This document shows, one piece after another, positions 1 through 64,000 of a stretch of 64,000 nt of DNA; position 1 is the first letter of the stretch, and the number at the start of each line of letters is the position of its first letter. Below the pieces are notes generated by a model. It searched no databases and had not been told where the DNA came from. It was given only the letters and a program-made list of their open reading frames with translations. Location of the stretch: NCBI GenBank assembly GCA_965214095.1, contig OZ243938.1, forward strand, positions 416,001 through 480,000, given 5' to 3'. This stretch comes from Candidatus Poribacteria bacterium. Its GTDB lineage: Bacteria; Poribacteria; WGA-4E; WGA-3G. The position numbers and the translations under genes are program-made.

Positions 1-414
1 AAGTAGTGTTGATGCGACAGTGATCTCTTCATAGATACGTTGCTGCGTGAAAAAATCTTTCCCTTTATGGTGTAATAAAGCTCCCTCGGTACGTTCTTTG
101 ATACCTGGACTTCCGCTAATCACAACAAGCGGAGATTTCTCAGCGTATGCAGCGGTTACGGCGTTTATCATAGATAAACCACCGACACCATACGTAACAC
201 ACGCAGCACCCATGCCATTTGTTCTTGCATAAGCATCTGCTGCGAACCCAGCAGTTTCTTCTCGCGTTGTGCCAATCTGTTGAATAGGACTCTGCTCAAT
301 CAAATCAAAGAACTGCACTACATAATCGCCTGGTAAACCGAAAATGTGATTGATTTCGTAACTCTTCAGTTTTTTCAGAAGGTACTGACCAATTGTTAAC
401 TGTTCATTTAACAT
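1..414 (-). CDS. Thiamine-diphosphate-dependent alpha-keto acid decarboxylase (indolepyruvate/pyruvate decarboxylase family); runs off window start
   Basis: Manual translation MLNEQLTIGQYLLKKLKSYEINHIFGLPGDY...TREETAGFAADAYAR...VTYGVGGLSMINAVTAAYAEKSP matches the TPP-enzyme N-terminal domain; absent from the ORF track because truncated. Confidence 0.85.
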   Translation of the reverse strand, partial: MLNEQLTIGQYLLKKLKSYEINHIFGLPGDYVVQFFDLIEQSPIQQIGTTREETAGFAADAYARTNGMGAACVTYGVGGLSMINAVTAAYAEKSPLVVISGSPGIKERTEGALLHHKGKDFFTQQRIYEEITVASTLL

Positions 415-521
415 AATATTTCCTGTAACAACGCGTGGCAGCAGATCTTCAAAGAATGGTATTGCTCTACTAAACAATATCGTGAGCTCAAATGAATGAG
501 TATACGGTAGAACTTTATGAG

Positions 522-689
522 TTATAGTGAAATGTAAGAATACGTGCACACTCTTCGGTAGATGCGGTTTCCTAACCAAGGCAGAATGCCATAAGCGCAT
601 TCTGCCTGACTATGAAACTGAACAAACACCGGTTCGGTTAGGAAACCGAACCTACCGTAGTCCGTAAATAATTATGAATTCTACTATAA
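522..689. repeat. MITE-like shell (TTATAGT...ACTATAA ends) carrying a GTAG-REP doublet and an extra hairpin
   Basis: Inverted ends; REPs at 558-578 and 631-656 (GGTTCGGTTAGGAAACCGAACCTACC); hairpin AGGCAGAATGC/GCATTCTGCCT between them; right end recurs at 33193-33240 and inverted at 53373-53419. Confidence 0.7.
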
Positions 690-714
690 ACCATATTTTC
701 CATTAATTGCTCTG

Positions 715-1467
715 CTATTGTTTGGTATAATCTGAACGTAACACAAATGTATGCTGTGTCCAGCTGCCTGTGCGCACATCAAGCTCAGTTTCAATTGCCA
801 TAATATCTTCTAATTCCCCGTAAGTAGTGGAATCTTCGGAATTAGCAAACTCAAACTCAACCAACCGGTGTGGGGATTCACCATAGTAATTGTCATAAGA
901 TGCTATTGATTTCAACTGATCCGGTCCGACTGTTATAGAAGAAACGGAATCAACCCAATCCAGATATGCTTGTTTTCCACCAAGTGGATAATCAATTAAC
1001 AAAACACCTCTAACAGGCCAGTTGCCTTCCTCTTCTTTCGCGTAATCGGAACGTTGAATAAATGTGTTCACTGTGACTTTGCTTGTATGGTTCGGTAGGT
1101 CACCCATAATTTTCGCTATTTCTGGACGATTCAGGTAAGTTGCTGCATCAAGAAAACTATCAAATTCATACTCAATGAGTCGATTTGGACTCATTGTTTC
1201 GTCTTGATTATCATAAGACCTTATCCGATTAACCTCTTCGGGAGCCTGAAGAATATCCACAACAGATAAAACCCATGCAATATAAGCATCTTTCCCGCCT
1301 TCTGGGTAATCAATTAACAAAACCAACTTGACTGGAATCTCTTCTCCCATATTATCTTCGGTCTGAACAGAATCCATTACGTCTCTAACTGTCGTACATC
1401 CTGCAATAGCCACAAATACTATGAAAAGTGTGAAAAATGAAATTAGTCTAAAGGTCTGAGTCATCAT
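715..1467 (-). CDS. Putative lipoprotein with two tandem homologous ~100-aa domains (possibly dimeric alpha/beta-barrel type)
   Basis: Signal peptide with lipobox IAGC; internal repeat LLIDYPEGGKDAYIAWV / LLIDYPLGGKQAYLDWV and SYDN..SPNRLIEYEF / SYDN..SPHRLVEFEF. Confidence 0.7.
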   Translation of the reverse strand: MMTQTFRLISFFTLFIVFVAIAGCTTVRDVMDSVQTEDNMGEEIPVKLVLLIDYPEGGKDAYIAWVLSVVDILQAPEEVNRIRSYDNQDETMSPNRLIEYEFDSFLDAATYLNRPEIAKIMGDLPNHTSKVTVNTFIQRSDYAKEEEGNWPVRGVLLIDYPLGGKQAYLDWVDSVSSITVGPDQLKSIASYDNYYGESPHRLVEFEFANSEDSTTYGELEDIMAIETELDVRTGSWTQHTFVLRSDYTKQ

Positions 1468-1831
1468 TGTCCCTCCTATGATAACAATTATTTTTTGGTA
1501 AATCTACAGTTTGATTATATAGGGCATTTATTTTGAGTTAACATTTGTAAGAAAATCCGAAATCTAAACAACCCTATTCAACAATATTAAAAGAAACTTA
1601 TAACTATTCTATACAATATGTGTAAAAATTCAAGTTTTAAATTCGGAACGATGAGAATATAGTGTTGATCTATCATTGATCTGTGATAATGTCCGATAGC
1701 ATGAATAAAAATACCTTCAGGTTTTTGTTGAAATGTTTTTAATTATCATAGATCCTAATTTGACAATAGAAATGGCTGGACAGCAATCTGACTGAACGGA
1801 ATTTGGCAACAGCCCCTTAAACGAACACTAT

Positions 1832-2010
1832 TTATACAATTGATTCATCATGAAAACCGTGTTGCGCAAGTTCTGTAGATGCGTCTGTCCAAACAACTCG
1901 CGCGTGTTTAACAGCCGTAATTGCCTCTGCTTTCGTAGGTTCTGGTACCTTCCCCGGGTAACGAGCATCAGCCAACAAACCGTTTCTGCAAAGACCTCAG
2001 TCGTTTGCAT
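1832..2010 (-). pseudogene. HEPN-domain toxin remnant with internal deletion and frameshift
   Basis: ATG overlaps the MNT end; MQTTEVFAETVCWL, then in another frame ADARYPGKVPEPTKAEAITAVKHARVVW..., a HEPN C-terminal RYPG segment; the middle of the gene is missing. Confidence 0.65.
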
Positions 2011-2317
2011 AGAGTATTTTTCCTTCTTGTTGGGCATAGCGCAGCACCGATCCGATCCGCGTACGGTTACGTTCCAGTTCTTCTGGTGTTGTGACAACGA
2101 TGTCCTTCGCTACGGGTAAGTCAGCCAAGGCGACGCGGATGTCAACAGCCGTTTTCCGCTTATCCTTATCTGCAAGTTTCTCAAAAACTATAAGCAAATC
2201 TATGTCACTATGCCGATCAGCATCCCCTCGTGCTTGTGAACCGAAGAGGATAATCTGCAACGGATCAAAGTCACGGATAATGCGATCTGTCATGATTGAG
2301 ATGAATTCGTTATTCAT
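1997..2317 (-). CDS. Minimal nucleotidyltransferase (MNT) antitoxin
   Basis: LFGSQARGDADRHSDIDLLIV signature (GS-x10-DxD), 106 aa. Confidence 0.9.
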   Translation of the reverse strand: MNNEFISIMTDRIIRDFDPLQIILFGSQARGDADRHSDIDLLIVFEKLADKDKRKTAVDIRVALADLPVAKDIVVTTPEELERNRTRIGSVLRYAQQEGKILYAND

Positions 2318-2654
2318 TTTTCTTTTTCCTTAGAGCATTTTTTGGAAAGTCCAGAAATGTGGATACTTGCTATTATAACATAATTCAAGGGAGAATTGAA
2401 AACCTGTTAGGGTGTGTAAAGTTCTTGCACAAATCCCTCATAAGTCCTTATAGTGCGTGGTCTCCGCGCCCCGCCATCTTTCAATAATGCTTGTAGGGTG
2501 AGTCTCTGTGCCCGCTATCTTTCAATCTATCAACAACTGCAGGAAACAGAAAACCGCCCCTACAATGTGTAGAGAGACGTTACCTGATATGAAAACTTGA
2601 ATTGGTACAAAAACTCTGCCGATTCTGAAAATATACGCGATAAGTTTCAACTAA

Positions 2655-2767
2655 TACCATTTCTAATAGAGAACGCCGCATTTTTGTAGCACAAACTGCC
2701 AGTTTGTGCCATCCTACAAGACATTCTTAACAAATTGTTAATGGGATAAACATTTATAGAAATGGTA
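2655..2767. mobile_element. MITE with TACCATTTCTA/TAGAAATGGTA inverted ends carrying a GTAG-REP
   Basis: Perfect 11-bp terminal IR including terminal TA; internal GTAGCACAAACTGCCAGTTTGTGC hairpin. Confidence 0.65.
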
Positions 2768-2795
2768 TAACTTTATATTATTCTGTAAATTCTGA

Positions 2796-3110
2796 CTATT
2801 CCAAATCGGTTTGAACTTTTATCTCCTCATCTTCTACAACAACTGGGTAAGTCCTAATCCGAAGACGTGGATCTGTCAAACACTCGCCAGTCTCTGTATT
2901 GTAGGTATATCCATGAACCGGACAAACAACCGTCCCGTTCCGTATCCGTCCACGTCCCAGTGAACCCATTGCATGTGGACACGTGTTATCCACAGCACAG
3001 AACTTACCATTTTCATTGAGAATTGCAATACGTCTTCCGTTAACTGTAAAGGACTTTCCCCGTCCTTCCTTAATCTTTGAAGTTTTTGTAACCGTTGTCC
3101 ATTCAGACAT
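2796..3110 (-). CDS. Rieske [2Fe-2S] ferredoxin (NirD/dioxygenase ferredoxin-like)
   Basis: CPH...CPVHG Rieske motifs. Confidence 0.9.
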   Translation of the reverse strand: MSEWTTVTKTSKIKEGRGKSFTVNGRRIAILNENGKFCAVDNTCPHAMGSLGRGRIRNGTVVCPVHGYTYNTETGECLTDPRLRIRTYPVVVEDEEIKVQTDLE

Positions 3111-3114
3111 TTGT

Positions 3115-4818
3115 CTACTCCTTTACACTTCCAAGTGTCATACCTTGAACAAATTCACGTTGCATTGCTAAAAATAGAATTACGATTGGTAGGAGTGATA
3201 ACAGTGTTCCTGCCATTAACATCCCGTAATCCTGCCGATAGATACCGATAAGATTTGCTAAACCAATAGGTAGTGTGTATTTTGCTTCATCGCGTAAAAC
3301 TATAAGTGGCCACAGATAACCGTTCCAAGAACTCAAGAAGGTATAGATAGTCAATGCACCGAGTGCGGGTTTGATAATCGGTAATACAATGCGATAGTAG
3401 ATGCCAAATTCAGAACATCCGTCCATTCTTGCTGCGTCAAGAAGTTCCGATGGAATTGTAACAATAAACTGTCGCATCAGAAACACGCCAAATGCACCGA
3501 CAGAAAATGGGAAAATAATCGCATTGTAACTATTAAGCCAACCGATATCATACATCAAACCAAATAGTGGAACAAGCAATACCTGAAACGGAACCATCAT
3601 TGAGGCAAGCATGATACCGAATAATATCGTCTTGCCACGGAATTGGTATTTTGCAAATGCGAATCCACCAAGTGAACAGAAGAATAGAGCCAGCAATGTT
3701 GAGGCAGTCGCTATAAAAACACTATTGATAAAATAACGATTGAAGGGAACTGCTTTCCATAGTTTACGATAGTTTGTGGTGAGTTTATTCCACACAATTG
3801 ATAGGTATGATGGACGGTGAATGCTTACTGTTAGCCTCAACCTATTTTCTCGGTCAGGTGTTGGAGCTACACTCTTTGTCAACTCCTGCTTTGAAACATA
3901 CTGCTGCATTGTAATTTGTGATGATTCTAATTCTCCTGGAATACCGTGGAGTCGCCATACAGAATCTTTTCGTAACGCACTATCTAAGACAAAAGGACGT
4001 GTAGGCCGATAAATAGTGGCATTTGATGATATTGATAAGGAAAGATGGTGATAGGATGCATTTCCACGAACAGGCAGTATTATACGACGAATGCGGTCTA
4101 TTGGAATAGGAGATTCAAATGGAGTGGTATAAAAGAAATTGTATCCATCTTGAAAATCATTTCTTAGATAGGCCATGGGTGTGGCTCCAGTAGATTCTTG
4201 AACTTGTTGAATAGTAAGTGTTGGAGAAACCCAGTTGATGTTGTCCATCTTATACCGATTAAACTCGTTATCCTCAATTTCAACTGTTTCTATTGCTATC
4301 TGTCGATATACATTATTCCAGATTGTATCAAGAGTTTCAGGAATGATCATTTTTTCCACTTGTGAAACAATTGACTCAGATGATTCAGTCCACACTTCAA
4401 ACGGTAATGTTGTGACGGTTTGTTTCCAAATACCTTTTGTCATTTCATTTTGTAAGTCCTGTATAATATTTGAATCTATGAACAATGGTTTAGTTTCAAT
4501 GTGTTGCTGCACTTTTTCACGTATAACATTTTCTAACTCAGGTTGAAGTGTTTTCCATATATCTTTGTCAACAGGCTTAGGTTTTCTAATCTTAGGATAA
4601 GCATTGGATACGATATAAGGTGAAGAAGTAATTCGTGGAGGTAATTTGGGTAACCACCGAATTGGAACAGCAAAGATCTCATCTGCATTCTTGAATGATG
4701 AACTGACTAACCAGAGGAGAGGAATCATAGTACATAACGCTGCAACAACGAGTAAAGGATACACTATTCCAATTAACAGTTTCTTCTGAATTGGTCGGTG
4801 TTTAGTTTTTAGTTTCAT
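3115..4818 (-). CDS. Carbohydrate ABC transporter permease (MalG-type) with large extracytoplasmic insertion
   Basis: PLLWLVSSSFK N-terminus; EAA loop ELLDAARMDGCSEFGIYYRIVLP; ~290-aa soluble insert after TM1. Confidence 0.85.
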   Translation of the reverse strand: MKLKTKHRPIQKKLLIGIVYPLLVVAALCTMIPLLWLVSSSFKNADEIFAVPIRWLPKLPPRITSSPYIVSNAYPKIRKPKPVDKDIWKTLQPELENVIREKVQQHIETKPLFIDSNIIQDLQNEMTKGIWKQTVTTLPFEVWTESSESIVSQVEKMIIPETLDTIWNNVYRQIAIETVEIEDNEFNRYKMDNINWVSPTLTIQQVQESTGATPMAYLRNDFQDGYNFFYTTPFESPIPIDRIRRIILPVRGNASYHHLSLSISSNATIYRPTRPFVLDSALRKDSVWRLHGIPGELESSQITMQQYVSKQELTKSVAPTPDRENRLRLTVSIHRPSYLSIVWNKLTTNYRKLWKAVPFNRYFINSVFIATASTLLALFFCSLGGFAFAKYQFRGKTILFGIMLASMMVPFQVLLVPLFGLMYDIGWLNSYNAIIFPFSVGAFGVFLMRQFIVTIPSELLDAARMDGCSEFGIYYRIVLPIIKPALGALTIYTFLSSWNGYLWPLIVLRDEAKYTLPIGLANLIGIYRQDYGMLMAGTLLSLLPIVILFLAMQREFVQGMTLGSVKE

Positions 4819-5695
4819 TTGAATGTATAGCTAACTCATCCATATCAACTACTCGTGCACGTTGAATATCGTCTTGGTACTTGAAGACACACCCCAATGT
4901 TTCAGCAATTACCTCTTCATCCAATTGCGTTTTTCCGAGTGCCATGATTGCCAATCCCCAATCTAATGTTTCAGCGATGCCAGGTTTTTTGTAGAAATCA
5001 CCTTGCCGCCAATGTTGCATCATTTCACATAATTGGTTTGCAAGATTTTCATTTATCTGTGGTAACTTCGTTTGAAGAATAGCCAATTCCTTTTCAGCTG
5101 TAGGATAATCTATCCATTGATATAGACAACGACGTTTGAGTGCTTCGTGCACTTCTCGCGTGCGATTAGAAGTCAATACGACATAAGGAATCTGCTTTGC
5201 ATGTATTGTTCCAATTTCGGGGATTGTAATCTGAAAATCCGACAGAATTTCAAGCAAAAATGCTTCAAATTCACTATCACTCCGATCAACTTCATCAATG
5301 AGTAAAACGGGAGGGACATTACCATTTCCTTGAATCGCTTCAAGGAGCGGTCGTTTCAGAAGAAATTTCTCACTGAATAGATCGCTTCCGATTTCATTCT
5401 TATCGCGTCCTTGTGCTTCATCAATTCTCAGTTGTAGAATCTGTCGCGTGTAATTCCATTCATATAATGCACTGTTGACATCCAAACCTTCATAACACTG
5501 TAATCGGATTAACTTCCCACCCGTGGCATCAGCAAGTACTTTTGCTACCTCTGTTTTCCCAACCCCCGGTTCTCCTTCTAAAAAGATCGGTTTCTTGAGA
5601 TGATGTGATAGATAGATCGTTGTTGCTAATCCCTTATCTGCGATGTATGACTGCTTTTCACAGGAGGATTGGACGTTCTCTATTGATTCAAACAT
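4802..5695 (-). CDS. MoxR-family AAA+ ATPase (CoxD-like)
   Basis: GEPGVGKT Walker A, LIRLQCYEGLD, LLIDEVDR Walker B, TSNRTRE..EALKRRC. Confidence 0.9.
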   Translation of the reverse strand: MFESIENVQSSCEKQSYIADKGLATTIYLSHHLKKPIFLEGEPGVGKTEVAKVLADATGGKLIRLQCYEGLDVNSALYEWNYTRQILQLRIDEAQGRDKNEIGSDLFSEKFLLKRPLLEAIQGNGNVPPVLLIDEVDRSDSEFEAFLLEILSDFQITIPEIGTIHAKQIPYVVLTSNRTREVHEALKRRCLYQWIDYPTAEKELAILQTKLPQINENLANQLCEMMQHWRQGDFYKKPGIAETLDWGLAIMALGKTQLDEEVIAETLGCVFKYQDDIQRARVVDMDELAIHSNETKN

Positions 5696-5730
5696 AGCGA
5701 TTGTGTTAAATGAACAAATATCCTTTGATT

Positions 5731-6381
5731 TTATTGATAATCATTAAGTGCGTTTTCATAATCTTCTTTATAATCTATATCGCGTAAGACAGCATCTGTA
5801 TCCACATTGATGTAATGCATATCTTCACTGTGCAATTTATATAATGTTCGTACTCCATCACTATCTGCATCTAATGCTAAAATGTCGTCTGCATATTTCT
5901 GATGAAAGATTACAGGATGTCCGCGTTTATATTGATAGCTCGGAAGAACAATTCCTTTGTCTGTTTGTACATAAGCATCAATCACAGTATCAATTAGAGT
6001 AGATGTAATGAAGGGTTGATCAACTAACATGATAGAGAATGCAAGACTATCGGCATATTTTGCTTCTTTAAGATACTTATCATCCTTTGTAAGATTGAGC
6101 GATTTAATACCTACTTGTGCAGAAGTTAACATACCTTCACGGTAATCGGGATTAATTACTGTTGTCACAGGATATTCATCTATTAACTCTTGAATCTTAT
6201 CCGCGTAATGACCAAGCACGACAACAACCTTACTAAACTTAGAATTCAGCATATTGTCAACTACAGTTTCAACAATGGTCTTCTCACCAAATGGGAGCAA
6301 TTGTTTGGGTTGTCCCATTCTTGAAGAAAGTCCGGCTGCAAGCAGAATACCTGTAATAGCTGGTTGCTGCGTGTCGTTCAT
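5731..6381 (-). CDS. Molybdenum cofactor cytidylyltransferase-like NTP transferase (MocA family)
   Basis: LLAAGLSSRMGQPKQLL, DQP, GHPVIF, DID motifs. Confidence 0.85.
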   Translation of the reverse strand: MNDTQQPAITGILLAAGLSSRMGQPKQLLPFGEKTIVETVVDNMLNSKFSKVVVVLGHYADKIQELIDEYPVTTVINPDYREGMLTSAQVGIKSLNLTKDDKYLKEAKYADSLAFSIMLVDQPFITSTLIDTVIDAYVQTDKGIVLPSYQYKRGHPVIFHQKYADDILALDADSDGVRTLYKLHSEDMHYINVDTDAVLRDIDYKEDYENALNDYQ

Positions 6382-6384
6382 ATC

Positions 6385-7344
6385 CTAATATCGGACTCCG
6401 AATGTTTCATATTCACCCGTGAATTTCCGTTCCTTGATTTCAATGGCATCAACCCTGGATGCACGAGGTCCTTGCCGCAGTTTTTCAATCAATGCATTCA
6501 ATTTCAACTTTTCACTTTCAGCTACTACCTCCACTTTACCATTTGCTAAATTCTTCGCATAACCGTTTACACCGATCTGTTTAGCATTGGTTCGCGTAAA
6601 ATTCCGAAAGCCAACACCTTGAACCTTACCACTGATTAACACATATAACTGCATTTTGCGGTTAACCTCAATGACAAGTCTAATTGGTGTGCCAAGTTCG
6701 GGCATAATGTCATCATTCTTTTTATACAGATTCTCTTCAACAGATTCTGGCAACGGGTTCTGAAAAAGTGCGGAACCATCCGTTTGTTTCAATGCAACAA
6801 TGTGGTTTGACATAAAAGCGTGTGGTATCATTGCATCTTCATCATCACTATCTAAATCTGGTATAACTCGCGAACCTGAATAAATCCAGGCTACTGGTGG
6901 TAACGGTTTGTCAGCCTTGAAATTGTAGATCAATTCTTCAGCACGTACACTTACTGTTTTGCCATCTTTTTCCCATTCCACAGAAAGAAGAAACTTAGTT
7001 CCTGTTGGTGGCACATGTCCCCCTTTTTCATCATCATAGTCGGGAGGTGTACCGGGCTCTATACCGAGTTTTTCTATTGCTTCATAGACATCTTTCGCTG
7101 ATGCTTCTGTTGTAATTATACTTTCATATACCTTCCCAGTTGGTCCACAAGCGATATATTCTACTGCACCTTTTAAGGTGTCATCATATTGACCCAGTGC
7201 CTTGGATATTTCACCTTTTAATATTATTTTTTGTTCTTTTTCTACAATTTGAATATGACCGTCAGTCCACGCAAAGTTTGATAAAAACATAATACCTATA
7301 CATAAAATAAGAATTAACGAACATAAGTAAAATAGATATTTCAT
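6385..7344 (-). CDS. Exported YdjY-like domain fused to C-terminal acylphosphatase
   Basis: N-terminal signal/TM; C-terminal SGKVQGVGFR...GYAKNLANGKVEVVAE acylphosphatase motif; YdjY-like call rests on resemblance only. Confidence 0.7.
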   Translation of the reverse strand: MKYLFYLCSLILILCIGIMFLSNFAWTDGHIQIVEKEQKIILKGEISKALGQYDDTLKGAVEYIACGPTGKVYESIITTEASAKDVYEAIEKLGIEPGTPPDYDDEKGGHVPPTGTKFLLSVEWEKDGKTVSVRAEELIYNFKADKPLPPVAWIYSGSRVIPDLDSDDEDAMIPHAFMSNHIVALKQTDGSALFQNPLPESVEENLYKKNDDIMPELGTPIRLVIEVNRKMQLYVLISGKVQGVGFRNFTRTNAKQIGVNGYAKNLANGKVEVVAESEKLKLNALIEKLRQGPRASRVDAIEIKERKFTGEYETFGVRY

Positions 7345-7491
7345 AAAAAATCTCCTTCAATGTTGTAATACAAAGATTTTAGAAAGTATAACTTAAACCG
7401 TTAAAAATTTCCAGATCATGTTTCCGAATACCAGGTTTATTTTCACCACTACTTGACATCAAACCGATTCTTATGATAAACTGTTGACATC

Positions 7492-8019
7492 ATGAAAATC
7501 CAATTGTCTTTATTCATTTTCCTTCTATTAGCAAACATCGCAATCCATGCGAAAGAAGAACCACCGAAAGTTGGAGAACTTGCACCCGAATTTGCCCTTC
7601 AAGATTTTGAAGAGAAAACACATTCCTTAAAGAAGTTGCGCGGAAAAATCGTATTCTTGATTTTGGGAAACAGGAAAATTCGGAAGGAAGATGATAAATG
7701 GGCAGAAGCATTCAAAAAGGACTTTAAAGAAAACGAGAAAGTTACCGCATTCATTATTGCAGATATGCGAAGTGTTCCAGGTTTCATTCCAAAACGGTTC
7801 ATCCGATCACAAATAAAGAAAAAACCGCCACCTGTAAAATTTTTATTCGATTGGAAAGGTGAGATACACAAAAAATACCATACTGAGAAAAAGAAACCTA
7901 ACCTATATCTGATTTCTCCGCAAGGAAAAATTGTATTTCATAAGAAAGCGGATTTCAAACCAGAATTATACACCGAACTGAAAAAACAAATTCAAACTCA
8001 ATTGAAGTCAACGCGCTAA
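7492..8019 (+). CDS. Secreted thioredoxin/redoxin-fold protein lacking cysteines
   Basis: Signal peptide; PKVGELAPEFALQD...LRGKIVFL and YLISPQGKIVF redoxin-like segments; no Cys. Confidence 0.7.
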   Translation: MKIQLSLFIFLLLANIAIHAKEEPPKVGELAPEFALQDFEEKTHSLKKLRGKIVFLILGNRKIRKEDDKWAEAFKKDFKENEKVTAFIIADMRSVPGFIPKRFIRSQIKKKPPPVKFLFDWKGEIHKKYHTEKKKPNLYLISPQGKIVFHKKADFKPELYTELKKQIQTQLKSTR

Positions 8020-8069
8020 ATCACTTTTGAAAAGAATAAGTGCATTTGAGTCTAAGTAGGAAGGATGTT

Positions 8070-8921
8070 ATGGATACGAAAAATGAAATCAAAAAATATT
8101 TATCTTATCCGATGCTTTTAATAGGCAGCGGCTCATTTTTCGGTGTGCTCGGATGGATGGGATTAGCAAATGCAGCAGAAAGTATAATCTTTCTTATCGG
8201 TTCATCGCTACTCTCATTAACCGGTTCAATGACCACACTATGCGGACTCATGAGTCTGGAAAGATTTCCACCAAGTAAACAAAAAATTAGACAATTGAAA
8301 TCTGATATATCTAAACACCTAAAGATACATTATCCTACCTATATTATTGAAGTTGAAAAATCCAAACAGAAGTATAAAGAATTATCCGAACAACTTCGAT
8401 CTATTCGCACTTATTTTGAGGGGTATCAACAGGAAGTAAGAAGTTTACGCTCTGAATTAACTCACATTGATAAGCAACTACAACAGAATCTAAAAGATAA
8501 TGCTCCAATTATTGACAACGATAGTGCGGATGCTATTGCAAGAAAGCTGCTCTGGTCTGAAAAACAGATTCAACTTGCTGAATTAAGTGAACAGTTTGAG
8601 AAATTTACTCGGACTTTTTCCTCTATAGATTTAGAACGATATCGTGATGAACTTACATATATCAGTGGCGGTCTAATACAATTAGAACAGGGAATGGAAT
8701 ATTATCGTGACTTGATGATTTTATGTAGTCAATCAAGCACTAAATATGACAATATCATCAATGCAAAAAAGAGGGTAGAAAAGGTTGACAGTTTGATCTC
8801 ACAACAACAAAAAAGACTTGTAGATCTGGAGTCAGAAATGGATACAAAATGTGAGGAAGTAAAATTTGAGTTATCTCAATTTCGTGAACGGTGTGATGAT
8901 TTCAAGACTGATGGAACTTGA
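8070..8921 (+). CDS. Hypothetical membrane-anchored coiled-coil protein
   Basis: Two N-terminal TM helices, then heptad-rich helical region; ATG 8070 follows AGGA. Confidence 0.65.
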   Translation: MDTKNEIKKYLSYPMLLIGSGSFFGVLGWMGLANAAESIIFLIGSSLLSLTGSMTTLCGLMSLERFPPSKQKIRQLKSDISKHLKIHYPTYIIEVEKSKQKYKELSEQLRSIRTYFEGYQQEVRSLRSELTHIDKQLQQNLKDNAPIIDNDSADAIARKLLWSEKQIQLAELSEQFEKFTRTFSSIDLERYRDELTYISGGLIQLEQGMEYYRDLMILCSQSSTKYDNIINAKKRVEKVDSLISQQQKRLVDLESEMDTKCEEVKFELSQFRERCDDFKTDGT

Positions 8922-8950
8922 TGTTTCATTTTAAAAACACAGGGGTTGAT

Positions 8951-9922
8951 ATGAAATATCTGGTCACAGGCTGTGCTGGATTCATTGGTTGGAAAGTTAC
9001 CGAATTCCTTATAGCAGATGGACATACCGTTATAGGTATAGACAATATTAACGACGCTTATGATGTAACGGTAAAAAATTGGCGACTTGCACAACTTCAA
9101 GAGTTATCAGAATTCAATTTTCACAACGTAGATTTATGTGATCGTTCTGCTCTTGAACAGACATTTGAGGAATCTTTTGATGCTGTGATTAACCTTGCAG
9201 CACGTGCAGGTGTCCGTCAGTCTGTTGAAAATCCTTGGGTCTATATAGATACCAACATAACTGGCACTCTCAATTTACTTGAGTTGTGTCGTGCTAAAGA
9301 CATAAAGAAATTTGTTTTAGCATCCACATCCAGTTTGTATGGAGCGAAAAATCCCCTTCCGTTCAGCGAAGATGCCGACACTAACGGACCATTATCCCCC
9401 TATGCCGCCTCAAAAAAAGGCGCAGAAGCCCTCTGCCACAGTTATCACCATCTCTACGATTTAGATGTAACTATCTTCCGATTTTTTACTGTTTATGGAC
9501 CCGCAGGACGACCGGATATGAGTGCGTTCCGATTTGTTAAGTGGATAAGTGAGGGAGAACCTGTTATCGTATATGGAGATGGAAAGCAATCCTCTCGTGA
9601 TTATACCTATGTTGAAGATATTGCCCGCGGTGTTATAGCAGGTTTGAAACCACTCGGATATTCAGTCATTAACCTCGGTTCCGATAGTCCTATTGTCCTT
9701 ATTGATACGATTAGATTAATTGAAGAACTTGTTGGCAAGAAAGCGATTCTTTCACATCAACCTTTTCATCGTGCTGATGTGCGTGCAACATGGGCAAACA
9801 TCCAAAAAGCAAAGCAACTGTTGGGATGGCGACCAGAAGTAACATTCCGTGAAGGAATCACCGCACTTGTTGAGTGGTATCAAGAAAATCGAGATTGGGT
9901 AAAAGATATTCCTACCGGTTAA
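8951..9922 (+). CDS. NAD-dependent epimerase/dehydratase (UDP-glucuronate 4-epimerase-like)
   Basis: TGCAGFIG, LAARAGVR, YAASK, RFFTVYGP.GRPDM. Confidence 0.92.
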   Translation: MKYLVTGCAGFIGWKVTEFLIADGHTVIGIDNINDAYDVTVKNWRLAQLQELSEFNFHNVDLCDRSALEQTFEESFDAVINLAARAGVRQSVENPWVYIDTNITGTLNLLELCRAKDIKKFVLASTSSLYGAKNPLPFSEDADTNGPLSPYAASKKGAEALCHSYHHLYDLDVTIFRFFTVYGPAGRPDMSAFRFVKWISEGEPVIVYGDGKQSSRDYTYVEDIARGVIAGLKPLGYSVINLGSDSPIVLIDTIRLIEELVGKKAILSHQPFHRADVRATWANIQKAKQLLGWRPEVTFREGITALVEWYQENRDWVKDIPTG

Positions 9923-10026
9923 TCTATTGCTATGTTCATCACAAAAAGCAAGACATATTCATCACAAACCCCGTACTACAAATGATCTATGGGACACTCT
10001 AACATAATTTTCAAAACGATCTTGAT

Positions 10027-13000
10027 ATGAAATACTTCTATTCGTTATTCTTAGTCCTCTTCATTCTAATTTCTTGTAATCCAACTAATGACATCAATCG
10101 TAATGTTAAACGCGATTTAGCAATTACTGTCAGTACAGAGGTAGGAAAAGGAACGTATGACCATGTTGGGGAAGCAATAGGAAGAGTTCAAAGAACAGAT
10201 TCTTTTCTCTCTATATTAGTTCCATCATACCGACACGAACATTTTACACCTTGGTCTATGCTACTATTGTTCGCAAATATTGAAGGTGTCTTCTTCCATA
10301 ATCCATCAACAATTGAAGAATCTAATAAAAAATATGGAAATTGGAGAGGAAAGATATCAAAAACTACAAACGAAGGACATGAGGACATAACTGTAAAAGG
10401 AGGAACTTTTCCTCAGTGCCTAAAACAGAAAACGGTAGTGACTTTCAATGATGTCTATCACAATACAGAATTAAAAACTGCTTTGATAAATGGCACGCGA
10501 CACTTATGGTTCGCTGAGGGTGTCGGTATTGTGAAAATACGATATGAACACTCTAATGGTATCGTCACTGAAGCTGAATTGATTGATTACAAGATAGCAG
10601 ATAAGAGTGCGGATTATTTCCCACTAACATCTGGAACGACTTGGACATATCGTTGGCAGGATGACTTTTACAAACAACCACTTATAGACACAATAACAGT
10701 TGAACCCAGGAAACCACAACGGGAAGGGTATCCACTTAAAGTAGAAGTTACATCGGAAGACGGTGAAGAGATGGGATCCGGTAGTTTTGAAGTAACAAAA
10801 CATCGTATGTCTCTGGAATTAAGCTCGCGTGGTTCATCTTATGGTGGGAATCACAAAGGACGAGATTTAGTTCCAGGGTCAACAACTATATTTGATAGCC
10901 ATCTCAGTTCTATCTGGTCGAAACTACTTGAATATCCGTTTAGAATAGGCAACACATGGGAACAGGAAGGTATGTATTCTTCAACCGTTCAATCAACATT
11001 GGTTGGATATGAAACGGTTGAGATTGGCATTGGTAAGTTTCAAGAGTGTCTCAAACAGAAATCTGTAATATCAGGTGCAACTACAGACTCAAACGCAAAC
11101 GAGGATACACTTCAACGGATTGCTATGATAAACGGGACACGTTATATTTGGTATGCAAAAGGCATCGGAATCGTGAAAATGGTATATGAGCATTCTAACG
11201 GTGTTATCACTGAAGCGGAATTAGCTGAATTTGTGGTGCCAGAAAAAAGCAATGAGTACTTTCCTCTGGACCTTGATACTACTTGGACTTATACATGGCA
11301 GAACGACTACCATAAAGCACCGATGACTGAAAAAGTTCGAGTAGTTGAGGAAGGAAGCGGACATGAAACGCAACTTAAAAAAGCACACTATGTAGTCAAT
11401 GTATCTGCTGACAAACCAGGAGAAGCACATATAGAATGTAAATTTACAACAGAAGAGGTTACAGGTAACAAAATCAGACCACGTCCCAGTTCAGACGATG
11501 CTTATATTATCGGTCATACAATAAAGATGGAAGATTCCACTAAAAGAAGAGCAAGCAAATCGGGTGGGGCTGGTAGTTGGGATTTCAAATTTAGAGACGG
11601 ATATTCATCTCCACTCACAATGACCTATGATGTTTCAATAGAGCACGCACAACGGATTAGAACATTTAGAGAAAATCAAGGTTGGCCACAACATCTCAGG
11701 TACCAGACAATGGAACCTGACCACAAGCAAGATAGAACATTTTGGACAGGAAAAGCACTATTTATGGTTGGTGGGACGAGCCGTGATATTAGAGTTTCGT
11801 TTAACATTCCGAAAGGATGGCTTGTCTCAACACCGTGGAAAAGTATTAGTAGAGGCAACGAAAGATTCTCTGTATCCAATCAATCTGAATTAATCAGTTC
11901 CTTAATACTCATTGGACAACACAGTGAGTTAATCGCAAGATCGGGAAAGTCAAAAGTTACACTTGCTATTGCTGGTGAAATCCAACCTCATGAAAATACG
12001 ATACATGATACCGTTGAAAAATATCTAAATACATATCTAAAAATACTTAAGGGTGGACCTGATGAAAACGTCCTATTTATTATCAATCCGTATGAGACAC
12101 ATGATCAAAATGGGTCAGAAGGTCGGGGCATCACTCGGAGTGTAAGTATACTTATGGATAATTGGTTGGATGAAACAAATAGACATTTGTGGGGACCATT
12201 CCTTGGTCATGAAGTGTTTCATATTTGGAATGGACTTACTGCATTACAAGCATTTAGTGGGCATGAACATTGGTTCGTTGAAGGTGTTACTGACTACTAT
12301 TCTGACATGGCTTCACTTCATCTGGGATACCTTACAGAACGCGAATACTTGAATAGAATCGAAGCTGCTTGTGAAAATTACCTATCCGTTTCAAATGAAT
12401 ATGCTATAGGAGATGCAAGAGACACCCGACTGAGTTATGATGGTGGCAGGCTAATCGCTTTGGCATTGGATCACGAGATCCGCGAACATAAGAAAAACAG
12501 GAAAAGTTTAGATAACGTCATGCAGCTAATGTATAAGCAGTTTGACGATATTGATGTAGAATACACACAGAGCGACATCATTAAAATAACTAATAAAGTA
12601 TCGGGAGACGATTTCCTGCCATTTTTTCAAGAATATGTTGAGGGAAAGGCACGACTTCCACTCACTGACTATTTTGGGAAAGCAGGTTTGGACTTGCAGG
12701 TAACTTCTGAAGAACTACCAACGTCCCAATATGTGATGAATGTCCTAAAGTCAAGTTTAAGTCAAAATACAAATGTTGAAGTGGTTGGAATCAATGGTTC
12801 ACGAATTGGAAACATGAAAGAACTGAGAAAAATCGCCAAACACTGGAAATCAGGGGAAGTAATAACACTGTTGTATGAAGAGAAAGGTAAAGCAGTTACG
12901 AATACGACTACATTGAAAGGTGTTTCTGAAACACCACCGACAGAGAATGAGATAGTTGTTCATATTATTGAAAAACCCGATAAGACTAAGTTACAACGGG

Positions 13001-13032
13001 CAATATTATCAGATATATTAGGTAGAAATTAA
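10027..13032 (+). CDS. Lipoprotein with duplicated N-terminal modules, M61-like zinc metallopeptidase and PDZ-like C-terminus
   Basis: Lipobox LISC; HEVFHIWN...EGVTDYY gluzincin motif; repeated GTRxxWxAxGxGIVKxxYEHSNG...YFPL...TWTY module. Confidence 0.75.
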   Translation: MKYFYSLFLVLFILISCNPTNDINRNVKRDLAITVSTEVGKGTYDHVGEAIGRVQRTDSFLSILVPSYRHEHFTPWSMLLLFANIEGVFFHNPSTIEESNKKYGNWRGKISKTTNEGHEDITVKGGTFPQCLKQKTVVTFNDVYHNTELKTALINGTRHLWFAEGVGIVKIRYEHSNGIVTEAELIDYKIADKSADYFPLTSGTTWTYRWQDDFYKQPLIDTITVEPRKPQREGYPLKVEVTSEDGEEMGSGSFEVTKHRMSLELSSRGSSYGGNHKGRDLVPGSTTIFDSHLSSIWSKLLEYPFRIGNTWEQEGMYSSTVQSTLVGYETVEIGIGKFQECLKQKSVISGATTDSNANEDTLQRIAMINGTRYIWYAKGIGIVKMVYEHSNGVITEAELAEFVVPEKSNEYFPLDLDTTWTYTWQNDYHKAPMTEKVRVVEEGSGHETQLKKAHYVVNVSADKPGEAHIECKFTTEEVTGNKIRPRPSSDDAYIIGHTIKMEDSTKRRASKSGGAGSWDFKFRDGYSSPLTMTYDVSIEHAQRIRTFRENQGWPQHLRYQTMEPDHKQDRTFWTGKALFMVGGTSRDIRVSFNIPKGWLVSTPWKSISRGNERFSVSNQSELISSLILIGQHSELIARSGKSKVTLAIAGEIQPHENTIHDTVEKYLNTYLKILKGGPDENVLFIINPYETHDQNGSEGRGITRSVSILMDNWLDETNRHLWGPFLGHEVFHIWNGLTALQAFSGHEHWFVEGVTDYYSDMASLHLGYLTEREYLNRIEAACENYLSVSNEYAIGDARDTRLSYDGGRLIALALDHEIREHKKNRKSLDNVMQLMYKQFDDIDVEYTQSDIIKITNKVSGDDFLPFFQEYVEGKARLPLTDYFGKAGLDLQVTSEELPTSQYVMNVLKSSLSQNTNVEVVGINGSRIGNMKELRKIAKHWKSGEVITLLYEEKGKAVTNTTTLKGVSETPPTENEIVVHIIEKPDKTKLQRAILSDILGRN

Positions 13033-13094
13033 TTGCTGTCAAAATTGAAAACCTGTGTTACCGACAAACGACAAACCATTTTCGTTTTCACACA

Positions 13095-13949
13095 TCAATC
13101 AAGTTGAGGGTCAAGTGCGTCACGTAAGGCATCACCAAGTAGATTGAACCCTAAAACAACAAGGAAAATAGCGACACCGGGTGCAGTAACTGCCAATGGG
13201 GCTTTGTGAATAAATTTTGTGTTTTCATTGAGCATCGCACCCCATTCTGGAACACCTATCTCCGCACCAAGTCCAAGAAAACTCAATCCAGCCGCATCTA
13301 AAATCGCAGCACCGATACCTAAAGTTGCTTGCACAATCAACGGAGCAATGCAGTTAGGCAATACAGTAGTTACCAAAATTCGTCCATCACTCGCACCGAT
13401 TACCTTCGCAGACGTGACATAATCTAACTCACGCACTTTGAGAACCGATGCACGTAAAATGCGTGCATACTGAGGAATATAGACAATAGAGACTGCGATA
13501 ATCGCATTCGTAAGACTTTGACCCAGAATCGTGACAATCACCATTGCAAGTAGGATACTTGGCATTGCCAATAACATATCCATCAAACGCATTATGCTGT
13601 TATCCAACCATCCTCCATAGTATCCAGCAATTGCTCCAAACAAAGTGCCAAACCCAAGTGAAAAGGTCATTGCGATAAAGCCTACTTTCAGGGATATACG
13701 CGATCCGTAAAGCACACGGCTAAATATATCCCTTCCTGCACCATCTGTTCCAAGTAGGTGTTCACCTGACCATACAATTAAACGATTTTCAACATCTGTA
13801 GCCTTCGGTTTGTGTGTTGCAATTTGTGGTGCAAGAATAGCGATTACAAAGAAAAAAAGTATAATAGATGCACCAATTGTTGCTGAACGATGACGTAGCA
13901 GTTTGCGTAATACATTAGGTTGACCAGTAGGTATTGGATGTGTGTTCAT
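13095..13949 (-). CDS. dppC: Dipeptide/oligopeptide ABC transporter permease (DppC/OppC)
   Basis: HLLGTDGAGRDIFSR, LSFLGLG, PEWGAML, FNLLGDALRDALDP. Confidence 0.9.
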   Translation of the reverse strand: MNTHPIPTGQPNVLRKLLRHRSATIGASIILFFFVIAILAPQIATHKPKATDVENRLIVWSGEHLLGTDGAGRDIFSRVLYGSRISLKVGFIAMTFSLGFGTLFGAIAGYYGGWLDNSIMRLMDMLLAMPSILLAMVIVTILGQSLTNAIIAVSIVYIPQYARILRASVLKVRELDYVTSAKVIGASDGRILVTTVLPNCIAPLIVQATLGIGAAILDAAGLSFLGLGAEIGVPEWGAMLNENTKFIHKAPLAVTAPGVAIFLVVLGFNLLGDALRDALDPQLD

Positions 13950-14968
13950 ACCGCTTCATCCCCTACTCTGATACGCGGATCAAAATAGGCATATAATAGA
14001 TCCACAATAAGATTGACGAACATAAACAGCGCAGAAACAAATAGGACACCACCTTGCACCGCACGTACGTCACGTGATTCAACCGCATCGCGCAACCATG
14101 AACCCAGACCAGGCCATGAAAAGATATGTTCTGTTAGAATTGCACCTCCCATTAAATAACCGAATTCAAGTCCTATAACCGTAAGAACTGGTACCATGCT
14201 ATTTTTTAACGCATGTTTGATAATAACTCTCCATTTGGATAATCCCTTCGCATAAGCAGTGGTAATATACGGTTGATTCAACACTTCAAGAATACTTGAA
14301 CGTGTCATACGAGCAATAATGGCTAAAGGAATTGTTCCTAATGTTATAGCTGGAAGGATTAGGTGGGAAACTGCACTCTTAAATGCTGTAAAGTTCGTTG
14401 CAAGCAATGTATCTATTAGGTAAAAACCAGTATGGGTTTCAATATCCAAACTCAAGACAGTGTCTAATCGTCCGGTTGCAGGTAATATGCCTAAAATATG
14501 TGAAAATAGTAGGATCAACATCAATCCTAACCAAAATATAGGCATTGAAATTCCAGCAAGGGATACCGACATGGAAAAATAGTCCCAGAACCTACCACGA
14601 AAGACAGCAGCGATGATACCTGCAGTAATGCCGAAAACTATTGAGAATATCATCGCAGCAAGTGTTAATTCTGCTGTTGCGGGAAAATATCTCCTAATTT
14701 CGTCAACAACGGGTTCTTTTGTTTTAAAGGAGTTCCCTAAGTCAAGGTGGAGGAGGTCCCATAAGAATTTTCCGTATTGGTAATAAAGCGGTTTGTCAAG
14801 TCCAATATCCTCTCGGATTTGTTCTAACACTTCTTGCGTGGCGCGTTCTCCAGCGATTGTGAGAGCCGCATCACCCGGAATAAGATGTACCATCAAAAAT
14901 ACAAGGATAGAAACTCCAAGAAGTGACAATCCGATGGAGAGAAATCGTTGAACTAAATAGGAGAGCAA
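13946..14968 (-). CDS. dppB: Dipeptide/oligopeptide ABC transporter permease (DppB/OppB)
   Basis: GLDKPLYYQY, HLILPAITL, ARMTRSS, KHALKN, DPRIR. Confidence 0.9.
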   Translation of the reverse strand: MLSYLVQRFLSIGLSLLGVSILVFLMVHLIPGDAALTIAGERATQEVLEQIREDIGLDKPLYYQYGKFLWDLLHLDLGNSFKTKEPVVDEIRRYFPATAELTLAAMIFSIVFGITAGIIAAVFRGRFWDYFSMSVSLAGISMPIFWLGLMLILLFSHILGILPATGRLDTVLSLDIETHTGFYLIDTLLATNFTAFKSAVSHLILPAITLGTIPLAIIARMTRSSILEVLNQPYITTAYAKGLSKWRVIIKHALKNSMVPVLTVIGLEFGYLMGGAILTEHIFSWPGLGSWLRDAVESRDVRAVQGGVLFVSALFMFVNLIVDLLYAYFDPRIRVGDEAV

Positions 14969-15025
14969 TATTCAAGCCTCATACTGCATAAGATAATGAG
15001 TTGACCAGAAAAAATAGGAGTGAAA

Positions 15026-15859
15026 TTAGAAAAATGGGTTGTGTGACTTTTCTTCTCCAACAGTTGTCGTAGGACCGTGTCCAGGGAATAGTCTCACATC
15101 ATCAGGTAAAGAAAGAATATTATCGCGGACACTATCTATTTCATCTTGAAGAGATATGTTAGGTCCACCAACTGAACCTGCGAAAATCGCATCTCCTACG
15201 AAAGCAGCAGTATGTGTATGAAAACTACATCCACCTGGCGTATGTCCCGGAGTATCAAGGACTGACACCTTCAGTTCACCGACATTCACAACATCAGAAT
15301 GTGCAAGTAGTTGCAACTTACCAGCACTTTTAGGTTTCGGTTCTTCTCTATGAATGTACGTTGTGCATCCCGTTGCACTTTGCAGTCTTGGTAACCCATC
15401 AGTATGGTCACTGTGTGAGTGTGTCAATAGAATAGCAGTAGGATTAACCTTATGCTTGCCTAACTCCCGCAAAATCAGATCAGGACTTGCAGCAGTATCA
15501 ATGATGGCAGCATTATTAGTAGCTTTACATATCAGTAGGTATGCATTAACAGGCCATCCACCAACAGGTGCACTCACTGCAATCACATCAAGTACATCAT
15601 TATCAAATTGTTGAACAGGTTCTGGTTCCCATTCTTCATTCGCAATTGAGAGTAGCTTTGCACCATCAAGATTGAGTACTTCTGCAAGTTTATATACTTG
15701 CACTTCAGTCGGTTTTAAGGTATACTGTTCCATACTGGATAAGTCTGATTCTGATAGACCCGCTGCAGTGGCAGTTTCTTTCTGAGACAGGTTTTGTCCA
15801 CGACGAGCTTTACCAATTATGTCACCAAATTCGTCTTCAAGTGAATAAGCCATATTCAT
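15026..15859 (-). CDS. XRE-type HTH fused to metallo-beta-lactamase-fold hydrolase
   Basis: N-terminal KARRGQNLSQKETA HTH; THSHSDH, GHTPG, GD, PGHG motifs. Confidence 0.85.
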   Translation of the reverse strand: MNMAYSLEDEFGDIIGKARRGQNLSQKETATAAGLSESDLSSMEQYTLKPTEVQVYKLAEVLNLDGAKLLSIANEEWEPEPVQQFDNDVLDVIAVSAPVGGWPVNAYLLICKATNNAAIIDTAASPDLILRELGKHKVNPTAILLTHSHSDHTDGLPRLQSATGCTTYIHREEPKPKSAGKLQLLAHSDVVNVGELKVSVLDTPGHTPGGCSFHTHTAAFVGDAIFAGSVGGPNISLQDEIDSVRDNILSLPDDVRLFPGHGPTTTVGEEKSHNPFF

Positions 15860-15948
15860 ATTCTCCTTTATCGTGTAGTGTGGAAAATTATAGCAAAAAA
15901 ACAGGTGTAGTGCAATCCAAATAACACATAAGCAACAGGAGTCGTCAA

Positions 15949-16524
15949 ATGCAGACTCATTTAAACAGTAACTCAGACCAAACAGATGTATCCATCAATC
16001 TAATAGATTCTGATATGACATTTGAGGAATTTTTTGACAGTGATATTAAGGGGTACGAATTTGTTAATGGAGAATTGAAACAGATGTCACCACCAACAAT
16101 GGAGCATGGTGAAATTAGCATGGGTCTCACTTTGCCTTTAGGGACTTATATTCGTGATAAACAGTTAGGTCGTCTGTATCCTGCAGATACAACTTTTAAT
16201 TTAGGAGATAGACTAGTAAAACCAGATCTTGCGTATGTTTCAAATGAACGGTTGCCAGATAATAGACGACAAGGGGCACCCATTCCTCCTGATTTAGCTG
16301 TTGAAGTGACTTCACCATCAGATTCTCAATATGATATAATAGAAAAAGCACTTGCATATTTGGAAGCAGGAACACGACTTGTGTGGGTGATAGAACCCAT
16401 AGCACAGACAGTAACAGTATACCGATCAAAATCGGATATAAAGATGCTTACACATAAGGATATTCTTACTGGTGAAGATGTGGTTGAAGGGTTCTCATGT
16501 CCGGTTGCGAAACTTTTTGAATAG
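15949..16524 (+). CDS. Uma2-family PD-(D/E)xK endonuclease-fold protein (tandem copy 1)
   Basis: YEFVNGEL..M, KPDLAYV, PDLAVEVTSP, YLEAGTRLVWVIEP. Confidence 0.9.
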   Translation: MQTHLNSNSDQTDVSINLIDSDMTFEEFFDSDIKGYEFVNGELKQMSPPTMEHGEISMGLTLPLGTYIRDKQLGRLYPADTTFNLGDRLVKPDLAYVSNERLPDNRRQGAPIPPDLAVEVTSPSDSQYDIIEKALAYLEAGTRLVWVIEPIAQTVTVYRSKSDIKMLTHKDILTGEDVVEGFSCPVAKLFE

Positions 16525-16542
16525 AAATGCGGAGGAATAAAT

Positions 16543-17112
16543 ATGAATTCACATAACTCAAGCGTATTCTCACAAGATGATATGCTACCAGAAAATATCA
16601 CTATGACATTGGAAGAATTCTTGGAGAGTGATTTTGAGGGATATGAATACGTTAAAGGAGAAGTCATACAGATGCCAGCTGCATCGTTGGAACACGGCAT
16701 TATTTGCGCTAAAGTCTTTTTGCATTTGGGTACGCATGTGCAGGAACATCAACTCGGGATAGTTGTTACACCAGACACAGGATTCCAGGTTGGTGAACGG
16801 GTGTTAAAACCAGATGTTGCATTTCTTTTTAGAGATTGTATTCCAGATAACCTGAGTAGAGCGTGTCCTGTTCCACCAAACCTTGCTGTTGAGGTTATTT
16901 CCCAGACTGATTACTCAAGACGTATCATTGAAAAAGCATTTGCTTATCTGGAAGCTGGTACACAGATGGTTTGGGTATTTGAACCACTCGGGAAAACCGT
17001 GACGGTATATCGTTCGGAAACAGACATTGAGTTACTCACACGGAAAGACACTCTCACTGGTGAAGATGTGGTTGAAGGTTTTTCATGCCCGATAGCACAA
17101 CTTTTTGAATAA
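16543..17112 (+). CDS. Uma2-family endonuclease-fold protein (tandem copy 2)
   Basis: KPDVAF, PNLAVEVIS, YLEAGTQMVWV. Confidence 0.9.
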   Translation: MNSHNSSVFSQDDMLPENITMTLEEFLESDFEGYEYVKGEVIQMPAASLEHGIICAKVFLHLGTHVQEHQLGIVVTPDTGFQVGERVLKPDVAFLFRDCIPDNLSRACPVPPNLAVEVISQTDYSRRIIEKAFAYLEAGTQMVWVFEPLGKTVTVYRSETDIELLTRKDTLTGEDVVEGFSCPIAQLFE

Positions 17113-17124
17113 GACAGAGACACT

Positions 17125-17718
17125 ATGCAAAAATGTGGAGGAATGAAAGTGAACTCACAAAACATAATCGAACATGACCATAGCACTCCTTTACCAGATA
17201 ACTTCACTGTAACATTGGAAGAATTTTTTGAAAATGATATTGAGGGTTATGAATACATAGATGGAGAATTAGTTCCAATGGCTGCAGCCGTAATTTTACA
17301 TGGGAAAATAAGTGTCAGAGTAATTCGGTATTTGGACCCTTTTGTTGACAAAAACCAATTAGGTGAAGTATACACAGCCGAAACTTCATTTCTCGTAGGT
17401 GAACGTGTAATGAAACCAGATGTTGCGTACGTGGCAGCATCACGTGTTCCAGAAGATGAAACAAAAGGGTTCCCAATACCACCTGATCTTGCAGTTGAAG
17501 TTATTTCGCCATCAGATATATTTTGGAACGTATATGAAAAAACACTCGCATATTTAGAATCAGGAACGCGACTTGTTTGGGTGATTGAACCCGTAGCACA
17601 GACAGTAACCGTATTCCGATCAAAAACAAATATAAAGACACTCACACAAAATGATATTCTTACTGGTGAAGATGTTGTTGAAGGGTTCTCATGTCCGGTT
17701 ACGAAACTTTTTGAATAA
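17125..17718 (+). CDS. Uma2-family endonuclease-fold protein (tandem copy 3); true start probably GTG 17149
   Basis: KPDVAYV, PDLAVEVISP; leader GGAGGAATGAAAGTGAACTCACA mirrors the copy 2 leader. Confidence 0.9.
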   Translation: MQKCGGMKVNSQNIIEHDHSTPLPDNFTVTLEEFFENDIEGYEYIDGELVPMAAAVILHGKISVRVIRYLDPFVDKNQLGEVYTAETSFLVGERVMKPDVAYVAASRVPEDETKGFPIPPDLAVEVISPSDIFWNVYEKTLAYLESGTRLVWVIEPVAQTVTVFRSKTNIKTLTQNDILTGEDVVEGFSCPVTKLFE

Positions 17719-17727
17719 GGAGAATTT

Positions 17728-18486
17728 ATGAAACTTGGTTTAGTAACATATAATATGGCAAAAGATTGGGATATTCCTACAATTATTAAGAACTGTTCGG
17801 AGACAGGTTTTGAAGGTGTAGAATTACGTACAACCCATGCACACGGTGTTGAAGTTAGTCTCTCTTCAAATGAACGAACAGATGTGAAAAAGCAGTTCGA
17901 AGATTCCCCAATTGAACTGGCAGGATTGGGATCTGCTTTTGACTATCATTCAACGGATCAGGATGCAGTTCAGAAAAATATAGATGGAACAAAAGAATAC
18001 TCTCAATTGGCAGCAGATGTTGGAGCACCGGGAGTTAAGGTGCGTCCCAATGGGCTGCCAAGTGAAGTTCCTGTAGAAAAAACCTTAGAACAAATAGGAT
18101 TAGCATTACGTGAATGTGGTGAATTTGCTGATGACATCGGAGTGCAAATACGTTTAGAAGTCCACGGCGGTGGAACTTCTGAACTCAGACACATCCGCAC
18201 AATTATTGATGTTGCTGACCATGACAATGTGTATGTGTGTTGGAACTCTAACTTCGGGGAAGTCGAAGATGGATCAATACAGAAAAACTTCAACTATGTC
18301 AAAGGTAAAATCGGATTGGTTCACATTACAGAATTACATCGTAAAGAATACCCTTGGCGTGAACTATTTACCTCACTGAAAGAGTCTGGATATAATGGCT
18401 ATACTTTGGCAGAAATTGCTGGAAGTTCTGATCCTGTAAGAGTGATGAATTTCTATAGAGCACTATGGGAAGAATATAACAGATAA
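17728..18486 (+). CDS. Sugar phosphate isomerase/epimerase (xylose isomerase-like TIM barrel)
   Basis: GFEGVELR, RLEVHG, VHITEL, YTLAEI. Confidence 0.85.
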   Translation: MKLGLVTYNMAKDWDIPTIIKNCSETGFEGVELRTTHAHGVEVSLSSNERTDVKKQFEDSPIELAGLGSAFDYHSTDQDAVQKNIDGTKEYSQLAADVGAPGVKVRPNGLPSEVPVEKTLEQIGLALRECGEFADDIGVQIRLEVHGGGTSELRHIRTIIDVADHDNVYVCWNSNFGEVEDGSIQKNFNYVKGKIGLVHITELHRKEYPWRELFTSLKESGYNGYTLAEIAGSSDPVRVMNFYRALWEEYNR

Positions 18487-18506
18487 TTACAAAGGAGAAC
18501 ATTAGA

Positions 18507-19265
18507 ATGAGACACTTATCACTTCTTTTGCTTTGTTTTTCCTCAATTATGATAATCTCAACTACTGCTATTGATGCTGCAATCGATCCTGATTCCATTG
18601 TTGGCATCTGGCTTCTTGACGAAGGACAAGGTAATGAAATCAAAGATACATCTGTTAACGGTAATGATGGAGAAATCCACGGTGCCAAATGGACAGATGG
18701 AAAAATCGGAAAAGGTTTAGAATTTAATGGTGCTAATCGGGCTGAAATACCCGGTAGCAATACAATTGATGATTATCTTAACGGTTTCACTTATCTTCTA
18801 TGGGTAAAACCAACTGGAAATCCACCAAATGCAAATACACGTGTTATTGAACATGATTGGCATAATCCTACAATACAGCCAAATGATTATTACGCAAGTA
18901 TTGCAGCCAACGCGGACCAAGCACAAACGAACGTACGAGGTGGTACCTGGGTGATGGATGAGTGGAATTTTGTTGCAATGACCTATGATGGGAATACCCT
19001 CAAATTGTTTGTAGATGGAGAATTTGTAGGTGAAAAGGCAGTTGGGAAACCTGATGAGAAATTGGGTGCTGAAATACGACTTGGGTCTTGGAGAGATCCG
19101 GGTTGGAGCTTTATCGGTGTCCTTGATGAGGTCGCTGTTTTCAACGAACCACTTTCAGATGATGATCTAAATCAAATCAGGAACAACGGTTTGGAAGAAG
19201 CACTGTCTGTCTCTCCTACAGAAAAAATGACAACTACATGGGCACGGATAAAAGGACTTAGATAA
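18507..19265 (+). CDS. Secreted LamG (concanavalin A-like) domain protein with C-terminal TTTWARIK motif
   Basis: Signal peptide; VGIWLLDEG, GKIGKGLEFNG, WNFVAMTYDG, GVLDEVAVFN; ends LSVSPTEKMTTTWARIKGLR. Confidence 0.88.
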   Translation: MRHLSLLLLCFSSIMIISTTAIDAAIDPDSIVGIWLLDEGQGNEIKDTSVNGNDGEIHGAKWTDGKIGKGLEFNGANRAEIPGSNTIDDYLNGFTYLLWVKPTGNPPNANTRVIEHDWHNPTIQPNDYYASIAANADQAQTNVRGGTWVMDEWNFVAMTYDGNTLKLFVDGEFVGEKAVGKPDEKLGAEIRLGSWRDPGWSFIGVLDEVAVFNEPLSDDDLNQIRNNGLEEALSVSPTEKMTTTWARIKGLR

Positions 19266-19270
19266 AAGGC

Positions 19271-19660
19271 ATGAATCATATTGATTTCTATACTGCAAAG
19301 TTGGAATATGAAACCGATTCTTGGGATCTCAGTGAAGCACTCAATAACGGTGAAGATATTGTTGTTATAGATGCACGTTCACCAGAAACGTATTCTCTTG
19401 AACATATTCCAACTGCAATCAATATTCCTCATAGAACTATGTGTGAGGAAACTACAGACAATCTTGACAAATCTAAATTGTATGTCACATATTGTGATGG
19501 AATCGGGTGTAACGCCTCTACCAAGGGTGCTTTGAATATGTCAAAATTAGGCTTCAAAGTCAAAGAACTCATGGGTGGATTAGATTGGTGGAAACGTGAC
19601 GGTTACGAAACCAATGGAGAACAAGGTGTTGAAGGCACAAAGATCAATTGTGGTTGCTAA
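19271..19660 (+). CDS. Rhodanese-like domain protein
   Basis: VIDAR, HIPTAINIP, YCDGIGCNAS active loop, LMGGLDWW. Confidence 0.9.
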   Translation: MNHIDFYTAKLEYETDSWDLSEALNNGEDIVVIDARSPETYSLEHIPTAINIPHRTMCEETTDNLDKSKLYVTYCDGIGCNASTKGALNMSKLGFKVKELMGGLDWWKRDGYETNGEQGVEGTKINCGC

Positions 19661-19683
19661 ATTAGGGAAATATACATTTTTAT

Positions 19684-19712
19684 TTGCATTTATGTTTTTG
19701 ATTATGTATAAT
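19684..19712 (+). promoter_or_regulatory. Sigma70-type promoter of tRNA-Asn
   Basis: TTGCAT-N17-TATAAT about 20 nt upstream of the tRNA. Confidence 0.7.
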
Positions 19713-19733
19713 TAATAATGTAGTATGTCATAT

Positions 19734-19806
19734 TCCCTCATAGCTCAGTTGGTAGAGCAGATGGCTGTTAACCATCGTGTCGGCGGTTCGAGTCCGTCTG
19801 GGGGAG
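19734..19806 (+). tRNA. tRNA-Asn(GTT), CCA not encoded
   Basis: Acceptor TCCCTCA/TGGGGGA, D arm GCTCAGTTGGTAGAGC, anticodon arm GATGG-CTGTTAA-CCATC, T loop GGTTCGAGTCC, discriminator G. Confidence 0.97.
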
Positions 19807-19815
19807 TTCTAATTT

Positions 19816-19855
19816 ATGCTGACGGACTTGGTATTACCTGTTCGTCAGCATTTTT
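19816..19855 (+). terminator. Rho-independent terminator after tRNA-Asn
   Basis: ATGCTGACGGAC...GTTCGTCAGCAT stem followed by T-tract. Confidence 0.75.
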
Positions 19856-19904
19856 CTTTAAGTGTCTTTTTCATATAACTCAATATTTTCCAACGGAGGT
19901 TGAT

Positions 19905-20729
19905 ATGCCAAGAAAACTAACCGATTCGCATCTTAAGGAATTTGCTACTAAAGGTTATATCATCGTCCCAGATTACTATTCTGGAACGCAACTCACTGAG
20001 ATGCAAGCTGCTCAACGTCGTGTACTTCCTACATGGGAAAAAATAAAAGATAATCCACCGAATGGTAGAGCAATTCTAACTGAATTTCCATCGTCTGAAA
20101 TGGTTCTGTTAGAGGCGATCGTGGATAATGAAGCCTGGAGTTTTGCACGTAAGTGGTTCAAAACAGAACACATTCACTTCCGTGCAGGGTGCATGATCGC
20201 ACGCTATCCGGAATTCAAAGGTGGTGGTGTTGGTAGTGATGCAAGCGGTCTGCATATTGATAATGGCAATAATTCATTACTACCACAGTCTGAATCTGCA
20301 CCAGAATTCGGGCAACTTGTCTTTTGGGTACACCTTGAGGACGTAGGCGAAGATCAGGCTCCACTGAGATTACTTGCAACTGAGTATGGAGATGACACAT
20401 CCAAATATGAACCTCTTGTTTGCACAGGTGGCACCTTGTGTATCTTCTCCAATTATACATTTCATTCTGCCAGTGATTATCTCCGTGAAGATGGACAACG
20501 TTATACTTGGGGATTCGGCTTAGGTCGTGCAGATCATTATTGGGAAGGCTTTCGGCACTATACCGACAAAGGAAAACACCCAACGTTCTCAAAGTTTATC
20601 GGCACTTTGACAGCAGAAGAACGCGAGGTATTTCGGTTTCCACCAGCGGGTCATCCATATTACTCACCCCAGACACTTAAGGCATTGGAAGAGCAATACC
20701 CCGGTTGGAACTCCCGCGGAGAGTATTGA
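19905..20729 (+). CDS. Phytanoyl-CoA dioxygenase (PhyH) family Fe(II)/2-oxoglutarate oxygenase
   Basis: Start MPRKL after GGAGG; F..KGYIIVPDY, LHID (HxD), FHSAS. Confidence 0.85.
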   Translation: MPRKLTDSHLKEFATKGYIIVPDYYSGTQLTEMQAAQRRVLPTWEKIKDNPPNGRAILTEFPSSEMVLLEAIVDNEAWSFARKWFKTEHIHFRAGCMIARYPEFKGGGVGSDASGLHIDNGNNSLLPQSESAPEFGQLVFWVHLEDVGEDQAPLRLLATEYGDDTSKYEPLVCTGGTLCIFSNYTFHSASDYLREDGQRYTWGFGLGRADHYWEGFRHYTDKGKHPTFSKFIGTLTAEEREVFRFPPAGHPYYSPQTLKALEEQYPGWNSRGEY

Positions 20730-20755
20730 TACTTGGGACTCAGTCCAATATGATG

Positions 20756-22390
20756 TTAAAATGTCGTTTTTCGGAGTCGTTCAGAATGTAACCAGCCTAT
20801 AGTATCAATTAGTTTGTCTTGATACTCATGCATCATCACTTCAATGAGAGTAGGTTTATCTGTAGAGAGTGCCTTAGATAACGTTGGTTTAAATTCCTCC
20901 AATTTTTCAACCCTCCATGCCTCAGCACCAAATGATTTTGCAAATTCTACGAAATCTGGATTATGTAATTCTGTGTCAATGGTCCTTCCCTCAAAATTCA
21001 CTATTTGAGAACCTTTAATCGCAGACAATTCATTATCATTCACTACTATAGCCACAACATTGAGTCCGTATTTCACAGCAGTAGCCAGTTCCATTGCACC
21101 CATCATAAATCCGCCATCACCACTAAAGCAGACAACGGGTTGATCAGGAAATGCAACCTTTGCACCGATAGCAGCAGGATAGGAATAACCCAATGCTACA
21201 CCGATATTCGGATGAAGTAATGTCCGCGGGTCATAGATTGGAAAATCAGTGAAAGAGGCGTAACCAAGTGAATGGACATCTATAGAATAGATGGTATTTC
21301 GTGGTAGAACATCCTGAAGTTCATGAATAATTGGTAAAGGTGGTTGTGATTCAAACTTGGCACGTAGTTTCGGCATCACTTCATTCCAACCGTTATCGTC
21401 TGTGGAAACATCCTCAACGAGTGCTTGCAAAGTAAGTTTTAAATCTCCTACGACACCTATATCACAAGGATATTCCTGTCCTATCTCATTTTCATCTTCA
21501 TCAATCTGAATCAATGTGTTAGGAATCTGCATAGTCCAATTTCGCGTATCTATTGAAGTAAACCGAGGTCCAATAGCAATAAGACAGTCAGCCTTATTAA
21601 GTGCTTCTTTACCTAAATATCCATAACAGATTTGAAGTGACAACCGATGATCTTCCGACAAGGCACCCTTTGCACAACGGGAGACTATGACGGGGGCATT
21701 TAGTTTCTCTGCAAGCAACCGTAACTCAGTTCTTGCATTTGCATGAATAACAGCGGAACCAGCAAAAATCAGAGGATATTTTGACTTACGTATTTTATCT
21801 ATAACTGAACTTAGAGATGTATCGTTGGGCGGTGGCAACTCATCTCGTTCAACACGTTGAGGGATTCTGACCTTAGCATTACCAGATGTCACATCCATCG
21901 GAAATTCCAACACTGTCGGTCCAGGTCTACCATTTCTCATTGCTTTAAAAGCGTTCTCAACGACTATTGGAATCTCCGTGGTAGTACGTGCAATAGCACA
22001 ATACTTAGTGATAGGTTCAAAAAAGCGCATCTGGTCTAAACCGTGAAACATCTTACTCGGATGTCTCTTGTAAGTATCTGAATGACTCTGTCCTGTAATC
22101 AACAGCACAGGAACACAATCGGTGTATGCCTCCAAAATCCCTGTTGACGCATTGCTTGCCCCAGGTCCAGGTACAGTAATGGCTACACCTACATCACCTG
22201 TAGCACGTGCAAATCCATCTGCCATCAGGCTTGCTGAGTATTCATGTCTAACAAGGTAATGATTGATAGATCCAGAACCGCGACGCAGCAGCGAATCGTA
22301 GATGTGAATGTTCTGAGTCCCAGGCATCCCGAAAATCGTATTAACCCCTTGTGCTTTCAGACATTCAATAAGTATATCTCCACCGTTCAC
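20756..22390 (-). CDS. Thiamine pyrophosphate-binding protein (acetolactate synthase large subunit-like)
   Basis: FGMPG, RHE, GPGASN, GDGGF...NDN TPP motif. Confidence 0.9.
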   Translation of the reverse strand: MNGGDILIECLKAQGVNTIFGMPGTQNIHIYDSLLRRGSGSINHYLVRHEYSASLMADGFARATGDVGVAITVPGPGASNASTGILEAYTDCVPVLLITGQSHSDTYKRHPSKMFHGLDQMRFFEPITKYCAIARTTTEIPIVVENAFKAMRNGRPGPTVLEFPMDVTSGNAKVRIPQRVERDELPPPNDTSLSSVIDKIRKSKYPLIFAGSAVIHANARTELRLLAEKLNAPVIVSRCAKGALSEDHRLSLQICYGYLGKEALNKADCLIAIGPRFTSIDTRNWTMQIPNTLIQIDEDENEIGQEYPCDIGVVGDLKLTLQALVEDVSTDDNGWNEVMPKLRAKFESQPPLPIIHELQDVLPRNTIYSIDVHSLGYASFTDFPIYDPRTLLHPNIGVALGYSYPAAIGAKVAFPDQPVVCFSGDGGFMMGAMELATAVKYGLNVVAIVVNDNELSAIKGSQIVNFEGRTIDTELHNPDFVEFAKSFGAEAWRVEKLEEFKPTLSKALSTDKPTLIEVMMHEYQDKLIDTIGWLHSERLRKTTF

Positions 22391-22524
22391 ACATCACTCT
22401 CCTTTGTGCTTTTTCAAAAAGTCCTCCAACCAAGCATCTGGATCACGTCCAAGTTTCCGCAGAAACAGACATCCTATTTTCTTAACATAATTTGGAAGAA
22501 GGTTAAATAGTCTTAATTGCCAAC

Positions 22525-23703
22525 TCATAATTGTTTAGAGGACAGATCAGATCTGGTCAATAGTGTATTACCTGTAACTTTATCAAACAAGTGTATTCGG
22601 TCAGGAACAAACGATACATAGATATGTTCCCCAATTTTTGCTTCAAAACTGGGTGAGGTGCGAGATTTGATAATCGTATGTGAACCATCACTATCTTTTC
22701 CAAGCGTAATCTCAACAATCGTTTCAGCACCCAGTGGTTCAACGCTGTATACTTCCGCTTTAAATGTATTGACATCAGAATCAAGAGTATTAGCAATAAA
22801 CTCCTGATGAACAAGCACATCCTCAGGATGTGTCCCAATTACCAAATCTTGATTTGTATCTATTTCACCTAACGTTTCTGCCATTTTTTCATCACGGATG
22901 GCAAATGTATGTTCTTCTTTCCCATTACCAGGCAATCTAACTTGGTATGTTCCATTGTTGCTAAAGATGTTACACGGAATACAGTTCATACTTGGGCTGC
23001 CGATAAATCCTGCTACGAATAAATTAGTTGGATGGTTGTATATCTCCGAGGGTGTACCCAGCTGCTGAATCTTTCCAGAATCAAGTACTGCGATACGATC
23101 TGCCATAGACATCGCTTCCACCTGATCATGCGTTACATAAAAGGTAGTCGTTCCAAGTTGACGTTGCCGCCATCTAATTTCAACACGCATTTCAGCACGT
23201 AATTTTGCATCAAGGTTAGAAATCGGTTCATCCATGAGAAAAACCTGTGGATGTCGCACCATTGCCCTACCTAATCCTACACGTTGTGTTTCGCCACCAC
23301 TCAACTGATTTGGCGTTCGCATCAGAAGATGTTCAATATGTAACATCTGAGCAATATCTCGCACACGACTGTCTATTTCTTGTGCTGATAATTTACGAGG
23401 ATGTAGTGGGAAAGCCATATTCTCGTAAACAGATAAGTGAGGATAAAGAATATGTGATTGAAACACAAACGCAACATCGCGCTCTGCGGGGGTTTTGTCA
23501 TTCACACGCACATCGTCTAAATAGATGCTACCTTCTTCAGGTTTGTCTAATCCAGCGATACAGCGGAGTGTCGTTGTTTTTCCTGCTCCGGTCTGCCCCA
23601 GCAAGACGAAAAATTCCTCGTCTTTTACATCAAGTGTGATGTTGTCTAAAGCTGTGAGCTCACCAAAACGTTTCGTAATGTTTTCAAGTTTTACTGTTGC
23701 CAT
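22525..23703 (-). CDS. Sugar ABC transporter ATP-binding protein (MalK family)
   Basis: GQTGAGKT, LSGGE, MDEP, TOBE C-terminus. Confidence 0.92.
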   Translation of the reverse strand: MATVKLENITKRFGELTALDNITLDVKDEEFFVLLGQTGAGKTTTLRCIAGLDKPEEGSIYLDDVRVNDKTPAERDVAFVFQSHILYPHLSVYENMAFPLHPRKLSAQEIDSRVRDIAQMLHIEHLLMRTPNQLSGGETQRVGLGRAMVRHPQVFLMDEPISNLDAKLRAEMRVEIRWRQRQLGTTTFYVTHDQVEAMSMADRIAVLDSGKIQQLGTPSEIYNHPTNLFVAGFIGSPSMNCIPCNIFSNNGTYQVRLPGNGKEEHTFAIRDEKMAETLGEIDTNQDLVIGTHPEDVLVHQEFIANTLDSDVNTFKAEVYSVEPLGAETIVEITLGKDSDGSHTIIKSRTSPSFEAKIGEHIYVSFVPDRIHLFDKVTGNTLLTRSDLSSKQL

Positions 23704-23867
23704 TTTTGTTTAGTCTTTGATAAGATATATTCATATTATTGCATGATATGTATTGTAAGTCAATACAAGAGTATGTAAAGTCAGGATTATTTAGGTTTCG
23801 GTATTTCTTGTGTTTTTTTACAAATGCTAAATGCTCCAAGTCGGTAGGTTCGGTTTCCTAACCGAAC

Positions 23868-24038
23868 CATGGGCGTCAATTTAGTGTAAATTAGGCGTTT
23901 TCCCCAGACTGGTAGGTTCGGTTTCCTAACCGAACCGGATCCTACGCGAGAACCTCTATGAAGGTATTTGGCACAAAGCCGGTTCGGTTTCCTAACCGAA
24001 CCTACCAGCCCTGGAAGGACGCTAAACTGACACCTATG
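23868..24038. mobile_element. Non-autonomous IS231-like MITE carrying two REP hairpins
   Basis: Ends CATGGGCGTCAATTTA / TAAACTGACACCTATG resemble the IRs of the IS at 27699-29186; left end abuts REP GTTCGGTTTCCTAACCGAAC. Confidence 0.75.
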
Positions 24039-24105
24039 GTTTCGTTCCTCAACCCAACCGAAGTGGCAATTGAATTAATCTATCAAACTCACGTTAACAA
24101 ATAAG

Positions 24106-24134
24106 TTGACGACAGCAATCAAATCTGGTAATCT
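24106..24134 (+). promoter_or_regulatory. Putative sigma70 promoter of the NuoEF-like gene
   Basis: TTGACG-N17-TAATCT. Confidence 0.45.
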
Positions 24135-24185
24135 TATATTCAGAAATTATTTTCAATTTCACAAGAAATCACAGTGGAGTTATAG

Positions 24186-25814
24186 ATGCCAACAAATGGT
24201 GAACTGATTGAAAAATGGCGTGATGCCCCTGCACCACTACTCGGTATATTACACGCTTTTCATGACAGAGATGGATATATCTCAGAAGAAACATTACGGG
24301 ACATTGCAGTTGGATTTCGGATTCCACTTGCAGAACTGTTTGGCACTCTAACTTTTTATCACCATTTTGCTGACAAAGCCCCAGGTCAATCAGCACCGCG
24401 TGTATGCACCGGTCCTGTCTGTCGTTTGAATGGAGGCTTGGAAATTCTTGAAACTTTAAAGCCTGAAGGGGCAACACCAATGGCATGTGCTGGAAGATGT
24501 GACGATTTTGTTCCAGTGCTAAAAGGACATCAAGTATTCACAGGAACGCAAGTTGACACACTCTCAGTACAACCTACTCCATTACCACCTCCATACCCAG
24601 GTGAAAAAGAAGAATGTATTTTTGCACATATACGAGAACCAGGTCAAAATACGGTTGAAGGATATCAATCTACTGGTGGATATGAAGGATTAAAACTTGC
24701 AGTTACAACATTGACACCTAATGAAGTAATTGATATATTAAAAGAAAGTCAACTTGCAGGTAGAGGTGGTGCGGGATTTCCCACAGGTATAAAATGGGAA
24801 TCGGTATTGGATGCACCGGGTGAACCAAAAACCATTATATGCAACGCAGATGAAGGGGAACCAGGCTGTTTCAAGGACAGAGTTATTCTTGATTATGCAC
24901 CTCACATGGTAATTGAAGGGATGACACTTGCGGCTTATGCTACTGGTGCAACCCGTGGTTTCATCTATCTTAGATATGAGTATCCTGAAACTTTGAATAT
25001 TCTTGAACAAGCAATCAAGGAAGCAGAATCAGAAGGTCTTGTTGGCGATGGTATTCTCGGAGAACAGTTCAATTTCCATATATATATTAGACGTGGTGCT
25101 GGTGCTTATGTCTGTGGTGAAGAAGGTTCATTGTTAAATAGTTTGGAAGGTAAACACCCATTCCCAAGGAACAGACCGCCATATCCAGTTACGCATGGGT
25201 TTGAAAACCTACCTACTGTCGTAAACAATGTGGAAACACTTGCAGCCACCACGAAAATTATACGACACGGAGCTGCATGGTACAAAAGTTTGAGTTACCA
25301 TGAAGATTTTGCGGGTACAAAAATCATCAGTTTATCAGGTGATATACAACACCCAGGGAATTATGAAGTGCCATTCGGACTACCACTTGAAACATTGCTT
25401 TATGACTGGGCAGATGGACCGAAGGATGGGAGGCAATTTCAAGCAATAACTTCTGCAGGTTTATCTGGCGGATTTATTGGGGTAAGTGATTTTGACATTA
25501 CAATTGATGAACCGAGTTTTCAGAAGGTAGGCTCAATGCTCGGTGCAGCAGGAATAATGGTTTTTGATGATACACGTGATATGCTTGATATCGCACACAA
25601 CGCAATGGAGTTTTTCGCCGATGAATCTTGCGGTAAGTGTTTCCCTTGTCGTATCGGAACACACAGAATTACAGAACTATTATCAGAACCACTGCATACA
25701 AAATCTATAGAACTTATCTCTGAAATTGGTACCGTAATGAGGGCAACAAGTGCTTGTGGACTCGGAACTGCTGCACCAAATGTGTCGGATAGTTTGTTGC
25801 GAATGATTTCGTAA
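24186..25814 (+). CDS. NuoE-NuoF fusion (NADH-binding FMN/Fe-S diaphorase subunit, HoxF/FdsB-like)
   Basis: CTGPVC...CAGRC [2Fe-2S]; GRGGAGFPTG, CNADEGEPG, GAYVCGEE, ESCGKCFPCRIG...CGLG. Confidence 0.9.
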   Translation: MPTNGELIEKWRDAPAPLLGILHAFHDRDGYISEETLRDIAVGFRIPLAELFGTLTFYHHFADKAPGQSAPRVCTGPVCRLNGGLEILETLKPEGATPMACAGRCDDFVPVLKGHQVFTGTQVDTLSVQPTPLPPPYPGEKEECIFAHIREPGQNTVEGYQSTGGYEGLKLAVTTLTPNEVIDILKESQLAGRGGAGFPTGIKWESVLDAPGEPKTIICNADEGEPGCFKDRVILDYAPHMVIEGMTLAAYATGATRGFIYLRYEYPETLNILEQAIKEAESEGLVGDGILGEQFNFHIYIRRGAGAYVCGEEGSLLNSLEGKHPFPRNRPPYPVTHGFENLPTVVNNVETLAATTKIIRHGAAWYKSLSYHEDFAGTKIISLSGDIQHPGNYEVPFGLPLETLLYDWADGPKDGRQFQAITSAGLSGGFIGVSDFDITIDEPSFQKVGSMLGAAGIMVFDDTRDMLDIAHNAMEFFADESCGKCFPCRIGTHRITELLSEPLHTKSIELISEIGTVMRATSACGLGTAAPNVSDSLLRMIS

Positions 25815-25878
25815 ACTTTATGTTGAAATTGAAGTGTTATGTAGTTCATAATTTGACAAGTTATTCCAGCATATTCTG

Positions 25879-27075
25879 ATGTTGACTCGAGGATTTATAT
25901 CTCTTTGTCTCATCGTATTTGTAATCGGACTGATTACGGCTCCTGTCCACTTTTTCTTTCCGGTTTATACAGAATCAGAATTAGGGAAAGATGCGTTTTT
26001 TGCTGGGATTTTACGGGCAATACCTATCAGTCTCGGAGGAATTACAGCACTTATTGGAGGAACACTCAGCGACCGCTTCGGAAGGAAACCCACGTTACTT
26101 ATCGGCATGTCCGGTGCGGTTGTAATTGGAGCACTCTTCACAACTCAAATACCACTGTTTATATGGGGTATTCTGTGTTATCAGGGGATCGCTTCAGGTT
26201 TCAAAACAGCAGGAGGACAATCATATTTAATCAGTGCTGTACCATCTAATAAACTTGGTTTTGCAACAGGTCTCTATTTCATCAGTAGTACTGTCGGGGG
26301 TGCATTAGGGAATGCCATTGCAGGTGAAACCATTCATCGAATCAATTTCCAAATATTCGGTGTAAGTTCAGTTGTATTTTCTGGACTACTGTTTTTATGT
26401 GCAATTCTTTATTTGCCGCGTGTGCGACAGAATGTCCAGAATGTTGATCAGAATCAAAAAGGCATCTGGAAATCGACACTCAACATAGGGAAATATATCA
26501 ACCTTTGTCGCAAGTCCAACATTCGGATGTTAATTGGCTTACGCGTTTTTCCAACCTATTATTGGGGTTCTGTCAATCTACTCCTGCCGATTCTGATAAA
26601 TCAACTTGGTGGCAATAGAGCGACTGGATATTATGGAGCAATGAGTCTACTTTTTGCCTTTGCTTGTCAGTTGGTTACTGGTAAAATATGTGATGTAAAG
26701 GGGCATAGACTTCCTGCTTTAGTAGCAAATATAGTCGTTACGCTTCTTGCTTTTGGATTAGTCTTTTTTCACAACTCGTTATTCGGACTGGAATTGTTTG
26801 GGATACTCGGTGCTGGTGCTGCTTGGGCACTTTCAACTACAATACCACGATTTATCAATGAATTTACAACTCCTCAAGAGAAGGGACACGGCGTAGGTCT
26901 AACACATTTAGCTTGGAGCACCGGATTTCTTCTCGGTTTCGTCGCAAGTGGGTATTTGCTGAAAATTTCTACTCATCTGCCTTTTCTTGTCGCAGGAGTT
27001 TTTCTCATTTGTTCATCATGTATAGCCTATAAACTATTTAATATAAAATCACCAATTAGAAAGGAACACCTATGA
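25879..27075 (+). CDS. MFS transporter
   Basis: GTLSDRFGRK motif A; about 12 TM helices. Confidence 0.9.
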   Translation: MLTRGFISLCLIVFVIGLITAPVHFFFPVYTESELGKDAFFAGILRAIPISLGGITALIGGTLSDRFGRKPTLLIGMSGAVVIGALFTTQIPLFIWGILCYQGIASGFKTAGGQSYLISAVPSNKLGFATGLYFISSTVGGALGNAIAGETIHRINFQIFGVSSVVFSGLLFLCAILYLPRVRQNVQNVDQNQKGIWKSTLNIGKYINLCRKSNIRMLIGLRVFPTYYWGSVNLLLPILINQLGGNRATGYYGAMSLLFAFACQLVTGKICDVKGHRLPALVANIVVTLLAFGLVFFHNSLFGLELFGILGAGAAWALSTTIPRFINEFTTPQEKGHGVGLTHLAWSTGFLLGFVASGYLLKISTHLPFLVAGVFLICSSCIAYKLFNIKSPIRKEHL

Positions 27076-27599
27076 ATATTGTTGAACTTGATTTAGAAAA
27101 TGCTGAACACCTTGAACTTACCAAATCGGAATGGCGGTTTGCAGAAGGACTTGTCCCAGGTGAACCAAATGGCGGCTTAGTCAATCTGATGTCAGATTCA
27201 CCAGCGCGAAATGCTGATTATGACGATTCCGGTTGGGACGTTTGTGAGAATATCCAAGAAATCGTTCTATCCGGACTATGTTTTGGATGGTATCGGATTA
27301 CCGTCACAATTCCTGAAGAAGTTGATGGAAAGTCTGTTACCGGGTCAAAAGTGTGGTTTCACACTTGTATTGATGACTACGGTGAAGTCTGGGTTGACGG
27401 TGAAATTGACTTAGCTTTCGGTGAATCTGGACGTGGTGCTGCTTCTGGATTCAATGCCCCACAACGGGTGGTTGTATCCGAAAGTGCTGAACCCGGAGCG
27501 AAACATGTCCTTGCCTGTTTAGCTATAAACGGACCTCTTGCAAGACCGGGAGGCGGCATTTTTCTCCGTTTTGCAAAACTTGAATTTGAAAGTGAATAA
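27072..27599 (+). CDS. Stand-alone galactose-binding-like (GH2 N-terminal-like) domain protein
   Basis: YDDSGW, GWYRITVTIP, IDDYGEVWVDG; ATGA overlap with the MFS gene. Confidence 0.65.
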   Translation: MNIVELDLENAEHLELTKSEWRFAEGLVPGEPNGGLVNLMSDSPARNADYDDSGWDVCENIQEIVLSGLCFGWYRITVTIPEEVDGKSVTGSKVWFHTCIDDYGEVWVDGEIDLAFGESGRGAASGFNAPQRVVVSESAEPGAKHVLACLAINGPLARPGGGIFLRFAKLEFESE

Positions 27600-27698
27600 T
27601 GCAATATAATGTTGTGGGGTGGTTCTACACCATTCCACATAGATTTAGTGTAAATTAGGCGTTTCCCCAGGACGGTAGGTTCGGTTTCCTAACCGAAC

Positions 27699-29186
27699 CA
27701 TAGGCGTCAATTTAAGGATGCACCAAGACCGATAAGTGTCAACTTTTAATCAGAGAAAGTATAAATTATGAAATAAAACTTCTGTAAAAATGAAAACACC
27801 TCATATATAATGTAGATATAGATTTATTATGGTCTACAAAGAGGTGTTTCCTAATGAATACATTATCACAAGTTCCCAAAGAAATGCAACATATTCTTAC
27901 AACTATAGCCAATGATGCAGCTCTCAATACAGGTTTTGTCAAAAGAAGTTGTAAACTCAACGGTAGTCGTTTTGCTCAAATACTCATTTGGACTTGGTTA
28001 GAAAACCCAGATGCCACCTATACACAACTTGCGCAAACCGCTGGTGTGCTGGGGATTTCAATCTCACGACAAGCCATTGAACAACGATTTACATCTGAAG
28101 CAGCAGAGACCCTGAAAGTTATCCTTGATGCTACTGCGTCCAAGGTTATTTCTGCCGACCCGCAAACGCTTCCGCTCCTTGAAAAGTTCACTGGTGTCTA
28201 TTTACAAGATAGTTCTTGGATTACACTCCCTGATGTGCTCCACGAAACTTGGGAAGGTGGAAGCAAAAAGAATAAACCGAACACAGCTGCCGTGAAACTC
28301 CACCTGCGTTTTGATAGTGCCACAGGCACTTTTGAACACTTTGAACTGACCAATGGTATCACCGCTGATAGTGCTATTGAAAAGCAGATTGACATGCTAC
28401 CCGCCGGCAGTTTGCGCCTCGCAGACCTCGGCTATTATTCACTTGATACCTTCAAAAGACTTTCCGATGCAAACGTCTTTTGGATATCACGCTACAAAGT
28501 CCAGTGTTTTCTCTATGATGAAACAGGTGCCCCTTTTTGTTTGCTAAAATGGCTCAAGAAGGGTTCTAATAACTTCAAGGACAAACAAATCTTTATAGGT
28601 AAAAACAAGCGTCTCAAAGCACGATTAGTTGTTCAAAGACTTTCAGAAACAGAAACCCAACAGCGTATTAAGGAGATAAAACATCGTGCAAAGCGGAAGT
28701 ATACGAAACCTTCACCCAAACGACTTCAGCTCGCAAGATGGAATATCTACATTACTAATATAAAAGTAGACCATCTGACTGCTGAACAGATTTGTGCTGT
28801 CGCACGCATCCGATGGCAGGTTGAGTTGATGTTCAAGTGCTTCAAAAGCATTGGAAAAGTTGATACCTCCCGTAGCGACAAGCCATATAGAATCTTATGT
28901 GAGTTATATGCAAAACTCATCGTCGCAATTATGCGGCACTGGATCATGTTAAGGGTCGGTTGGCGATGTCTAAAACATAGTCTAACAAAAACAGCAGAAC
29001 TTATTAGCACCTTCGCACGCACACTTGCAATAGGTTTCCGCAAGTCTATAATGTCTTTTCGGCAAACTTTTGATGAAATAAAACACGCTTTCCAAAATGG
29101 GTGCTACATTGAGAGACGTGCTAATAGAGACACAACATTAGAACACCTTGAAAATGCAGCAAAAAATCACTAAATTGACGCTTATG
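27699..29186 (+). mobile_element. IS4-family insertion sequence (IS231-like CAT...ATG ends), 1488 bp
   Basis: IRL CATAGGCGTCAATTTA and IRR TAAATTGACGCTTATG (15/16 match); flanked by 20-bp direct repeats 27679-27698 and 29187-29206. Confidence 0.92.
27854..29173 (+). CDS. IS4-family DDE transposase
   Basis: LQDSS (D), LADLGYY (D), RIRWQVELMFK (YREK-like, E). Confidence 0.93.
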   Translation: MNTLSQVPKEMQHILTTIANDAALNTGFVKRSCKLNGSRFAQILIWTWLENPDATYTQLAQTAGVLGISISRQAIEQRFTSEAAETLKVILDATASKVISADPQTLPLLEKFTGVYLQDSSWITLPDVLHETWEGGSKKNKPNTAAVKLHLRFDSATGTFEHFELTNGITADSAIEKQIDMLPAGSLRLADLGYYSLDTFKRLSDANVFWISRYKVQCFLYDETGAPFCLLKWLKKGSNNFKDKQIFIGKNKRLKARLVVQRLSETETQQRIKEIKHRAKRKYTKPSPKRLQLARWNIYITNIKVDHLTAEQICAVARIRWQVELMFKCFKSIGKVDTSRSDKPYRILCELYAKLIVAIMRHWIMLRVGWRCLKHSLTKTAELISTFARTLAIGFRKSIMSFRQTFDEIKHAFQNGCYIERRANRDTTLEHLENAAKNH

Positions 29187-29286
29187 GTTCGGTTTCCTAA
29201 CCGAACCTACCGGTACTGGAAGGACGCTAAATTGACGCTTATGGGTGGTTCTACACCATCCCACATAGATTTAGGATAAGCAGGCT

Positions 29287-30015
29287 TTGACTACAAATAG
29301 AGAAAAAACAAACATTAATCAAAAATCACCAAAAGCAGTTGTTCTACTCAGTGGTGGGTTAGATTCAACCACGACCTTAGCAATCGCAACTGCTGAAGGT
29401 TATGACTGTTATGTGATGAGTTTTCGATATGGACAACGAAATAATCTGGAATTAAAATTCGCACAAAATATCGCAAAATCATTTGATGCAAAACAACACA
29501 CTATTATTGACATAGACCTTCGTATATTTGGTGGATCAGCTCTAACTGCAAATATTGAAGTTCCCAAAGAACGATCAAAAACTGAACAAAGTAATAGCAT
29601 TCCTATAACTTATGTGCCTGCTCGTAATACGATTTTCCTCTCTTATGCACTTGCGTGGTCTGAAGTTCTTACCGCCGATGCAATTTTCATAGGTGTTAAC
29701 GCTATTGACTATAGTGGATACCCGGACTGTCGTCCTGAATATATTCAAACCTATGAAGAGTTGGCAAACCTTGCTACACAAACAAGTGTTGAAGGTAGGA
29801 CGAAAGTAAGAATCTGCACGCCTCTTATTGAGAAAACAAAGGCAGAAATTATCCAGATTGGAACATCTTTGGGTGTAGATTATAGTCTTACGCTGAGTTG
29901 CTATGATCCGGATTCTGAGGGTAGAGCATGTGGTAAATGCGATAGTTGTCATCTTCGTAGAAAAGGATTTGAAGATGCAGGTATATCCGATCCAACTGTA
30001 TATACTCAACCATAA
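29287..30015 (+). CDS. queC: 7-cyano-7-deazaguanine synthase
   Basis: [28 protein letters not shown]...CGKCDSC. Confidence 0.95.
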
Positions 30016-30027
30016 ATTTAAAAAAAT

Positions 30028-30735
30028 ATGATAAAAGCAGTATTCTTTGATTTTTATTACACATTAGGTGTTTGGGGACTTCCGTTGGAGGATAGTCTTC
30101 AAAAAATTGCAGATAGATATCAGTTTGAAATTGATTGGGAACTATATGCTAAGGCAGTTCAGCATCTGTTTGCTGAGGCCTCTGACACTGATCCAACAAA
30201 TCACTCATTATTAGAAACGTTGGATAAAATAGTTGAAAGTTACTGCGAATTTACACGAAATCTTGGTGTTCAGGAACATGCGGACCAGATGGCATGGGAA
30301 TTACTTCAAGCAGGACACTCGCTCTTTGCTGCAAATGTCGCCTCACTATACAACGACACTATTCCAACGCTTCAACGATTGCAAGATGAAGGATACAAAT
30401 TAGCAATCGTTTCAAATTGGGATACACCCTTAGACCCGCTTGCAGAACGTTTGGGAATAGCAAAGTATTTTGATGTAATCACCGCATCCCACGATACGCG
30501 TGTTCGGTCAGCAAAACCGGATTCACACATCTTTGAGTATACTTTAAATGCAGTCGGTGTGTCTGCGGAAGAAACCGTGCACGTAGGGGATACTTTTGAA
30601 GCAGATATTGTCGGTGCAAGAGATGTAGGTATTCGTCCTATTCTTATTGATCGAGAAGGCACACAGCACGGCAGATGGCATGAGACGATTCGCAGTCTTA
30701 CCGAACTTCCCGATATATTGAAAGATTCAAATTAG
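30028..30735 (+). CDS. HAD-superfamily hydrolase
   Basis: FFDFYYTL, VSNWD, KPD..IF, HVGDT.EADI.GA. Confidence 0.88.
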   Translation: MIKAVFFDFYYTLGVWGLPLEDSLQKIADRYQFEIDWELYAKAVQHLFAEASDTDPTNHSLLETLDKIVESYCEFTRNLGVQEHADQMAWELLQAGHSLFAANVASLYNDTIPTLQRLQDEGYKLAIVSNWDTPLDPLAERLGIAKYFDVITASHDTRVRSAKPDSHIFEYTLNAVGVSAEETVHVGDTFEADIVGARDVGIRPILIDREGTQHGRWHETIRSLTELPDILKDSN

Positions 30736-30775
30736 TCTCTACTAAGATTTCATACAATCTTCCATCGGTTTCATT

Positions 30776-31543
30776 TTATGATGTTGACGTGTCGGATTTC
30801 AAACGACTAATTTCTTCGCGGAGTCCTGCCAATTCTGCCTCGGCCTGTAAACGAGCCACTACTGCTTCTTCTGCTCTATTTTCTGCTTCTTTTGCTCTTA
30901 TCGTTGCAACAGTTGCTGGCGTTTCTAACCACTTCTCATTGTTAAGATCAAAAAATCCGAATTCCTCACCACGCAAACGTAGCTCTAAATCCAATGTCTC
31001 GGAATAAACATGACCATCAGCATCTGGTTGAATAGGAAGATATTCACCATCTACCAACCTAAAACCCAAAATTGGAATAGGCAGCAAACGTCTTTCAGGG
31101 TCGTATAGGAAGTATTCTAAAATTCCTATCTCCGCATAGAGATGTTTTTTCTCATTTTGGTCTTTACGATATGTATTTGGACTTGAGAACTCAAGCACGA
31201 AGTCAGGTGGTTTCCCTTCGTTCCATATCTGGTAAATGCGTCTTTCTTTCTTACCCACACCAAACGCAACAAACACATCAGGTGAGATTGATTTTTGAGG
31301 ATTTCCTTCTTCATAATACATCATCATGTTCCCTGATACACAGGTGTCTTTGTCATCTATGTAATGTAAAGATAACGTCTGAATTGACGAAATAAGACAA
31401 TCCCGATGACGTTCAGTTTCAGCCATTGGTTTCCCATCCGATTCTGGATAATAGATATCCGTATCTGTTGTCGGAGCATAACGTGGACGATAAGTGGAGT
31501 CTGTTGTTTTTGAGGGAGTAAATTGTCCATTTTTACCTGCCAT
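30776..31543 (-). CDS. Uma2-family endonuclease-fold protein with C-terminal coiled coil
   Basis: YPESDGKPMAET, SPDVFV, PDFVLEFSS, EYFLYDP. Confidence 0.9.
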   Translation of the reverse strand: MAGKNGQFTPSKTTDSTYRPRYAPTTDTDIYYPESDGKPMAETERHRDCLISSIQTLSLHYIDDKDTCVSGNMMMYYEEGNPQKSISPDVFVAFGVGKKERRIYQIWNEGKPPDFVLEFSSPNTYRKDQNEKKHLYAEIGILEYFLYDPERRLLPIPILGFRLVDGEYLPIQPDADGHVYSETLDLELRLRGEEFGFFDLNNEKWLETPATVATIRAKEAENRAEEAVVARLQAEAELAGLREEISRLKSDTSTS

Positions 31544-31695
31544 TATCGCATCTCCTAAGTTTGTTTTTGTGTTTATTTGTTAAATATCGTTGTCCAATTT
31601 TATCTTATTGTTCTTGCTAAATCAATTGAATTCGTCTTTAAAGAATCTCTCTTGTCAGACGCTTTAATTCTGAACTGTGGAACTTACAACTACTC

Positions 31696-32970
31696 TTAGC
31701 TGAATTGTGATCGCAATGCCCACAATCCCTGTCCCGGTTCACTAATATAATAGAATCCACCATCATTGAACCCATCTGCAAGTGTTTCTGGATTGTAGAG
31801 TTCCAACACTTTCTCCAATGGCATCCATTCATAACCTACAGATTCAATTTCTTGTTGAGATAAATGTTCTGTGGCATAGACAACCTTGAATCGTCCTTCA
31901 GTACTCCCATGTATTAGATGGGCAGCAGCAGAAAGATTTTCTCTGAGCTCAGAATTTTCCTCAACTGCTTTGAGTGTTGCAGGTGTTCCGCGATATCCGT
32001 ACTTCCGAATTAGTCTGTCTATTTCGGTATCCTCTCCAAATTCGTGTATTCCTGGGGCAATAATAATCAACTCCCCATCGTCAGCCATTACCATACGGGT
32101 CCGATAAATCGCTTTGTTTCCGAGCCAAGTGCTTCTAAATTCACGCGGATCCAAATAAACCACAGCTTTATTCAAAGGTTCATCCAAAAAAGTCATATTT
32201 ACATTTCTACTCAATTCCGCTGCGATTTCAAATGTCTGCGCATCATCGCCGATGTATAGTCCACGCATAATTCGCTCACCATCTATATCTACATCCATAA
32301 CACTCATGATATAGATAATTCCGAGTTGTTTCAGATAGTGGGAATGTGCATAATTCAGTACGCGTCTAACAGATGTATCTGTGCGACCCATTAACTTCTC
32401 CATGCCATCAACAGCACCGAGGAAATGTGTCTTATTTATCATTTCAACCCCACCTGTTCCGACAAGTATATTCTTAAATCCGTTAGCAATACCGATAACT
32501 TCATGCGGAATCACCTGTCCAACAGAGATAACCAGATCATATTCCCCTTCAACGATGTGACGATTAATTGCTACCGGTATACTATAATCCAGTTTCCCAC
32601 CAGATACTTCACGGATAAACTCAGATGGCACTTCACCGAAAGTGAACAAACCAGATCGCCAATTATGTTCATGGTAAACTGCCTTCGGTAGTTCCCCATA
32701 CATCTCAGCAATATGTTCACCCGTCATTGGGGCATGTGTACCGATAGCCGGAAGTATGTCAAAAACCTGACCATTTCCACTGTCCCAGAGTTCATATAGT
32801 ATACGAGTGAGTTCACCAGCATTTGAATGCAAGCGCGTTATATCAGGCGGAATTATCAGTATTTTCTTGGGTATGCCACCCAACTTGAGCAGTGCCTCAT
32901 GAATAAATGCCTTTTTCTCTTCAGTTGAAATAATTGAATCTTGTGCACCATGTGCTATGTATGTTGACAT
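31696..32970 (-). CDS. Lactate racemase (LarA)-domain nickel-pincer epimerase/racemase (DUF2088)
   Basis: PPDITR, IGTH, PHEV.G...K, THFLG positions as in the LarA family. Confidence 0.8.
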   Translation of the reverse strand: MSTYIAHGAQDSIISTEEKKAFIHEALLKLGGIPKKILIIPPDITRLHSNAGELTRILYELWDSGNGQVFDILPAIGTHAPMTGEHIAEMYGELPKAVYHEHNWRSGLFTFGEVPSEFIREVSGGKLDYSIPVAINRHIVEGEYDLVISVGQVIPHEVIGIANGFKNILVGTGGVEMINKTHFLGAVDGMEKLMGRTDTSVRRVLNYAHSHYLKQLGIIYIMSVMDVDIDGERIMRGLYIGDDAQTFEIAAELSRNVNMTFLDEPLNKAVVYLDPREFRSTWLGNKAIYRTRMVMADDGELIIIAPGIHEFGEDTEIDRLIRKYGYRGTPATLKAVEENSELRENLSAAAHLIHGSTEGRFKVVYATEHLSQQEIESVGYEWMPLEKVLELYNPETLADGFNDGGFYYISEPGQGLWALRSQFS

Positions 32971-33241
32971 TATGTCTATCTCTTATGTCTATCTGAAAGT
33001 TATGAGGGTGGAAATGAAGATAACCACCTTCTATACATTGAAACTAAAAGCCCTGGACTCTCCGTTGTTTCTCATGAGTTAGGGATTACACTGACACAAC
33101 AAGGTGTTTGAAAGCAAGCACAAGTCTCAACGAATATCTGGACTGGCCAGGCATAATTGATAACGGAATGTTTTTAAAACTAAACAATCCTGGGAAACCG
33201 AACCTACCGTCGTGTGTAAATAATTATGGTTTTACTATAAC

Positions 33242-34702
33242 CTATAATCTCTGTCGAAGTCTGAGAGATTTGACCCATCTTTGTGCCTTAGGTACCGATG
33301 TGTCAAAAGGTTCTTTCATTTCAAAACACTCGGTTTGTCCAGCATAGATATGGTGCCAGTCAACTATACACTGCATTTTATGCTTTTTGAGGTTTCGCAT
33401 AAGATACCCGCGAACTCTTGCACGTGTGTCAAGAGGGGCGTTGCTGATGGCATGACTAATTTGTTGGTCTGTGATAACACGTCTGATACACCCTTCGTTT
33501 TGAAGTGCGTAGAAGATACCGCTATCGGGGTCAATATTGTGGTATTCTAAATCAATGCTTTTGAGCCACGGGTCATCCCAGGAGAGTTCTTCATCTTCAA
33601 TTAATGCTTCAAGAAACCACTTTTTTGCTGCCCAATCAATCCGAGTTGTGAGTCGTGTCCAATCTACTTCAAGGTCATCAAGCACAGATTCCCACTCGGT
33701 GAGAACCCATTCATCAGTTTCGTTCATGTCAGTTATCATCTCTCGGACAAAGTTCACATATTCGCGTTGAATATCAATAGCCGTGACAACTCTACCGTTC
33801 TGCATCTCAATATCCCATTCAAGGGAAGTATCACGTGAAATATGTTTGATAGCAGCAATGGGGTCAAGGAGATCAATATTGGGCATGGGAAGTTTCTCGC
33901 CATAAATATCGTAATGTTTCTCAATAGCATCAAGGACGAGTGCAGTAGTGCCAACCTTCAGAGCAATGGCATATTCAGACATATTCGTATCACCGACAAG
34001 GAGATGTAGACGGCGGTATTTCGTATAGTCGCTAAGCGGTTCGTCTCGGGTATTGATGATAGCACGACTAAATTGAATCCATTCATAGATTTCAGTTACG
34101 ATATGGTCTGCTCTTTGTGATATTTGGTATCCGACAAAGTCGTCGACGCTATATTGTCCATCACCGAATTCAAGGATATCATCATATCCACCGACTCTCC
34201 CCGCACCAGCAAAAATTTGACGCGTTACGAAGAACGGCAGTAAGGTAGGAATAACAATTCTATAAAAGGGAACATCTCGACGTGCTTGAAAGTTTTCGTG
34301 GCATCCGAATGTGGCACCAGTGTAATGATCTATATTGTTTTTGTAGAAGGCGACGTGAGAAGAACGACTAGTGTCTTGCAGGATTGCAGTGATGACGTGT
34401 TCAATGGCTTTGTCATAAGCGATGAGGTCAAAAAGATTGGCACATTCTGGTGTGGCATATTCAAGGTGTCCCATGTCAATGTATAGTCGGCCCCCGTTGA
34501 ATAGAAAACCTCCATTGCCGGGTGGTTCACCCCAATCGCGATAATGGAGATCGGGGATGCCGAGTTCAAGTATTTTGAAGGTATAGTCCCTAACATTCGC
34601 AGCGACTCCTTCAGGAGATACTTTAATACGTTGGGTCTGCACCGTTGGCGGCTGTATCATGCACCCAAATTCAGTTTCGATTCCCATTATTCTGTGTGAC
34701 AT
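33242..34702 (-). CDS. pafA: Pup/UBact-protein ligase (PafA family)
   Basis: GIETEFG, NGGRLYIDMGHLEYATPEC, GCHENF, SQRAD, RAIINTRDEP, YRRLHLLVGD. Confidence 0.9.
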   Translation of the reverse strand: MSHRIMGIETEFGCMIQPPTVQTQRIKVSPEGVAANVRDYTFKILELGIPDLHYRDWGEPPGNGGFLFNGGRLYIDMGHLEYATPECANLFDLIAYDKAIEHVITAILQDTSRSSHVAFYKNNIDHYTGATFGCHENFQARRDVPFYRIVIPTLLPFFVTRQIFAGAGRVGGYDDILEFGDGQYSVDDFVGYQISQRADHIVTEIYEWIQFSRAIINTRDEPLSDYTKYRRLHLLVGDTNMSEYAIALKVGTTALVLDAIEKHYDIYGEKLPMPNIDLLDPIAAIKHISRDTSLEWDIEMQNGRVVTAIDIQREYVNFVREMITDMNETDEWVLTEWESVLDDLEVDWTRLTTRIDWAAKKWFLEALIEDEELSWDDPWLKSIDLEYHNIDPDSGIFYALQNEGCIRRVITDQQISHAISNAPLDTRARVRGYLMRNLKKHKMQCIVDWHHIYAGQTECFEMKEPFDTSVPKAQRWVKSLRLRQRL

Positions 34703-34716
34703 GGGTTATTCCTCAT

Positions 34717-35487
34717 TTAACTTATATCGCGGGCTGCCTGAATCTCATCTTGTGTTAGGATACGAAACTTTGTATCTGCGGGTAGAGTATCATCTAATAT
34801 ACCCACCTCAATTTCTCCATCCTCTAATTCGGTATCTATTATTTCTTCTATCTCTTCATCAGGCACTTCGGTGTCGTCCTCTGCCTCTTCAGAACGTTGA
34901 CTTAACACCCTACCGACTGCCCATGTTTTGAGTGCTAACTGCAGTGTAGAAGCAAGATCATTATTGTTACCATTTTGGGCAGTAGTCAGGTATTCTTGCA
35001 TTGAATTTTCAATTTCCAAGGTGCCGCCAATCACGGCAGAGTCATGATCTACTTTGACGTTCCCATCGTAGTTTATATGCGTAAATTGTGTTTGTTCATC
35101 ACCATTACCGATTTCGACGAGAAGCATTTTGATAATGTATGCTTCACCGACAATTGCTTCAAACGCTTGTTTGAAGGTATGTGCTAAAACATAATGGGTT
35201 AAACGGTGTAGGTTTACATCTTCGGTAGCACTTTGGAATGCTTGAACGCTTGCGGTGTCTGTTACAAGCATTCGGAGACGTTCAATGTCAGCGGGGTGAC
35301 CGATTGCGGAGAGTGCAATGCGGTCATGAACTTCAAATATTTTTTGGGCACCTTTTGTAACAGTCAATAGGAGGCAACCTTGTTCGTAGGGTAGTCCGAC
35401 AACAGGACTCCCGAGTCTGAGTTGGTCTTCAATATAGTCGCGCCGGTCCTGAATTGCTTCAATCCAACGATACGGCAGATCACGCAT
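34717..35487 (-). CDS. prcA: 20S proteasome alpha subunit
   Basis: DRRDYIEDQLRLGSPVV, KIFEVHDRIALSAIG; operon position. Confidence 0.88.
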   Translation of the reverse strand: MRDLPYRWIEAIQDRRDYIEDQLRLGSPVVGLPYEQGCLLLTVTKGAQKIFEVHDRIALSAIGHPADIERLRMLVTDTASVQAFQSATEDVNLHRLTHYVLAHTFKQAFEAIVGEAYIIKMLLVEIGNGDEQTQFTHINYDGNVKVDHDSAVIGGTLEIENSMQEYLTTAQNGNNNDLASTLQLALKTWAVGRVLSQRSEEAEDDTEVPDEEIEEIIDTELEDGEIEVGILDDTLPADTKFRILTQDEIQAARDIS

Positions 35488-36353
35488 TATGTAGCCTCCA
35501 CGTAACAGTCTTTTAGGAAATCATCAGAGAGTGTTTCTACTCCCTGTTGTGTTATGGTTTTAACAGTCGGAAAAATCTCGGCTTTTGCGTTGTAGCCGCT
35601 GGTTGCAGCGTCATATTCGCTTGCGGTGTCAAGAAGTCTTAAAATGGTGATAGTCGCTTGTTGTTGATCCATATCTTCTAATCGGGTTTCACCCCATCTG
35701 TCAATGTATCGTAGGACACCACGTATCCAGATGGAACCTGAACCGGTAGTAGCGAAATCCACATTCTCAAAATGTGCACCGAGTGCGTCATAGAAGTAAA
35801 TTTTACCACCATTCTCCGATTCGTCAGTTTGTGGTGCATACAAAGCGAAAATCGGAATAACCGCACCAATTCCCTGCAGTGCCATGGGAAGATTATCTCG
35901 GATAAGACGTGAAAGTGTACGAAGTTTACCTTCAATACTCAATTCTTGTAGCTGGCTTCGTCTGAAATATTGGAAAGAGTGTTTTAAAACACGTGCAATC
36001 TCATACGCCGTTGCGGGTGCACCAGAGATTGCAAGCACAGAATGTGAATCAATTGGAAGGACTTTCTCAGCACGGTCATGGATAACAGAGGTACCCGCAG
36101 TTGCACGCCGATCCCCTGCGATGATGATACCTTCGCTATAACGCATAGCAACAACCGTTGTGGCTTCCGGTATCTCCAACGTTTTACCATAAGTTGATTT
36201 TTCTTGCAATGGCAACTCTAACGCATCACGCATCGGCTTTGAAACATGTGTAAACTTTATATTGTCATCCGATGAGAGATTATCCATTTCAGGTGTGTCA
36301 TGCAAGATATCAGGGTGTTTTATCAAACTGAGAAAGTCACCTTTATGGTTCAT
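35487..36353 (-). CDS. prcB: 20S proteasome beta subunit with 64-aa propeptide
   Basis: Mature N-terminus TTVVAMRY; Thr1, Asp17 (GDRR), Lys33 correctly spaced; GSGS motif. Confidence 0.92.
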   Translation of the reverse strand: MNHKGDFLSLIKHPDILHDTPEMDNLSSDDNIKFTHVSKPMRDALELPLQEKSTYGKTLEIPEATTVVAMRYSEGIIIAGDRRATAGTSVIHDRAEKVLPIDSHSVLAISGAPATAYEIARVLKHSFQYFRRSQLQELSIEGKLRTLSRLIRDNLPMALQGIGAVIPIFALYAPQTDESENGGKIYFYDALGAHFENVDFATTGSGSIWIRGVLRYIDRWGETRLEDMDQQQATITILRLLDTASEYDAATSGYNAKAEIFPTVKTITQQGVETLSDDFLKDCYVEAT

Positions 36354-36550
36354 TATTCCCCCGTTCTCTGACGGTATCGCCGGGATTGGTCTTTGTCAAC
36401 ACGGCGCATACGTTTGAGCAGTTCTTGAGTGTCCGGTCTGTTGACGTCTGGACGTTTCGGTGCATTATTGTCGTCTCCACCATCATCGGGTTCAAACGGT
36501 TTTGTCGGCTTCTGTTTGCGTTCGGGGTAATAGACAATCTGGTCTTTCAT
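36353..36550 (-). CDS. ubact: Ubiquitin-like modifier UBact
   Basis: 65 aa, polar and disordered; ends LLKRMRRVD...RRYRQRTGE (R[T/S]G[E/Q]); occupies the pup position. Confidence 0.9.
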   Translation of the reverse strand: MKDQIVYYPERKQKPTKPFEPDDGGDDNNAPKRPDVNRPDTQELLKRMRRVDKDQSRRYRQRTGE

Positions 36551-36614
36551 CAGAATTTCTCCTTAATTTGCTTTATATAAGCAATTTTATAATCTGCCTC
36601 ATTTATAAAATGGG

Positions 36615-38135
36615 TTAGTTCAATCCAAGTTTTTCAACGAGGGTTTGGGGGTTTGGGGATAAGTCAAGTGCTTCATTATATTTCTGAGCAATTTCAGGAT
36701 TCGCGAGTGAGTTCATATTCACTGTAACAGGTTTGCCATCAATATCAAAGGTAATGCTGTCCCACTGTACAGTTCTGATTGCGTCTTCAAACTTGTTTAA
36801 GGACGTGCCGCGGAAATAAGCCCGTGTGTCAAGTGGAGGCGTGTGCATAGCAGTATGGACCTGTTCGTCTGATATAATCCGTTGCATCTGTAGACCATAG
36901 AACAAACCATCCTCAAGATTTATGTTGTGGTATTCTAAATCAATGCTCTGCAGCCATAGGTCATCCCATTCAATACCCTCCGATTCCACGAATGTCTCCA
37001 ACAACCATTTTTTCGCTACCCAATCAAGGCGATCTGTAAGACGCATTGGATCATCTTCAAGAGCATTCAACGTTTGTTCCCATTCTGTCAACACCCAATC
37101 TGTCTCATCACTTAGATGTGCAAGATGTTTTTGTGCCAGTGCAAGATATTCACGTTGATGATCAATAGCACTCATCATTTTTCCATCAACTTTTTGTATC
37201 ATCCAACGATACGTCTGATCATGCGAAATAATTTTGATAGTATCAATCGGGTTCGCGATTGCAAACGATTTTGGAATAAGCCGTTGTTCTATTAATTCAA
37301 TAACAAGCGCAGTCGTTCCGACTTTGAGAGCGGTCGCGTATTCGGACATATTTGCGTCTCCGACGATACCGTGTAGTCTTCGATATTTCGCAGGATCAGC
37401 GTGCGGCTCGTCCCGAGTGTTGACAATGGGACGTTTGTGCATCGTATCTACACTTGCTTCAACGTGAAAGAAGTCAGCACGTTGTGTAAGTTGAAAATGT
37501 CCGGGGGTTGCAAGTCCTGCTTCTGTTTCTATACCTATTTTCCCTGCCCCAGCATAAATCTGCCGTGTAACAAAAAACGGTAGAATACTGGATTTCAGGT
37601 AATCAAAGGGTACTTCACGTGCCATTAGGTAGTTGTCGTGGCATCCATAACTATGTCCATAAAAATCAGTATTGTTTTTGTATAGTAGGACACGTTGTCC
37701 GAGTTCTTCGCTCCGTCTTTCAGCACATTCTTGAAGTATGCGTTCACCCGCTTTGTCGTGTGCGACGAGGTCAAAAAGGTTTTGGCATTCTGGTGTTGAA
37801 TATTCAGGATGTGCATGGTCATTATATAGACGCGCACCATTGATAAGAATGCGGTCACTTTTTATCTCACGAAAGGAACGCCCCGGTTGCTCTGCAAATC
37901 GTTCCTTATCTTTTTTCTCTTCTTCAACTTCATCTGGATGGTTGCTGAGCTGTTTGGCTCGAAACCCGCGTTCATCCCGAAACGGGTCTTCACCGTCATA
38001 ATCCCATTGCGGTAAAATTTTGTGGTCACACTGATAATGCTTGATTAACTCTATGGATTCCTTAACAGGATCAATTTGCTCAGCATTCTCAAGGGTTATA
38101 CCGTATTCGGTTTCAATTCCAAATAGTCTGTGCAT
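36615..38135 (-). CDS. dop: Depupylase/deamidase Dop
   Basis: GIETEYG, NGARLYNDHAHPEYSTPEC (Dop-type), GCHDNY, RPIVNTRDEPHAD. Confidence 0.9.
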   Translation of the reverse strand: MHRLFGIETEYGITLENAEQIDPVKESIELIKHYQCDHKILPQWDYDGEDPFRDERGFRAKQLSNHPDEVEEEKKDKERFAEQPGRSFREIKSDRILINGARLYNDHAHPEYSTPECQNLFDLVAHDKAGERILQECAERRSEELGQRVLLYKNNTDFYGHSYGCHDNYLMAREVPFDYLKSSILPFFVTRQIYAGAGKIGIETEAGLATPGHFQLTQRADFFHVEASVDTMHKRPIVNTRDEPHADPAKYRRLHGIVGDANMSEYATALKVGTTALVIELIEQRLIPKSFAIANPIDTIKIISHDQTYRWMIQKVDGKMMSAIDHQREYLALAQKHLAHLSDETDWVLTEWEQTLNALEDDPMRLTDRLDWVAKKWLLETFVESEGIEWDDLWLQSIDLEYHNINLEDGLFYGLQMQRIISDEQVHTAMHTPPLDTRAYFRGTSLNKFEDAIRTVQWDSITFDIDGKPVTVNMNSLANPEIAQKYNEALDLSPNPQTLVEKLGLN

Positions 38136-38201
38136 TATTTGTGTCTTTCTGTTTACTTTGGTATTCTGATAGAAGTGTGAAGTGCCACGTTGAAAATATC
38201 T

Positions 38202-40028
38202 TTAAATAACCGGACTCGGTGATTTACGAGGTTCCCTCTTTTCAGACTGAATAGGAGTAACTTTGACAACATTCACTGGATCATAATCTAATAGTTTGAG
38301 CCAATCCTCTGTAGCCTCAGTCGGTGGGAAAATATCATTTTCGCTAAATTCTGCTTGGAGTGCGTTTAATAGGTCGTCTATGGTTATACCTATATCTGTA
38401 TCAGGGGCTGCGATAGCACGTTTCATCGCCGTTTCTTTTGCCCTTTGAACGACAGACTCAATGATTGCACCACTACAGAGATGACCACGGTAAAGGACAT
38501 CGCGTCTGCCACTGCGGAGTGCAACTTCAAGGAACCGGTTTTCGGATGATTCGCGAAACATTTCATCTGCGACTTGTGCTATCAAATTATCAACTACCTC
38601 TTGGTCTGCTGTTTCTCCAGGTTCAGTTTCAATTGGAAGATCAGGAGTAAGGTAGATACTGAATATATCCTTCGCAGCTTCTTTATTCGGACGTGTCACT
38701 TTAATTTTTCTATCGATACGTCCAGGACGGAGAATAGCGGGATCAATCAAGTCAGGTCGGTTCGTTGCCAGAATAATGACGACCTCTTGTAACGGCTCAA
38801 TACCGTCCATTTCCGCACAGAACATCGGAACTAATGTGTTGGAAATGCTATGTGATCTCATAGCACGACGTGTCCCTAATATAGACTCTGCTTCATCTAT
38901 AAATACAAATGAAAGTTTACCTTCTTCCCGTTTTTCACGCGCAGCCAGAAAGATTTCTCTCACTTTACGTTCCGATTCACCGAGCCACATATTGAGGATT
39001 TCAGGACCTTTAATGTGTAGAAAAGTTCCTTCAATCTCTTCACCTGTTTCAGTCTTGAGTTGTTCTGTTAGGTTGTAAGCAGTCGCTTTTCCAATAAGTG
39101 TTTTGCCACAACCTGGAGGACCGTGGAGCAGAAATCCTTTCGGCACTGAATACTGAAACTTCTTAAAAAGTTCCGGATGCAAAATCGGTTGTTCAATAGT
39201 GTCTTTAATCCGCTGAATGGTTTCGTCAAGTCCACCGACTTTTGACCATGGAATTTCGGGCACTGCTTCAAGGGAGTAGTCGTTCCGCTCTTTAGAAGCA
39301 ATACGTTCAAGTGCCACTCTTAAACTTCCATCAAGTCGGACTTCATCACCTGACTTCAACTTCACATCTACTAAATCTGCAGCACGTTCAATAATAACAG
39401 ATTGTAAACTCGGTTCAGACCCGACACGAAGCCTTCCATCTGGCAGCACATCGGCAATTGTTGCAATTGGTCCTGATTCGTTATAACCAAGATCACCCAC
39501 CACGACGAACGCTTCGTTCAGCAGAACACTCACACCTTTCTTTAGGTTAGCCTTTTCTAGTTGCGGGTCAATATTCGCATAATACTCCGACCCACCAACA
39601 GTGACGCGCGCTGTGTCGTCTTCTGGGACTGCAAGGAGAGTTCCAATACGGTTTGCTGGTGCCGTAAGCTTTTCAATTTGTTCTTCCATCTCAGTATGGA
39701 TACGCATCGCTTCCTGTTCAATAGCGCGGATTCTTTGACGGAATTCCCCTTCATCGTTGATGATCGCACGACGCAATTCTATAAGCATACGCCGTCTTTG
39801 GTCTTCAACCGGTGTATCTGAGATGATTTGATGCACCAATTGTAGAGAATAGCCAGAACTCAATTCTTCTTGCAAATCCTCAACATCATCATATTCCACC
39901 TCATCTTCGTCTTCAAAAAATAGTTTATGATCATCAGGACCTATGCCAGTATTGCTCCGGTTCTTCTTATCGTACATTGTGGACATCTCCTCGGACTGAT
40001 AGAGTGACTTTACGATAAAGTTTACCAC
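38202..40028 (-). CDS. arc: Proteasome-associated AAA+ ATPase (ARC/Mpa); start may be 39977 or 39986
   Basis: Coiled coil plus tandem OB region; GPPGCGKT, IKGPEILN.WLGESER, FIDEAE, TNRPDLIDPAILRPGRID, SGAII. Confidence 0.92.
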   Translation of the reverse strand: MVNFIVKSLYQSEEMSTMYDKKNRSNTGIGPDDHKLFFEDEDEVEYDDVEDLQEELSSGYSLQLVHQIISDTPVEDQRRRMLIELRRAIINDEGEFRQRIRAIEQEAMRIHTEMEEQIEKLTAPANRIGTLLAVPEDDTARVTVGGSEYYANIDPQLEKANLKKGVSVLLNEAFVVVGDLGYNESGPIATIADVLPDGRLRVGSEPSLQSVIIERAADLVDVKLKSGDEVRLDGSLRVALERIASKERNDYSLEAVPEIPWSKVGGLDETIQRIKDTIEQPILHPELFKKFQYSVPKGFLLHGPPGCGKTLIGKATAYNLTEQLKTETGEEIEGTFLHIKGPEILNMWLGESERKVREIFLAAREKREEGKLSFVFIDEAESILGTRRAMRSHSISNTLVPMFCAEMDGIEPLQEVVIILATNRPDLIDPAILRPGRIDRKIKVTRPNKEAAKDIFSIYLTPDLPIETEPGETADQEVVDNLIAQVADEMFRESSENRFLEVALRSGRRDVLYRGHLCSGAIIESVVQRAKETAMKRAIAAPDTDIGITIDDLLNALQAEFSENDIFPPTEATEDWLKLLDYDPVNVVKVTPIQSEKREPRKSPSPVI

Positions 40029-40285
40029 ATTTCTAACTTAATATGTGAATTTTAATGCATCTTAGCAAATTAATCAACTATCTTCTTTTTGATAGTCTTT
40101 GCTAAAAGTTTGCTTTTCTGTGGCAATTGTCATGAGTCTATCATATTCTGCATACACGTTGCAAGTTAAATGAAGGTGTTTTATCAATTACCTAACCAAT
40201 GAATTGCCATTAAAGAGTACAGGAAATACATTTTTTTAGAAAGTTCTTTAGTTTACCATGCTTTATGCTTCATGACAAGTTAAAA

Positions 40286-40475
40286 GAGGAGTGTGCATAA
40301 AGAAAAGCAATCTCAAATATGGTCTTAAAAGTAGTAGGCACGCTCCGCGTGCCGTCCACAAGATCAAAGCATCTCTATAGATTATACTACCACAAATGTG
40401 ACAATTATATATAAAGAAATACTTGATGAGAGACGCAGTCAATGTTGGCACATCATATATTTATGCACACCCCTC
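40286..40475. mobile_element. 190-bp MITE with 16-bp IRs and 8-bp target duplication (IS256-like architecture) carrying a REP
   Basis: GAGGAGTGTGCATAAA / TTTATGCACACCCCTC (15/16); AGTTAAAA at 40278-40285 and 40476-40483; internal GTAGGCACGCTCCGCGTGCC hairpin. Confidence 0.8.
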
Positions 40476-40503
40476 AGTTAAAAGGAAGATTGGCAGGGTT
40501 ATT

Positions 40504-40640
40504 TATAGTGAAATTTGAAATTAACAATACACTTTACATTTAGAAAAACGCGTTTGTAGTCGCGCAATTCATTGCACCTCTTACATTCTATGAATAGGCA
40601 ATTGGGACAATATGTTTCATTAAATGTAAATTTTACTATA
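40504..40640. repeat. TATAGTGAAA...TTTTACTATA MITE-like shell with degenerate GTAG-REP
   Basis: Inverted ends as at 522-689; internal GTAGTCGCGCAATTCATTGCAC. Confidence 0.55.
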
Positions 40641-40823
40641 GTTTTCGGTTTTTCTGCTATATTTTTCACATTTCAATATAACAACCTACGATATAAACTC
40701 TCAGTAACGTTCATCAATTGAAAATTATTAAAACTAAATAACCCTGAATTTTGATATGACTTGTTCATCAAGATGTGGTATCATGATTAATACGTCCAAA
40801 TGTGCTAAAAGGAGAAACCAACA

Positions 40824-41648
40824 GTGTCTCAACAAAAACACAATGGTTGGGCAGAACGGTATATCAATGATGGTTATCTAATGCTACCAGATGTAATCAC
40901 ACCAGACGAATGTGATGCATTAAAATCGGAAATGTTGAAAATCTTCCGGGGTGATTATGAATGCACCGCAATTCCACCGATGCCAGAAGATGCAACTGAA
41001 ACCGAGATCTTAGACAGAATAATGTGTGTCGGTGAACCACATTCTTTTAGTCCTCTCATCAGAAGGTATGTTGAACATCCCAAAATCTGTACTATCCTAC
41101 AAGAGATTGTCGGTGCACACATCCCCTTCTGGGATGGTGGTGTGAAGTGTATGCAGTCAATGATGTTAGGTAAAGTGCCAGGACATACAGGTAACCCGTG
41201 GCATCAAGACGAACACCCTATACCCACGCGCGACCGATCACTCGTTGGTGCGTGGATTGCATTAGACGATGCCACTGTTGATAACGGATGTATATGGGTT
41301 CTACCCAACAGTCATCGATCCGGTGTGATTTATGATAGGCATCCACACAATAAACGCGATGAGTTTGACAGTTGTCATGAAGCGGCTGGTTTTGACGATT
41401 CAGATGAAATACCAATTGAAATGACAGCGGGAAACGTCCTCTTTTTCAACGGTTATCTGTTGCATCGTTCAAAGAAGAATAGAAGTAACACCTATCGGCG
41501 CGTACTGGTAAGTCATTACTGTTCAACTGCTTCTTGGCTTGGATGGAAAGGACAAAGGAATTATCGTGGTGTTGTTGTCGTTTCGGGGGAAGACCCTTAT
41601 GCCGAAGAGGGGTATATCACGCCAAATGCTTGGGCAAGATGGGAATAA
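40824..41648 (+). CDS. PhyH-family Fe(II)/2-oxoglutarate dioxygenase
   Basis: Y..DGYL, WHQD, WIALDDATVDNGC, PNSH, LHRS. Confidence 0.92.
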   Translation: MSQQKHNGWAERYINDGYLMLPDVITPDECDALKSEMLKIFRGDYECTAIPPMPEDATETEILDRIMCVGEPHSFSPLIRRYVEHPKICTILQEIVGAHIPFWDGGVKCMQSMMLGKVPGHTGNPWHQDEHPIPTRDRSLVGAWIALDDATVDNGCIWVLPNSHRSGVIYDRHPHNKRDEFDSCHEAAGFDDSDEIPIEMTAGNVLFFNGYLLHRSKKNRSNTYRRVLVSHYCSTASWLGWKGQRNYRGVVVVSGEDPYAEEGYITPNAWARWE

Positions 41649-41655
41649 AAATGTA

Positions 41656-42444
41656 ATGAATGACCATTTGTCAGTTGAAACACCAGAACAAATCAGCATA
41701 AATTATCAGAAAGCAGGCATCGGATCGCGTTTCTATGCTGCACTGCTTGATACACTGTTACTCGGACTCATTGTCTTCATCGGTATTTATGTCAATTACA
41801 ACTTTCTAAGAGAACTTGGCGGGTTTTTTGGGAACTGGCTTGGCGCAATTGGTGGCGTATTAATCTTTGCTATGTTTTGGGGATACTTTATGGTGTTTGA
41901 AATCACAACCAATGGACAATCTCCCGGTAAACTTGCTCTGGGGTTACGTGTTATTAAGGAAGGTGGTTATCCTATTAGTTTTGGCGACTCAGCAATCAGA
42001 AATCTTGTGCGACTTGTTGATTTTCTCCCGTTCTGTTATGGGACAGGTCTGATAGTAATGCTGATCAACGGAAATTGGCAACGACTGGGTGATCTGGCGG
42101 CAGGAACACTTGTGGTCAAAACCAATCGAAAAACAAATGTTGATTTGAATCAATCTATCTCACCTATCAACATTTCACCAGATGAACATTTATATTCAGA
42201 GTGGATACAACCCTTGTTGGTGACAGACGCTGAATTTGACATGATAAAAGAATACCATCGTCGTCCTGAGTTATCTCCAATACGTCGTTTAGAACTTGCC
42301 AGGACTATTGGCAGACCGATTGCAGAAAAGATGGAGGGTGAAGGTGCTATAAACTATGATAAATTTTTAGCAGAGGTGTATAAATTAAAAATATCAAATA
42401 CAACTAAAAATGTTCACATTAGTACTGAAAAACACGAGGAATAG
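41656..42444 (+). CDS. RDD family membrane protein
   Basis: ETPEQI, AGIGSRFYAALLD, GQSPGK, RNLVRLVD, QRLGDLAAGTLVV. Confidence 0.9.
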   Translation: MNDHLSVETPEQISINYQKAGIGSRFYAALLDTLLLGLIVFIGIYVNYNFLRELGGFFGNWLGAIGGVLIFAMFWGYFMVFEITTNGQSPGKLALGLRVIKEGGYPISFGDSAIRNLVRLVDFLPFCYGTGLIVMLINGNWQRLGDLAAGTLVVKTNRKTNVDLNQSISPINISPDEHLYSEWIQPLLVTDAEFDMIKEYHRRPELSPIRRLELARTIGRPIAEKMEGEGAINYDKFLAEVYKLKISNTTKNVHISTEKHEE

Positions 42445-42447
42445 AAA

Positions 42448-43452
42448 ATGATAACTATATCAGAGAGAAGTCAATATGTAAGTGTTTCTGAACTCTTTCG
42501 AAGCATATTAAGATTATATCAAAATCATTTCAGTCTTTTCTTGAAACTGATGATACCAATTCTCGTACTCAGTCTGTTCATTGACATATTGTATTATTGT
42601 GGAATTAGCTATGTTTTTCCAAACTCATCATGGGAAGTGAGTACTTCATTCGGGTTAACTGTATATACAGATTTGACGCAATCATTAAATATACAGTTTT
42701 CTTCTATTTTTTTTATCTTTGCATGGTTTGCTTTGTCAATGCTTGTACTAACTACATATAGGATATATCGTGGTAACAATGTTTCATTTCAAGAGATTTG
42801 GAAACAGACATATCATAGAAAAGGCACAATTTTCTGTACAGGTTTATTAGGTTTTTTAGGTTTCTTTTTTTTTATAATATTCATGGTGGTTCTTTCAGGA
42901 CTATTAGGATCCATTATCAGCATAATTGGATTCTTCTCTATTCTAATATATTTTGGTGTCCGATTGAGTCTTGTTCACCAGGGGATTATGGTAGAAAACC
43001 TAACTGCAGCAAGGACCATCCAACGAAGCAGTGAATTGGTTAGTGGGAAATGGCTAAAGGTTTTTGGTAGATTGTTTTTACTGACCTGGATTTCATCGCT
43101 AATTTTAAATCTGACTTTAGCATTTACATTTTTCATACTATCGTTCGTATCAACAGAATTAGTACCGATTCGCGAATCATTTTTATCAGGTGAGATTTTT
43201 ACTCTGTTTTACGGAATACCTATATCTTTTCACTTTAACGATATAAATGTATCTGTTGGGAATATTACTATGTCTTTGTCTCAAACTCCCAGCTTCTGGA
43301 TAATATTAGTGATAGATACAGTCAATACCTTTGTTTCTGCACTATTGATACCTCTCTGGGCAATCTTAACGACACATTTATATTCGGAGAAAACTGAAGG
43401 GGAAGAGATTAGAGGTGAAACCCGAGCAGATGTTATGGAGGCACAGATTTAG
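42448..43452 (+). CDS. Hypothetical polytopic membrane protein
   Basis: Multiple TM helices; VENL...IQRSSELVSG motif seen in DUF975/GPDPase-membrane-like proteins. Confidence 0.6.
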   Translation: MITISERSQYVSVSELFRSILRLYQNHFSLFLKLMIPILVLSLFIDILYYCGISYVFPNSSWEVSTSFGLTVYTDLTQSLNIQFSSIFFIFAWFALSMLVLTTYRIYRGNNVSFQEIWKQTYHRKGTIFCTGLLGFLGFFFFIIFMVVLSGLLGSIISIIGFFSILIYFGVRLSLVHQGIMVENLTAARTIQRSSELVSGKWLKVFGRLFLLTWISSLILNLTLAFTFFILSFVSTELVPIRESFLSGEIFTLFYGIPISFHFNDINVSVGNITMSLSQTPSFWIILVIDTVNTFVSALLIPLWAILTTHLYSEKTEGEEIRGETRADVMEAQI

Positions 43453-44585
43453 TTGAATTCTTGGAGTGCATCTTGAACTTCAGAGATTACATCTGGATCA
43501 ACTTCACATGTTAATTGATTTTCCAATGTTTGCTTAGCTTTTTTTCCACCGATTTGTCCTAATGCCCACGCAGCATGTCCACGAATCAACGGTTCATCGT
43601 CAAGTAATGCCTTTTTGAGTGCAGGCACTGCAGTTTGAGAACCCCAATTGCCAATGGCGATGAGAACATTCCGTAAGAATCCTCGCCGTTTTGCTCGTTT
43701 TATTGGACTCCCTTTGAACCTTCTACTGAACTCATTTTGCGTCATGCTCACAAGGGACAGCAATTCCGGGGTAAGATTGCCATCACGCGGATGAAATGCT
43801 TGTTCTGTTGTTGAGTTTGCTTTGCTATTCCATGGACACACCTCTTGGCAGATGTCACACCCAAAAATCAAGTTACCCATTTGTGGACGAAGTTCCACTG
43901 GAATACTATCTCTCAATTCAATTGTCAAATAGGAGATACATAGCCTTGAGTCAAGCCAATTCGGTTCAACTATCGCATCTGTAGGACACGCTTCAATACA
44001 TAATGTACAAGTGCCGCAACTTCCCCGAAGTGGTTCGTTTGTATCATATTCTAATTCAAGGTTGACAAGAACTTCAGCAAGGAAATACCATGAACCTGAA
44101 CGCCAGTTTATCAAGTTTGTGTTTTTACCTATCCACCCGAGTTTAGCTTTTTGAGCAAATTCCCGTTCCAGAACAGGTCCTGAATCCACAAAAACACGAC
44201 TCTTGATTTCGGTCTCAGCAGTGTTTCTAATATATTCAACAAGTTCAAGAAGTCGCTCTCGAATTATATCGTGGTAGTCATCACCCCATGCATATCGGGA
44301 GATTTGGCCTCGTGAGGGATCTTTTACAAGATTGTCAGGCGGGTCCTTCGTGTAATAGTTCATCGCAAGACTGATGACTGATTTGGCTTCTTGGAGTAGT
44401 TGACGGGTATCTTCCTTGAGCGGCAAGTGTCTTTCAAGGTAACCCATTTCACCTGCATATCCGTTATCTATCCATTTCCGGTAACGTTGGATAGTCTGGC
44501 TCTGTTCTGCAGGTGTAATACCGACAAGTTCAAAACCGAGTTCATGTGCGCGGTGTTGAATTCTTTCGGTGAGTGTGTTTGCCAT
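43449..44585 (-). CDS. queG: Epoxyqueuosine reductase
   Basis: SRYAWGDDYH, VDSGPVLER, GWIGKN, CGTCTLCIEACPT, GCDICQEVCPWN, HEAT tail. Confidence 0.95.
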   Translation of the reverse strand: MANTLTERIQHRAHELGFELVGITPAEQSQTIQRYRKWIDNGYAGEMGYLERHLPLKEDTRQLLQEAKSVISLAMNYYTKDPPDNLVKDPSRGQISRYAWGDDYHDIIRERLLELVEYIRNTAETEIKSRVFVDSGPVLEREFAQKAKLGWIGKNTNLINWRSGSWYFLAEVLVNLELEYDTNEPLRGSCGTCTLCIEACPTDAIVEPNWLDSRLCISYLTIELRDSIPVELRPQMGNLIFGCDICQEVCPWNSKANSTTEQAFHPRDGNLTPELLSLVSMTQNEFSRRFKGSPIKRAKRRGFLRNVLIAIGNWGSQTAVPALKKALLDDEPLIRGHAAWALGQIGGKKAKQTLENQLTCEVDPDVISEVQDALQEFN

Positions 44586-44648
44586 TGTTCTCTATTTGAG
44601 ATAAGGATTTATTCAGTAGCAAAACTATATTTGAGTGATGGATTGACT

Positions 44649-45713
44649 TTATTTCGCGCCGCGTGGGTAGGAACCGAGTATCTTTACATCTCTACACAAG
44701 TCATCAAGATTGTCAAGCACGGAATGGACGTTGTCATCGTCAAGATGTCCTTCAATATCAGCAAAAAAGATGTATTCCCAAGGACTACTACGTGATGGAA
44801 GTGATTCTATATAACAGAGACTAAGGTCATGCTTCTTTAACACACCCAGAATTTCATACAACGCTCCGACCCTATCCCTGATTGCAAAAAAGATAGACGT
44901 ACAGTCATTCCCTGTGCTACCTATAACTTGGTTACCGATGACAAGAAACCGAGTCGCATTATCCGGTTCATCCATAATGGAATCAACAATCACAGGTACA
45001 TCGTATATCTCGCTGGCTAACTTACTTGCAATAGCTGCAGTGTTTGGTTCCTCTGCTGCACGCATAGCAGCATCAGATGTACTTACCACTTCAACCTGCT
45101 CAATAGATTTCATGTTCTTATTGATCCATATTCTGCATTGAGCGAATGGTTGACTATGAGAATAGATACGTTTTATCTCATTAAGCGGCGACTTTGAGAT
45201 GAGATGGTGTCTGATGGGTTGGTATATTTCCGCACAAATATTTAGAGAGGTATGTTGAAAACGTTCCAACACATCACGGACAGTCCCGAAGACTGAGTTC
45301 TGAATTGCAACTACTCCAAAATCAGCGCGTTCTGTTTCCACTTCCGTAAAAATATCGGTTTGAGGAGTAATAGGAACCATTACCGAATAAGCTCCAAAAA
45401 AGGAGAGACTTGCCATGTGTCCGAAACTACCGGACGGACCAAGAAACGCAACCCGATTTGGGTGTTGCACAGAACGTGAAGCAAGAAAAATTTCTGTCCA
45501 AATCTTTTCTATCGCTTCTAAAGGATATATTCCATGATTCAACGCTTTTAGACGATCGAGTATTTCATTCTCACGATGTGGGACATGAACGACTCCACCC
45601 GTATCGGCTTTTAAGGAACCTACCTTCTTTGATACCTCTGCGCGTTCTTGAAGTAATCGTAAAAGTTGTTCGTCTATATTGTTTATTTCTTCACGTAATT
45701 CTTTCAAGTCCAA
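44649..45713 (-). CDS. pheA: Chorismate mutase/prephenate dehydratase (P-protein)
   Basis: LREEI..IDEQL CM domain; AFLGP.GSF, SHSQ, NATRF, ACT domain, LGSYP. Confidence 0.95.
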   Translation of the reverse strand: MDLKELREEINNIDEQLLRLLQERAEVSKKVGSLKADTGGVVHVPHRENEILDRLKALNHGIYPLEAIEKIWTEIFLASRSVQHPNRVAFLGPSGSFGHMASLSFFGAYSVMVPITPQTDIFTEVETERADFGVVAIQNSVFGTVRDVLERFQHTSLNICAEIYQPIRHHLISKSPLNEIKRIYSHSQPFAQCRIWINKNMKSIEQVEVVSTSDAAMRAAEEPNTAAIASKLASEIYDVPVIVDSIMDEPDNATRFLVIGNQVIGSTGNDCTSIFFAIRDRVGALYEILGVLKKHDLSLCYIESLPSRSSPWEYIFFADIEGHLDDDNVHSVLDNLDDLCRDVKILGSYPRGAK

Positions 45714-45838
45714 GTAACTATCTCCATTGTGAGATGTAGTGCATTATATGGGCAAATTTCATTTATTGATATATGGGGTATCCGGCAGGAGTATTACCCA
45801 CCGGATAACGAGAAACTGCCGTGACTTAAAAATGACAT

Positions 45839-46084
45839 TTAGCTGCTTAACTTATTCATTGCAGCAATCATTTCATCATCTGACGGATTGTTTTCTACCA
45901 TCTCAACAAAATCTTCAGCTGAAATATTATGTTCCTCCAGGAACATTTTGTCCTGTGGTCACGGATAAATATATTCTCCGATGATGCCTTGAAGTTTTGC
46001 ATTTGCTTTATCGGATATTCTTGCAAGCCAAGGTATCCCTCCGATTATCATATCTCTGTGACGTGGTTTCCAATCAAGTGACAT
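45839..46084 (-). CDS. DUF5069-like 81-aa protein with in-frame TGA at codon 42 (putative selenocysteine)
   Basis: RBS AAGGAGGTG; MSLDWKPRHRDMIIGGIPWLARISDKANAKLQGIIGEYIYP-TGA-PQDKMFLEEHNISAEDFVEMVENNPSDDEMIAAMNKLSS-TAA; family resemblance continues on both sides of the TGA. Confidence 0.75.
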
Positions 46085-46145
46085 CTGTTTCACCTCCTTC
46101 TTGAAATGTCAGTGTTCTCTAAACTATACGGGTTGTAAGTTCATA

Positions 46146-46811
46146 TTATGTTTGTGTGCGTAGTCGCTCAATCTCCGCTAAAGCATGAGCAAGTTTTTTC
46201 TCAGCAATTTCAGCGCGTGCTTCAGCAGCATCTACGCGTTCTTGTGGTGGTTGCAACCATTGCGAGCGGTTTGGATCATATAGCCGTAACATGCCTGCAT
46301 GTTCACCTAACTCCAAACCTAAAGTTTCTGAAGGGAGCCGGTCATTCACTGAAGCAATTTCTTGATATTCACCGTCAATCAGTTTATATCCGACAAAACT
46401 CGGTATTATTTGACCCAACGGATCATATATGTAATATTCTTTTACCGACAGAACTGAAGCATAAAGTTCCTTCTTCTCTCCAATATCTTTTGATACAGTC
46501 TTTGGACTTGCTACTTCTAATACAAAATCAGGTGTATTCGCTTCTTCCCATATCAAGAATGTTCGTCTTAGTTTCTTTTCTACACCGAATGCAACGAAAA
46601 CATCAGGTGAGAGACATTTTTTAGGGTTACCTTCAACGTAATACATCAGTATGTTTCCCGATACGTAAACATCTTTATCGTGTTTATAATGGCCTTCAAG
46701 CATTAGGATGAAATCCATCATTAACTTCCGGTGCTGATCGGTTTCAGCCATAGGTTCTCCGTCTGATTCCGGATAGACTATTGTCGGCGCAGCGTGTATT
46801 TTTTTCTGCAT
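46146..46811 (-). CDS. Uma2-family endonuclease-fold protein with C-terminal coiled coil
   Basis: YPESDGEPMAET, SPDVFV, PDFVLEVAS, EYYIYDP; paralog of 30776-31543. Confidence 0.9.
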   Translation of the reverse strand: MQKKIHAAPTIVYPESDGEPMAETDQHRKLMMDFILMLEGHYKHDKDVYVSGNILMYYVEGNPKKCLSPDVFVAFGVEKKLRRTFLIWEEANTPDFVLEVASPKTVSKDIGEKKELYASVLSVKEYYIYDPLGQIIPSFVGYKLIDGEYQEIASVNDRLPSETLGLELGEHAGMLRLYDPNRSQWLQPPQERVDAAEARAEIAEKKLAHALAEIERLRTQT

Positions 46812-46843
46812 CGTGTTATCTCCCAGTATCGTTTGTGAAATTT

Positions 46844-46872
46844 AGTATATTAAAAAATATAGGTGATGTCAA
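46844..46872 (-). promoter_or_regulatory. Sigma70 promoter of the Uma2 gene
   Basis: TTGACA-N17-TATACT on the minus strand. Confidence 0.65.
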
Positions 46873-46929
46873 GGGATTTTGTTTTTTAAGACGTGTAAAG
46901 TTTCTGGCAAAATATGATTACAAAACCTA

Positions 46930-46992
46930 TAGGAGCGATCTCCGAATCGCGATATAACTCAGAGATAATCGGGAATCGGAGTTCACTCCTAC
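46930..46992. repeat. REP doublet (REPIN-like)
   Basis: TAGGAGCGATCTCCGAATCGCGA ... TCGGGAATCGGAGTTCACTCCTAC inverted pair. Confidence 0.6.
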
Positions 46993-47036
46993 ATATCCAA
47001 AATGTCCAATTAACTCAAGAATCTACCATAAATTGA

Positions 47037-50000
47037 TTACTCTTGAGCACTTTCTTCAAGTTGTTTCAAGGTTTGTTCTAAGAGCTGTTGATTACGTCCA
47101 TATTCAGCCCAATCGCCACTACGTTGTGCCTGCAGAGCATTGTTGAAATAACTGTTCGCCTGTTGAATCAAGCCGCGTACTGATGTTGACACTTGTGGAT
47201 CACCGGTTGTGTCTAATGTTACATCAGCAACAGAAGGTTCGTTTTGTGAACCGATTCTATTAAGGAACATCTCTCTGAGGGCATCATCAAGCGTTTCACC
47301 CCAAACAATTTGCGGATTGTCGTCTTCTATTTTCTTATAGCCAACTACCACCCTGCGTAGTTCAGGTATCGCAGTATCCTCATCATCCGATTGAATATAG
47401 ATCGGTTCAACATATAAAAGCGAGTCATTCATCGGCAAGATCAACAAGTTACCACGGAGTACACGAGTCCCTTGAGTGTTCCACAGACTAATCTGCTGTG
47501 AAATCTCTGGTTGTTGACTAATAAAGATCTCAGCCTGCATCGGACCGGGAACCAATGCTTGTTTAGGAAATCTATAGACAAGCAGTTGTCCATATTGTGG
47601 TAAATCACATCGTGCGCCGAGCCATGCAATGAGATTCGGCTTGTTTCGTGGTGTGTATGGAAGCATCAACATAAACTCCGATTTCTCTTCACCAGGGAGT
47701 TTGAGAATGACATAGTATGGCTCAACAGGTTGGACATTACTTGGCAATTTTCTCTCAACTCTAACTTGAGGCGTAAGTGGACTGGTAGGCTGCGGCGTAG
47801 TTACCTGTTGGGTTTGTGCGTCCGTATTGTCATACATTTCCGTGCCAATTTCCCACTGGTCTTCACTCGCATAGAATGTAATTGGGTCTTTCATGTGGTA
47901 ATCTTGATAGACACGGGACTGGATGAGGAACATCGTTGTGGGATAACGTATATGAGATTGCAAGTCTTCAGGCATTTCGTCAAATGACTTGAAAAGGTCA
48001 GGGAATATCTTACGATAACATTCAACGATAGGATCTTGTAACTGATCTATCAAGTAAAAATCAACCGAACCGTGGTATGCATCAACAACAACCTTTACAG
48101 AATTACGTATATAGTTTCCCCACGGTTTCCCATCACGTTGCGTTACAGAACCTGCTAGTCTTCTACGTTGAATGAATTTCTGCATTGAGACCGAATATGG
48201 ATAGCGATGCGTGATTGTATACGCGTCAATCATCCAGACAAGTCTTCCTTCATGTATGACTGCATACGGATCACCATCATATCGTAAGAATGGCGCAATC
48301 TTGTGAATACGTCTCTTAATGTTACGTTCATATAACACTTTACTTGATGAATCAATTTCACCCGGAAGCACAAACTTGATTTCGTTATTAAACTTGAGCA
48401 TATATACAAATTTACGCCAGAATGATGAGAGTTCAATGCCACCAGTGCCTTGATAGGCGTAATTCGCGTATTGTTGACCTGTTTGCGGATAGTCAAACTC
48501 AAGTAGAGATTCAGTGCGTTTTGGATGCACTATGGCATACCTATCTGTGCGTTCTCCGTAATAGATACGGGGACCTGGTTCTGCATTGAACCTGTGCGGC
48601 CATTCATCTTCATATTCAATCGGCGGTAAACCCTTGATATACATGTTAGGACTTCCATCGTCAATTTCATTCACAGGACTGACAACAGCACCATATCCGT
48701 GTGTATATGTATAGGTCTGTTTATACCAATCGTTCTTGACAGCGTCGGGTAGTTCGTTAATATTGAGTTCACGTGCCGAGAGCATCACTTGCTGGATGTT
48801 GTCGTTGACTAAGTATCTGTCAATATCAACATCAAAGAAATCGTACTGAGAACGCAATTCTTGGAGTTGTCTGAAAGTTCTGCGTAATGGACGCCAGTCC
48901 CACAGTCTAATACTATTCAGAACAGGTTCGTTTTCGGGACTCGTTATATCAGCATAAGAAAGTGTTTCTGTAATGGGGTATTCTTGCTCGGTTACAGTAT
49001 TATTCTCTAAACCGTAAGCATTCAGTGTTGCTTTAATATTATAGTTGATATATTGTTCTTCTAATACCTGTTTATTAGGTTCCACCCGCCATACCTGAAT
49101 AAGTCTTGGATACAATTGACCAAGGAATCCTGCAGCGATAAAAATTATGAGTGCAGTAATTGCATATTTATTTTGTTTCAAGAAGATGTTTATAACAAAT
49201 ACTGCAGCACAAATTCCTGTGATGACCAACATAATCCATAGGATGGGAAGTCGGGCGTTTATTGCTGCAAATCCACCACCACCCCTTACAATATCGTTAG
49301 ACGTGTATAAGAGGTCATACATTACAAAAAGGTAGTTCCATGCACGAAATAGTAGTGTTAATGCAACTAAGATGAATAGATGTGTTTTCACGCGGGCGGG
49401 AGGGCGAAAACGAAATTGATTTGTATCACCTGTGATTAATCCGTGGAAAAAGTAGATTATAACCGCAAATATAGTAACTAATAGAAAAGTACCGAACAAT
49501 GTGCCGATGATATATCTCTCCATCGGCATTTTGAAGACATAATACGCAACATTCTTATCAAATATTGGATCTCGTGCAAGCGATTTGAAATACGCTTTCT
49601 GTCCAATTTCTGCTTGAATTGTCTGATCTAATTGGAGTCCAATCGGTTTCCCATCTTCCTTTAATAACACATTCTGGACTTGTGCAACAATAGGATCATT
49701 TCCATCAATATAGATACTTACTTCATCACCGACTTGTATACGTTTTGCTTCAAGTTCCAATGTTTGTACAGATATTTCATTAGAATCTACATTTTCGTCA
49801 ACTACAATAGGTGTAGCGGATTGGAAATTTAGATTCTCTGCGTGTGTATAACGTAAAAAAACTTCCCACTGTTCAGTCGCAGAATATCCCATTAGTACAC
49901 TAAACAGAACTGCAAGTACCGTGAGTCCTCCGTAAATCATCTTACGGGTACTTTTATCACCACCAGTAAATTCTGTTCCACCAAGGAATGCGGGACTGAG

Positions 50001-50240
50001 ATGGGCTGGGGTAAACCGATAAATGATATATAGATTTACCAAAAGGATTATGAGGTAGACAATTCCAACGCTCACTCCGACGAAGATTTTTGTTGTAAGT
50101 ATCTTCAGGTATACGCTGGGATATTGTACCATTTCAAACCATAGTAAATCAGGGAATATGTTGACCCATGCTGCAATTACACCACCGAGTACCGCTAAAA
50201 TTCCTATAGAGATAATATAACGTTTTAGTCGTTTTTCCAT
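47037..50240 (-). CDS. UPF0182 family membrane protein
   Basis: DLLWF, DPIF..NVAYYVF, IRLWD, YTHGYG, PRIYYGE, APFL..DGDPY, NYIRNSVK, RGNLLILP, PEL.RVVV. Confidence 0.92.
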   Translation of the reverse strand: MEKRLKRYIISIGILAVLGGVIAAWVNIFPDLLWFEMVQYPSVYLKILTTKIFVGVSVGIVYLIILLVNLYIIYRFTPAHLSPAFLGGTEFTGGDKSTRKMIYGGLTVLAVLFSVLMGYSATEQWEVFLRYTHAENLNFQSATPIVVDENVDSNEISVQTLELEAKRIQVGDEVSIYIDGNDPIVAQVQNVLLKEDGKPIGLQLDQTIQAEIGQKAYFKSLARDPIFDKNVAYYVFKMPMERYIIGTLFGTFLLVTIFAVIIYFFHGLITGDTNQFRFRPPARVKTHLFILVALTLLFRAWNYLFVMYDLLYTSNDIVRGGGGFAAINARLPILWIMLVITGICAAVFVINIFLKQNKYAITALIIFIAAGFLGQLYPRLIQVWRVEPNKQVLEEQYINYNIKATLNAYGLENNTVTEQEYPITETLSYADITSPENEPVLNSIRLWDWRPLRRTFRQLQELRSQYDFFDVDIDRYLVNDNIQQVMLSARELNINELPDAVKNDWYKQTYTYTHGYGAVVSPVNEIDDGSPNMYIKGLPPIEYEDEWPHRFNAEPGPRIYYGERTDRYAIVHPKRTESLLEFDYPQTGQQYANYAYQGTGGIELSSFWRKFVYMLKFNNEIKFVLPGEIDSSSKVLYERNIKRRIHKIAPFLRYDGDPYAVIHEGRLVWMIDAYTITHRYPYSVSMQKFIQRRRLAGSVTQRDGKPWGNYIRNSVKVVVDAYHGSVDFYLIDQLQDPIVECYRKIFPDLFKSFDEMPEDLQSHIRYPTTMFLIQSRVYQDYHMKDPITFYASEDQWEIGTEMYDNTDAQTQQVTTPQPTSPLTPQVRVERKLPSNVQPVEPYYVILKLPGEEKSEFMLMLPYTPRNKPNLIAWLGARCDLPQYGQLLVYRFPKQALVPGPMQAEIFISQQPEISQQISLWNTQGTRVLRGNLLILPMNDSLLYVEPIYIQSDDEDTAIPELRRVVVGYKKIEDDNPQIVWGETLDDALREMFLNRIGSQNEPSVADVTLDTTGDPQVSTSVRGLIQQANSYFNNALQAQRSGDWAEYGRNQQLLEQTLKQLEESAQE

Positions 50241-50289
50241 AATTTCTCCTATTCTGGAAATGATAATAAAGCTCTTTCTCTCAATGTTT

Positions 50290-50389
50290 ATGGTGAAGTA
50301 TGAAATAATATCTACACTTTCTTTCCACGGTAGGCGAGGTTTCCTAACCTCGCCTAAGCATTGTATAGAATTAATTCAATAATTTACCA
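50290..50389. repeat. 100-bp MITE-like element with central REP (second copy at 59403-59502)
   Basis: ATGGTGAAG...AATTTACCA ends; GTAGGCGAGGTTTCCTAACCTCGCC hairpin. Confidence 0.75.
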
Positions 50390-50420
50390 CAATATGTTAG
50401 ATCACATGATCGGTTTTATT

Positions 50421-53333
50421 CTAAAATGCTTGACCTAAACCGAAATGATATTTGATACCCGGTTTTATGCTACGCAAATCTGTGTGTCTCGCGGCGGCAA
50501 AGTCTAATGAGAAAATGCCAAGTCGAAGTCTTAATCCTACACCGACAGAACCTTTTAGGTCTTCAAGTTGAATCCGTAATCCATCACGATGAAACAGTTT
50601 ATAAGGATTATCTGGTCCGTATTCGTAATCTACCCATGTGCCACCAATATCTGCGAAAAGGATACCCCCGATACCCCCGATTGACCATCGCACAGGCCAT
50701 CCAAAATATAGGACATCAATGAATGGAATTCGAAACTCAATGTTGAACAATCCAAGACGAGAACCAGCCATGTCTTCGTAATTATAACCACGTAATGTAT
50801 CAATGCCACCAAGATAAAAAAGTGATTTGTCAGGACCGAAGCTACCACCAAGTAATAACCTTGTAGCAATGGTTGTACGTCTGCCTATGCCGAAATAATT
50901 TCGGTAATCAAATATTGCATTGGTAAGAGATAACTGACTTCCAAGTGTAGGGAACGATCGTTCAATTTGAAAACGATATCGCGTGCCTCTATACGGAGCA
51001 TACTCACGCCACATCGTGTTGTCACTTACAAATGCAATAGAACCGAGAGATAGAAATCCACGGTCATAATAATCAAAGGGGTCACGCGTCTGAAAATTGT
51101 AAGACAATGGTGTTGAATATAATGAAAAATGTAAGTCTAAACGGTGATACCGATCAAACGGATAACTGACAAAACCACCTGCCCCCGTAATACGTTGTAA
51201 GACACCTTGTTGATTACGGATTGAGCCAAGCAAATGGTATTGATGGTAGTTATACACGACTGCACCGATATCTGCACGATGTGTCAAGAACCCATACTGT
51301 CCAATAAAATCAGGGACAAGATACCCACTGGATTGATTGATCACACTCATCTCAACGCGATGATTACCCAACATATCGCTTGCACTCAACTGAATTTGAC
51401 TACGGAGTAATCCATCTGCACCATAACTGAACTCTGGGAAAATTGCATCAAGTCGGAAGGAAGACCTTGTGCTATACTTACGTTTAGCAATCCTATAATT
51501 TGGTTCAGGAATGTCTGTTTCCAAAATGATAGGAACTGTCTGTGTTTCATAAGGTGGACTCTCTATTTTCTCATCTCGTATATTCTCTGTTTCCATAACA
51601 CAAATATCGTATTTTCCATTATCATAAGCACTAAACAGCAAACGTCTCTGGTCAGGAGAAAAAGTTGGATTGAAACAACCCGTTATGAGATTAGTGAGCC
51701 GCGTCATCTGCATATTTGTAGTATCAAGTTTATATGCATCAAACACTCCCATCCGATCATCACAAAATAGCACAGATTCCCCATCAGGCATCCATACAGG
51801 ACTGATCGCATTTGAGGAACTGTCCGTGAGAATTCGTTCTGTCAGTTGATCAATGTCAATTATAACAAGTCTATTCTTGCTGTTGCGTTCAGATGCATAT
51901 ATGATTTTATTTTCTGAGGGATGCCATGAAGGATGCGTATCGTTATATGGGTCTATTGTTAATCTACTAATCGCTTCAGTATCTAATTCTAAAATGTAGA
52001 GATCTGTTTGCCCCTCTTTTAATGCTGAGAAAACGATACGTTTACCACTACTATCATAATTTGGAGAATTAACATTATCATAATCAAGCAAAATGTACTG
52101 TGTGAGTTTATGTGTAAGAATATTGACTTCAATGAGATAATTTGCGTCTCTGTGCTTACCGATGAAAGCAATATGGTCCCCATCAGGTGACCAAGCAAGA
52201 CTTTGATCATATCCACTGGAATCTGTCCTGATTTCTTCATATTTGTTACGGAAAAAACGTCTTGTAATACGGTCCAACTTTTCACCGGTCTTGGCAGACA
52301 TCAAAACAATCTCTAAAAAACCATCATTGGCAGTGATATATGCAATTAGGTCACCACTTGGTGACCAAACGGGTTTGATATTGTGAGAGAATCTTGAGTC
52401 TTCCGTGAGTTTTTTTGAAACTATGTTTGGTAAATCCTTATCTTCGATCAGGGGCCAATAACGTTTTCGTAACATCTGTCGATAGCCTAAGTCAAACTCC
52501 TTTAGACTGACTCCAAGCACATCTTTGAAGACTTGATCGATATTCTTTGTTCTACTCTGTCGTAGACCACGCAGGATTTCAGCGATATTTTCGCGTCCGT
52601 AAGTCTGTACAAGGTATTCAGTAGCTAACTGCCCCATTTTATAGCCGATATAAGGTGAACTAAGACGGTTGAAGTTCTGTAATTCTGTCAGTGGTAAAAT
52701 ATTATCATTAAAACTTGCATCTCTAAGAACCATTTCGCCGATAGCATCGTTATCTTGAGCAAAATAATCCGCCATACCTTCTATAAACCAAATTGGCGGG
52801 GCATACAGAAACTCCCCACTATAAATGCTCGCATGAGGTTTTTGATAGAGGATATCAAATTGAAATATATGTATGAGTTCATGGAAAATGACCTCGCGAA
52901 AAGCCTCAAGTGAACCTGTAAATGGAATAACAATCCGATGTTTGAAGAGTTCAGCGAATCCTCCAATCCCTTCATGTAATTCCATCAGTATTACATTAGT
53001 TTCCTGAAAATCCTTATGTGATTTATAAAGGATTAAAGGAGTTCTATTTTCAAGTTCGTGTTCAAAGTCTTCACTGTGTTTTTCATAAGCTTCTTCTGCA
53101 ATAGCCGCCATCACAGGCACAAGTTTCGCTTCGCTCGGATAGTAATGTATGTCAAAGTGTTCAGTTCGGTGTATGTGCCAATCAAAACGTTTTGTTGTAA
53201 TCTTGTTTTTCCCAAAACCTTGAGCAATTACGTTTGATGCTATGAGGGTGCAGAAACATAAATAGAGCAATAGAAGCACGATTCTTTTAAGATGACCGCT
53301 GTATTTTGTTGTGTATTTTCTTTTACTATGCAT
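50421..53333 (-). CDS. Omp85/BamA-TamA-family outer membrane protein with N-terminal zincin (MA-like) domain and PD40/TolB beta-propeller
   Basis: Signal peptide; HELIH...EG; WSPSG, WSPDG, WHPS, FSPD repeats; LGGIDTLRGY barrel motif; C-terminal YHFGLGQAF. Confidence 0.85.
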   Translation of the reverse strand: MHSKRKYTTKYSGHLKRIVLLLLYLCFCTLIASNVIAQGFGKNKITTKRFDWHIHRTEHFDIHYYPSEAKLVPVMAAIAEEAYEKHSEDFEHELENRTPLILYKSHKDFQETNVILMELHEGIGGFAELFKHRIVIPFTGSLEAFREVIFHELIHIFQFDILYQKPHASIYSGEFLYAPPIWFIEGMADYFAQDNDAIGEMVLRDASFNDNILPLTELQNFNRLSSPYIGYKMGQLATEYLVQTYGRENIAEILRGLRQSRTKNIDQVFKDVLGVSLKEFDLGYRQMLRKRYWPLIEDKDLPNIVSKKLTEDSRFSHNIKPVWSPSGDLIAYITANDGFLEIVLMSAKTGEKLDRITRRFFRNKYEEIRTDSSGYDQSLAWSPDGDHIAFIGKHRDANYLIEVNILTHKLTQYILLDYDNVNSPNYDSSGKRIVFSALKEGQTDLYILELDTEAISRLTIDPYNDTHPSWHPSENKIIYASERNSKNRLVIIDIDQLTERILTDSSSNAISPVWMPDGESVLFCDDRMGVFDAYKLDTTNMQMTRLTNLITGCFNPTFSPDQRRLLFSAYDNGKYDICVMETENIRDEKIESPPYETQTVPIILETDIPEPNYRIAKRKYSTRSSFRLDAIFPEFSYGADGLLRSQIQLSASDMLGNHRVEMSVINQSSGYLVPDFIGQYGFLTHRADIGAVVYNYHQYHLLGSIRNQQGVLQRITGAGGFVSYPFDRYHRLDLHFSLYSTPLSYNFQTRDPFDYYDRGFLSLGSIAFVSDNTMWREYAPYRGTRYRFQIERSFPTLGSQLSLTNAIFDYRNYFGIGRRTTIATRLLLGGSFGPDKSLFYLGGIDTLRGYNYEDMAGSRLGLFNIEFRIPFIDVLYFGWPVRWSIGGIGGILFADIGGTWVDYEYGPDNPYKLFHRDGLRIQLEDLKGSVGVGLRLRLGIFSLDFAAARHTDLRSIKPGIKYHFGLGQAF

Positions 53334-53372
53334 GTGTTTTTCCTAATGTAAGTTTTCTCATCGCGTCTAAAA

Positions 53373-53538
53373 TTATAGTAAAAATCATAATTATTTACAC
53401 ACTACGGTAGGTTCGGTTTACACTAATCTTGTAGGTCGGGTAGAGGCACGAAACCCGACATGCAGCCATTTATCATCAATATGCGTCGGGTATCGTTTCT
53501 CTACCCGACCTACAATGTCCGAATGGACACTCCAGTAG
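53373..53538. repeat. Nested repeat: half TTATAGT-shell/REP cut at its loop by a second element carrying a REPIN
   Basis: 53373-53419 resembles the reverse complement of 33194-33240; 53419-53538 matches 60993-61111. Confidence 0.7.
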
Positions 53539-53568
53539 TTGTTTTAACGACAAATCCGTATTTAGGTA

Positions 53569-54345
53569 TTACCGCATCAAAAATCTATCTTCTTGTTCAT
53601 AGTGTGGTGATATATCCTGCGTGAATTTAGCAAGTGCACGTTTGCTTAACTCTCGCATTGTTGTTTCTTTGGGTGCCATTTGAGAAAAGACTAAAGAACC
53701 GAGAGAATGCGCTTCTGCAGTTCTTTGCAGATAAGATTCATCCCAGATTATCTTTCCATCATCAACATCAAGTATCATCACACGGAGTGAAAGTAGATAT
53801 GTCTTCTGCATATAATCCGTATAATCCATGACATACCGTTGTTGTTGATGTGAGTATTTCTCGCCATAATAACGCCTGGGACGTGTGTCTGTATGAAAAA
53901 GATAACTTCCTACTATAATACCTTTCACTTCAAAATACTCACCTAATTCGCGCAATCTTTCGGTATCATCCAACCATTTTTCCTCTTCTATCTCCTCTCC
54001 TGTCATAAGTCGGTTTGTTTCCTGTTTATCCACAATCATAAATTGCTTCTGCCGTGATAATTGACTTCTTAAGATTTGGGCAATTTCGCCGCCTATTTCA
54101 ACAGGTATATCCTCTATTTTTGATGAAGATGTTTGTGCGACAAATGGAAGCACTGCAAAATTTGAATATGTGTTGATGTCAATTTCTGATTCTACTTTTA
54201 CCGGAATTGGAACGCGCGTAACTTTGTTACCACAGGAACTTAACATTAAAGCAAATATAGCAATAACGCAAGTAGTGGAGTATCGCTGCATTGCAATCCA
54301 GATCCTATGAAAGTATGGATGAGGTATATATATATTCTTATACAT
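53569..54345 (-). CDS. Putative lipoprotein (CsgG/TolB-N-like fold)
   Basis: Lipobox LSSC; FAVLPF, VKGIIVGS, LRVMILDVDDGKIIW. Confidence 0.6.
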   Translation of the reverse strand: MYKNIYIPHPYFHRIWIAMQRYSTTCVIAIFALMLSSCGNKVTRVPIPVKVESEIDINTYSNFAVLPFVAQTSSSKIEDIPVEIGGEIAQILRSQLSRQKQFMIVDKQETNRLMTGEEIEEEKWLDDTERLRELGEYFEVKGIIVGSYLFHTDTRPRRYYGEKYSHQQQRYVMDYTDYMQKTYLLSLRVMILDVDDGKIIWDESYLQRTAEAHSLGSLVFSQMAPKETTMRELSKRALAKFTQDISPHYEQEDRFLMR

Positions 54346-54361
54346 GAGTGGGATCCTAAGA

Positions 54362-54769
54362 TCAATCTGCTGTAGAGTTTTCAGAGGGTTTAGATTCTGT
54401 TTCTTTACTTTCAGTTTCGCTGCGGCGAATATGTAGGCGACATCTACGGTAATTTATCCTATAATGTTTGCTATCAGGATCAAGTTCAGTGGCTCGTTGA
54501 TATGCTGCCTTTGCTTCTTCTATTTTCCCCAATGCCTCATATCCGACTCCAAGATTGTTATGTGCGACCGCATTATCCGGGTCAATGGATAAGACCTGTT
54601 TCCAACGGAAAATTGCTTCATTCCAAAGTCCTGCCTGTGCAGTTCTTATAGCAAACTGATTATAATCATGGACTCTCGCAGCGTTATGGGTTCCACAACC
54701 GAAAATAGTCACAGATGCAAAAATCAATTTTATGAGGATTATCTGATAAGTTAATCGCATTCTTTCCAT
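54362..54769 (-). CDS. TPR-repeat lipoprotein
   Basis: IFGC lipobox; AHNNLGVGYEALGKIEEAKAAYQRATELDP TPR. Confidence 0.85.
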   Translation of the reverse strand: MERMRLTYQIILIKLIFASVTIFGCGTHNAARVHDYNQFAIRTAQAGLWNEAIFRWKQVLSIDPDNAVAHNNLGVGYEALGKIEEAKAAYQRATELDPDSKHYRINYRRCRLHIRRSETESKETESKPSENSTAD

Positions 54770-54781
54770 CCTTTACATTCA

Positions 54782-54811
54782 ATTTTACCTTGTGTATGTC
54801 TCAGATGTCAA
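54782..54811 (-). promoter_or_regulatory. Putative sigma70 promoter of the TPR/lipoprotein genes
   Basis: TTGACA-N18-TAAAAT on the minus strand. Confidence 0.5.
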
Positions 54812-54907
54812 GGAAAAAGAAACATACTAAACAGAATAAGTTTGGAATAAAACGAAAAATTTGATATGCTAAAACAAAACTTGGTGAGAATAAACAAGGA
54901 GAATGAT

Positions 54908-56020
54908 ATGTCTAACATTACACCTTTGCGAACAGTGATTGTCGGTTGCGGTATGATTGCAGCAGGTGGATATCAACCACGTTGTCAAGCATATCCAGAC
55001 CATATTGAATTGGTTGGTTTTTATGATCAGGACGAAGGACGCGCGTCAGCACTTGCAGAGAGAGATGGTGGCAAAGTCTATCCATCTCTTGAAGCAGTAT
55101 TCAACGATCCAAATGTAGAAGCCATTGTTAATTTAACACTACATATCTCACATTATCCCGTGTCGTTGGCTGCTCTGAAAGCTGGAAAACATGTCTATTC
55201 TGAGAAACCGATTTCAATCACCACTGATGAAGCAAATGAACTTGTGGAAACAGCAGAGAATATGGGATTAAAACTTGCATGTGCTCCATCTGCGATTCTC
55301 GGATATGTCCAACAGAATGTATGGAAACGGATTCGTGATGGAGAAATAGGCGATGTGATTTCTGCGATTGGCAACTTCGGTGGACCTTTGGAACATTGGC
55401 ATCCAAGTGCAGATGCGTTTTTGATGCATGCGGGTCCATTCAGAGATGTTGCACCATATCCCCTAACCGCTATGACAACAATGATTGGACCTGTAAAAAC
55501 AGTGCATGGATTTGCAAGAGTTGCTGTTCCTAAGCGGGTCTTAACAACAGGACCACGCCAAGGTACTGAATTTGAAGTGACAGAAAAAGATCACGGGTTT
55601 GCTGTGCTTGAGTTTGACGTTCCTCAAGCAGGAGGATCTCACGGCTTCATCTATCATAGCTTCACCGTGACTTCACAGATTCCGCCGTATGAGATACACG
55701 GTACAAAAGGTGGTTTCTCACTACAAGCACATGATGATGGACGCGGTATTAAGAAGTTCACACCGCAGTCTGGATGGCAAGATGAATCTTCTCCACCAAA
55801 ATCACATACAGGGCTGGACTGGGGGAAAGGTGTAGCCGATTTTGCAGACGCAATAAGAAATGACCGGAACCCGAGGTGCAATGGGGCGCAAGCGCGTCAT
55901 GTGATAGAAATATGTGAACGAGTGCTTGAATCATCTGATTTGGGAAAACCTGTGGATGTTACAAGTCGTTTTCCCGCACCACCGGAAGTTGGTGAAATCG
56001 CACCTTGGGAAACCAGTTAG
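54908..56020 (+). CDS. Gfo/Idh/MocA family oxidoreductase
   Basis: IVGCGMIA, AGKHVYSEKP. Confidence 0.9.
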   Translation: MSNITPLRTVIVGCGMIAAGGYQPRCQAYPDHIELVGFYDQDEGRASALAERDGGKVYPSLEAVFNDPNVEAIVNLTLHISHYPVSLAALKAGKHVYSEKPISITTDEANELVETAENMGLKLACAPSAILGYVQQNVWKRIRDGEIGDVISAIGNFGGPLEHWHPSADAFLMHAGPFRDVAPYPLTAMTTMIGPVKTVHGFARVAVPKRVLTTGPRQGTEFEVTEKDHGFAVLEFDVPQAGGSHGFIYHSFTVTSQIPPYEIHGTKGGFSLQAHDDGRGIKKFTPQSGWQDESSPPKSHTGLDWGKGVADFADAIRNDRNPRCNGAQARHVIEICERVLESSDLGKPVDVTSRFPAPPEVGEIAPWETS

Positions 56021-56063
56021 ACTATAAATATCTGTTGGAACTCAGATGCTAAATCTGATTGGC

Positions 56064-56888
56064 TTATAACTTGAGGGTGTTACGCAACATCTCCACACTC
56101 TGTGGAACACCGTTATGTGCATCCTCTTTACCCTCAAACTCAATGGAAACATAGCCATTGAATCCGACATTCCGCAGTATCTCACCTATCTGACCATAAT
56201 CAAGATCAAGCGTATACCACTCTCCCTCGCCATAGTATGTTTTTGCATGAACAAGCACTGCTTCCGGTGCTATCTGCTCCAGTTTTTCATACGGATTAGA
56301 GAGGAAATTCCCACAATCCATGGTAACTTTCAACCATTCTGAATCTATCGCAGAAACGATACGATTAACGCCTTCTGGTGTACAAGTCAATCCCCAATGG
56401 TTTTCAAGTCCAAGAATAACACCATATCTTTCTGCATCAGGTAGACATTTTTCAATTGATGCAATAACCCAATCAAACGCTTCATCTTCCGTATGATCAG
56501 GAAGCGATGGTTCTTGTCCTTCAGTTTTCATCAGATCGGTGAATGATTTAATAGTTCCCCACCGTCCTGAATTCAGTCGTATTGAAGGTATTCCAAGTTC
56601 ATGCGCTAAACGTATACAGTGTACAGTGTGATTGATATTTCTTTGCCGTGTTTGTTCGTCTGGTGAAACGAAACCTTGATGAATTGAGAGCGCGTAGAGA
56701 TCAAGTCCATGAATGAATGCATGTCGTTTGAGTTTCTGTAGATATGGAGTTGCTTCTGATTCCATCTGTTGATGTAAGATTTCAATGCCATCCAGTTCCA
56801 GTCGTGCTGCTTCTTCAATGACGTGTTCAATAGGGACTCGTTCAGGAGTGAAATGCCAATAGGAATATGTAGATACACCGAGTTTCAA
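56064..56888 (-). CDS. Sugar phosphate isomerase/epimerase (TIM barrel)
   Basis: TTG start MKLGVSTYS after GAGG; LENHWG, DCGNF, HAKTY, SIEFEG. Confidence 0.88.
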   Translation of the reverse strand: MKLGVSTYSYWHFTPERVPIEHVIEEAARLELDGIEILHQQMESEATPYLQKLKRHAFIHGLDLYALSIHQGFVSPDEQTRQRNINHTVHCIRLAHELGIPSIRLNSGRWGTIKSFTDLMKTEGQEPSLPDHTEDEAFDWVIASIEKCLPDAERYGVILGLENHWGLTCTPEGVNRIVSAIDSEWLKVTMDCGNFLSNPYEKLEQIAPEAVLVHAKTYYGEGEWYTLDLDYGQIGEILRNVGFNGYVSIEFEGKEDAHNGVPQSVEMLRNTLKL

Positions 56889-56930
56889 TTTATGTTTTAC
56901 CTCTTTTATTTGTATTGATATATAGTGAAT

Positions 56931-57112
56931 TATAAATATAAGTTGACACTTTCGACCCACGGTAGGCGAGGTTTCCTAACCCCGCCGATGCAGAGTGTTC
57001 AAGTAATTTCAAAATCTACTATAAATATAAGTTGACACTTTCGACCCACGGTAGGCGAGGTTTCCTAACCCCGCCGATGCAGAGTGTTCAAGTAATTTCA
57101 AAATCTACTATA
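56931..57112. repeat. Exact tandem duplication of an 89-bp REP-containing unit
   Basis: TATAAATATAAGTTGACAC...GTAGGCGAGGTTTCCTAACCCCGCC...AAAATCTAC repeated with period 89. Confidence 0.9.
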
Positions 57113-57266
57113 TAATACCATGAAAACTGTTTGAATCTCTATAGGATTTTGATTCTTCAATACTGTTGTATTCCATACAAAAATCTCCCGATAAGGACAC
57201 AAGTGTCTATATCGGGAGATTATCAAAAAATTTGAATTAGAACTGAATACTAACGAAAGCAAGTCG

Positions 57267-58748
57267 TTAGTCAGTCGCGCCAATTTTGGCTGCTTCTGGT
57301 GCCCGAGTTGGAAGTTCTTTCTGTGCTAAAGTATCTTCGGGAACATAACCAGAATAATCAGAAATCTTACCGTGTGTCAATGCATAAACAACAACGTTTG
57401 TCATAAAGCGATAGACACCAGGTGAATAGTGGACACTACGTGTTGGCAGACTGACAGATTCCATCGCGCACATATAATCACGACGCACGACGAGGACCGA
57501 CAATTTATCGCCAACTGAGAATCCTTCAAGATAATTCCGTCTCGGAGGTCTTGTTCCCCACCAGAAAATATCAAATCCAACCGGAGGTCCACCCATTTCA
57601 TAGAAGTTATCATAAATCTCGTGTTGGTTGTCAACACGTTCAATCTGATATTCAGGCATGACATAACGCATCTGTGAAATGAACAACCGTACCATTGCTT
57701 GTGCAGGAGCATTCACACCGCAGTCATCAAAGACAAGGAATCCACCTCTTTCAACAAGGTATTTACGGAGACCAGCGGCTTCAGCTTCGGTAAATCTGCT
57801 ATCCATTTTACCACCACCATACTGTTTTCCGAGCAGGTTACGTGAACGCACCATTGCGGGATCATGACCTGTCAAGAATGCAAGTGGAGTCTTATATAAG
57901 TTTGCGTCTGTCAGTTTGAGAGAACCACCTTCAACGTTCATATCTGTTTTAATTTTGGTTTTCTCGTTGAGCCATTTGGTAAGCGCGTTCAAAGATGAAG
58001 AATCTGCCCACCAGTCAGAAAGTGTATGACGAATCCGTGTGAAACGAAGCACGCCACGAATGTCACGACCTTTACCGATGACACGTCCACCCGGTTCGCC
58101 TTTGGGTAATGGAGGAACTTCAACGTTCCCAAGTGTGATGCTCTCAGCAACATCACCCAACGCGTCACGGGCAACACCAACGTTTTCAACCATTGCTAAG
58201 CCAGCGGGACGTTTAAATGTCATTTTCACCTGCACTGGACTTCCTGCAATACCACGAGCAATGTTCGTGGGACCTGCGGAAGGCGCACTCGCTGCGGGTC
58301 CAGCAAATGCTAAAGCACTTGGTGCATCAGACACTGGAAGATCCGTATGTGTAACTACCTCAGGTATTGGTGCATTCGGATTAACTACCTTCGGCACATT
58401 TGGATTGATGGGTGCATCAACCTTCACTGCTTGGTTAGAAAACTGTAATGATGTTTGGGTTACATTTTCAGTTACCTTTGGCGAAAATGCTGTTGTTAAA
58501 CGGGGTTGAACTTGTACCTGTTCAATAACTACCGTGCTTTCTACCGGTACTATCGGCTTGACAATCTTTTCAACGATTGGTTTCCGCACTTTAGGTTTCG
58601 GCGGGTCTGGGGGTTCAAGTGTTTCAACCCCAACTAAATCCTTAAATGTCTGCGTTTGCGTCACAAAATAGAGACCCGCAATCGCAATAAGGAGTCCGTG
58701 AATCAGCAATGCAGTCATTAATGCTGCTGATGTTCTTTTTGCACTCAT
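57267..58748 (-). CDS. Membrane-anchored protein with Pro-rich linker and C-terminal DUF4159-like domain
   Basis: N-terminal TM with S/A..H (TonB-like); PPDPPKPK linker; PLAFLTGH, LRKYLVERGGFLVFDDC, HEIYDNFY, NVVVYALT. Confidence 0.75.
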   Translation of the reverse strand: MSAKRTSAALMTALLIHGLLIAIAGLYFVTQTQTFKDLVGVETLEPPDPPKPKVRKPIVEKIVKPIVPVESTVVIEQVQVQPRLTTAFSPKVTENVTQTSLQFSNQAVKVDAPINPNVPKVVNPNAPIPEVVTHTDLPVSDAPSALAFAGPAASAPSAGPTNIARGIAGSPVQVKMTFKRPAGLAMVENVGVARDALGDVAESITLGNVEVPPLPKGEPGGRVIGKGRDIRGVLRFTRIRHTLSDWWADSSSLNALTKWLNEKTKIKTDMNVEGGSLKLTDANLYKTPLAFLTGHDPAMVRSRNLLGKQYGGGKMDSRFTEAEAAGLRKYLVERGGFLVFDDCGVNAPAQAMVRLFISQMRYVMPEYQIERVDNQHEIYDNFYEMGGPPVGFDIFWWGTRPPRRNYLEGFSVGDKLSVLVVRRDYMCAMESVSLPTRSVHYSPGVYRFMTNVVVYALTHGKISDYSGYVPEDTLAQKELPTRAPEAAKIGATD

Positions 58749-58883
58749 TATTTCACCTCATAAATAATGTATCTTATTAGTTTTTGATACAACCTACTAA
58801 TACTAATAGTGTTACGAATCGTTTTTAATACAACCTACTAAAATAATTTGAAAAAGTATAATACTAAACCTACTACTATGCTA

Positions 58884-58900
58884 TGCAATTTATATGCCAA
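58884..58900 (-). promoter_or_regulatory. Sigma-54 (-24/-12) promoter
   Basis: Minus strand TTGGCATATAAATTGCA, exact GG-N10-GC spacing. Confidence 0.75.
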
Positions 58901-58950
58901 AACTGAAGTTCAAGTATATGCGATAGTATGGACTATAAGTGATAAGTTGT

Positions 58951-58997
58951 TGCACAATATTGTGCATCTCAAATCTTAAGCTGCACAAAATGGGGCA
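58951..58997. promoter_or_regulatory. Two enhancer-binding-protein sites
   Basis: Perfect palindrome TGCACAATATTGTGCA (58951-58966) and degenerate TGCACAAAATGGGGCA (58982-58997), 31 bp apart. Confidence 0.65.
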
Positions 58998-59402
58998 GCT
59001 TTCTCAACTATGGCACACAAAAATGTATATTGTTGATTTAATATATCAGATTTAGGTAAATTTGTAAACATCTTTTTTATTGTTCCACAGAGATATTTAG
59101 TTTTAAGATTTCGTAATTAATGATATGCCAATCCTTGCGGAAAGCTCAACCACAATTCACGGTAAGTAATTTTTGTATCCATTTCTCTGTTTCTCAATAT
59201 AGGGCGTACTAAAATTTTGAAAAACGCAAACATCCGATAAACCCGATGCCTACGCAATTTAGTCAAAATTACAGAGGGGCACTTTTTTAGTACCCTCCCC
59301 TAATTTGATACCTACAATTTATTGCCAAATTACAACTATTGTTCTGTCTACACTAATCTTGTCCGAATGGACACTCCACTATTGCTGTGTCCACTCTTAT
59401 TC

Positions 59403-59502
59403 ATGGTGAAGCATAGAATTATATCTACACTTTCTATCAACGGTAGGCGAGGTTGCCTAACCTCGCCTTAGCAAGGTGTAGAATTAATTCAATAATTTAC
59501 CA
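59403..59502. repeat. Second copy of the 100-bp REP-containing MITE-like element
   Basis: Colinear with 50290-50389. Confidence 0.75.
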
Positions 59503-59807
59503 AAATATCCAATATCTACTCAATTTACGTTAAGTTACTAATTGGTAAAATTGGTAATTTTTTGATCGGAAAAATCCAGTCATAGACAAGATTCGTGTAC
59601 AGAAAAAATTACCAATTGCCTAAAAGTATCAACACTATATCACTCTAATTGACATTTGGAAACGATTCTGTCTGAACGATCCGCAGTCTAAGAACCGCTA
59701 CTCAAATATGCTATCAAAATCGGCTGGACACGCGTGTCCAGATTAGAAGCCATGCAAATACGTGGTGGTAATATCTTCGGGTTTTATTTTAATGTAAACA
59801 AATCAGC

Positions 59808-60917
59808 CTATATACCCAAATTCTCAATTGTCTCAATTACATCTTTAACTTGGATTTTTGCCATGCAACCTTCTTCTCCAAATTTACATGAATCACCTTT
59901 GCAAGGAGGACAATCATATTTCTTCTGAATTACATCACATTTCTCACCTACAGGTCCAAACCTTGTCGGATCTCCTGGACCGTAAAGTCCAACCGTTGGT
60001 GTGCCTACAGCAGCAGCAAGATGCATAGGTCCACTATCATTACCGATAAACATACGACTATTCTTTAAAATAGATGCTAACTGTGGGATAGTTGTTTTTC
60101 CTACAATATTAGTGGAATTGTTCTTCATCAAATCTTGTATCTGTGTAACTATCTGGATTTCATCTGGCACACCGACAAACAGAATCTGTGCCTGTTTCTG
60201 GACAATCAACCAATCCGCCAATTCGGCAAATCGTTCTGGTTGCCACCTTTTTATACTAATTGGGGATCCTGGATGAATTGTGATTATAGGAAGTTCACAC
60301 TTTATATCTTGTTCTCCAAGAAATTTGGATGTCCATTCTTCGTTTTCTTCAGATATAGAAAACGTAGTGTTGAGTATAGGTGTTGGAATGCCAACTTGCT
60401 TGAGGACATCCAAATTTCTGCTTGATTCATGTCTGCTGCTAAACTTTTGAAAACCTAACTTATTTGTTATCTGAAGGGAAGCACGACATAAACGTCTTGG
60501 ACTTACCTTTAGGAAAGAAAACCAGATAATACGCCAATCTCCGCGTAGTTCTATTAACAGATCATAATTTTGATGACGCAATTGCTTTAAAAGTTGTCGT
60601 GTCTGACTTAATGATGTAGGCACTTCAGACCTACAAAATGCAGGGGAATTATACTCAATTACCTTATCTACATCGGGATGGTTTTCAAGAATAATACGAC
60701 TCCATTTTCCACAAAGAACGTGAAGTTCAGCATCTGGATATGCCTGTCCAAGATTAGAAAAAGCGGGAGTAGCTAATAGGACATCACCAATATGATCAAG
60801 TTTTACCACAAGTATACGGTTAGGTGAGAAGTCTTTAGACAGCCGTTGACCATACAATACCCACTGCACAAGTGAAGAAGCAATTAGTCTGAGAATTTCA
60901 GCTGCATTCTGAAGCAT
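59808..60917 (-). CDS. Glycosyltransferase family 9 (LPS heptosyltransferase-like)
   Basis: KLDHIGDVLLATP, KRW, IGNDSGPMHLAAAVGTPTVGLYGP. Confidence 0.92.
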   Translation of the reverse strand: MLQNAAEILRLIASSLVQWVLYGQRLSKDFSPNRILVVKLDHIGDVLLATPAFSNLGQAYPDAELHVLCGKWSRIILENHPDVDKVIEYNSPAFCRSEVPTSLSQTRQLLKQLRHQNYDLLIELRGDWRIIWFSFLKVSPRRLCRASLQITNKLGFQKFSSRHESSRNLDVLKQVGIPTPILNTTFSISEENEEWTSKFLGEQDIKCELPIITIHPGSPISIKRWQPERFAELADWLIVQKQAQILFVGVPDEIQIVTQIQDLMKNNSTNIVGKTTIPQLASILKNSRMFIGNDSGPMHLAAAVGTPTVGLYGPGDPTRFGPVGEKCDVIQKKYDCPPCKGDSCKFGEEGCMAKIQVKDVIETIENLGI

Positions 60918-60979
60918 TAATCTTGTCTACTTATCTTTGAAGAGATACACTCCAGTAGAATGTATTCAGATCACTAATC

Positions 60980-61111
60980 CTAGTGGAGCGTCTACATTAA
61001 TCTTGTAGGTCGGGTAGAGGCACGAAACCCGACATGCAGCCATTTATCATCAGTAAAGTCGGGTGTCGTCCCTCTACCCGACCTACAATGTCCGAATGGA
61101 CACTCCACTAG
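60980..61111. mobile_element. MITE with CTAGTGGAGYGTC inverted ends carrying an 85-bp REPIN
   Basis: CTAGTGGAGCGTC / GACACTCCACTAG; internal GTAGGTCGGGTAGAGG...CCTCTACCCGACCTAC; REPIN-less relative at 59346-59381. Confidence 0.75.
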
Positions 61112-61131
61112 TTCAGACATCACAACTGTCT

Positions 61132-62286
61132 TTAAGGATCAATCTGCTTATAGAATTGCTTTACTCCATCTGTGATTGTGAAAATCACTGCACTCTTAGT
61201 GGGTTGACGGAGTTCGTTATAGCTTGCAATGTTTGTGGCACCGACATAGTTATCTGTAACAGCGAGTTGATCACGAATTGCTTCTGAGTCCAAACTTCCC
61301 GCTCTCTCTATCGCTTCAAACAACAATTTTACTGCATCGTAACTGACTGCAACACCACCTGTCGGTGTGGATCCATAGATAGATTCATAAGTATCAACAA
61401 AAGCGCGTGCATTGGGTTCATCAGTATCCGGTGAAAAGTGTCCACTGAAGTAACTTCCTTCAATCTCTGCATTTTCATCATCAAATAACAGAATGCTGTC
61501 CCAAGAATCTGCGCCAAGAAATATAGTCGGTTCACCATTAGAATTCTGCATCGGTATTGCACGTGCTTGTTGCGTGATTGATGCAATATCTTGAACAAAG
61601 CCTGCAGTGAAGAGAGCATCTGGTTGCATCTCGGAAATGCGCGTTAGATGGTCTGTAAAGTCTGTAGTGTCTGCTTCATAGAATTCATGTATAGCCACAG
61701 TCCCGCCAAGCATATCAAAGTTTGTAGCAAAAAACTCTGAAATACCCTCAGTGTAAAGATCCCCTTTACGTGTTATGATCGCAGCAGTAGTAATACCGAG
61801 TTCCATTTTCGCAAATTGTGCCATGACTGCCCCTTGAAAACTGTCTGTGAAGGATGCCATGAAAACAAAATCACCCGCTTGTGTAACAGCAGGATTGGTA
61901 GCAGTTGTCGTCACCATCGGTATCCGATGTTTCTGTGCAACCGGTCCTACGACAGCAGCATGTGAAGATCGATTTGGACCAATCAGTGCAACGATACCGT
62001 CTTCAACAATTAATTCTTCCGCGAGTTGGACAGAATCATCCAGCACCGCCTCTGTGTTAATATGACCTATCAGTTCAACAGGCATGCCAAAAAGTCCACC
62101 TTGCTGATTGATTTCTGTTACAGCCATCTCTGCACCATTTGGATAAGTCACACGTTGACCAGCAACAATAAAACCTATTTTTATAGTCGGTTCAGGTTTA
62201 GGAGTCAGAACCCTTTTTACGTTATCACAACTCAAGGATGAAAATACGATTACACATAAAAACAATATTGTAAACAACTTCTGCAT
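61132..62286 (-). CDS. ABC transporter substrate-binding lipoprotein (LivJ/branched-chain amino acid family)
   Basis: Lipobox LSC; IKIG, INQQGG, IGPNRS, YDAV. Confidence 0.9.
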   Translation of the reverse strand: MQKLFTILFLCVIVFSSLSCDNVKRVLTPKPEPTIKIGFIVAGQRVTYPNGAEMAVTEINQQGGLFGMPVELIGHINTEAVLDDSVQLAEELIVEDGIVALIGPNRSSHAAVVGPVAQKHRIPMVTTTATNPAVTQAGDFVFMASFTDSFQGAVMAQFAKMELGITTAAIITRKGDLYTEGISEFFATNFDMLGGTVAIHEFYEADTTDFTDHLTRISEMQPDALFTAGFVQDIASITQQARAIPMQNSNGEPTIFLGADSWDSILLFDDENAEIEGSYFSGHFSPDTDEPNARAFVDTYESIYGSTPTGGVAVSYDAVKLLFEAIERAGSLDSEAIRDQLAVTDNYVGATNIASYNELRQPTKSAVIFTITDGVKQFYKQIDP

Positions 62287-62506
62287 ATTTAGTTCCTTTC
62301 AAATTGAAAAGTCAACTTTCAAAAAAATCCTTTTCTTTGTATCAAAATTCTGTTAAAATTAAATAACGTTTTCTGACAGTGTTCCTCCACTATTTACGAA
62401 CATAGTTTATTTGGAGGATAACTTCAGTGAATATACTTTAATTTATATCATTAAATGAATGAGATAAGCAAGTTATTTCTTAGTTTGTTGGATTGAATCA
62501 GAATCT

Positions 62507-63241
62507 ATGGAAACCATAATCACAGTGATAGGACGAGGACATTCTGGCACGCGTGCCATTTCACATACATTGTATGCAAGCGGGGTCTATATGGGAAGTC
62601 AACTGAATCCATCTGGAGATAAGATCCCACCTTTTGCTATGTACGACGCATGTAGAGTCATGGCAAAACACGTCAAATGGAAAGGAGGATTATCTTGGAA
62701 TTTCGATCCACTTTTCACAATGTCCATTGACCTCGAATTTGAGGAACTCATCAACACATATCTTAAGGATGTGTTACAGGACAAATCAGCATACAAAGGA
62801 TGGAAGATACCAGAGACAACACTTGTATACCCTTGGATAACAAGAATGTTTCCTGATATAAAATATATTCATTGGATTCGGGATCCAAGAGATTGTATAT
62901 TGGGTAGTCACAAAACAGATAATCTACGTGACTTTGGTATAGAGTATGAACATACTGATGATATCTACGAAAGACGCGCAATATCTTGGTACTATCAATA
63001 CCAGTTGATGAAAGCTACACCAAAACCGAAACATATTATTCAAATCCGCTTTGAAGATTTTGTGTTAAAGCAAGAGGAAACACTTAAAAAATTAGAAGAA
63101 TTTTTAGATATGCCGTTAGGGCGGATAATTGTCCGTCCAGAGGCGGTTGAACGTTGGAAACGGGTGGACCGACCTTGTGAATTACCATTCGGTTTTTTAC
63201 AAGAAGCAATCGTTGAAAATGGATATTCACTAACATTATAG
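62507..63241 (+). CDS. Sulfotransferase
   Basis: GRGHSGT 5'-PSB loop, GWKIP, IRDPRD...S, IRFEDF. Confidence 0.85.
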   Translation: METIITVIGRGHSGTRAISHTLYASGVYMGSQLNPSGDKIPPFAMYDACRVMAKHVKWKGGLSWNFDPLFTMSIDLEFEELINTYLKDVLQDKSAYKGWKIPETTLVYPWITRMFPDIKYIHWIRDPRDCILGSHKTDNLRDFGIEYEHTDDIYERRAISWYYQYQLMKATPKPKHIIQIRFEDFVLKQEETLKKLEEFLDMPLGRIIVRPEAVERWKRVDRPCELPFGFLQEAIVENGYSLTL

Positions 63242-63270
63242 TCCCATATACCATAAAGAGAGGAATACTT

Positions 63271-64000
63271 ATGCCAAAAAATGGAATATACCAAGTTGGA
63301 CTTGTTGGAACTGGCGGAATTGCCCGCGCACATGGCGGCGCCTGTCAACATGCACCAAGTGCTGAATTGGCTGCTATCTGTGATGTCTCTGAAGGTGCAG
63401 TAAAAGGGTTCGGTGAGCAGTTTGATGTACCTGAAGAAAAACGTTATACCGATATGGATGAGATGTTGGAAAAAGAGGATTTGGATATTGCTGTAATATG
63501 TACGTGGGGGGCTTTTCATGCTGAAGTTGGAATTCAAATCTCAAAGTCACGTCAAGTGAAAGCTATTCTATGTGAGAAACCTTTCACATCCACATCTGAA
63601 GAAGCAGAGGCATTCGTTGGGGCAGCACAAGACAACGGAATCCTCGTAGCAGAAGCGTTTAAGTTCCGGCACCATCCGATGCATATCAAAGCAAAAGAAT
63701 TAGTCGATTCAGGTGCAATCGGTGAATTTATGACACTCCGCAGCACCTTTTGTACCGGTGGTGGTGGCGGTGGTCCTGACACTCGTAAACCAGAAGCAAA
63801 TTGGCGGTTCAACAAAGCTAAGGGTGGTGGTAGTATATATGATTTGGCATGTTACAATATACACCATGCTCGGTTCATGTTCGGGGCAGAACCGATTCGC
63901 GTGTCAGGAGCATCTCAAGCAGGAATGGAAGTGGATGATGCTTCCTATCTACTCTTAGTGTTCCCTGATGAGAAAACTGCTCAGATTTCTACAGGTTTCA
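63271..64000 (+). CDS. Gfo/Idh/MocA oxidoreductase; runs off window end
   Basis: Manual translation MPKNGIYQVGLVGTGGIARAHG...ILCEKP...EAFKFRHHP...GGGSIYDLACY. Confidence 0.88.
   Translation, partial: MPKNGIYQVGLVGTGGIARAHGGACQHAPSAELAAICDVSEGAVKGFGEQFDVPEEKRYTDMDEMLEKEDLDIAVICTWGAFHAEVGIQISKSRQVKAILCEKPFTSTSEEAEAFVGAAQDNGILVAEAFKFRHHPMHIKAKELVDSGAIGEFMTLRSTFCTGGGGGGPDTRKPEANWRFNKAKGGGSIYDLACYNIHHARFMFGAEPIRVSGASQAGMEVDDASYLLLVFPDEKTAQISTGF

Follow-up and report, generated by a model that had tools for sequence, protein, structure and literature searches.

An IS4-family insertion sequence flanked by 20-bp duplications of a whole REP palindrome in a Candidatus Poribacteria genome

Described IS4-family and REP-associated elements

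Insertion sequence families are commonly recognized by how long their target duplications are, a length that reflects the geometry of the strand-transfer complex. IS231A has a dyad-symmetric target, GGG-N5-CCC. For Tn5/IS50, whose transposase structures are to our knowledge the only ones solved in the IS4 family, the duplication is 9 bp. Across the IS4 subgroups in Table 1 of PMC2266710, duplications span 7-13 bp, about one helical turn, and the IS231 subgroup (IS231A, IS231B and others, from the Bacillus cereus group) is given 10-12 bp. The same source describes duplications far beyond one helical turn for IS1634 and IS1549; these vary from 8 to 514 bp among copies, and the elements belong to a different family (IS1634).

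REP palindromes are the preferred landing sites of several elements. IS1397/ISKpn1 and ISPsy8 (IS3) and IS621, ISPpu9, ISPpu10 and ISPa11 (IS110) insert at a fixed REP base, as described in PMC1525189 and PMC12288879, with other chemistry and transposases of other families, leaving the REP interrupted rather than duplicated and generating duplications of 0, 2 or 3 bp. The original prediction named IS3 and IS110 as the families of the REP-targeting elements most familiar to it; an IS4-family case, ISRm22 of Sinorhizobium meliloti, is also published. As described in PMC1525189, all ISRm22 copies lie at a fixed position of a palindromic REP, inserting at its axis of symmetry with a 6-bp repeat, such that the REP is split in two.

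The window analyzed here is a 64,000-nt stretch of a Candidatus Poribacteria genome, and carries an insertion sequence (IS) between two whole, intact REPs (Table 1). The order at the locus is GGTAG (27674-27678), GTTCGGTTTCCTAACCGAAC, the IS, GTTCGGTTTCCTAACCGAAC, CTACC (29207-29211), and the flanking 20-mers are identical at 20/20 positions, including the asymmetric TCCT loop, which bears out the predicted arrangement. The ends CATAGGCGTCAATTTA and TAAATTGACGCTTATG form an inverted repeat (15/16 match), and the end CATAGGCGTCAATTTAAGGA has CAT at positions 1-3, AA at 11-12 and TAA at 15-17, in agreement with the IS231-subgroup terminal consensus CAT-------AA--TAA--- (PMC2266710, Table 1).

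Table 1. Features of the IS locus and the nearby MITE; coordinates are positions in the window.
Feature	Coordinates	Strand	Remarks
REP adjoining left end of 171-bp MITE	23848..23867	.	same phase as at the IS
171-bp MITE	23868..24038	+	same terminal repeats; two REPs around a 46-bp spacer, bordered on either side by an arm and then an end
Left 20-bp target duplication of outer element	27618..27637	.	GGTGGTTCTACACCATTCCA
Left arm of outer MITE-like element hosting the IS	27638..27678	+	terminal repeat minus 6 bases (CATAG^ATTTAG)
Left 20-bp REP palindrome copy	27679..27698	.	GTTCGGTTTCCTAACCGAAC; IS target-site duplication
Insertion sequence	27699..29186	+	1488 bp; one of 13 genomic copies, at least 98.3% identical
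Left terminal inverted repeat	27699..27714	+	CATAGGCGTCAATTTA; matches IS231-subgroup end consensus
Transposase gene	27854..29173	+	439 aa, single ORF; stop codon within right IS end
Right terminal inverted repeat	29171..29186	+	TAAATTGACGCTTATG; includes transposase stop codon
Right 20-bp REP palindrome copy	29187..29206	.	GTTCGGTTTCCTAACCGAAC; IS target-site duplication
Right arm of outer MITE-like element	29207..29243	+	terminates in intact IS-type end TAAATTGACGCTTATG
Right 20-bp target duplication of outer element	29244..29263	.	GGTGGTTCTACACCATCCCA

The transposase belongs to the IS4 family. It matches Pfam DDE_Tnp_1 (PF01609, E 1.9e-22) and scores 195.4 bits against the NCBIfam IS4 model transpos_IS4_1 (cut-off 115 bits), compared with 28.7 bits against the IS1634 model, which is below the 100-bit cut-off. 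The catalytic residues D119, D191 and E324, and also R320 and K331, are invariant in 20/20 aligned relatives, and the distances of 72 residues between D119 and D191 and 133 between D191 and E324 fall within the D(60~110)D(100~150)E spacing given as an IS4 signature in PMC2266710. For the Y(2)R(3)E(6)K motif, the other signature given there, REK (R320, E324, K331) is kept in all 20 relatives, so that the motif is partial; position 317, that of the Y, is A in the window transposase, and A, V, T or Y in 10, 7, 1 and 2 of the relatives, respectively. The sequence gave 0 matches to PDB chains at E up to 1, and the best structural match of an AF2 model (pLDDT 75.6) is the Tn5 transposase (E 1.2e-9, TM 0.48), which has the same catalytic DDE triad.

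The window element is an intact IS of the IS4/IS231 kind, in keeping with its original description as IS231-like. Like members of the IS231 subgroup, it has a single-ORF DDE transposase, consensus ends, a size inside the 1450-5400 bp range, MITE-like non-autonomous partners and a preference for dyad-symmetric targets. The transposase is colinear with an annotated IS231B transposase over 390 aa (27% identity, E 1e-44). However, this is not close kinship, as many pairs within the IS231 subgroup exceed 50% identity according to section 6 of PMC2266710, and the hosts here are Poribacteria and Chloroflexota rather than Bacillus of the cereus group. The IS also differs in its duplications, which are 19-20 bp in this clade.

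The 20-bp duplication

Perfect 20-bp direct repeats flank 13/13 genomic copies of the IS, 10 lying exactly in REPs and 3 in non-palindromic DNA. This length is outside the 7-13 bp of the IS4 family as well as the 10-12 bp of the IS231 subgroup, and is fixed at 19-20 bp, unlike the variable duplications of IS1634 and IS1549. In related genomes, 8/8 orthologous loci without the insert have the 20 bp once, with flanks that overlap by exactly 20 bp, and the 3 REP-free IS copies have empty orthologous sites. For the REP-located copies, a comparison of the flanks of 3 copies with 5 same-genus genomes found no orthologous single-REP allele. Since intergenic repeats, including REPs, are absent from the relatives, paralogous sites were used instead. 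Those that share 25-nt flanks and lack the IS have one REP, with a 20-nt gap in 81, 78, 27, 16, 16 and 4 cases. Orthologous or paralogous empty sites were located for 9 of the 12 other IS copies.

The evidence on duplication, targeting and history is comparative genomics throughout, and identifies the 20-bp repeat as a true target duplication. The proposal that the REP is duplicated upon insertion, at twice the IS231 norm, is thus upheld by the 13 copies, the 8 empty loci and the paralogous single REPs. Tabulation of the flanks, a suggested check, found 20-bp and not 10-12 bp repeats even at non-palindromic sites, while the search for empty alleles succeeded in part, giving paralogous sites with one REP, not two, but no orthologous alleles for the REP copies. 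Searches of published papers found no 20-bp duplication for IS4-type elements among the papers listed, and, judging from titles and abstracts, none of those listed by a search on Poribacteria repeats and transposases dealt with the subject. REP targeting by an IS4-family element is already known from ISRm22, as PMC1525189 describes it; the difference here is the duplication of a whole 20-bp REP, which stays intact where ISRm22 splits its target.

Repeats of 18-21 bp were also found for poribacterial relatives (48-90% aa identity) and for two Chloroflexota relatives (34-35%), a Chlorohelix plasmid copy with a perfect 20-bp repeat and a Herpetosiphon copy with a 19-21 bp repeat. In the 80 loci retained, all titled Candidatus Poribacteria, the repeats measure 20 bp at 17, 19 bp at 30 and 18 bp at 2. 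A direct repeat could be called for 0/3 of the Clostridium relatives (26-27% identity), for which inverted symmetry extends past the ends tried. The survey indicates that the ~20-bp duplication is a trait of the clade.

The same habit is seen for MITEs that share only the terminal 16-17 bp with the IS. The genome has 35 MITE-size end pairs, most of ~171 bp, and the typical MITE has two REPs. Repeats of 19-21 bp flank 20/35 of these pairs, 17 of which are exactly 20 bp. There is no repeat at the remaining 15/35, nor at 19/80 of the relatives' loci, which we provisionally attribute to decay or inter-copy recombination. The shared terminal repeats and duplication length indicate a partnership between the IS and the MITEs. 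The MITE in the window begins at the same REP base as the IS, as predicted, adjoining the REP at 23848-23867; on the right, the flanking 20 bp (24039-24058) agree with the REP at no more than 14/20 positions, so this copy is without a proper direct repeat.

We also observed that a larger MITE-like element, with ends of the same type, encloses the IS, a nesting missed in the earlier description. The duplication copies of the outer element (27618-27637 and 29244-29263) differ by 1 mismatch, both closest relatives have the outer 20-mer once, with no insert at the orthologous site, and 0/11 orthologous loci carry the outer MITE.

Target choice and alternative readings

The local REP has the 20-bp consensus GT(T/G)CGGTT-N4-AACCG(A/C)AC. 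REP-like 20-mers are present in 540 copies that make up 0.21% of the chromosome, yet 10/13 IS copies are exactly phased in one, an arrangement for which chance cannot account. We conclude from these placements that the REP is the preferred target, duplicated whole and left intact on both sides. This is not the type 1 association of REP-specific ISs (Tobes and Pareja, 2006), given that 10/13 copies are in REPs in the same phase and 3/13 elsewhere, whereas every described ISRm22 copy occupies a REP. REPs starting with GTT or GTG adjoin element ends in 40/293 and 14/102 cases, respectively (together 54/395), while hairpins of the same architecture and GGTAG context with other stems are nearly spared (GCG 0/132, ATG 1/101; Fisher p = 1.4e-7 and 5.3e-5, where the counts are paired and non-independent, with halved counts still giving p = 4e-4 for the GCG class). 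These comparisons indicate that targeting depends on sequence, and do not support pure hairpin recognition. When non-REP targets are symmetrized (9 sites, 18 half-sites), position 1 is G in 15/18 and position 3 is G or T in 17/18. The end triplets alone are insufficient, however. The genome has 6209 GTK-N14-MAC sites, 395 of which are REPs with GTK ends, and the 10/13 IS copies in REPs far exceed this share (p = 2.6e-10), so either further REP sequence or REP structure has to contribute.

Structure was the basis of the original prediction, in which the transposase recognizes hairpin or cruciform targets; in this reading the REP would be extruded and the IS ends joined at the bases of the two hairpins, making the duplication as long as the hairpin. 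We consider this unlikely as the determinant, though several observations are in its favor. The duplication is the entire palindrome, symmetric about its center, the preference for REPs goes beyond the terminal triplets, and 2/12 non-REP targets are strong hairpins, one of them the terminator-like site of the outer MITE in the window. In addition, duplication length tracks palindrome length in relatives, where a given IS within a single genome has 20-bp duplications if the palindrome is 20 nt long and 19-bp duplications if it is 19 nt long (loci L060-62 versus L063; L027 and L034-36 versus L028 and L031), but L016 has a 20-bp duplication despite a 19-nt palindrome. The sparing of stem-swapped hairpins also argues against structure, as do the 20-bp duplications in non-REP DNA, which number 3 for the IS and at least 6 for MITEs (one of these MITE sites, C1:3668732, is a degenerate REP). 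Centered palindromy of non-REP targets is not enriched (3.33 versus 3.28 paired positions in random sequence, p = 0.39), and their folding-energy excess is weak (p = 0.036, n = 12; p = 0.19 minus the two strong hairpins).

In two further readings, the REPs would not be duplicated target DNA. Given that the typical MITE has two REPs, the IS could have replaced the 46-bp spacer between the REPs of a 171-bp MITE. The left GGTAG and right CTACC of the window copy, a context found at only 1/540 single REPs, fit this reading, and the sole paralog found with the same arms is REP, spacer, REP, with a gap of 86. We know of no mechanism that exchanges a spacer for an IS, however, and the flanking REPs agree in loop orientation, whereas most two-REP MITEs have opposite loops (3 have the same, by hand count). 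Single-REP MITE variants that are possible targets exist (C1:2393403, C1:5032857), and an identical structure would arise if the IS entered a single REP and slippage then occurred between the 20-bp direct repeats. With 20-bp duplications at all 12 other copies and empty sites for 9, spacer replacement, which the prediction had raised as its alternative, is rejected for the family; for the window copy, whose own history is ambiguous, it is very improbable. That the REPs are extended terminal inverted repeats of the element deserves almost no credence. The inverted symmetry of the ends does continue outward through the REP and GGTAG/CTACC in the window copy because the REP is palindromic, but the loops at either end have a direct rather than an inverted orientation. 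REP stems vary between copies (GTTCGG, GTGCGG, GTGAGG) of an otherwise nearly invariant IS, and one REP is kept at paralogous IS-free sites. The 3/13 copies that are REP-free at both ends, together with their empty orthologous sites, rule out the REPs as part of the element.

The predicted amplification of REPs by this system proved marginal. REPs adjoining an IS or MITE end number 68/540, and those associated in any way 125/540, such that at most about a quarter are linked to the system and its contribution is minor. A search for a RAYT partner in the genome gave 5 Y1_Tnp matches, of which 4 represent a 1.3-kb IS. No match lies within 600 bp of two REPs, one is accompanied by a lone REP-like hairpin, and a REP mobilizer was not found.

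Proposed mechanism and implications

Overall, the observations are probably best explained by a cut-and-paste, sequence-preferring IS4-family element with a stagger of ~20 bp. The element appears to be recently active and nearest to the IS231 subgroup, but in a separate clade of Poribacteria and Chloroflexota. In this model, the transposase would join both element ends to target phosphates ~20 bp apart, roughly two helical turns, and gap repair would then yield a 19-20 bp duplication at any target. The preferred site would be dyad symmetric, starting with G-T-(G/T) and ending with (A/C)-A-C, and the local REP would be the best match in the genome. With strand transfer exactly at the outer edges of the palindrome, the REP would be left unbroken, with a whole copy on each side. 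The same enzyme would move the 171-bp MITE with matching ends, and since this MITE carries two REPs as cargo, nested insertions like that in the window would follow. We infer that the chemistry is cut-and-paste, that the target is in B-form rather than a cruciform, and that protein contacts fix the 20-bp spacing.

A reading that we consider less likely than not is that the transpososome of this clade captures its target in a way undescribed for DDE transposases, either with active sites that span two full turns of straight DNA or by joining at the hairpin base of a cruciform. The cruciform option would account for duplication lengths that follow palindrome length (19 or 20), which is natural under such a model and merely tolerated by a flexible B-form model. 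If true, this mode of target capture, together with a MITE whose cargo includes its own preferred landing pad, would make IS, MITE and REP a self-reinforcing system in which hairpins are copied intact instead of being destroyed.

The broad picture of REP spread is unchanged, given the at most one quarter of REPs tied to this system. The findings do show that an IS can exploit REPs without inactivating them, and offer an explanation for the nested IS, MITE and REP mosaics of these genomes. They also call for caution in annotation, as a search for 9-12 bp repeats misplaces the ends of such elements. A clade with 19-20 bp duplications and an otherwise Tn5-like enzyme constitutes a natural experiment on what determines the spacing of strand transfer.

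The 20-bp duplication generated by the IS

The 1488-bp IS4/IS231-like element of the window (hereafter the IS) stands between two copies of a 20-bp palindromic hairpin (REP), and the window sequence matches base for base the layout GGTAG-20-mer-IS-20-mer-CTACC described in the original prediction (Table). The genome (5.2 Mb, main contig C1 41% G+C) carries 13 full-length copies, 98.3-100% identical, every one flanked by perfect 20-bp direct repeats. Ten occupy a REP exactly, the stem being GTTCGG, GTGCGG or GTGAGG; three lie in ordinary DNA, with targets GGTATGATTATATAACGCAC, GAGAGCATTAGCATATTCAC and GTGTTGATGTGCCTAGTACC.

For these three, the flanks at orthologous sites of same-genus genomes overlap by exactly 20 bp at all eight loci, so the 20-mer is single there, with no insert. 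For the REP-located copies, the whole repeat-rich spacer is absent from same-genus relatives and no orthologous empty allele was found; paralogous sites with identical 25-nt flanks in the same genome were used instead. For six copies, we found 81, 78, 27, 16, 16 and 4 empty sites at which exactly 20 nt, one REP, separate the flanks. A single 20-mer or REP at empty sites means, as had been proposed, that the IS itself generates the 20-bp duplication. It does so at non-REP sites as well, and at a REP the duplication is the entire hairpin.

Coordinates of features in the window
Feature	Position	Detail
MITE	23868-24038	common 171-bp kind
Right flank of this MITE	24039-24063	
Outer element, left duplication	27618-27637	1 mismatch to right duplication
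Left duplication with left end of outer element	27618-27648	end CATAG^ATTTAG, 6 terminal-repeat bases missing
Left REP	27679-27698	GTTCGGTTTCCTAACCGAAC, preceded by GGTAG
IS	27699-29186	1488 bp, ends CATAGGCGTCAATTTA and TAAATTGACGCTTATG
Transposase ORF	27854-29173	439 aa, sole ORF of the IS
Right REP	29187-29206	identical 20-mer, then CTACC
Outer element, right duplication	29244-29263	20 bp
Right duplication with native flank	29244-29274	flank CATAGATTTAG

Target choice: sequence and structure

REP-like hairpins (540 in the chromosome) cover 0.21% of it, so exact phasing of 10 of 13 IS copies is far above chance, and the predicted preference for REPs stands. Recognition of the hairpin or cruciform itself, also predicted, fares poorly. 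Hairpins that keep the architecture, loop and GGTAG context but differ in stem, here named by their outer triplet, offer a natural control. An IS or MITE end adjoins 40 of 293 GTT and 14 of 102 GTG hairpins, compared to 0 of 132 GCG (Fisher p = 1.4e-7 vs GTT+GTG; p = 4e-4 with counts halved for two REPs per insertion) and 1 of 101 ATG hairpins (p = 5.3e-5). Location does not explain why the ATG hairpins are spared, as targeted GTT hairpins are 22 bp away. The stem of the 132 GCG-type hairpins is fully compensatory, GCGAGGTT...AACCTCGC, and their loop and GGTAG signature are unchanged (for example, C1 100731, 335433 and 339400).

With both strands read, nine non-REP targets give 18 half-sites, which favor G (15/18), T (10/18) and G/T (17/18) at positions 1-3, an outer triplet in common with the REP. 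Central palindromy of non-REP targets is not above random, and foldability is weakly so (p = 0.036, or 0.19 minus two strong hairpins). Spared stem variants and hardly palindromic targets thus favor sequence readout over pure hairpin recognition, and these sequence comparisons argue for a target that would be read by a symmetric transposase dimer. The data speak against a simple triplet rule being sufficient, since REPs make up 395 of the 6209 GTK-N14-MAC sites in the genome, yet received 10 of 13 copies (p = 2.6e-10). This excess leaves room for structure as a possible contributor, as does the tracking of palindrome length among IS loci of poribacterial relatives, which fits a cruciform model well: one IS in one genome made a 20-bp repeat at a 20-nt palindrome and a 19-bp repeat at a 19-nt palindrome (L060-62 vs L063), and L027 and L034-36 (20) differ likewise from L028 and L031 (19), with L016 as an exception. 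We consider it unlikely that structure is the main determinant.

In geometric terms, 19-20 bp would be one helical turn more than the 9-10 bp usual in the family. The attacked phosphates would then share a rotational phase but, unless the target were bent or extruded, their distance would grow by ~35 Å.

Orientation is biased among the ten copies in REPs: nine have the GGTAG side (loop TCCT) upstream of their transposase gene (binomial p = 0.02), a bias not obviously common to relatives in other genomes.

MITEs, the window copy and REP amplification

IS-type end motifs (86 left, 82 right) form 53 pairs. The direct repeat is 20 bp in 13/13 full-IS pairs; among 35 MITE-size pairs, it is 20 bp in 17 (11 in REPs, 6 not), 19 bp in two, 21 bp in one and missing in 15, and the five nested pairs have none. 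The common MITE is laid out as end, arm, REP, 46-bp spacer, REP, arm, end. To its left, the MITE at 23868 adjoins a REP with the phasing seen at the IS, as had been noted, while its right flank matches that REP at only 14/20 positions; the unlike flanks probably come from recombination between copies. This right flank is not the REP but is similar to a second family of palindromic repeats, GGTTTCGT.CCT..ACC.AACC, into which related ISs of other Poribacteria usually insert, as did one MITE of this genome (C1:2932150). Elsewhere, two or three tandem MITE left halves (end, arm, REP) precede one complete MITE (C1:4990821-4991128, 1562320-1562559); these runs resemble the outcome of nested insertion into the REP of the MITE itself, with later deletions.

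The window IS itself sits within a MITE-like outer element, between arm-REP and REP-arm, with the spacer absent. Alignment of 11 orthologous loci from other genomes of the genus shows that, in the two nearest relatives (95-96% identity), a spacer of 61-62 bp holds a single outer 20-mer and lacks MITE, REP and IS. A REP is absent from all 11 loci, indicating that the REPs came with the MITE and the IS arrived afterwards. Because of its six missing bases, the outer left end is identical to the native flank after the right duplication, giving an apparent direct repeat of 31 bp. The loss could reflect gene conversion or an aberrant event, and the truncated end should immobilize the outer element.

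The original prediction had offered as an alternative that the IS replaced the ~46-bp spacer between two pre-existing REPs. For the family we reject this, given the duplications, the empty sites and the lack of any known mechanism for such replacement. For the window copy, flanking by GGTAG and CTACC is a context found at only 1 of 540 single REPs, and the sole paralog with similar arms is REP-spacer-REP, as replacement would have it. Three points favor a duplication here as well. The flanking REPs match at 20/20 positions and their loops share one orientation, which is opposite in most two-REP MITEs (manual count), and MITE variants with a single REP exist. Were the IS to insert into one REP, slippage between the 20-bp direct repeats so created would also yield the same product. 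We regard replacement as highly improbable at this copy.

The proposal that the IS amplifies REPs holds marginally and was overstated. REPs directly adjoin an IS or MITE end in 68 of 540 cases and are MITE cargo in 61 (125 in either class), and 175 have some end at 80 bp or less, but doublets unconnected to the IS account for the majority (73 doublets spaced by 22 bp, 124 by 45-48 bp). The 73 correspond to a ~130-bp element, TATAGTAAAAA...GGTAG, GTT-type REP, 22-bp spacer, ATG-type REP, CTACC...TCACTATA (for example, C1 224445, 526705 and 550452), which hosts two IS copies, both in the GTT-type REP. No Y1 transposase flanked by REPs was found in the genome. A 1.3-kb IS with a 141-aa Y1 (IS200/IS605-type) transposase is present in four copies (C1:80823-82776 and three other places), one adjoining a 100-bp repeat with ~90 genomic copies. 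The 32-kb contig C2 (64% G+C vs 41% for the main chromosome) has no REP copies and may be foreign to the genome bin.

Transposase, relatives and known systems

The transposase matches Pfam DDE_Tnp_1 (E 1.9e-22) and the NCBIfam IS4 model (195 bits, cut-off 115 bits). A plain sequence search of the PDB gave no match; with an AlphaFold2 model built from 20 relatives (mean pLDDT 75.6), the top solved structure was Tn5 transposase (E 1.2e-9, TM 0.48). Residues D119, D191, E324, R320 and K331 are unchanged in all 20 relatives. The YREK-motif tyrosine (residue 317) is alanine in the window transposase and is kept in 2/20 relatives. It is also kept in IS231B and in a Chlorohelix relative that duplicates 20 bp, so its loss is not what sets the long duplication.

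Searching one-genome-per-species collections with a profile built on 20 relatives gave 427 related stretches; the best 80 were retained, and all of them are titled Candidatus Poribacteria. With ends fixed at CAT...ATG, direct repeats among these best 80 loci were 20 bp at 17, 19 bp at 30, 18 bp at two and missing at 19, and at 12 the end motif was not found. Six of the 12 have an 18-bp repeat with boundaries one base further out per side, which by our reading is 20 bp under common boundaries. Targets other than REPs occur at L003, L033, L041, L048, L052, L053 and L068. The best annotated relatives outside the phylum are on Chloroflexota plasmids (34-35% identity), with a perfect 20-bp repeat for the Chlorohelix copy and 19-21 bp for Herpetosiphon, varying with the choice of end base; Bacillus IS231-type transposases follow at 27-28%. 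Same-genus genomes hold seven copies at 93%, one at 87%, fragments or none, so the 13 near-identical copies look like a recent burst.

For the IS4 subgroups, De Palmenaer et al. (2008; PMC2266710) report duplications of 7-13 bp and regard a length of about one helical turn as a family hallmark; for IS231, they list 10-12 bp and ends CAT-------AA--TAA---. The window IS fits this end consensus, but duplicates 20 bp. Tobes and Pareja (2006; PMC1525189) name REP-specific ISs in the IS3, IS110, IS4, IS256 and IS5 families, and their type 1 cases all split the REP, including the IS4 case ISRm22, with 6-bp repeats. In contrast, the window IS leaves the REP intact, in two copies. The literature searched yielded no 20-bp duplication in IS4-type elements. 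The window IS thus differs from these published elements in its doubled, fixed duplication and in the survival of the REP, intact in two copies.

Follow-up and report, generated by a model that had tools for sequence, protein, structure and literature searches.

A small reading frame on the minus strand of the stretch of Candidatus Poribacteria DNA analysed here (the window, 64,000 nucleotides at its full length) is interrupted by one in-frame TGA, and the question that this locus raises is whether the codon is a genuine stop, a flaw in the gene or its sequence, or a codon for selenocysteine (Sec). The answer turns on the following features:

46091..46099, minus strand: ribosome-binding site AAGGAGGTG, read directly, 6 nt 5' of the ATG.
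45839..46084 (TAA included), minus strand: coding sequence of a predicted 81-residue short-form DUF5069 selenoprotein, translated with TGA as U.
45959..45961, minus strand: predicted Sec codon UGA, codon 42, from the comparison of TGA and TGY forms and aligned with the Cys of 3OMD.

The frame opens at ATG (46084-46082), runs through 41 sense codons ending in ...GEYIYP, reaches TGA (45961-45959) and continues for 39 sense codons to TAA (45841-45839). All of these elements, including the ribosome-binding site, had been listed in a first-pass annotation of this DNA and are present in the sequence. That annotation had also held that the ORF caller missed the gene because each half is shorter than 60 residues, and the standard ORF list does contain just two such pieces (45959..46093, 44 residues, and 45839..45946, 35 residues). 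Its description of the product as DUF5069-like was borne out by Pfam, where the read-through protein matches DUF5069 (PF16798) at 51 bits (cut-off 27; E=2.2e-13) in a single alignment that crosses the TGA and pairs residues 7-78 with positions 4-75 of the 133 in the profile. With its last residue at 81, the protein does not cover the whole domain; as predicted from its sequence, it is a short form equivalent to the N-terminal core of DUF5069.

Conservation of the TGA was assessed in 61 genomes, the host included, from eight genera and four families of one order. The best match in every one of them (61/61, with identities from 99 to 59%) contains exactly one in-frame TGA, so that the relatives in which the first-pass annotation had proposed to look for the codon do carry it, and do not all have TGY. 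In the class as a whole the gene is present in 168 of 173 genomes (E<=1e-10), the exceptions being family f5 (0/3) and two genomes that are 81% complete. We fetched 65 loci and dropped one cut by a contig end, and in the resulting 64 orthologues codon 42 is TGA in 56, TGC in seven and TGT in one. The eight Cys forms are those of the eight genomes of family f8, which read YPCPAD where the others read YP-TGA-P.D. Because seven of these eight genomes retain selA above its cut-off, the Cys state is not a by-product of machinery loss, and Sec is hence not obligatory for the protein.

Selection was estimated from pooled Nei-Gojobori comparisons of the 40 codons before the TGA and the 39 after it. 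For 30 sequences from the same genus, dN/dS was 0.022 before the TGA (pS 0.58) and 0.055 after it (pS 0.48); for all 56 Sec forms the corresponding values were 0.046 and 0.114. On these values each half codes for protein and is constrained, in agreement with the earlier proposal that the downstream half is intact and under purifying selection.

Beyond Poribacteria, 694 relatives (E<=0.001) were retrieved when 1.84 billion representative proteins were searched with a profile, and the best 150 of these contain 174 DUF5069 domains with the site aligned, of which 112 have Cys and 33 Ser. Twelve proteins among the same best 150 end exactly one residue short of the site, which is the signature of truncation at a TGA, and several of the twelve are quite divergent. 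One of the twelve, P0080, has no close counterpart in 176 poribacterial species genomes (best match 60-68% over 40-48 residues). Seven truncated fragments used as queries in a metagenome scan yielded 80 marine loci; 66 of these have TGA directly after Y-x-Y-P and 14 have TGC or TGT. The TGA share is biased, since ranking of the loci was by similarity to a query of the Sec form. Of 64 TGA loci that were counted, 61 retain the whole conserved C-terminal half, and in the remaining three it is interrupted by the end of the contig. A quick maximum-likelihood tree, built with the site masked from 120 unique proteins (101 Sec, 19 Cys), requires six changes of the Sec/Cys state, at least three of them forced by well-supported branches; shuffling the labels gave a mean of 18 changes, and none of 500 shuffles was as low as six. 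The predicted short-form family extends well beyond the host genome, to several marine lineages.

In these comparisons the TGA stands opposite Cys in the f8 orthologues, in the 14 metagenome relatives, in the database proteins P0013 and P0014 and in 3OMD, a pairing that the first-pass annotation had suggested looking for. Its further wording, that the TGA falls on the conserved Cys, holds in part: the alignment with Cys stands, but Cys is kept only in a sub-family (112 Cys and 33 Ser in 174 domains). The four full-length DUF5069 domains of the host genome, three of which share a 447-residue frame while the fourth lies in a frame of 147 residues, have Ser at the site. In the ESM Atlas the natural Cys homologue P0013 matched only other short DUF5069 clusters, at scores below 0.9; these are labelled Verrucomicrobiota, Melainabacteria and Vulcanimicrobiota, which we take as a lead only. 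Longer DUF5069 representatives are fused to Cupin_2 (three proteins), an AI-2E transporter, DLH or DUF2249, and others to a methyltransferase, an AA_kinase fragment or CO_deh_flav_C. We set aside deducing a function from these fusions, since the set is too mixed and some of its members may be gene-calling artefacts.

Just 3' of the TGA, and inside the ORF, lies a hairpin:

45929..45946, minus strand: predicted SECIS hairpin within the ORF, from RNAalifold, pair counts and codon freezing.

Its 7-bp stem pairs 45946-45940 with 45935-45929 and encloses the loop UGGA (45939-45936), and in this window the UGA is 12 nt from the stem and 19 nt from the loop. The same hairpin was also scored as a 'terminator-like' match on the plus strand. 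Every poribacterial Sec form has GTTCC-TGGA-GGAAC 14 nt after the TGA, and in the 56 Sec forms the hairpin codons 49-52 (F-L-E-E) are nearly frozen, with TTC in 56/56, CTG in 55/56, GAG in 56/56 and GAA in 56/56. The lone TTG at the CTG codon retains a G-U pair; other Leu codons of the gene have a codon entropy of about 2 bits. At codons 49-52 of the eight Cys forms both codon and residue vary. In the 56 Sec forms RNAalifold recovered the hairpin, its pairs changing from G-C to A-U and G-U, and the Cys forms gave none comparable.

Other clades have a hairpin at the same offset, with stems AGUUCC/GGAACU, CGCUUCC/GGAAGUG and CGCUUCC/GGGAGCG. When 91 unique Sec sequences were aligned ungapped (three with a one-codon insert were left out), the 7-bp helix was 90.1% paired, as against 77.1 +/- 1.0 after shuffling (0/500 reached the observed value) and 26-64% in slid controls. 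Compensatory changes occur in 78 cells of this alignment; pair 18-31 is GC in 70 sequences and CG in 17, and pair 17-32 is UA in 30, AU in 20, GC in 15 and GU in eight. The 19 unique Cys forms gave no helix signal (59.4% paired versus 56.2% shuffled, a value reached by 72/500), and the UGGA loop is present in 89/91 Sec forms but in only 2/19 Cys forms.

In its accessible text, the bSECIS model of PMC13188914 asks for an apical loop of 3-9 nt on an upper stem of 4-16 bp, with G within the first two nucleotides of the loop, a spacing of 16-37 nt from UGA to loop, and a minimum free energy no higher than -7.5 kcal/mol. The hairpin conforms to the geometry of that model as given there, with a 4-nt loop that has G at position 2 followed by another G, a stem of 5-7 bp and 19 nt from UGA to loop. 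The 18-nt hairpin of the window, at -6.9 kcal/mol, falls slightly short of the energy value; windows of 22 nt average -7.5 kcal/mol, and reach -7.5 or lower in 51/91 Sec forms versus 2/19 Cys forms. A 76-nt stretch folds at -18.6 (z = -2.4). For the SECIS of the host selD, a simple minimum-free-energy fold was weak and uninformative as a comparison. The hairpin is a compact and well-supported predicted SECIS whose conservation and covariation are confined to the UGA forms.

The host genome (Candidatus Poribacteria, 5.25 Mb, 94% complete) encodes the four components that the first-pass annotation had proposed to check, all above curated cut-offs: selA (616 bits), selB (355 bits), the tRNA-Sec gene selC (78 bits), which lies immediately after selB, and selD (361 bits), which has an in-frame TGA of its own and reads KCAG-U. 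The available text of a paper on [NiFeSe] hydrogenases (PMC13582414) names nine phyla that have Sec variants of group 4 hydrogenases, Poribacteria being one of them, and this was the only paper on poribacterial selenoproteins found in the full-text literature. In this genome UGA also serves as a stop: TGA terminates six of the 44 long ORFs in the window and is the terminal stop in 11 of the 64 orthologues of the gene itself, and hence UGA is not reassigned.

These data bear on the reading that survives best beside Sec, in which the UGA is decoded as another residue by a near-cognate Trp, Cys or Arg tRNA or through lineage-wide reassignment. Gene callers do give W at the site in proteins from short metagenome contigs (P0002-P0012), but these translations are an artefact of the code chosen by the caller for contigs below 1.3 kb. 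We regard decoding as another residue as very unlikely, given the use of UGA as a stop, the complete Sec machinery, the alignment of the site with Cys and not with Trp or Gly, and a hairpin of bSECIS geometry that accompanies the UGA forms and is lost in the Cys forms.

Slightly less probable still is that translation simply ends at the UGA, giving a 41-residue peptide, and that the conserved sequence beyond it belongs to an RNA element or to a small gene of its own. Some 41-residue product is likely to be made, as Sec insertion is always in competition with termination, and in this genus an ATG at codon 47 could offer a restart. That codon is ATG in only 33 of the 56 Sec forms, however, and AAG or others in the rest, so that a restart there is not conserved. 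Past the TGA the codons are moreover conserved as those of a protein (dN/dS 0.055), and the Cys-form homologues and 3OMD are single polypeptides in which both halves belong to one domain. The AlphaFold model of residues 1-81 also argues for a single product, since it forms one compact fold (pLDDT 84.6, pTM 0.73) made of a beta-hairpin followed by four helices, with residue 42 just before helix 2 (43-51).

That the gene is a pseudogene, with DUF5069 inactivated by a nonsense change, or that its TGA is a sequencing or assembly error, has a negligible chance: an in-frame stop in a small ORF would by itself resemble a nonsense mutation, and public annotation has unnamed fragments ending ...EYIYP, but the TGA is kept in 61/61 relatives, 56/64 orthologues and 66/80 metagenome loci, dN/dS past it is 0.055 at a pS of 0.48, and contigs from independent sequencing runs carry it. 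The possibility of a read or assembly error had been raised in the first-pass annotation, and the independent runs, together with the 61 relatives, answer it. In two metatranscriptome runs and a sponge RNA run the locus has matching contigs; one RNA-library contig of 509 nt spans 45848-46272, and a 41-nt contig from RNA-library run X15 matches 45927-45967 with zero differences. Among the differences listed between these contigs and the window, 40 out of 92, none affects the TGA. These contigs confirm the DNA sequence only and, as DNA carry-over is possible, are not proof of transcription.

Altogether, our analyses indicate that this is very probably a genuine selenocysteine gene in which UGA at codon 42 is read as Sec. 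The intact gene would encode an 81-residue cytoplasmic selenoprotein, a DUF5069 short form, in which SelB carrying Sec-tRNA(Sec) would decode the UGA after being recruited by the in-ORF SECIS hairpin that starts 12 nt past it, a scheme that we draw from sequence evidence.

What the selenoprotein does can be approached through its structure. By fold its model matches 3OMD in Foldseek (TM 0.84, 36% identity), which gave no other PDB match at E<=0.001, and VIA-align superimposes it onto residues 4-82 of the same structure (Z 12.1, 79 residues). In hmmsearch (E=3.8e-17), Y-x-C-P-x-D of 3OMD aligns with Y-P-U-P-x-D. No chain except 3OMD reached Z 4 in a wide VIA search; the next match, to TetR-like helices at Z 3.8, was treated as noise. 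3OMD, an uncharacterised Leptospirillum rubarum protein and the sole solved member of DUF5069, shares its fold with the short form, but it has Cys in place of Sec and, at 145 residues, a C-terminal extension that the 81-residue form lacks.

The Sec motif is Y-x-Y-P-U-[PGA]-x-D, with a single Sec. In the 64 poribacterial orthologues residue 42 is the only Cys or Sec residue, no other Cys occurring in any of them, and neither a CxxU/UxxC redox motif nor a second Cys was found in this set. The selenoprotein would accordingly lack an internal resolving Cys and may act with external partners. Since Sec42 is the sole Cys/Sec residue, caps the N-terminus of helix 2 in the model, and occupies a site at which the wider DUF5069 family has Ser, Cys or Sec, the selenol may be the functional nucleophile or, as the first-pass annotation had proposed, a redox centre, for which we put the chances at about even.

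The neighbourhood of the gene in the window comprises:

47037..50240, minus strand: UPF0182 membrane-protein gene, the conserved upstream neighbour (Pfam UPF0182, 797 bits).
46146..46811, minus strand: Uma2-family gene, putative restriction endonuclease-like (Pfam Uma2, 58.7 bits).
44649..45713, minus strand: pheA, chorismate mutase/prephenate dehydratase, downstream (Pfam PDT, CM_2 and ACT).

Among the 64 poribacterial loci, 50 have the UPF0182 gene immediately upstream (median gap 62 nt) and 51 have pheA downstream (median gap 95 nt), in both cases on the strand of the selenoprotein gene; in this genome the Uma2-family gene intervenes between the UPF0182 and selenoprotein genes. Clade A has RsmD, an HDOD response regulator and SBP_bac_5 as neighbours; one clade of four loci has a Grx-TrxR fusion 24 nt upstream, and locus L252 an FNR-like reductase downstream. 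Apart from a kinase-like protein, no neighbours were common to different clades. This is an orphan protein of ~310-390 residues, encoded directly upstream on the same strand in 15 metagenome loci from several clades, with both Sec and Cys forms and with some loci near-identical. Its copies are distant homologues (29% identity over 209 residues) for which we found no Pfam or NCBIfam family, no PDB sequence match and only two unnamed homologues in databases. Its model (pLDDT 90.8) has the choline-kinase/aminoglycoside-phosphotransferase (ChoK/APH) fold, with 316 PDB matches at E<=0.001.

In Poribacteria the kinase-like protein is not adjacent to the selenoprotein gene. With an L252-type query, the host genome contains a homologue (E=1.1e-27) at contig positions 1815481-1816548, ~1.35 Mb from the selenoprotein gene; with an L222-type copy as query it gave no match. 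The kinase-like protein is present in 167 of 176 poribacterial genomes and absent from f5 (0/3), f10 (0/2) and f11 (0/1), the same families that have no selenoprotein gene, a co-occurrence that amounts to at most two to three independent absences among related genomes. A complex prediction for a natural Cys-form DUF5069 protein and its upstream kinase-like neighbour, both from L252, gave a score of 0.01 and a mark of 0.32, and points neither way. That the ChoK/APH-fold protein is a partner of the selenoprotein is the best lead towards a function, but a tentative proposal, which we hold to be rather unlikely. Bolder, and less likely again, is the idea that the Ser/Cys/Sec site is the catalytic nucleophile of a small non-thioredoxin enzyme or carrier in a two-protein pathway with this kinase, where the selenolate might attack or accept a kinase-activated small molecule. 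If that were true, the pair would be shared by sponge-symbiont Poribacteria and other marine lineages and would represent new selenium-dependent chemistry, not another thiol-disulfide oxidoreductase. The kinase-fold link in any case offers a directly testable route to DUF5069 function, for which the Sec/Cys/Ser position points to a likely active residue.

In public records the protein appears only in altered or unnamed form. A large protein collection has 81-residue versions with W at the site, from contigs of less than 1.3 kb, fragments ending ...EYIYP, some of them from NCBI-sourced genomes, and the true Cys forms P0013 and P0014; none of these entries is named. This amounts to systematic mis-annotation, with the product cut at residue 41 in genomes and given Trp on short contigs. 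The read-through protein matched no NCBIfam model at E<=0.01, and a full-text literature search found no paper on DUF5069, PF16798 or 3OMD of Leptospirillum. PF16798/DUF5069 is also absent from the 119 families in Table 1 of Zhang et al. 2026 (PMC13188914), and the suspicion voiced in the first-pass annotation that DUF5069 is not a catalogued selenoprotein family agrees with that table and with the NCBIfam result. A selenoprotein family that appears common in marine metagenomes would therefore be missing from the current prokaryotic list. It also adds to the picture of heavy Sec use in sponge-symbiont Poribacteria, to which the available text of the 2026 [NiFeSe] hydrogenase paper (PMC13582414) points as well.

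Compared with known systems, the hairpin has the arrangement of bacterial SECIS elements, of which E. coli fdhF is the prototype, being an intragenic stem-loop just 3' of the UGA, but it is very small and its UGGA loop is almost invariant across distant clades (89/91). An 18-nt element with a near-invariant loop could serve studies of SelB recognition as well as selenoprotein gene finders. One earlier candidate that invites comparison is 'hypothetical protein GOS_A' (PMC2398784), which the accessible text of that paper describes as a marine-metagenome candidate with two Sec and 155 Cys sequences and no domain, and which is not carried into the 2026 inventory (PMC13188914). GOS_A resembles the DUF5069 form as a marine Sec candidate with many Cys homologues, a likeness by description only. 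The mechanism is the known one; the family, absent from the 2026 inventory, and its distribution would be new, with GOS_A compared at the level of description. Most families in that inventory carry UxxC, CxxU or a similar motif, whereas the DUF5069 form has no second Cys. Its closest parallels there are the DUF3179, DUF1858 and DUF523 selenoproteins, likewise computationally predicted families of unknown function put forward on the same types of evidence, namely Sec/Cys pairs, SECIS and conservation, with which it shares a single UGA opposite Cys, an intragenic hairpin and a genome that encodes selA, selB, selC and selD.

The Sec system of the window's own genome (G000) is clearly in active use, and its selD is itself a selenoprotein gene. 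This genome also carries DUF5069 paralogues besides the short-form selenoprotein gene, and a further gene at the locus itself:

C1:1272212-1273138 (locus L001), + strand: selD, encoding a selenoprotein (KCAG-U-ASK)
C1:1620831-1622078 (loci L021-L023), + strand: 447-residue frame with three tandem full-length DUF5069 domains
C1:1896655-1896954: fourth DUF5069 paralogue, single domain
window 46146-46811, - strand: Uma2-family (putative restriction endonuclease-like) gene, between the UPF0182 gene and the selenoprotein gene

At the position of the short form's Sec, each of the three tandem domains has Ser (Y.YG..SG.D). In most related loci the end of the UPF0182 gene lies ~62 nt upstream of the selenoprotein gene, and hence the Uma2-family gene looks like a local insertion in G000.

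In Cys forms of the f8 family, the poribacterial orthologues with Cys at the Sec site, the SECIS hairpin retains its loop and 5' arm (GTTCCTGGAG in L076, region of codons 48-53), while its 3' arm is gone. This looks like a SECIS element decaying after a Sec-to-Cys switch. Around the hairpin (window 45927-45967), contigs from four independent runs branch or break, likely because co-occurring strains have this invariant stretch in common, so that the assembly graph becomes tangled. In public proteins P0002-P0012, all from contigs under 1.3 kb, the Sec-UGA was rendered as Trp by gene callers, apparently through their fallback to the TGA=W code on short metagenome contigs; 'YIYPWPQD' artefact proteins thereby enter public collections.

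Reductase genes adjoin short DUF5069 forms in two clades from metagenomes, one with Sec and one with Cys:

L227, L228, L231 and L233, about 1247-2473, + strand: glutaredoxin-thioredoxin-reductase (Grx-TrxR) fusion, one Sec-form clade
L252:2771-3583, + strand: FNR-like flavin oxidoreductase (NAD_binding_1, FAD_binding_6), Cys-form clade

The fusion is 409 residues long and combines a Grx domain with a TIGR01292 match at 371 bits. In all four loci its gene stops 24 nt upstream of the Sec form, on the same strand, and the protein could possibly serve as reductant for the selenoprotein. The FNR-like reductase starts 16 nt past the DUF5069 gene, the order in L252 being kinase-like, DUF5069, reductase. 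Directly upstream of short forms in other marine clades lies the gene for an orphan protein. Of 176 poribacterial genomes, 167 have this protein; the copy in G000 is:

C1:1815481-1816548 (L265:1471-2538), - strand: 356-residue orphan protein, choline-kinase/APH-fold model

This protein has no sequence matches in Pfam, NCBIfam or the PDB; the choline-kinase/APH fold is that of its structural model, which is confident (pLDDT 90.8). Among the protein's invariant residues are D205, N210, I221, F223 and E232-R-R234. It appears to represent an unannotated kinase-like family.
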